This document shows, piece after piece, positions 1 to 11,811 of a stretch of DNA of 11,811 nucleotides. The stretch lies in UHGV virus genome UHGV-1871853; one strand, written 5' to 3'. Numbering within the stretch: position 1 is the first letter of the stretch; the number at the start of each line of letters is the position of its first letter. Origin of the DNA: a virus. The position numbers were made by a program, and so were the translations under genes. The notes beneath the pieces were generated by a model, which saw only the letters and a list, made by a program, of their open reading frames with translations, had not been told where the DNA came from and searched no databases.

Positions 1-1290
<1,290 letters not shown>

Positions 1291-1415
1291 GTCTTACCCC
1301 CAATAAGGGGATTTGCTCTATTTAATTAGGAATAAGGTCGATTACTGATAGAACAAATCCAGGCTACTGTGTTTAGTAATCAGATTTGTTCGTGACCGAT
1401 ATGCACGGGCAAAAC

Positions 1416-1445
1416 GGCAGGAGGTTGTTAGCGCAACCTCTTGCC
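1416..1445 (-). promoter_or_regulatory. Strong stem-loop in the late leader about 125 nt upstream of S (12-bp stem, 6-nt loop, followed by GUUUUG on the minus-strand RNA)
   Basis: GGCAGGAGGTTG (1416-1427) and CAACCTCTTGCC (1434-1445) are inverted repeats with one G-U position. A short T-run follows on the minus strand. Confidence 0.4.
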
Positions 1446-1579
1446 ACCCGCTTTCACGAAGCCAGCCATTGCGCTGGTTTTCTTTTATGCAAAGCACACC
1501 ACACCGTAGCCACAGCGGATAAGGTGATTATTTTTGTCTGTCTGGTATTTGGTTTGATGTGCTTTCAGAAAGGTCGTGA

Positions 1580-1616
1580 TTAAAACGCAAAAAGCCCCGA
1601 GCTATTAACTCAGGGC
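1580..1616 (-). terminator. Intrinsic terminator about 55-60 nt downstream of the pR' start (tR'-like, on a short pR' leader RNA)
   Basis: Minus-strand RNA reads AGCCCUGAGUUAAUAGCUCGGGGCUUUUUGCGUUUUA: a GC-rich hairpin (1594-1616) followed by a U5 tract and a second U4. Confidence 0.7.
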
Positions 1617-1645
1617 TTTATTTAACGAGTGCATTTATCCATCGT

Positions 1646-1681
1646 TGAGTCAAATTTACCCAACTTTATTCAAAAAGTCAA
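1646..1681 (-). promoter_or_regulatory. Late promoter pR' with overlapping qut region (-35 TTGACT at 1676-1681, -10 TAAATT at 1653-1658, 17-bp spacer)
   Basis: Minus strand reads TTGACTTTTTGAATAAAGTTGGGTAAATTTGACTCAACGATGG, essentially the lambda pR'/qut sequence, immediately downstream of Q. Confidence 0.8.
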
Positions 1682-1723
1682 TATCATGCTGTTAATATGT
1701 TGCCATCAGTGGCAATCATGCTG

Positions 1724-2347
1724 CTAACGCGTGACCGCGTTCAAAATGTTGTCTGCGATTGACTCTTCCTTGTGGCATTGCACCACCAGAGCGTCATACA
1801 GCGGCTTAACAGTGCGTGACCAGGTGGGTTGAGTAAGGTTTGGGATTAGCATCGTTACAGCGCGATATGCTGCACTTGCTGGCATCCTTGAATAGCCGAC
1901 ACCTTTGCATCTTCCGCACTCTTTCTCGACAACTCTCCCCCACTGCTCAGTTTTGGCTATATCAACTGCCCGACCTGTTCCGTGGCAATCCCTGCATCTT
2001 GCGCCCGGCGTCGCGGCACTACGGCAATAATCCGCATAAGCAAATGTTGCGAGCACTTGCAGTACCTTTGCCTTAGTATTTCCTTCAAGCTTTGCCACGC
2101 CACGGTATTTCCCCGATACCTTGTGTGCAAATTGCATCAGATAGTTGATAGCCTTTTGTTTGTCGTTCTGGCTGAGTTCATGCTTACCGCAGAATGCAGC
2201 CATTCCGAATCCGGCTTGTGATTGCGCCATCCCCATAGCAGCCATCACATCAGTACCGGAAAGAGAGTCAGAAGCCGTAGCCCGTGGTGAGTCGCTCATC
2301 ATCGGGCTTTTTGGCGAATGAAATTTAGCTACGCTTTCGAGTCTCAT
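1724..2347 (-). CDS. Q: Late-gene antiterminator Q (lambda-type, 207 aa)
   Basis: Translation [29 protein letters not shown]...[11 protein letters not shown]...[11 protein letters not shown]...NAVTR is near-identical to lambda Q over its full length, including the zinc-binding cysteines. Confidence 0.96.
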
Positions 2348-3009
2348 GCGCCTTCTCCCTGTACATGAATCAATGTGAGGTTTCCGCAGAACACTGCGCC
2401 GGTATCGATATACATCTGGTTGGCAAATTTGAGTGGTTTCACTGCTGGCGTATGACCAAAGATGAACGTGTCCGCTCCTTTGATTTCTTTCACGATCCCG
2501 TCTTGTGAGTTGCTGATTCGTTCGCGGTTCCAGATTACCTGCTGATGATCAACTGGCTTTCCGAACTCGTATTCATCACAAGGATAATCGGCGTGGCAGA
2601 TGACATATTTTTTATCTTTGCTCACCAGTTCGATGATTAACGGAAGTTCATCTGCTTTATGGGCAAGAGCTTTAGCCAGAATTTCTTTGTCGTAATCGAG
2701 ATTAAAGAACCAGCCACCGCCATTAAACAGCCAGTGATTGACGTTTCCACGCTCTGATAAGCCATCAATCATCATTTGCTCATGGTTTCCACGTACAGCT
2801 CTGAACCAGGTGAATGTGATTAATTCCAGGCATTCAACGTTCTCTGTACCGCGATCGACCAAATCGCCAACCGAGATAAGCAGGTCTTTTTTGGTGTCGA
2901 ATCCTATCGTCTCCAGTTTTTTCATCAGGTTCGTGTAGCATCCGTGCAGATCGCCAACTACCCAAATATTTCGGTATTTGCTGCCATCAATTCTTTCGTA
3001 ATAGCGCAT
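2344..3009 (-). CDS. ninI: NinI / Orf221-type serine/threonine protein phosphatase (221 aa)
   Basis: From the internal ATG at 3009: [29 protein letters not shown]...GDLVDRG...GNHE, the calcineurin-like metallophosphatase motifs GDxHG / GDxxDRG / GNHE. The longer listed ORF (from 3084) overlaps ninH and is rejected as the start. Stop overlaps the Q start. Confidence 0.9.
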
Positions 3010-3193
3010 CTCTTTCACTCCATCCGCGATGAACCATAAGAACGTCGTTGACGATGGCGTGCATTTTCCCGTCTTTATCATCAACGTATTTTCTTACCGT
3101 GCCGCGACTACATTTCAGTCTGCGTGCCACTTCTGTCTGGTTTCCGTATGCTTCAACGAGCATGTCTGGAATGGTTTTTACTGAGAACGTCAT
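2987..3193 (-). CDS. ninH: NinH (68 aa, small DNA-binding protein)
   Basis: [40 protein letters not shown]... matches lambda NinH, with an HTH-like segment. Confidence 0.9.
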
Positions 3194-3801
3194 GCGGCCT
3201 CACTTCTGCTATTTCGCAGGTCTTTGAGTTTCTGTTGGTACTCTGCCTTGATCGCCTTGCACTCTTCGACAGTCCAGCGATGGCGGTTATGGTTTGATTC
3301 GATTTCGTCTACTGCTTCCTGCCCGATTCGGTTAATCAGTTCGACGCGATACGGAACGAGATTTCCGCTTTTATGCTGGTTGCACACCACGCATTGCTTG
3401 TGAATATTGCGTTCATCAAATCGGAGTTGAGGTGCCGCAGCAGTTGTCCGGTAATGTCCAGCATCCCACTGAGCAGACGTGAGCGTTCCGCACGAGATAC
3501 ATGGTAAGTCGCGGTCTCTTTCTCTGATGAAGGCGTTTACGGCTTGTTGGGCTTGTTTAATCCAGTAACTGCGGGGCTTTAAGGCGAGTTTTCGAATCTT
3601 AAGTTTATCTTTCTGTTTCTGCTCCTCTCGTCGTCGTTTCTTCTCTGCTGCTTTTTCCGCTTTTTCGCGTTCTTTACTTCGTCGTTCGAGTGCTATCTTG
3701 GCTCCACACTCTGGAGAGCACCACCACTGATTAGCGAATGTAGGGTGAAACCATTCCCGACATTCTTCGTTTTTACATCGTCTTCGCGCTGGTTTAGCCA
3801 T
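3190..3801 (-). CDS. ninG: NinG / Rap recombination endonuclease (203 aa)
   Basis: [44 protein letters not shown]... matches lambda NinG (Rap) with its N-terminal Cys cluster. Start overlaps the ninF stop. Confidence 0.9.
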
Positions 3802-3970
3802 CGTCTTCTTCCTCGTACATTGAGCTATTCGGATCGCTCATCAGTTCTGCGCAGCAATCGGAGCACACATGAACTTCCAGCACATGCAGCTTCTGACCGC
3901 AGTTAGCGCACGTTAAAGCCCGCTCGACGCTTTCTTTCTGGTATTGAAGGGATTGGGATGGGCTAAGCAT
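3794..3970 (-). CDS. ninF: NinF (58 aa, Cys-rich)
   Basis: Manual translation from the ATG at 3970: [58 protein letters not shown]. Missing from the ORF track because it is under 60 aa. The stop overlaps the ninG ATG. Confidence 0.8.
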
Positions 3971-4349
3971 TATTGACGTCCTGCATCATGAGGAAGACAA
4001 TCATGGCGGCGCGGAGAGGGTTTTCATCTTGAGTCATATGATATGGGGTACTATCACTGCCAACTTTTCTATGCGCTGCCTTCCATAATCCATTTTCTGG
4101 CGCTGGAATAATGCCAATTCTGTTCTCTACGATAATCGGATCTGCGTCTGCTGGGTTTGCGCATGGGTTAAAGGATCCGCGCTCAACTTCTACTTCAACT
4201 GCGTCTCCGTTTACAATGTCTCCCTCAAATGAGACAAACACCATATCTCCATTCTCACCTTCTTTGTAATCCGGTGATCCGTTATGAATGGCTTCGAATA
4301 CCGCCACGTTAATTTCAAAATCACTTAACTGTGAATAATCCATTGTCAT
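3963..4349 (-). CDS. Acidic hypothetical protein (128 aa) between ninE and ninF, in the position of P22-type ninX
   Basis: Start taken at the ATG in an ATGA overlap with the ninE stop ([24 protein letters not shown]...). Lambda has no gene between ninE and ninF. Named NinX-like only by position and by memory of P22 gene order. Confidence 0.6.
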
Positions 4350-4522
4350 TTCCTCGCACGATGTCTTAGCCACCGGATATCCCACAGGTGAGCCGTGTAG
4401 TTGAAGGTTTTTACGTCAGATTCTTTTGGAATTGGCTTGCGTTTATTTCTGGAGCGTTTCGTTGGAAGGTATTTGCAGTTTTCACAGATTATGTCGGTGA
4501 TACTTCGTCGCTGTCTCGCCAC
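4346..4522 (-). CDS. ninE: NinE (58 aa, basic); GTG start inferred
   Basis: Frame not in the ORF track. Translation [58 protein letters not shown] resembles lambda NinE. An AAGGAGG Shine-Dalgarno lies just upstream of the GTG at 4522. Confidence 0.7.
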
Positions 4523-4662
4523 ACGTCCTCCTTTTCCTGCGGTAGTGGTAACACCCCTGTTGGTGTTCTTTCACACCGGAGACACCATCGATTCCAGTAA
4601 GGCTGTCCTGGTCGAAAGCGATCGTCTTCCTTTCGCTCTCCACATCGATAACAGTGCTTCAT
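4489..4662 (-). CDS. ninD: NinD (57 aa, zinc-ribbon CxxC...CxxC)
   Basis: From the ATG at 4662: [61 protein letters not shown] overlap with the methyltransferase stop. The upstream ATG at 4680 lies inside the preceding gene. Confidence 0.7.
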
Positions 4663-5249
4663 GCGATCACCATTTTGCATGGTTTAATCGCCATGCCGGG
4701 AGCCAGTTCAAAATCGGAGTCGCACTGATTTCCCCACATATCCCACCCGGTCACTTTGTCGCGGCTAAATAACTCACAGCGCGGCACGTCGCCAAGCAAC
4801 TTAGCTAACATGTCTCTTACGATCGGTGGTTTTGCACTGTGCTCCATTCTCGGTGCGGTAAAGTGCTGGCATATTGAAGCGTCCATTCTCTCAGGTAACC
4901 GCCCTCGAACGGCAAACAAGCAATCCTCGCTATTTGCCCGGGTCATATGCCCCATTCCGATCGCACTGTTGCCTTTGTGCTTATTGGTTTTGTGCCAGGT
5001 AAAGCCTTTCATAGTCATCAACCTGAATCCCCACGCCTCAACTACCTTTAGCGCTTCGGCTGGCTGTGTCGGCACCCACCACATCGCTAACAAGCAAGAT
5101 TCTGGATCCGCTAAATCCCATACTGGCAGTCGGCAAATGTCCTGAACATTCATAACATCGTATTTATGTCCAGCACCGCGATTGCCATCGTTGGCTTTGT
5201 CGCGATATTGCCAAGGTGGATCTGCGTAAATAAGTCGGTATTTGTTCAT
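4659..5249 (-). CDS. MT-A70-family DNA N6-adenine methyltransferase (196 aa), in the position of lambda ninC
   Basis: From the ATG at 5249 (ATGA overlap with the ninB stop): [15 protein letters not shown]..., the DPPW catalytic motif of MT-A70-type adenine methyltransferases. No cognate restriction endonuclease is evident in the window. Confidence 0.85.
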
Positions 5250-5689
5250 GCAGCCCGATCTCCCCATCGCGCTTTCCATTCGAGAGCCAGTCGCGCTTCG
5301 TCTGACCACTTAACGCCACGCTCTGTACCGAATGCCTGTATAAGCTCTAATAGCTCCGCAAATTCGCTTACACGCATCCTGCTGGTTGACTGGCCTATTA
5401 CAACAAAGCCATTACCGGCAAGGTTAGGAACAACGTCCTGCTGCTTTAATGCTGCGGTAAACACACACTTCCAGCTTTCTGCATCCAGCCAGCGACCATG
5501 CCATTCAACCTGACGAGAGACGTCACCTAAGCAGGCCCATAGCTTCCTGTTTTGGTCTAAGCTGCGGTTGCGTTCCTGAATGGTTACTACGATTGGTTTG
5601 GTTGGGTCTGGAAGGATTTGCTGGATAGCTTGAATGGCGTTCTGCTGATGGATGGGGCTTCTTAGTTCAAACGTTAGTTTCCTCACCAT
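5246..5689 (-). CDS. ninB: NinB recombination protein (147 aa)
   Basis: MVRKLTFELRSPIHQQNAIQAIQQILPDPTKPIVVTIQERNRSLDQNRKLWACLGDVSRQVEWHGRWLD... is near-identical to lambda NinB. Confidence 0.92.
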   Translation of the reverse strand: MVRKLTFELRSPIHQQNAIQAIQQILPDPTKPIVVTIQERNRSLDQNRKLWACLGDVSRQVEWHGRWLDAESWKCVFTAALKQQDVVPNLAGNGFVVIGQSTSRMRVSEFAELLELIQAFGTERGVKWSDEARLALEWKARWGDRAA

Positions 5690-5831
5690 TTACGCTCCTG
5701 TAATCGTCAAGTGCAGCTGCAATAGTCCCTATCGGGTCATGGTCTTGCCCGATAATCTCATTTACGTTTTCATCTTCTTCCACACCGAAAAAGAATCGCA
5801 GGGCTAACATGATTTCTTCGTATGCGCTCAT
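5667..5831 (-). CDS. Small acidic hypothetical protein (54 aa)
   Basis: Manual translation MSAYEEIMLALRFFFGVEEDENVNEIIGQDHDPIGTIAAALDDYRSVNGEETNV. An AAGGAGTGAGT Shine-Dalgarno sits immediately before the ATG at 5831. It fills the gap between the 80-aa ORF and ninB and overlaps the ninB start by 23 nt. Confidence 0.35.
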   Translation of the reverse strand: MSAYEEIMLALRFFFGVEEDENVNEIIGQDHDPIGTIAAALDDYRSVNGEETNV

Positions 5832-5833
5832 AC

Positions 5834-6076
5834 TCACTCCTTCACTTTGACTCCAGCGTCGCTTAGCTCTTTTCTCATGTCATCTCTGCGGTGGTAAGTC
5901 CCGCCATAAACGTCTATTCCATGAGATGGCCATTTAATTTCGATAGATGCGCGAGACATAACCCATGACTGCCAGGCAATCATCTTGATGGCCTGAACGT
6001 GAAGTTCTTCGCTGTTGTTAATAGACTCGAACTCTTCACCAAACCACTCCAAAAACTGTTTTCTTGATTCGTTCAT
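5834..6076 (-). CDS. Hypothetical protein (80 aa)
   Basis: ORF MNESRKQFLEWFGEEFESINNSEELHVQAIKMIAWQSWV... is tightly packed between neighbouring genes on the same strand. No family recognised. Confidence 0.5.
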   Translation of the reverse strand: MNESRKQFLEWFGEEFESINNSEELHVQAIKMIAWQSWVMSRASIEIKWPSHGIDVYGGTYHRRDDMRKELSDAGVKVKE

Positions 6077-6087
6077 ATCAATCCCCG

Positions 6088-6288
6088 TTATGACAGGTTA
6101 ATTTTCACCCAACCCTTCCCACGCACATTTGCAACAAGCCCTTTCTTTCTCAGGTATTGCATACGGCGATCGATGGTTTCGATATACATTCCATTGCTCC
6201 GCCATTTAAGCCAGATATCAAAAACAGGTGTTGGTCTTTCACTCAGGATTGAAAGAATGTTTTGATCTAATTTTTCGTACTTGCTCAC
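6088..6288 (-). CDS. Hypothetical small protein (66 aa), possible winged-helix DNA-binding fold; GTG start
   Basis: GTG start in a GTGA overlap with the upstream stop, preceded by a GAGAGAGGG Shine-Dalgarno. The pattern LDQNILSILSERP...IETIDRRMQYLRKKGLVANVRGKGWVKI looks like helix-turn-helix plus wing; this is a fold guess from sequence only. Confidence 0.5.
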   Translation of the reverse strand: MSKYEKLDQNILSILSERPTPVFDIWLKWRSNGMYIETIDRRMQYLRKKGLVANVRGKGWVKINLS

Positions 6289-6611
6289 AAATACCCTCTC
6301 TCACTTAATCGCGCCCACGCTTCGTTAAACTCTTCTCGGGTTGCGCCGGATTTTCTTTCTTCAAACATCATGCATTCGCTGATGTCTCCCCATGACTTTG
6401 GTCGCTTTTCAGCGAACAGATCATCCCATTCGAATACCCAGCGGCCTGATTTTCGGTAGTGGTAAATGGTCAGCCATGTTGTGCTGTTCGCTGGATACCC
6501 ATAGAGAACTTCGACTTTTTGATCACGGTCTTTATGCTTTTTCAGCAGGATAAAGCCAGCAACCAGCGAAGCTCCGGCAAGAATGATGATTGGAATTTGC
6601 CAGTCAGCCAC
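6285..6611 (-). CDS. Hypothetical single-pass membrane protein (108 aa); GTG start
   Basis: An N-terminal hydrophobic helix IPIIILAGASLVAGFILL is followed by KKHK (positive-inside) and an 80-residue soluble domain. GTG start with a GGGGAGAGGGAAGT Shine-Dalgarno. First gene after the terminator at 6622-6658. Confidence 0.55.
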   Translation of the reverse strand: MADWQIPIIILAGASLVAGFILLKKHKDRDQKVEVLYGYPANSTTWLTIYHYRKSGRWVFEWDDLFAEKRPKSWGDISECMMFEERKSGATREEFNEAWARLSERGYL

Positions 6612-6621
6612 ACTTCCCTCT

Positions 6622-6658
6622 CCCCCAAATAAAAAGGCCTGCGATTACCAGCAGGCCT
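6622..6658 (-). terminator. Intrinsic terminator downstream of the helicase gene (tR2-like position)
   Basis: Minus-strand RNA reads AGGCCUGCUGGUAAUCGCAGGCCUUUUUAUUUGGGGG: an 8-bp GC-rich stem (6635-6642 / 6651-6658), 8-nt loop, then a U5AU3 tract. Confidence 0.75.
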
Positions 6659-6683
6659 GTTATTAGCTCAGTGATGTAGATGG

Positions 6684-8060
6684 TCATACGTCAGCCCCTT
6701 GTGCATATCGCCTGCCACGTGCAGCGGGTGCATTTGATGTTGTGCAAATCTGTCTGGCTTCATCCTGGTCACATGCAACAAAGTGTCCGTTACAGAACCG
6801 CTGGTAAACCGTACCAAGCGAGCCAAAACGGTTTTTCGTCACAATGATTTCAGCAAATGGCGCGGCGCTACTGTTCTCGTCATATACCGCTTCCCGATAG
6901 AGCATGATGATTGAGTCTGCGTCCTGCTCAATGCTTCCTGAATCACGCAAATCTGCGTTTGTCGGGCGTTTGTTTGGTCGCTTCTCAACATCGCGCGAAA
7001 GCTGACTCAGGGAGATAACCGGTGTTTTCAGGTCTTTCGCCATCGCCTTCAGGCTTCCGGAGATGTGAGCAATTGCGAGGTCGTTGCGGTCTGCTTTCGG
7101 CTTCTCAATCAGGCCAAGATAATCCGCCATGATGAGTGAGAGGTTTGGATTTTCCTGTTTGTGCCGTTCTGCGATTGAGCGTATTTCTTCGACCGATAAC
7201 CGCGAGGCATCGACTACCCATACATCCAAATCTGCAAGCTGACTCATGCCGTTAGCAACACGCGCCCAGCCTTCGTCATCCATCGATGCAGGATTTCGCA
7301 GTACGCTAACCGACATCCTCCCGGCGTTGGCAATGCTTCGCTCTGCAATCTGCAATGCGCTCATTTCCATCGAGAAAATCAACACTCCTCGCCGGACGTC
7401 AGAACCAGGAATAACGCGGCTTGCAACGCCTTCGGCAATCTTCAGCGCCAGCTCGGTTTTCCCCATACCAGGACGAGCAGCGATTATCACCAGGTCTTCT
7501 GCGTTCATCCCTCCGGTGATGGCGTCAAGTTCTTCTATTCCGGTCTTCAGGGTATCTGACTCTTCTCCGTTCCTCAGACGCCTGTCAAGCGTGTCGGTGT
7601 AGTCAGTGATGATTTTCCCTAAGCGTACCGGTTTAACCTCGTCACGGGGCTTTCTGATGGCTGAGAGACGCTTTACAAGTTCATCCATCGCCTGACTCGA
7701 TGCGTCGATGGTTCCGCTTTGGATTGGTTCACGCATTTCATCCATGATTTCCAGCACCAGACGGCGGTGATAGTTATCCGCGACCATTCCGGCATATCCC
7801 TTCAGGTTTGCGGCACTCGGGCAGTTTTTGCTGGTCATCAGGATTGACGTGAAATGCTCCTCTCCGCACTCCTCGGCAACCATCAGCGCGTCGATTAGGT
7901 TTCTGTTTCGCGCCTGCTTGCGGATAACCTCGAAGGCTTTCCGGTAGAGCGGAATTGAAAACGCTTCCGGCTCCAGCGTTGCCAGAACGTCGCTGGCGGT
8001 TGGTGTTAATCCACCAATCAGCAGGCCACCGATAACGCTCGCTTCGATATCCTGTCTCAT
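6684..8060 (-). CDS. Replicative DNA helicase, DnaB family (458 aa), in the position of lambda P
   Basis: Walker [13 protein letters not shown], a DnaB-like N-terminal domain and RecA-fold C-terminal motifs ([28 protein letters not shown]). Lambda P is not a helicase, so the replication module is not lambda-type. Stop overlaps the upstream gene start. Confidence 0.95.
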
Positions 8061-9004
8061 GCAATCCCCCTGTCTGCAAACTTCCCTTCCCGTACTCCCG
8101 TTAACGAATCTTCCCTCAGCAGGTAATCAAAATCAGCCGTCCAGCCCGTGTCGTTGTCTCCGAAGTAAAACGGCTTGGCCTGATGCACAAACGCCCTGAC
8201 ATACGCTCTGAAACCGTCCACATTTGGCGTTTTCAGTTGCGGGATGATTTTCTTCAGGCGGCGTTTGCGTTTCTCGTTGACCGCAACAGCGTGTGGAAGT
8301 CTGTCACCGACTTCGGTGTTGTAGGCGTTCAGGAAGGATTCGTAGTCGATTCGTTCTGCCTTGCGACGTTCAGGTTTAACCTGCCCATCGCCTCCCCCAT
8401 TGGGGGGTAGGGGGGTATTATTTATATTCTTGTTAATACCTTCTTGTTCATGATGTGCGGTTGTTTGTGCGGCTTCATGTGCGCTTTCATGTGCGGAACG
8501 TACGCTGAAAGCCGCGCCATTACTGGCTTCATCATGTGCGGCATCATGTGCGGTTGTTTGTGCGGCTTCATGTGCGGGTGAATTGTCCATTTTTTGAGCA
8601 TATTCATGGTAATTTGTGATGGTGATCACACAACCTTTTTGCTTCTCCCCATCAATAGAGATCATCCCCTCTTTCACAAAAACCTGAAGCATCCGCTCAA
8701 CCTGATCACGGCTTGCCGGCTTGCCATGTCTGTCGCATAACTGAAGACCTAAATCAGCTGCTGTCACAACCAGTTGACCGGGTTGCAGATGCCATTCATG
8801 ACCTTTGAAATTCGATTTGTATGGCTTTCTGGCGGCATTCAGGAGAAGGTTTTCCCACAGGGTGCGAAGATAAACATCTTTCGCCCATGACTGTTTCAGA
8901 ATGCTCCGGTACAACGGAATGTAACCAGTTTTCTGGTTCTCCATCCTGTTGCTCCTGCGCTCGTGTGCGGCGCTGAAATCGTAGATTTTTGCTGTATTGC
9001 TCAT
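8057..9004 (-). CDS. Replication initiator, O-like (315 aa), containing the iteron origin
   Basis: The N-terminus [17 protein letters not shown] resembles the first residues of lambda O (MTNTAKILNF, from memory). The central region encodes a repetitive [10 protein letters not shown] linker that coincides with DNA iterons, and the 3' end is overlap-coupled to the helicase gene. Confidence 0.85.
8393..8445. promoter_or_regulatory. Origin-associated AT-rich element (8416-8445) preceded by a G/C-rich near-palindrome CCCCCATTGGGGGGTAGGGGGG (8393-8414)
   Basis: tattatttatattcttgttaatacc follows the iterons in the direction of O transcription, the same order (iterons then AT-rich unwinding region) as ori-lambda. 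Confidence 0.6.
8449..8577. repeat. Iteron array of the replication origin: eight ~12-bp repeats with core TGTGCGG in two blocks of four, separated by 30 bp
   Basis: Cores at 8454, 8466, 8478 (variant TGTGCGC), 8490, 8535, 8547, 8559 and 8571. A ~36-bp unit (catgatgtgcggttgtttgtgcggcttcatgtgcg) occurs twice. The array lies inside the O-like gene, as ori-lambda lies inside O. Confidence 0.8.
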
Positions 9005-9006
9005 AA

Positions 9007-9279
9007 CTACCTGCCTTGACGAAAGACCTTAAGAACATCGTTAAACTGACTTACGGATATGTCTTCTTTGAGCAGCTTTTCCAGAAATGCGTTTGGAATG
9101 AACGTATATCCCTCCTCTTTTGGTAGAGACGGGAGCAACGCCCTCGCCTCAGCCTTCAGAAGCTCAGTTCTGGCAACTTTCACAAAAGAGATTTGAGTTC
9201 TTTCATCAATGGAACGAAGGAAGCGCAAACGCTTAGCTTCTTTGTGTGTATCAGGTGGATTAAAGCCTTTGTTTCGCAT
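9007..9279 (-). CDS. Hypothetical protein (90 aa) inserted between cII and the O-like gene
   Basis: Start taken at the internal ATG at 9279 with a GAGGTAATTAT Shine-Dalgarno: MRNKGFNPPDTHKEAKRLRFLRSIDERTQISFVKVARTELLKAEARALLPSLPKEEGYTFIPNAFLEKLLKEDISVSQFNDVLKVFRQGR. The longer listed ORF from 9552 overlaps cII and is rejected. In lambda, O follows cII directly. Confidence 0.55.
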   Translation of the reverse strand: MRNKGFNPPDTHKEAKRLRFLRSIDERTQISFVKVARTELLKAEARALLPSLPKEEGYTFIPNAFLEKLLKEDISVSQFNDVLKVFRQGR

Positions 9280-9290
9280 ATAATTACCTC

Positions 9291-9357
9291 GCTGGATGTT
9301 GTTAAAATTCCATTTGTATTTGATCAGAACGCTCGGTTGCCGCCGGGCGTTTTTTAT
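9291..9357 (+). ncRNA. oop: oop-like antisense RNA with its promoter and terminator (t_oop), antisense to the 3' end of cII
   Basis: The plus strand carries GCTCGGTTGCCGCCGGGCGTTTTTTATT (9331-9358), matching lambda t_oop: a 6-bp stem GCUCGG/CCGGGC followed by U6. A perfect -10 TATAAT lies at 9279-9284 with a weak -35 TGGATT at 9256-9261. The 5' end is inferred from promoter spacing. Confidence 0.7.
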
Positions 9358-9595
9358 TGGTGAGAATCGAAGCAACTTGTCGTGCCAATCGGGCCATGTC
9401 GTCGTCAACGACACCCCATTCAAGAACAGCAAGCAGCATTGAGAACTTTGGAATCCAGTCCCTCTTCCACCTGCTGATCTGCGACTTATCAACTCCCACA
9501 GCTTCCGCTGTCTTCTCAGTTCCAAGCATTGCGATTTTGTTAAGCAACGCACTCTCGATTCTTAGAGCCTCGTTGCGTTTGTTTGCACGAACCAT
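9302..9595 (-). CDS. cII: Transcriptional activator CII (97 aa)
   Basis: From the ATG at 9595: MVRANKRNEALRIESALLNKIAMLGTEKTAEAVGVDKSQISRWKRDWIPKFSMLLAVLEWGVVDDDMARLARQVASILTNKKRPAATERSDQIQMEF, near-identical to lambda CII. The upstream extension of the listed ORF is rejected. Confidence 0.96.
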   Translation of the reverse strand: MVRANKRNEALRIESALLNKIAMLGTEKTAEAVGVDKSQISRWKRDWIPKFSMLLAVLEWGVVDDDMARLARQVASILTNKKRPAATERSDQIQMEF

Positions 9596-9610
9596 ATGTA
9601 AGTATTTCCT
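9573..9610 (+). promoter_or_regulatory. PRE-like promoter with CII-binding direct repeats TTGC-N6-TTGC (9573-9586), antisense within the cII 5' end
   Basis: The plus strand reads TTGCGTTTGTTTGCACGAACCATATGTAAGTATTTCC, as in lambda PRE (from memory), directing transcription toward cro-antisense and cI. Confidence 0.7.
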
Positions 9611-9674
9611 TAGATAACAATTGATTGAATGTATGCAAATAAATGCATACACCATAGGTGTGGTTTAATTTGAT

Positions 9675-9706
9675 GCCCTTTTTCAGGGCTGGGATGTGTA
9701 AGAGCG
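9675..9706 (-). promoter_or_regulatory. nutR: boxA (CGCTCTTACA) and boxB hairpin (GCCCTGAAAAAGGGC)
   Basis: Minus strand reads CGCTCTTACACATCCCAGCCCTGAAAAAGGGCATCAAATTAAACC between cro and cII. boxB is at 9675-9689 and boxA at 9697-9706. Confidence 0.9.
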
Positions 9707-9714
9707 GGAATGTC

Positions 9715-11067
<1,353 letters not shown>

Positions 11068-11117
11068 TCCCCACCTCAATCTCAGTAACCCAAAAACAAA
11101 CTATTTTCCGTTTAAAA

Positions 11118-11191
11118 ACAATGGAGTTTGTTTTTTGCACCTCCATTTACAATATTTCTTGTTTACAACATACAATCTTTCTTGTAATTTT
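11118..11191 (+). promoter_or_regulatory. Left operator OL1-OL3 (434-type 14-mers) with the pL promoter
   Basis: ACAATGGAGTTTGT (11118-11131), ACAATATTTCTTGT (11149-11162) and ACAATCTTTCTTGT (11173-11186) fit the ACAA-N6-TTGT pattern. A candidate -35 TTTACA (11163-11168) and -10 TAATTT (11186-11191) with 17-bp spacing are oriented toward N. Confidence 0.8.
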
Positions 11192-11229
11192 AAGCCATCA
11201 GCAGGACGCACTAACCACCATGAAGGTGA

Positions 11230-11260
11230 TGCTCTTAAAAATTTAGCCCTGAAGAAGGGC
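11230..11260 (+). promoter_or_regulatory. nutL: boxA (TGCTCTTAAAAA) and boxB hairpin (GCCCTGAAGAAGGGC)
   Basis: Plus strand reads GATGCTCTTAAAAATTTAGCCCTGAAGAAGGGCAGC. boxB matches lambda nutL; boxA differs at its first base from CGCTCTTA. Confidence 0.9.
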
Positions 11261-11370
11261 AGCATTCAAAGCAGAAGGCTTTGAGTAGCGCGAAATGCAG
11301 CTGCAAGACAGCAACCGTGGAGATAAGCATCACGGCGCGTTACTCAAAGCTAACTGACAGGAGAATCCAG

Positions 11371-11697
11371 ATGGATGCACAAACACGCCGCCGCGAACGT
11401 CGCGCAGATAAACAGGCTCAATGGAAAGCAGCAAATCCCCTGTTGGTTGGGGTAAGCGCAAAGCCAGTTAACCGCCCTATTCTCTCGCTGAATCGCAAAC
11501 CGAAATCACGAGTAGAAAGCGCACTGAATCCAATAGACCTTACAGTGCTGGCTGAATACCACGAACAGATTGAAAGCAACCTGCAACGTATTGAGCGCAA
11601 GAATCAGCGCACATGGTACAGCAAGCCACGCAGTGAAATGGGGGTGACTTGTGTTGGTCGCCAGAAAATGAAATTAGGCAGCAAACCACTTATTTGA
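11371..11697 (+). CDS. N: Antiterminator N (lambda-like, 108 aa)
   Basis: From the ATG at 11371 with an AGGAG Shine-Dalgarno: MDAQTRRRERRADKQAQWKAANPLLVGVSAKPVNRPILSLNRKPKSRVESALNPIDLTVLAEYHEQIESNLQRIERKNQRTWYSKP... The arginine-rich boxB-binding motif matches lambda N; the last ~20 residues differ from lambda as I remember it. Confidence 0.93.
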   Translation: MDAQTRRRERRADKQAQWKAANPLLVGVSAKPVNRPILSLNRKPKSRVESALNPIDLTVLAEYHEQIESNLQRIERKNQRTWYSKPRSEMGVTCVGRQKMKLGSKPLI

Positions 11698-11705
11698 GGT
11701 GATAT

Positions 11706-11792
11706 ATGGAAGAAGAATTTGAAGAGTTCGAAGAGCATCCGCAGGATGTGATGGAACAATACCAGGACTATCCGTATGACTACGACTATTGA
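11706..11792 (+). CDS. Possible very acidic micro-ORF (28 aa) immediately downstream of N
   Basis: A GAGGTGATAT Shine-Dalgarno precedes the ATG at 11706, 9 nt after the N stop. Translation MEEEFEEFEEHPQDVMEQYQDYPYDYDY. No homology is known to me. Confidence 0.3.
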   Translation: MEEEFEEFEEHPQDVMEQYQDYPYDYDY

Positions 11793-11811
11793 TAAGAATC
11801 AATGGTGTGGA

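Follow-up and report, generated by a model that had tools for sequence, protein, structure and literature searches.

Organisation of the locus

The DNA analysed here (the window, 11,811 nt in full) covers the part of a lambdoid prophage that holds its immunity, replication and nin genes. Its central feature is a methyltransferase gene of the MT-A70 type, which sits between ninB and ninD. The features that we refer to are as follows.

10034-10666 (+): LexA/CI-type repressor
8057-9004 (-): O-like initiator (replication gene)
6684-8060: DnaB-type helicase
6635-6658 (-): tR2-like intrinsic terminator, with an 8-bp stem (6 GC pairs) and then TTTTATTT; terminator scan
5246-5689 (-): ninB (Orf recombination mediator), the upstream gene; Pfam NinB PF05772, 2.4e-54
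5260-5263 (-): GGAG Shine-Dalgarno-like element, -14 to -11 from the ATG, within the end of ninB; sequence reading only
5246-5249 (-): ATGA overlap of the ninB stop (TGA) and the methyltransferase start (ATG)
4659-5249 (-): MT-A70 methyltransferase gene, 591 nt, 196 aa; from the ORF list
5211-5222 (-): DPPW codons, catalytic motif IV, residues 10-13; sequence reading
4659-4662 (-): ATGA overlap of the methyltransferase stop and the ninD start
4489-4662 (-): ninD, the downstream gene, 57 aa; Pfam NinD PF17466, 6.8e-40
1724-4522 (-): remaining nin operon, ninE to Q, every junction overlapping
4346-4522 (-): ninE
3963-4349 (-): ninX
3794-3970 (-): ninF
3190-3801 (-): ninG
2987-3193 (-): ninH
2344-3009 (-): ninI-type phosphatase
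1724-2347 (-): Q

The methyltransferase lies in an open reading frame that extends from 4659 to 5309 (-). Since the ATG at 5249 agrees with the N-termini of all homologues and with the 591-nt RefSeq annotation in E. coli, we took it as the start; the 20 nt preceding it are CGATGGGGAGATCGGGCTGC. The DPPW motif is encoded by GATCCACCTTGG, which itself contains GATC. An earlier note on this DNA had put the gene at 4659-5249, and the open reading frame, the DPPW motif and both ATGA overlaps are all as it described them. This confirms that the gene is real, intact and correctly identified.

Several other parts of the prophage deserve mention. Positions 1-1107 are 99.8% identical to IS100 (IS21 family), with istA running off the window. 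The IS100 junction, at about 1105-1108, falls in the lambda-type holin gene S at about codon 61, and the truncated holin ORF that results (1036-1290, -) reads on from S into the insertion sequence. A prophage with IS100 in its holin gene may be defective, and this one is probably lysis-defective. Within the O-like gene, positions 8447-8589 (-) hold tandem repeats of about 12 nt (TTCATGTGCGG / ATCATGTGCGG / TTGTTTGTGCGG) that encode a His/Ala-rich stretch and look like the origin iterons found inside the initiator gene of lambda/P22-like phages. Between the helicase gene and ninB, the interval 5667-6611 (-) carries four small genes of unknown function (6285-6611, 6088-6288, 5834-6076 and 5667-5837) that match phrogs 5903, 7185, 343 and 1603; the 66-aa product reads like a winged-helix protein, and none of the four occurs in two other prophages that carry the methyltransferase cassette. 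The ORF at 10591-11067 (+) matches phrog_2651, has no Pfam match and contains a hydrophobic, signal-like stretch. Its position, between the repressor and N genes, is that of rexAB in lambda, and it is possibly a moron expressed in the lysogen. The repressor and the divergent Cro (9715-10666) look like the immunity pair of phage 434. Phage 434 itself has a PF05869 methylase after ninB, not an MT-A70 gene.

Family assignment, motifs and predicted fold

The methyltransferase matches Pfam MT-A70 (PF05063) over the whole profile, positions 1-172 of 172, with E=6.7e-25 and 88.4 bits against a gathering cut-off of 23.9 bits, and this is its sole Pfam match. The PADLOC model MTase_II (Type II methyltransferase) matches it at 4.9e-70 and phrog_359 ('DNA methyltransferase') at 4.9e-107, and the NCBIfam and PF05869 models gave no match. 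At the DNA level it is 99.3% identical to RefSeq genes called 'MT-A70 family methyltransferase'.

Alignments of 21 and 32 sequences showed D10, P11 and W13 to be invariant, and the C-terminal block E159-L-F-x-R163...W172-G-N was conserved in all aligned relatives. The DPPW at residues 10-13 corresponds to motif IV, (D/N)PP(W/Y/F), and stands N-terminal to the SAM-binding region, which is the permuted motif order. The note's assignment to the MT-A70 type from the DPPW motif is thus borne out by a full-length Pfam match in which every family-invariant residue is kept. Loss of catalytic residues on closer alignment had been named beforehand as fatal to it, and the alignments show none lost. With 63% (multiple alignment) to 65% (BLASTP) identity to the enzyme of Stx phage PA8, 45% to p32 of Serratia phage BZS1 and 43-45% to Firmicute relatives from conjugative elements, the protein falls by sequence in the small bacterial/phage branch of the family.

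When solved MT-A70 proteins were compared by sequence, Tetrahymena MTA1 matched at 1.2e-10, with its DPPW aligned to that of the window protein, and METTL3 at 1.3e-6. A profile built from 32 family sequences placed MTA1, which methylates DNA (6mA), at 1e-17, ahead of the RNA enzyme METTL3 at 2.6e-10. The AlphaFold (AF2) model of the protein had a mean pLDDT of 73.9 and a pTM of 0.76. Searched with Foldseek against the PDB, the model matched METTL3 best (9.9e-13), followed by MTA1 (1.6e-11), with a TM of ~0.65; no bacterial MT-A70 structure was found in the PDB searches. We considered the predicted fold as an arbiter between DNA and RNA and rejected it, since METTL3 and MTA1 score alike by Foldseek and the profile favours MTA1 only slightly. 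Two loops that are likely to read the target, 16-28 and 94-105, are poorly defined in the model (pLDDT<50).

Sequence and model together predict an adenine N6-methyltransferase that depends on SAM and belongs to the small bacterial/phage branch of the MT-A70 (beta-class) family. Its identity to the Erwinia phage 59 gene, 82.5% at the amino acid level vs 73.8% at the nucleotide level, indicates purifying selection. On the conserved motifs, we consider it very probable that the enzyme is active.

Operon context and expression

The ninB gene of the window shares roughly 94-96% nt identity with ninB of HK022, 434, HK97 and lambda. From ninB to Q, all nine gene junctions overlap and five of them do so by ATGA. 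Overlapping genes are a known syntax of lambdoid nin regions (PMC8022706). Therefore, the ATGA coupling, which the note had stressed on both sides of the methyltransferase gene, is present as described but belongs to the generic nin syntax and is no distinctive mark of this gene.

The absence of a visible partner endonuclease, also remarked on in the note, holds for the neighbourhood that we scanned. PADLOC matched no restriction endonuclease among ten proteins, nine of them flanking the methyltransferase, and Pfam identified the flanking genes as NinB, NinD, NinE and NinX. Since no neighbour resembles an endonuclease, the methyltransferase is an orphan and not half of a Type II restriction-modification system.

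The terminator at 6635-6658 is a strong one, with AGGCCTGC...GCAGGCCT before TTTTATTT, and stands directly downstream of the helicase gene, ahead of the nin-side genes. Its position is equivalent to that of lambda tR2, and the nin genes would therefore need N antitermination. As for an internal promoter, four promoter-like sites were found vs 6.2±2.7 expected in shuffled sequence. We rejected expression in the lysogen from such a promoter, since promoter-like sites were not above the shuffled level. We infer that expression of the methyltransferase depends on pR and on N antitermination, which confines it to lytic growth. Its transcription would occur only upon N-mediated readthrough of the tR2-like terminator, and its translation would proceed by coupling to ninB.

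The ninC slot in lambda and other lambdoid phages

In lambda, the gene flanked by ninB and ninD is ninC, and it overlaps each of them by 4 nt as the methyltransferase gene does here. Aligned with lambda, the near-identical DNA of the window ends at ...GCTGCATGA, the end of ninB, and the ATGA at 5246-5249 is also the left edge of the mosaic segment. The bodies of the methyltransferase gene and of ninC are unrelated DNA. Similarity to lambda returns at the ATG of ninD, at ~75% over the first ~60 nt and then at ~100%, which leaves the first ~60 nt of ninD within the swapped segment. These alignments put the gene exactly in the lambda ninC slot, in agreement with the note's reading that it replaces ninC between ninB and ninD. 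The cassettes have been exchanged ORF for ORF at gene boundaries, in the mosaic pattern that is classic for lambdoid phages. The NinC protein of lambda (290 aa, PAPS-reductase-like) has the same position and overlaps but no homology to the methyltransferase, and the replacement is positional only.

To survey the slot, we searched ninB against a phage collection and read off the gene that overlaps its end. That gene is ninC in lambda and O276, ninD directly in mEpX2 and ninE in CUS-3. In about half of the sampled full-length coliphage matches it encodes a DNA N6-adenine methyltransferase, and these phages include 434, HK97, HK140, mEp043, mEp332, ECP1 and Louie. The coliphage methylase belongs to PF05869/TIGR01712 (HK97p49 scores 5.5e-79 and 7e-65) and is unrelated to MT-A70. 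The enzymes of HK97 (HK97p49) and 434 (CPT_434_59) occupy the same slot and start on the ATGA that ends a ~94-96% identical ninB; like the window gene they are orphans, and they are annotated as DNA adenine methyltransferases. The next gene is ninE in HK97 and 434, whereas it is ninD in the window.

The slot after ninB in lambdoid phages can hold either of two unrelated methyltransferase families. An orphan adenine methyltransferase at this position is commonplace, and MT-A70 is the rarer filler.

Distribution of the gene and its relatives

The gene occurs at ≥95% nt identity in 39 of 5,426 complete E. coli genomes. All 25 copies among the records listed are flanked by NinB and NinD and carry the name 'MT-A70 family methyltransferase'. 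The prophages that carry the cassette differ in backbone: one has a PBSX-type terminase and another is P22-like. The same protein, at 98-99.5% identity, occurs in apparently complete P22-like and other prophages. We found no sequenced phage isolate with high nt identity; Erwinia phage 59 comes closest, at 73.8% nt and 82.5% aa, and there the MT-A70 gene lies downstream of a NinB-like DUF1367 gene. A 93% identical Cronobacter copy has the order NinB, MT-A70, NinE, without NinD, and an 82% identical Izhakiella copy has the NinB gene immediately upstream. Close relatives in Cronobacter, Izhakiella, Erwinia phage 59, Yersinia and Enterobacter lie downstream of NinB or replication genes.

More distant relatives are present in 869 of the 5,426 E. 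coli genomes, mostly adjoining a PerC-family gene. They are also found in 517 phage records, among them those of epsilon15, phiV10 and 110 Stx2a phages. A library of 1.8 billion proteins yielded 12,502 clusters of relatives at 50% identity. Firmicute relatives occur in conjugation modules with TrbL/VirB6 (TrbL_2 and T4SS pilin contexts), and some relative loci pair MT-A70 with C5 or N4/N6 DNA methylases. In Erwinia phage 59 (locus L004, 2501-4932) and at locus L016, in the upstream gene, a C5-cytosine DNA methylase shares the early operon with MT-A70, so that the two make up a small cluster of DNA methylase genes. Of the 928 E. coli matches to relatives, 72 are on plasmids; among the matches listed, three plasmid matches are on records of ~47 kb, which are possibly phage-plasmids. 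The gene is an uncharacterised further member of a routinely annotated family of prophage orphan methyltransferases, in a known variable slot.

Predicted substrate and recognition site

The best explanation, which we hold with moderate confidence, is that the window encodes a stand-alone Dam-like GATC methyltransferase, carried as a swappable post-ninB cassette in the delayed-early pR operon. It has two parts, the substrate and the site. As for the substrate, DNA is likely, though not certain, to be the main one. The slot is shared with the PF05869/TIGR01712 DNA methylases of HK97, 434, HK140 and mEp043, and this context points to DNA.

As for the site, M.EcoGV from the O104:H4 Stx prophage methylated GATC in vivo when overexpressed and examined by SMRT sequencing, according to the papers that cite this work (PMC10810198, PMC6602927). 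The protein p32 of BZS1 needed no partner protein to methylate GATC in a dam-negative host, as an MboI/DpnI test showed (PMC7556043). The Tn1549 enzyme M.EfaBMDam is also reported to be GATC-specific; its own sequence lies outside our identity comparison. According to Gong et al., many methyltransferases similar to the PA8 enzyme carry a GATC annotation in REBASE, and the PA8 enzyme is called highly similar to M.EcoGV (PMC10810198). BZS1 p32 and the PA8 enzyme share only 41% identity. Since characterised GATC enzymes bracket the window protein, GATC is the parsimonious prediction, and on the strength of these relatives it is probably the site. The note had considered the recognition site unknown from sequence; with GATC-specific relatives on either side, it can be guessed from these relatives.

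If the enzyme is a Dam mimic, it would methylate GATC in double-stranded DNA. Virion DNA of lambda and P22 is under-methylated by host Dam (PMC8022706), which makes a role for a phage-made Dam mimic during replication plausible. Such an enzyme could complete the methylation of fast-replicating phage genomes that host Dam leaves under-methylated. Two benefits might follow: progeny would be protected against restriction enzymes that cut GATC and are sensitive to its methylation, and the phage would be made independent of the Dam status of its host.

Several observations count against GATC. Host Dam of normal E. coli already methylates this site, and the gain from a second GATC enzyme is therefore not obvious. 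The BZS1 and HK639 enzymes carry an insertion of ~25 aa at the second loop (94-105 in the window protein), so the specificity could differ here, and both loops likely to read the target are poorly modelled. In addition, as the citing accounts have it, M.EcoGV was overexpressed in the work that gave GATC, and this result has since been questioned. M.EcoPA8orf6770P is the only close relative to have been purified, and in vitro its activity on DNA, also from a dam-negative source, was close to background (PMC10810198). The window itself contains 34 GATC sites vs ~45 expected from base composition, a count that is uninformative for an orphan enzyme.

Alternative explanations

The purified PA8 enzyme is also the basis of an unlikely alternative, in which the window protein would be an RNA-methylating catalytic subunit, comparable to that of M.EcoPA8orf6770P-PNB-2 from Stx phage PA8, acting on 16S rRNA or other RNA and tuning translation or prophage induction instead of modifying DNA. 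M.EcoPA8orf6770P forms a 1:1 complex with PNB-2, the product of its upstream gene, and this holoenzyme preferred RNA over DNA more than 13-fold, with 16S rRNA as the preferred RNA, and raised spontaneous prophage induction (PMC10810198). The 63-65% identity to the window protein and the best Foldseek match to METTL3, an RNA m6A writer, fit this account. Against it, a tblastn search with PNB-2 (phrog_1680) detected no homologue at E≤1, neither in the window nor in two other stretches with the cassette, namely L002 (18.6 kb of a second prophage) and L091 (40.6 kb, most of a P22-like prophage); against the window, PNB-2 gave only a chance-level match of 9 residues (E=5.2). By the same search, neither the epsilon15 PerC-like gene nor the Tyrion wHTH gene has a homologue in the window, L002 or L091. 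The alignment with the PA8 enzyme stops at residue 187/189, and the C-terminal tails are unrelated (...IKPCKMVIA vs ...KFLEKTNERKNDVDKGITS). According to Gong et al., variants without the last 27 aa occur without PNB-2 and outside STEC, and this tail was suggested to bind PNB-2; the rRNA base modified by the PA8 holoenzyme was never identified (PMC10810198). The PA8 gene lies near the integrase end, with a promoter reportedly active in stationary phase, whereas the window gene would be read in an N-dependent lytic operon. The window gene thus has neither an adjacent PNB-2 nor the STEC-type tail of ~27 aa; its neighbours are NinB and NinD.

We also considered a hidden specificity partner. Searches by tblastn with PNB-2, PNB-1, the Tyrion wHTH protein and the epsilon15 PerC-like protein returned only chance-level matches in the window and the two cassette prophage stretches. 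The small gene orf66 (6088-6288), with its winged-helix-like product, was considered as a PNB-2 analogue; it has no Pfam match and is absent from L002 and L091, both of which carry the cassette. The small genes orf108, orf80 and orf56 are absent from L002 and L091 too. As an obligate partner, orf66 was therefore rejected. NinD is 100% identical in two E. coli copies; it was rejected as a partner since in Cronobacter NinE comes straight after the 93% identical gene and NinD is missing, and since lambda NinD accompanies NinC.

An active DNA adenine methyltransferase with a site other than GATC, either another short motif or a relaxed specificity that gives broader anti-restriction cover, is about as unlikely as the RNA enzyme. 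Identity to the proven GATC enzymes is just 45-65%, and the presumed recognition loop differs by the ~25-aa indel from BZS1 and HK639. Other prophage orphan methyltransferases (M.EcoGI/II and OS31 p25) are non-specific, but they belong to other families. Against a different site, GATC is what has been reported for all characterised members of this MT-A70 branch, which span 41-65% identity and two phyla.

Two unrelated families, MT-A70 (window, Cronobacter, and after NinB or NinB-like genes in Izhakiella and Erwinia phage 59) and PF05869 (HK97, 434), occupy the post-ninB position, which suggests a further reading that we regard as improbable. The recurrence of an adenine methyltransferase right after, and translationally coupled to, the ssDNA-binding recombination mediator NinB/Orf may mirror a functional pairing, in which single-stranded DNA or recombination intermediates might be the substrate and their methylation could, for instance, blind MutH/mismatch repair during phage recombination; alternatively, the partner-less MT-A70 protein may act on RNA in lytic growth. 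If either the pairing with NinB or a role on RNA were true, the enzyme would be more than a Dam mimic.

Finally, it is also improbable that the gene is an inactive or currently useless passenger (of a crippled prophage, missing its partner or never expressed). In favour of this are the IS100 insertion in the holin gene, the near-inactivity in vitro of the PA8 enzyme by itself and the place of the gene behind a terminator in a repressed operon. Against it, the ORF is intact with every invariant residue kept, its 98-99.5% identical counterparts sit in apparently complete prophages, amino acid identity exceeds nucleotide identity across genera, and BZS1 p32 is active without a partner.

The stand-alone Dam-like GATC methyltransferase is thus the reading that we retain. 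The practical value of the finding is small. It adds one more allele to a well-populated family of prophage orphan adenine methyltransferases. The reports on the nearest studied relative conflict, with a GATC DNA methyltransferase (Fang 2012) on one side and a 16S rRNA methyltransferase that requires PNB-2 (Gong 2023) on the other. A naturally partner-less version in a lytic DNA-metabolism operon lends itself to a clean test of what this domain does by itself in bacterial MT-A70 proteins.

Comparison with known systems

M.EcoGV/M.EcoPA8orf6770P of the Stx2a prophages belongs to the same Pfam family as the window protein, with 208 aa vs 196 aa. Like the window protein, M.EcoPA8orf6770P has DPPW and all core motifs, is prophage-borne and comes without an endonuclease. 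The Stx gene, however, is co-transcribed with PNB-2 near the integrase end, while the window gene is in the ninB-ninD slot of a lytic pR operon.

The Dam-like MT-A70 group, consisting of BZS1 p32, HK639 gp35 and M.EfaBMDam of Tn1549, is of the same family, and its members are, like the window gene, orphans on mobile elements. Identity to the window protein is only 45-50%. The genomic settings differ as well: the BZS1 and HK639 genes lie downstream of the integrase and the Tn1549-type relatives in conjugation modules, whereas the window gene lies in the nin operon.

Ciliate MTA1 (DNA 6mA) and METTL3 (mRNA m6A) share the catalytic fold and the DPPW motif with the window protein at 22-24% identity. 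Both are larger and work in obligate heteromeric complexes, whereas the window protein is a bare domain of ~190 aa.

Follow-up and report, generated by a model that had tools for sequence, protein, structure and literature searches.

Does the cluster of short repeats inside the initiator gene of a P22-like prophage mark the place where that prophage starts its replication, and if so, what reads it? The window (the whole stretch of 11,811 nucleotides analysed here, from the virus genome UHGV-1871853) comes from a lambdoid, P22-like prophage and covers its immunity and replication region in reverse orientation. Its landmark genes are the following:

10034-10666, plus strand: gene for a LexA/CI-type repressor
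9302-9655, minus strand: cII gene
8057-9004, minus strand: gene for the O/gp18-like initiator of 315 aa (Pfam Phage_rep_O)
6684-8060, minus strand: gene for a DnaB-like replicative helicase of the P22 gene 12 type, whose start overlaps the initiator stop codon

A sequence-only reading had called the gene that contains the repeats O-like, and profile searches agree: its product matches Pfam PF04492 (Phage_rep_O) with an E value of 4.5e-15 (56.4 bits; cut-off, 28.7) and PHROG 345, termed 'replication initiation O-like', with an E value of 3e-99. The next gene encodes a DnaB-like helicase (DnaB_C, E = 9e-78; DnaB N-terminal domain, E = 1.8e-13), presumably the one delivered to the opened origin, and P22 has its DnaB-like helicase gene in the same place, directly 3' of the initiator gene. 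The initiator itself is divided as follows:

aa ~21-135: Phage_rep_O winged-helix domain (Pfam match to aa 132)
aa ~141-205: linker, which is encoded by the origin
from ~aa 195: P22 gp18-type C-terminal domain

The initiator gene is 96-98.5% identical to genes in CUS-3, JEP4, Gally, HF4s, Kapi1 and 48 records of Stx2a-converting phages (the last are probably the O121:H19 'Eru2' phages of PMC8951638), and the origin segment is present in 281 of 5,426 complete E. coli genomes (~5%). No Rfam family was found in the window and no promoter-like site in 8000-9400; DnaA boxes were not found near the origin, and the only matches to TTWTNCACA in the whole window, at 4330 and 10805, are as many as expected by chance. 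For lambda, an origin located within the initiator gene is a textbook case, and finding one in the window is in itself unsurprising.

The repeats are eight 12-bp units of the form CCGCACA(T/A)NNNN on the coding (minus) strand, seven with the exact core and one with a variant. They cover codons ~143-186 of the 315-codon gene, between the codes for the N- and C-terminal domains, and lead into two further elements:

8577-8530, minus strand: iteron block 1, transcribed before block 2, four direct repeats of 12 bp (CCGCACATGAAG, CCGCACAAACAA, CCGCACATGATG, CCGCACATGATG)
8529-8497, minus strand: inter-block spacer of 33 bp, giving a start-to-start jump of 45 bp from the last unit of block 1 to the first unit of block 2
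8526-8510, minus strand: central element CCAGTAATGGCGCGGCT, 17 bp, within the spacer
8505-8498, minus strand: degenerate, out-of-phase unit GCGTACGT, within the spacer
8496-8449, minus strand: iteron block 2 (CCGCACATGAAA, GCGCACATGAAG with the variant core, CCGCACAAACAA, CCGCACATCATG)
8451-8416, minus strand: AT-rich, purine-skewed element ATGAACAAGAAGGTATTAACAAGAATATAAATAATA, the presumed DNA-unwinding element, 3' of the repeats in the direction of transcription
8415-8393, minus strand: G/C-rich boundary element CCCCCCTACCCCCCAATGGGGGA, homologous to the right end of the annotated P22 origin

The heptamer TGTGCGG occurs eight times in the window, compared with 1.71 +/- 1.23 times in shuffled sequences, and none of 200 shuffles reached eight. 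Seven of these copies (8454, 8466, 8490, 8535, 8547, 8559 and 8571) form the array with a strict 12-bp period, and the array is completed by a variant, TGTGCGC, at 8478-8484. Outside the array, one more exact copy is found at 8964-8970, close to the 5' end of the initiator gene; one stray 7-mer is within chance expectation (1.7 per window). Thus, the sequence-only reading, which described eight 12-bp TGTGCGG iterons in two sets of four, was right about the number of units, the period and the 4+4 division, but the exact core is present in seven units rather than eight, and the gap that it put at 30 bp measures 33 bp (8529-8497). Its statement that the iterons encode the repetitive linker of the initiator stands, as block 1, like the whole array, is translated in frame in the 315-aa protein. 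All units in the window are about equally good as iteron copies. They are direct repeats that run head-to-tail in one direction: no inverted repeat or dyad symmetry was found in 8380-8620, whereas the same search detects them in the iteron regions of lambda and P22. That reading of 8393-8607 had passed over the G/C-rich inverted repeat at 8393-8415, the direct-repeat nature of the units, the central element and the precedent of phage L.

The AT-rich element that had been placed 3' of the iterons was confirmed at 8416-8451. It is 81% A+T and, on the coding strand, 72% purine (83% A+T over the 30 bp from 8416 to 8445), and among all 36-bp duplexes of the 11.8 kb it has the lowest stability, with a dG of -37.0 against a mean of -49.0 (sd 3.3). 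Two copies of ACAAGAA lie within it, 14 bp apart. The AT-rich element of P22 has the same A+T and purine figures and also contains two repeats 14 bp apart, and that of lambda is similar. On its far side, the element in the window is bounded by the inverted repeat CCCCC(AAT)GGGGG at 8406-8394, which is homologous to a P22 element. The P22 GenBank record (BK000583) places the rep_origin at 32840-32984, inside gene 18, and the order there is four ~20-bp repeats, an AT-rich run with two 13-mers 14 bp apart and then ACCCCCTTACCCCCTAAAGGGGG. The succession of iterons, AT-rich region and inverted repeat in the window is therefore that of the annotated lambda and P22 origins, as its earlier likening to ori-lambda implied. 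The G/C-rich element is common to P22, S.Inf 5-2, ENT1 and two further loci (L040 and L050); the C-terminal domains and the encoded peptides differ.

To place this arrangement in a wider context, we scanned one genome per bacterial species with the N-domain alignment as a query, which yielded 59 loci across Enterobacterales with N-domain identities of 42-82%; phage records supplied further homologues from Klebsiella, Yersinia, Enterobacter and Salmonella phages. The common layout consists of two blocks of 2-4 short direct repeats with a 12-bp period, followed by GAACAAGAA and an AT-rich run. Of the full-length homologues from the two sources, all 56 have two blocks with the spacing 12, 12, (12), 45, 12, 12, (12). 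The number of repeats is 3+3 in most homologues and 4+4 in others, and in-frame deletion variants with only three units, having lost 93 bp, occur in nature. The 45-bp jump, on the other hand, is found in essentially all homologues, regardless of the repeat class.

The repeat core varies with the clade of the N-domain. The core CCGCACAT is found in the window, in Klebsiella and Yersinia phages and in some Xenorhabdus loci; CCGCGCAT or CCGAGCAT in Citrobacter, Enterobacter, Atlantibacter and others; GATGAACC in Pantoea loci and Salmonella phage S.Inf 5-2; GAGGTAACAAAC in Xenorhabdus and Photorhabdus loci; and GTCGAA in Enterobacter phage ENT1. The linker peptide shifts with the core across the homologues (AH.., DEPS.. 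as in DEPSEEPS, EVTN.. as in EVTNEVTN), which confirms the earlier suggestion that DNA site and protein linker evolve in a coupled manner. We also considered, and rejected, the frameshifted 'partial replication proteins' with PRIT.. and PHIK.. peptides as an alternative reading of the repeats: these entries follow +1 frames that start after the A6 run at 8595-8590 and end early, and they are most likely sequencing errors.

Whether the conserved object is the peptide or the DNA can be judged from codon usage. We defined units by the protein alone, as A-H or E-H dipeptides in the linker, in 47 genes. The codon that precedes such a unit has C as its third base in 252 of 254 cases, even though it may code for P, A, T, S or G; in the remainder of these genes, such residues have C at the third position in 20-38% of cases. 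Similarly, the alanine of the unit is encoded by GCA or GCG in 212 of 213 cases (GCC and GCT make up 60% elsewhere), the glutamate by GAG in 49 of 49 (40% elsewhere) and the histidine by CAT in 253 of 262 (53% elsewhere). In Salmonella phage L, the repeats have an 11-bp period and successive copies are consequently translated in three frames (CPTD / VQRM / SNA). Taken together, the fixed synonymous and neighbouring codon positions and the three-frame repeats of phage L identify the conserved object as the DNA core C-C-G-C/A-A/G-C-A-T; judged by these codon patterns, selection on the repeats acts on the DNA and not on the peptide.

The protein that would read this core has an N-terminal domain predicted to be a winged helix-turn-helix, with a recognition helix (99-111) that begins near residue 100. 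In the AlphaFold2 model (mean pLDDT of 76, about 90 around residue 100), a helix at 82-88 and the helix at 99-111 are followed by a beta-hairpin wing at 115-129. A Foldseek search against the PDB gave weak matches only (best E value, 4.6e-3), all to winged-helix DNA binders with CRP/Vfr, CodY and MarR at the top, and no solved structure of a relative of the initiator was found by sequence. One position of this domain deserves attention:

8705-8707, minus strand: Asp100 codon, for the second residue of the predicted recognition helix (S-R-D)

Alignment column 100 sorts the repeat classes without exception, and residue 82 nearly does so. Residue 100 is Asp in all 16 homologues with CCGCACAT and His in all 31 with CCGCGCAT; in the rarer classes, Gln goes with GATGAACC (2 of 2) and Lys with GGTAACAAA (7 of 7). 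Base 6 of the core is the one that is paired with this residue, A with Asp and G with His, which makes Asp100 a candidate specificity determinant for that base of the iteron. Such a pairing is chemically reasonable: aspartate can accept a hydrogen bond from the amino group of adenine, and histidine can donate one to guanine. The A-type and G-type cores are interleaved on a neighbor-joining tree of the N-domain (121 aa), where L020 (Asp, A) and L028 (His, G) are nearest neighbours with 86% identity. Such interleaving suggests either that the switch occurred independently, at least two or three times, or that the domain recombined together with its sites; recombination of this kind could account for part of the co-variation at residue 100. 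A scan of IMG/VR returned only alleles that are ~98% identical and therefore added no diversity to the co-variation test.

The central element CCAGTAATGGCGCGGCT is kept in all 58 distinct sequences and in every repeat class, and phage L carries it with 16 of 17 positions identical. Its third codon positions hold 0.97-1.66 bits of information, compared with a baseline of 0.63 for the N-domain and 0.51 for conserved four-fold codons, and its third base remains constant while the encoded residues vary. The element follows the N-domain family and not the repeat specificity or the C-domain. The degenerate unit next to it contains the repeat core CGCACA in 13 of 80 close relatives, where we infer it to be GCGCACAT. 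A hairpin formed by GAAGCC and GGCTTC around the central element was rejected, as two C residues face each other at its third pair in at least 19 of the 58 sequences. Near-copies of the element are found three times in the window, with 0.03 expected, and we considered it as a dispersed site of phage genomes. This too was rejected: the 40-kb genome of CUS-3 has only the copy in the origin and one in the helicase gene, and about four stray matches in 286 kb of other loci count against a general dispersed feature.

The origin is a mosaic of two parts, which have been exchanged in nature in both directions. In Klebsiella and Yersinia phages, an N-domain and iterons of the type seen in the window are joined to a lambda-O-type C-domain and a lambda-type palindrome, and the gene downstream of the initiator in the Yersinia phage is annotated as replication protein P. 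Salmonella phage S.Inf 5-2 shows the reciprocal combination: its C-terminal module, including the G/C-rich element, is near-identical to that of the window, but it has a different N-domain and GATGAACC repeats. The exchange point between the modules is the AT-rich run. Sequence comparison thus indicates that the iterons move with the N-domain, and that the AT-rich run and the inverted repeat move with the C-terminal, helicase-recruiting part.

In light of this evidence, the segment 8393-8577 is very probably a P22-like prophage replication origin, situated in the linker code of its own initiator gene and bound by that initiator. We favor this reading because the repeats occur far above chance in a gene of the O family next to a helicase gene, in the layout of P22 and lambda and beside an AT-rich element of exceptional instability, and also because the geometry is conserved, the core is under selection at the DNA level, residue 100 co-varies with it and natural swaps occur. 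The anatomy of the site, its homology to the annotated P22 origin, the selection on the core, the conserved geometry and the co-variation of core and initiator are established here. From them we infer how the initiator may bind, in what stoichiometry, and how unwinding and helicase delivery may follow. The N-terminal winged-helix domain would bind the eight head-to-tail 12-bp iterons (core CCGCACAT), and base 6 of the core would be read by Asp100, where the recognition helix begins. Two bound arrays, held in a fixed register by the 33-bp spacer, would build an O-some-like complex and strain the adjacent DNA, and the 36-bp AT-rich element at 8451-8416 would melt; the G/C-rich inverted repeat marks the limit of this element on the side away from the iterons. 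Through its P22 gp18-type C-terminal domain, the initiator would then recruit the phage's own DnaB-like helicase, which is encoded directly downstream. One point against this mechanism is the 12-bp period, which leaves little room for each winged-helix domain. Other points that weigh against the origin reading are the one unit with a variant core, the natural deletion variants with three units and the weak fold matches.

The working unit may instead be a pair of adjacent 12-bp half-sites (24 bp) that is occupied by one initiator dimer, with such pairs in tandem; the window would then have four dimer sites, equivalent to the four iterons of lambda. The O proteins of lambda and Stx phages are dimeric (PMC7466680), and 4+4 units can be divided into four pairs. 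Moreover, alternate units are better conserved in several homologues, for example in the Yersinia phage (CCGCACAT / CCGCACTT / CCGCGCAT), and Citrobacter loci alternate between CCGCGCAT and CCGAGCAT. However, most homologues have 3+3 units, an odd number per block; the array has no dyad symmetry and its units in the window are of nearly equal quality; and half-sites placed head-to-tail would require an asymmetric arrangement of the dimer. We therefore regard pairing as unlikely, though worth keeping in mind. The lack of dyad symmetry, set against the dimeric nature of lambda-type O (PMC7466680), also means that the binding mode of lambda is not simply transferable to this array.

A second alternative grants that the repeats bind the initiator but assigns them mainly to control, either transcriptional autoregulation or handcuffing and copy control, rather than to origin opening. 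Direct-repeat arrays are typical of plasmid control iterons, and the extra exact core at 8964-8970 sits near the 5' end of the gene; yet a single stray 7-mer is what chance provides, and the array directly adjoins the least stable duplex and the P22-type right arm of the origin, so that we consider a mainly regulatory role improbable. An added control role may be compatible with the origin reading. Finally, the idea that the repeats are nothing but an Ala/His-rich linker of low complexity, generated by slippage and without a role as DNA, while the origin lies elsewhere, would suit their being in frame, their coding for a plausible flexible linker between two domains, their varying number (3+3 or 4+4) and the deletion variants, but it hardly deserves credence given codon positions fixed far beyond codon usage while the encoded residues vary, repeats translated in three frames in phage L, a position and flanks (AT-rich and inverted-repeat) that coincide with the annotated P22 origin, and a core that co-varies with a residue of the recognition helix.

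If 8393-8577 is indeed an origin, it might further represent a distinct, uncharacterised class among those of lambdoid phages, a proposal that we advance tentatively. In this class, the winged-helix domains of the initiator would polymerise head-to-tail, one per 12-bp repeat (~1.14 helical turns), and two arrays 45 bp apart would flank the class-independent 17-bp CCAGTAATGGCGCGGCT, which either the initiator, through a conserved surface, or a host factor would recognise. Specificity would reside largely in residue 100, with Asp selecting A and His selecting G at core base 6, and could be re-programmed by a single substitution. The value of the locus is both practical and comparative. On the practical side, the module is common in E. 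coli and in Stx2a prophages. On the comparative side, the set of homologues is a clean natural experiment, in which initiator and sites co-evolve while the sites also encode the initiator. Four repeat cores in one fixed geometry, natural module swaps and a single residue that tracks a single base make the system well suited to a specificity swap, and the central element CCAGTAATGGCGCGGCT offers a second concrete lead.

How does this origin compare with known systems? Iteron plasmids (RepA / pi / TrfA) also have direct-repeat arrays that are bound by winged-helix initiators and lie beside an AT-rich unwinding element (for a review, see PMC5043065). However, their iterons measure ~17-22 bp (about two helical turns) and are found outside the rep gene, usually together with DnaA boxes, whereas the window has a 12-bp period, repeats inside the gene and no DnaA box nearby. 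The sequence features of the lambdoid in-gene origins are largely present: the site lies in the gene of an O-family initiator and comprises at least four repeats, an AT-rich element and a bounding inverted repeat; the internal dyad symmetry of each iteron is absent. Lambda shares with the window a Phage_rep_O initiator and in-gene iterons, with an AT-rich region and an inverted repeat next in transcriptional order. The N-terminal leaders are also alike (MTNTAKI in lambda O, MSNTAKI in the window), and BLASTP similarity to lambda O is confined to this segment (E = 0.004). Lambda differs in having four annotated 18-bp palindromic iterons ~20-24 bp apart, a partner P protein that recruits host DnaB and a right-arm palindrome, GTCAGAGAATTC / GAATCCTCTGAC. 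The Stx phages 933W and P27 (Kozlowska et al. 2020) have lambdoid origins inside their O genes as well, and their extra iterons lengthen the encoded linker (PMC7466680), a direct precedent for the coupling of iterons and linker peptide. They differ from the window in their lambda-type iterons and P partner, with six iterons of which four were strongly bound in vitro (PMC7466680).

The comparison with P22 gene 18, which the sequence-only reading had proposed, divides the locus in two. In both phages, the linker code of the initiator gene contains the origin, and an AT-rich, purine-skewed element precedes ACCCCC(Y)TACCCCC...GGGGG; homology extends from the AT-rich run onward, through the inverted repeat and into a C-terminal domain with 52% amino acid identity. 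The iterons and the N-domain, in contrast, differ: P22 has four ~20-bp repeats (TCGGTAAAAC.. / ..TTTACCGA) with dyad symmetry where the window has eight 12-bp direct repeats, it is without the central CCAGTAATGGCGCGGCT element, and BLASTP found no significant similarity between the two N-domains. Thus, the P22-type portion comprises the right half of the origin and, in the protein, the half that recruits the helicase; the left half and the DNA-binding half belong to another type. With repeats that differ, an N-domain without BLASTP similarity to P22 gp18 and similarity to lambda O in the leader only, the distinct initiator-iteron specificity that had been suggested appears well founded.

That lambdoid initiators of differing specificity carry differing in-gene iterons has been stated explicitly (PMC8022706). 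In the open-access literature that we searched, we came across no account of the CCGCACAT repeats or their conserved geometry, nor of the central element or the link between residue 100 and the core. Two papers on replication typing of Stx phages (PMC8044961 and PMC8951638) make no mention of iterons or of an origin of replication; the epsilon-34 paper (PMC2629481) refers to CUS-3 and to origin binding but does not describe repeats, and the CUS-3 GenBank record has no annotated origin. The nearest precedent is Salmonella phage L, in which six imprecise 11-bp repeats in gene 18 were proposed as the likely origin (Zaworski et al. 2020, PMC8022706); the GenBank record MW013503 gives its rep_origin as 31650-31726. 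Its N-domain is of the same broad type, although too diverged to be detected by tblastn at an E value of 1e-3, and a DnaB-like helicase gene lies downstream. The putative origin of phage L has an unrelated core, TGTCCAACGGA, an 11-bp instead of a 12-bp period and 3+3 instead of 4+4 units. Its order is nevertheless that of the window: three short direct repeats, a spacer with CCAGTAATGACGCGGCT, three more repeats and an AT-rich run. When 8577-8416 of the window is set against nucleotides ~390-520 of gene 18, both have direct repeats of 11-12 bp in two blocks, a spacer carrying CCAGTAATGRCGCGGCT and an AT-rich run, and the same features are found in the 58 distinct homologous sequences. The origin in the window thus belongs with the lambdoid in-gene origins, in the short-direct-repeat layout that had already been proposed for phage L.

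The 33-bp spacer separating the two repeat blocks contains a 17-bp central element that is conserved in every repeat class of the homologues as well as in the Salmonella phage L. At third-codon positions it is conserved above the N-domain baseline, though the encoded residues vary. The features of the window that concern this element and the repeats next to it are as follows.

8510-8526, minus strand: central element CCAGTAATGGCGCGGCT, in the spacer
8498-8505, minus strand: degenerate ninth repeat unit GCGTACGT, out of phase with block 2, which it precedes by 9 bp
7405-7421, plus strand; 3562-3578, plus strand; 268-284, minus strand: near-copies of the central element, with 2-3 mismatches each

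The number of these near-copies, three, stands against 0.03 expected by chance, and the one located within the helicase gene is also found in phage CUS-3. They are probably chance occurrences nonetheless, because no enrichment for such near-copies was found in other phages and loci.

The number of repeat units varies among relatives. The position of the ninth unit holds the repeat core CGCACA in 13 of the 80 close IMG/VR relatives, where the unit would read GCGCACAT. A natural in-frame deletion of 93 bp between the blocks is present in the E. coli N54 chromosome (L068, 1540-1600) and in an IMG/VR locus (L132); these alleles retain only three repeat units and encode an initiator of 264 aa. Comparable in-frame losses of iterons inactivate lambda ori. 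Several of the database "partial replication proteins" (P0018, P0020, P0022, P0028, and P0040) are prematurely ending +1 frameshift products that start past an A6 run (window 8590-8595) lying shortly before the repeats; these probably reflect homopolymer sequencing errors. Among the remaining database records of the initiator protein, many are truncated in or close to the repeats.

Homologues with a lambda-type C-domain contain the lambda palindrome GTCAGAGAATTC / GAATCCTCTGAC. Within the initiator gene of L037, L038, and other loci it lies around nt 500-545, and in lambda itself (L063) at 563-590. In a variant family, where the peptide SRNSDESRN replaces SENSDESSD, both arms of the palindrome change jointly (GAG to CGG and CTC to CCG), which suggests that selection acts on the inverted repeat itself.

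A distant homologue of the initiator (32% identity in the N-domain), ORF30 of the Lactobacillus phage phiAT3 (L066), comes from a Gram-positive phage. Its gene carries an unbroken row of 11-bp GTCAATCAA repeats, four or five in number, at about nt 345-400, a place equivalent to that of the window repeats, followed by a purine-rich run and by a gene for a DnaC-like partner. Judged by these repeats, the design of short direct repeats within the gene reaches well past enterobacterial phages.

The window initiator begins with MSNTAKI (8984-9004, minus strand). In some homologues the start is annotated 20 codons further on, at MENQK. The leader contains a further exact CCGCACA (8964-8970, minus strand); one added copy is within chance expectation. 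The N-terminus of lambda O is a ClpX recognition signal. It reads MTNTAKI, similar to the start of the window initiator, whereas the remainder of the N-domain is unrelated to that of the window initiator. Two features lie upstream of the initiator gene.

9007-9279, minus strand: 90-aa ORF (PHROG 2519, E 2e-57), between cII and the initiator gene
9326-9353, plus strand: strong terminator-like hairpin, antisense to the cII 3' end

A search for an Rfam match to the hairpin returned none; its position matches that of the oop terminator in lambda and P22.

Follow-up and report, generated by a model that had tools for sequence, protein, structure and literature searches.

A constrained 90-codon gene in the cII–O slot of a CUS-3-like lambdoid phage, beside a plausible oop antisense unit

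In phage lambda the oop RNA overlaps cII by 55 nt, and a general lambdoid layout of cII, oop, 'orf' and O has been set out by Hayes et al. (2012; PMC3349717). The same work describes a 33-bp conserved block that covers the oop promoter pO and the 5′ end of oop, and a lambda/P22 hybrid that recombined inside this block carries the −10 element of lambda and the −35 element of P22 (PMC3349717). P22 oop transcripts have been detected (PMC13397905), and an OOP-like ncRNA was annotated from the transcriptome of the BTP1 prophage (PMC7067206). A literature search on DUF2740, on hkaW and on 'between cII and O' returned nothing useful. Here we analyze an 11,811-nt stretch of DNA (the window; UHGV virus genome UHGV-1871853), for which an original prediction, made from the sequence, had proposed that a 90-aa gene was inserted between cII and O and that its 5′ end was overlapped by a chimeric oop-like antisense RNA. 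We regard it as probable (roughly 0.8) that the locus as a whole follows the standard lambdoid layout, with an ordinary oop allele, and that the 90-codon gene, orf90, is a real occupant of a known slot and the retained stump of an initiator gene.

Over the queried region, the window and Enterobacteria phage CUS-3, a P22-like Lederbergvirus, are 99.3% identical; the window presents the immunity and replication region reversed. The features of the locus are collected in Table 1; they can be read as the standard lambdoid early-right order, in which pR would be followed by cro, nutR, cII, a convergent oop/pO unit, a small slot gene, the initiator gene and the helicase gene. Several elements outside the cII–O junction were also recorded. 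A lambda-type nutR boxB (GCCCTGAAAAAGGGC) is found on the − strand between cro and cII (~9676–9690), and a lambda-like N ORF at 11281–11697. The repressor gene that accompanies them and the near-lambda cII is named just 'prophage repressor' in CUS-3, and, judging from the lambda-type boxB, N ORF and cII that adjoin this repressor gene, the immunity region may be a mosaic. Directly after cI lies a 158-aa ORF with a signal-peptide-like N-terminus (10591–11067, + strand), for which no match was found in NCBIfam or PADLOC and whose counterpart in CUS-3 carries 'boundary sequence' as its sole annotation. This ORF may be an accessory gene expressed in the lysogen.

Table 1. Positions in the window of the genes and of the predicted elements at the cII–initiator junction.
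Feature	Position	Strand	Basis and remarks
cI	10034–10666	+	
Cro-type HTH gene	~9715–9915	−	
cII	9302–9595	−	Pfam Phage_CII, E = 5e-48; product identical to lambda CII at 95/97 aa
t_oop intrinsic terminator hairpin	9326–9353	+	Terminator scan and fold; T6 at 9350–9355; within the cII 3′ end
Predicted oop-type antisense RNA, ~66 nt	~9291–9356	+	Inferred from where the −10 lies and from comparison with the 77-nt lambda oop
Shine-Dalgarno GAGG of orf90	complement of 9287–9290	−	7 nt before the ATG; invariant in relatives
Predicted pO −10, TATAAT	9279–9284	+	Sequence; aligns with CATAAT of lambda and P22 pO
Candidate pO −35, TGGATT	9256–9261	+	3/6 match, 17-nt spacer; in orf90 codons 7–8
orf90 (90 aa, MRNKGF...FRQGR)	9007–9279	−	ORF list; phrog_2519
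Conserved DNA island	8960–9020	.	Covers orf90 stop and initiator start; sliding identity 90–95% vs 45–70% in the flanks
O-like replication initiator	8057–9004	−	Pfam Phage_rep_O; phrog_345/27581
DnaB-type helicase	6684–8060	−	

The sequence evidence identifies orf90 (ATG at 9279–9277, TAG stop at 9009–9007) as a real protein-coding gene, and the original prediction of an extra 90-aa gene with a good Shine-Dalgarno sequence between cII and the O-like initiator is thereby upheld. The product gives a full-length profile match to phrog_2519, a PHROG of unassigned function (E = 1.9e-57, 90/90 positions). Pairwise dN/dS values range from 0.06 to 0.13 with saturated synonymous sites, and both halves of the gene are constrained, the C-terminal part at 0.03–0.06. 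Read in the other two frames, this DNA yields ratios above 1.6, the constraint thus being frame-specific, and family members down to ~50% identity stay 90–93 residues long. We found orf90 in 57 phage records, namely CUS-3, JEP4, Gally, HF4s, Kapi1, TL-2011a and ~48 Stx2a-converting phages, and in 279 of 5426 complete E. coli genomes (~5%). It is mostly annotated as a hypothetical protein (among the E. coli records listed, 12 of the 279) and is without annotation in the CUS-3 GenBank record. The family has few members: 34 proteins came up when 5.8 billion sequences were searched by word index, and 15 matches when 1.84 billion representatives were searched exhaustively with a profile. Searches of Pfam, NCBIfam and PADLOC with orf90 yielded nothing significant, and a weak match to JetB (E = 0.021) was disregarded. 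The order cII, orf90, O-like gene is present in 7/7 diverged loci from Salmonella, Scandinavium and metagenomic assemblies, and a DnaB-type helicase gene comes next in the three whose contig reaches that far. The stop codon of orf90 lies 2 nt before the ATG of the initiator gene; this spacing makes translational coupling from orf90 to the initiator plausible, and we consider it likely. Taken together, orf90 would be an early gene read from the pR transcript, equipped with a strong Shine-Dalgarno sequence of its own and placed in a variable slot before the initiator.

The junction as a unit also recurs across otherwise different phages. Positions 8950–9364, which hold the 3′ end of cII, oop, orf90 and the 5′ region of the initiator gene, are 99% identical between Lederbergvirus podophages and Stx2a-converting Sepvirinae (e.g., LC616031 and JQ011316), and the sequence comparison points to a recent module exchange between P22-like podophages and Stx2a-converting phages. 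In TL-2011a a 797-aa protein follows the initiator in place of a DnaB-type helicase. Two records were flagged, OR850084.1 and OR850760.1; an enterobacterial cII–orf90 segment, with an orf90 of 74% aa identity, occurs in a 2.7-kb record that bears the name 'Staphylococcus phage SA 1298 Kay'. This name is probably mistaken, unless the sequence stems from contamination.

To trace where orf90 came from, we compared the family with profiles of phage replication proteins. The Pfam family Phage_rep_O (PF04492) gave sub-threshold matches in 9/10 orf90 family members, all in one register that sets residues 55–88 against profile positions 6–39 of 95 (best E 0.0011), and the same members also match lambda-O-type PHROGs. 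The score of orf90 is 14.6 bits, below the gathering threshold of 28.7, and the domain is not complete. When orf90 was aligned by hhalign with lambda O, P22 gp18 and the sal5 initiator, the probability was 83.4% (E = 8.5e-6); residues 53–88 of orf90 correspond to residues 24–59 of lambda O, and invariant residues coincide (G57/G28, N63/N34, S75/T46, Q78/Q49 and R87/R58 in orf90/lambda O). The homology search that the original prediction had called for thus gave, besides phrog_2519 over the full length, this remote match to the lambda-O/gp18 type. A tblastn search with the C-terminal 46 aa of orf90 at E ≤ 10 retrieved no O genes, and it is by profile methods only that orf90 can be linked to the O family. 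Compared with the N-terminal origin-binding domain of lambda O and P22 gp18, orf90 has only about the first third, at a level below the Pfam threshold; the parts expected to contact DNA are missing, and an unrelated N-terminal part of 52 residues stands in front.

The neighboring initiator is of another type. Its comparison with orf90 by hhalign gave 0.2%, for which reason we rejected a local partial duplication, and it holds a complete Phage_rep_O domain of its own, for which reason we rejected the idea that orf90 is one half of a split initiator. A recent truncation of an extant gene was rejected as well, as no full-length initiator with an orf90-like N-terminus occurs among the 15 matches. 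The profile evidence suggests that orf90 probably descends from a displaced initiator gene: its C-terminal third would derive from the first two predicted helices of an initiator N-domain of the lambda-O/gp18 type, and a different initiator would have recombined in, joined immediately before its own Shine-Dalgarno sequence, and displaced the older gene, whose 5′ stump, orf90, would have been kept by selection. The two junctions are alike, with AGGTAATTATATG at the start of orf90 and AGGTAGTTATG at the start of the initiator gene. With P22 orf48, the DUF2740 protein, orf90 shares its position, being the first gene after cII, starting at pO and abutting the initiator. The similarity in sequence is only a hint: residues 10–32 of orf90 are faintly similar to orf48 (hhalign 8.8%), PF10872 (DUF2740) gave no match to orf90 at E ≤ 10, and phrog_1913 was matched by only 5/10 orf90 family members (best E = 0.035), so that orf90 does not qualify as a member of that family.

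The N-terminus of the O-like initiator resembles that of lambda O in the alignment. The conserved island at the orf90–initiator junction codes for an N-terminus close to the MTNTAKILNF of lambda O, which is the end of that protein recognized by ClpX. A second in-frame ATG of the initiator (M21, ~8942–8944) is preceded by a strong AGGAG Shine-Dalgarno sequence, and in several relatives gene callers place the start here. At the first start, a decayed core of lambda pO can be discerned, with CATAAC (9002–9007) in place of CATAAT and TCGTAG (8975–8985) in place of TTGAGT. This remnant fits a history in which orf90 came to lie between cII and an older pO/O junction. As a candidate for a second lambda-like pO, the same pair (CATAAC with TCGTAG as −35) was rejected, given that it is decayed here and reads CATCGC in relatives. 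Further downstream, the O-like gene contains about nine periodic 12-nt repeats, (T/C)TCATGTGCGG, in two clusters (8447–8496 and 8528–8589), adjoined by an A/T-rich stretch with two G-runs (8400–8445). On sequence grounds, the region 8400–8589 looks like a replication origin with putative iterons inside the initiator gene, as in ori-lambda. In lambda plasmids, insertions as small as 6 bp between pO and ori abolish replication (PMC3985674), whereas the window naturally tolerates a separation of ~276 bp between pO and the initiator gene in which the putative iterons (8447–8589) lie.

Turning to the antisense unit, we aligned the oop-sense strand of the window with those of lambda, P22, Min27, APC_JM3.2 and Salmonella phage 103203_sal5. 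A block of 46 nt (9324–9369) is the lambda t_oop sequence without any difference, as anticipated by the proposal of a conserved hairpin inside the cII 3′ end. The hexamer TATAAT occurs 3 times in the window against an expectation of 3.35, which by itself is not above chance; the significance of the copy at the start of orf90 comes from its position and conservation rather than from its mere occurrence. Across an alignment of seven loci, representing five distinct relatives, the string AGGT(N)AATTATATGCGAAA is invariant, although the ORF bodies share only 68–72% DNA identity with the window; the string can also be aligned with lambda pO. The start codon of orf90 had been described as lying inside this hexamer; the hexamer is indeed there, but base 9279 alone is common to both, and the other five bases of the hexamer belong to the spacer between the Shine-Dalgarno sequence and the ATG. 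A role as the oop −10 element is plausible given this invariance and the alignment with lambda and P22 pO, although the −35 candidate matches the consensus at only three of six positions and a consensus promoter scan of the window did not call pO. Except for a recurring TGG, present also in P22 (TGGTCA), the −35 candidate is weak and poorly conserved. Rfam at gathering thresholds matched no family anywhere in the window.

In the predicted RNA, 11 nt are intergenic and 55 nt are complementary to the cII 3′ end, stop codon included (cII stop at 9302–9304). It shares with lambda OOP the 55-nt overlap with cII, a t_oop inside cII and a −10 element that overlaps the start codon of the next gene, while its 5′ part folds into a weak hairpin of 4+2 bp rather than the lambda-type 5′ stem-loop. 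In our model, pO would fire on the + strand, transcription would start at ~9291 and stop at the lambda-identical t_oop (~9356), and the resulting RNA of ~66 nt would pair with the cII message over its final 55 nt; if the analogy to lambda holds, RNase III cleavage and a lower level of CII would follow. The sequence thus makes it plausible that the antisense unit is an ordinary oop allele, whose expression in this phage we infer.

According to the original prediction, the insertion of orf90 made a novel chimeric antisense RNA that represses both cII and the translation of the inserted gene. It is true that the −10 element abuts the translation-initiation region of orf90, and a duplex beginning at ~9291 would extend over positions −12 to −20 relative to orf90, which fall within the typical footprint of the 30S ribosome. 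However, with its predicted start near 9291 the RNA begins 12 nt upstream of the ATG and stays 1 nt short of the Shine-Dalgarno sequence; it reaches neither that sequence nor the ORF, and the claimed overlap with the 5′ end of the gene does not hold. The geometry is that of lambda oop and O, where the distance to the ATG is 11 nt instead of 12, and the insertion therefore creates no second target. Moreover, the pO −10 and the 5′ segment of oop are 94–99% identical in Min27, phiXuzhou21-Stx2a, APC_JM3.2 and others. Because the same −10 and 5′ segment are found in phages without orf90, the sequence comparison identifies the non-lambda 5′ part of oop as a widespread allele and not as a product of the orf90 insertion. 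The word chimeric is apt insofar as the RNA is a mosaic relative to lambda, identical over its 3′ 46 nt, different and shorter at its 5′ end, but the insertion did not create it. If oop affected translation initiation of the next gene, it would do so in lambdoid phages generally, and we deem a dual-target RNA born of the insertion improbable. Slightly less so, though still unlikely in our judgment, is that pO is inactive and makes no oop RNA, its conservation reflecting constraints of translation initiation or recombination. The weak, unconserved −35, the negative promoter scan and the fact that the conserved string includes Shine-Dalgarno sequence, spacer and ATG would agree with this; yet the intrinsic terminator has stayed intact and identical to that of lambda within a coding region, the −10 hexamer is perfect, and P22 makes oop with an equally poor −35. 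The observation behind the original prediction is thus confirmed and its interpretation partly supported: the gene is real and the oop unit plausible, while the dual target and the novel chimera are not supported.

As for what orf90 does, the structural searches offered little guidance. It is predicted to be all-helical, and an AlphaFold2 model built from 12 sequences shows four helices at low confidence (pLDDT 60). The search of this model with Foldseek against the viral models of BFVD gave nothing at E ≤ 0.001, leaving the proposed structure search fruitless, and a sequence search of the PDB with the family profile had no match. Klebsiella and Yersinia phages have the N-domain type of the neighboring initiator but no orf90, and in them the initiator comes after other genes and before a P-like or differently annotated replication protein, not a DnaB-type helicase; orf90 is therefore accessory to that initiator and not essential. 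Our working view, held with low confidence and based on sequence features, is that orf90 may be an accessory protein of the replication module that acts via protein contacts rather than DNA binding, since it is without the recognition helix and wing of the domain. A more specific and rather speculative version, to which we give little weight, sees in orf90 a domesticated N-terminal initiator fragment that decoys binding partners of the domain's first helices. The partner would be another initiator subunit or a host factor, and orf90 could modulate the replication module to which it belongs or hinder a co-infecting phage of the lambda or P22 type from replicating; its C-terminal part fits the foreign (lambda-O/gp18) initiator type and not that of its own neighbor.

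A doubtful but real possibility is that orf90 has nothing to do with replication and is an accessory gene (e.g., for host takeover, anti-defence or phage competition) that happens to sit in a recombination-prone slot. The occupants of this slot do differ between phages (DUF2740/phrog_1913, phrog_1331 or none), and the initiator type works elsewhere without orf90. On the other hand, orf90 stands directly upstream of an O-like initiator in all contexts examined, the phage records with orf90 also match this initiator N-domain, its partial descent from an initiator points to replication, and PADLOC gave no meaningful match beyond the weak one to JetB. We consider it very improbable that orf90 is an inert stump of module exchange with no function as a protein. 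Such a remnant would explain why the C-terminal third resembles a truncated initiator domain (34 of 95 Pfam positions) and why CUS-3 has no annotation at this place, but it is at odds with dN/dS values of 0.03–0.23, saturated synonymous sites and a frame-specific signal, and with the preservation of length and frame in members down to ~50% identity. A real gene retained by selection remains the reading we prefer. As such, orf90 encodes a small protein under strong constraint that is present in ~5% of complete E. coli genomes and in many Stx2a-converting phages; if it modulates the initiation of replication, it would bear on the replication of Stx phages after induction.

Finally, we set the locus beside its best-known relatives. 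The lambda oop is likewise antisense to the last 55 nt of cII and ends in an identical terminator, and in lambda the start codon of O lies inside the pO −10 (CATAAT; GTCATAATGACTCC) just as the start of orf90 meets the −10 here. The two differ in the part of oop that does not overlap cII, which measures 22 nt in lambda and 11 nt here, the long 5′ stem of lambda being missing; in the −10 itself, where a 2-nt expansion (ATTATATG vs ATTATG) has given TATAAT instead of CATAAT; and in the −35, which is located in orf90 instead of in O. The expansion that gives CATATAAT is common to the window, Min27 and APC_JM3.2, while P22 and sal5 have a CATAAT with the start codon of their small ORF inside it. 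Min27 (annotated as Stx-phage-related) and APC_JM3.2 have a near-identical pO −10, spacer and oop 5′ segment (TTTCGCATATAATTACCTCG.TGGATGTTGTTAAAATTCC), but the homology with phages of this type stops at 9272, about seven bases into orf90, and after the ATG they carry a 47-aa DUF2740-like ORF and no orf90. In Min27 (L004) this ORF lies unannotated between cII and O (1368–1508) and differs by one residue from the annotated ORF of APC_JM3.2. The latter matches phrog_1913, the family of P22 orf48, whose PHROG label 'tail protein' looks like a mislabel, the gene being in the replication region.

P22 offers the closest parallel in gene order. In its record the annotated oop promoter extends across the orf48 start and the oop terminator lies within c1, and in the order c1, oop, orf48, gene 18 and gene 12 a small gene likewise stands between the oop promoter and the initiator, with a DnaB-type helicase downstream. 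In both phages the end of the small gene abuts or overlaps the start of the initiator; the occupant of the slot is a 48-aa DUF2740/phrog_1913 protein in P22 and the 90-aa phrog_2519 protein in the window, and in lambda the slot between cII and O is empty. The synteny comparison suggested for the cII–O junction therefore places P22 orf48 in the same slot, and together with the layout of Hayes et al. (2012; PMC3349717) it means that the arrangement is not new to the phage of the window. A start codon within the pO −10 is the ancestral lambdoid arrangement, as seen in lambda O, P22 orf48 and that same layout. The locus confirms the oop/pO unit, with a start codon in its −10 element, as a conserved, portable junction for the exchange of replication modules among lambdoid phages. 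The layout itself has already been documented for P22 and other lambdoids, and orf90 is a new, uncharacterized occupant of this known slot.
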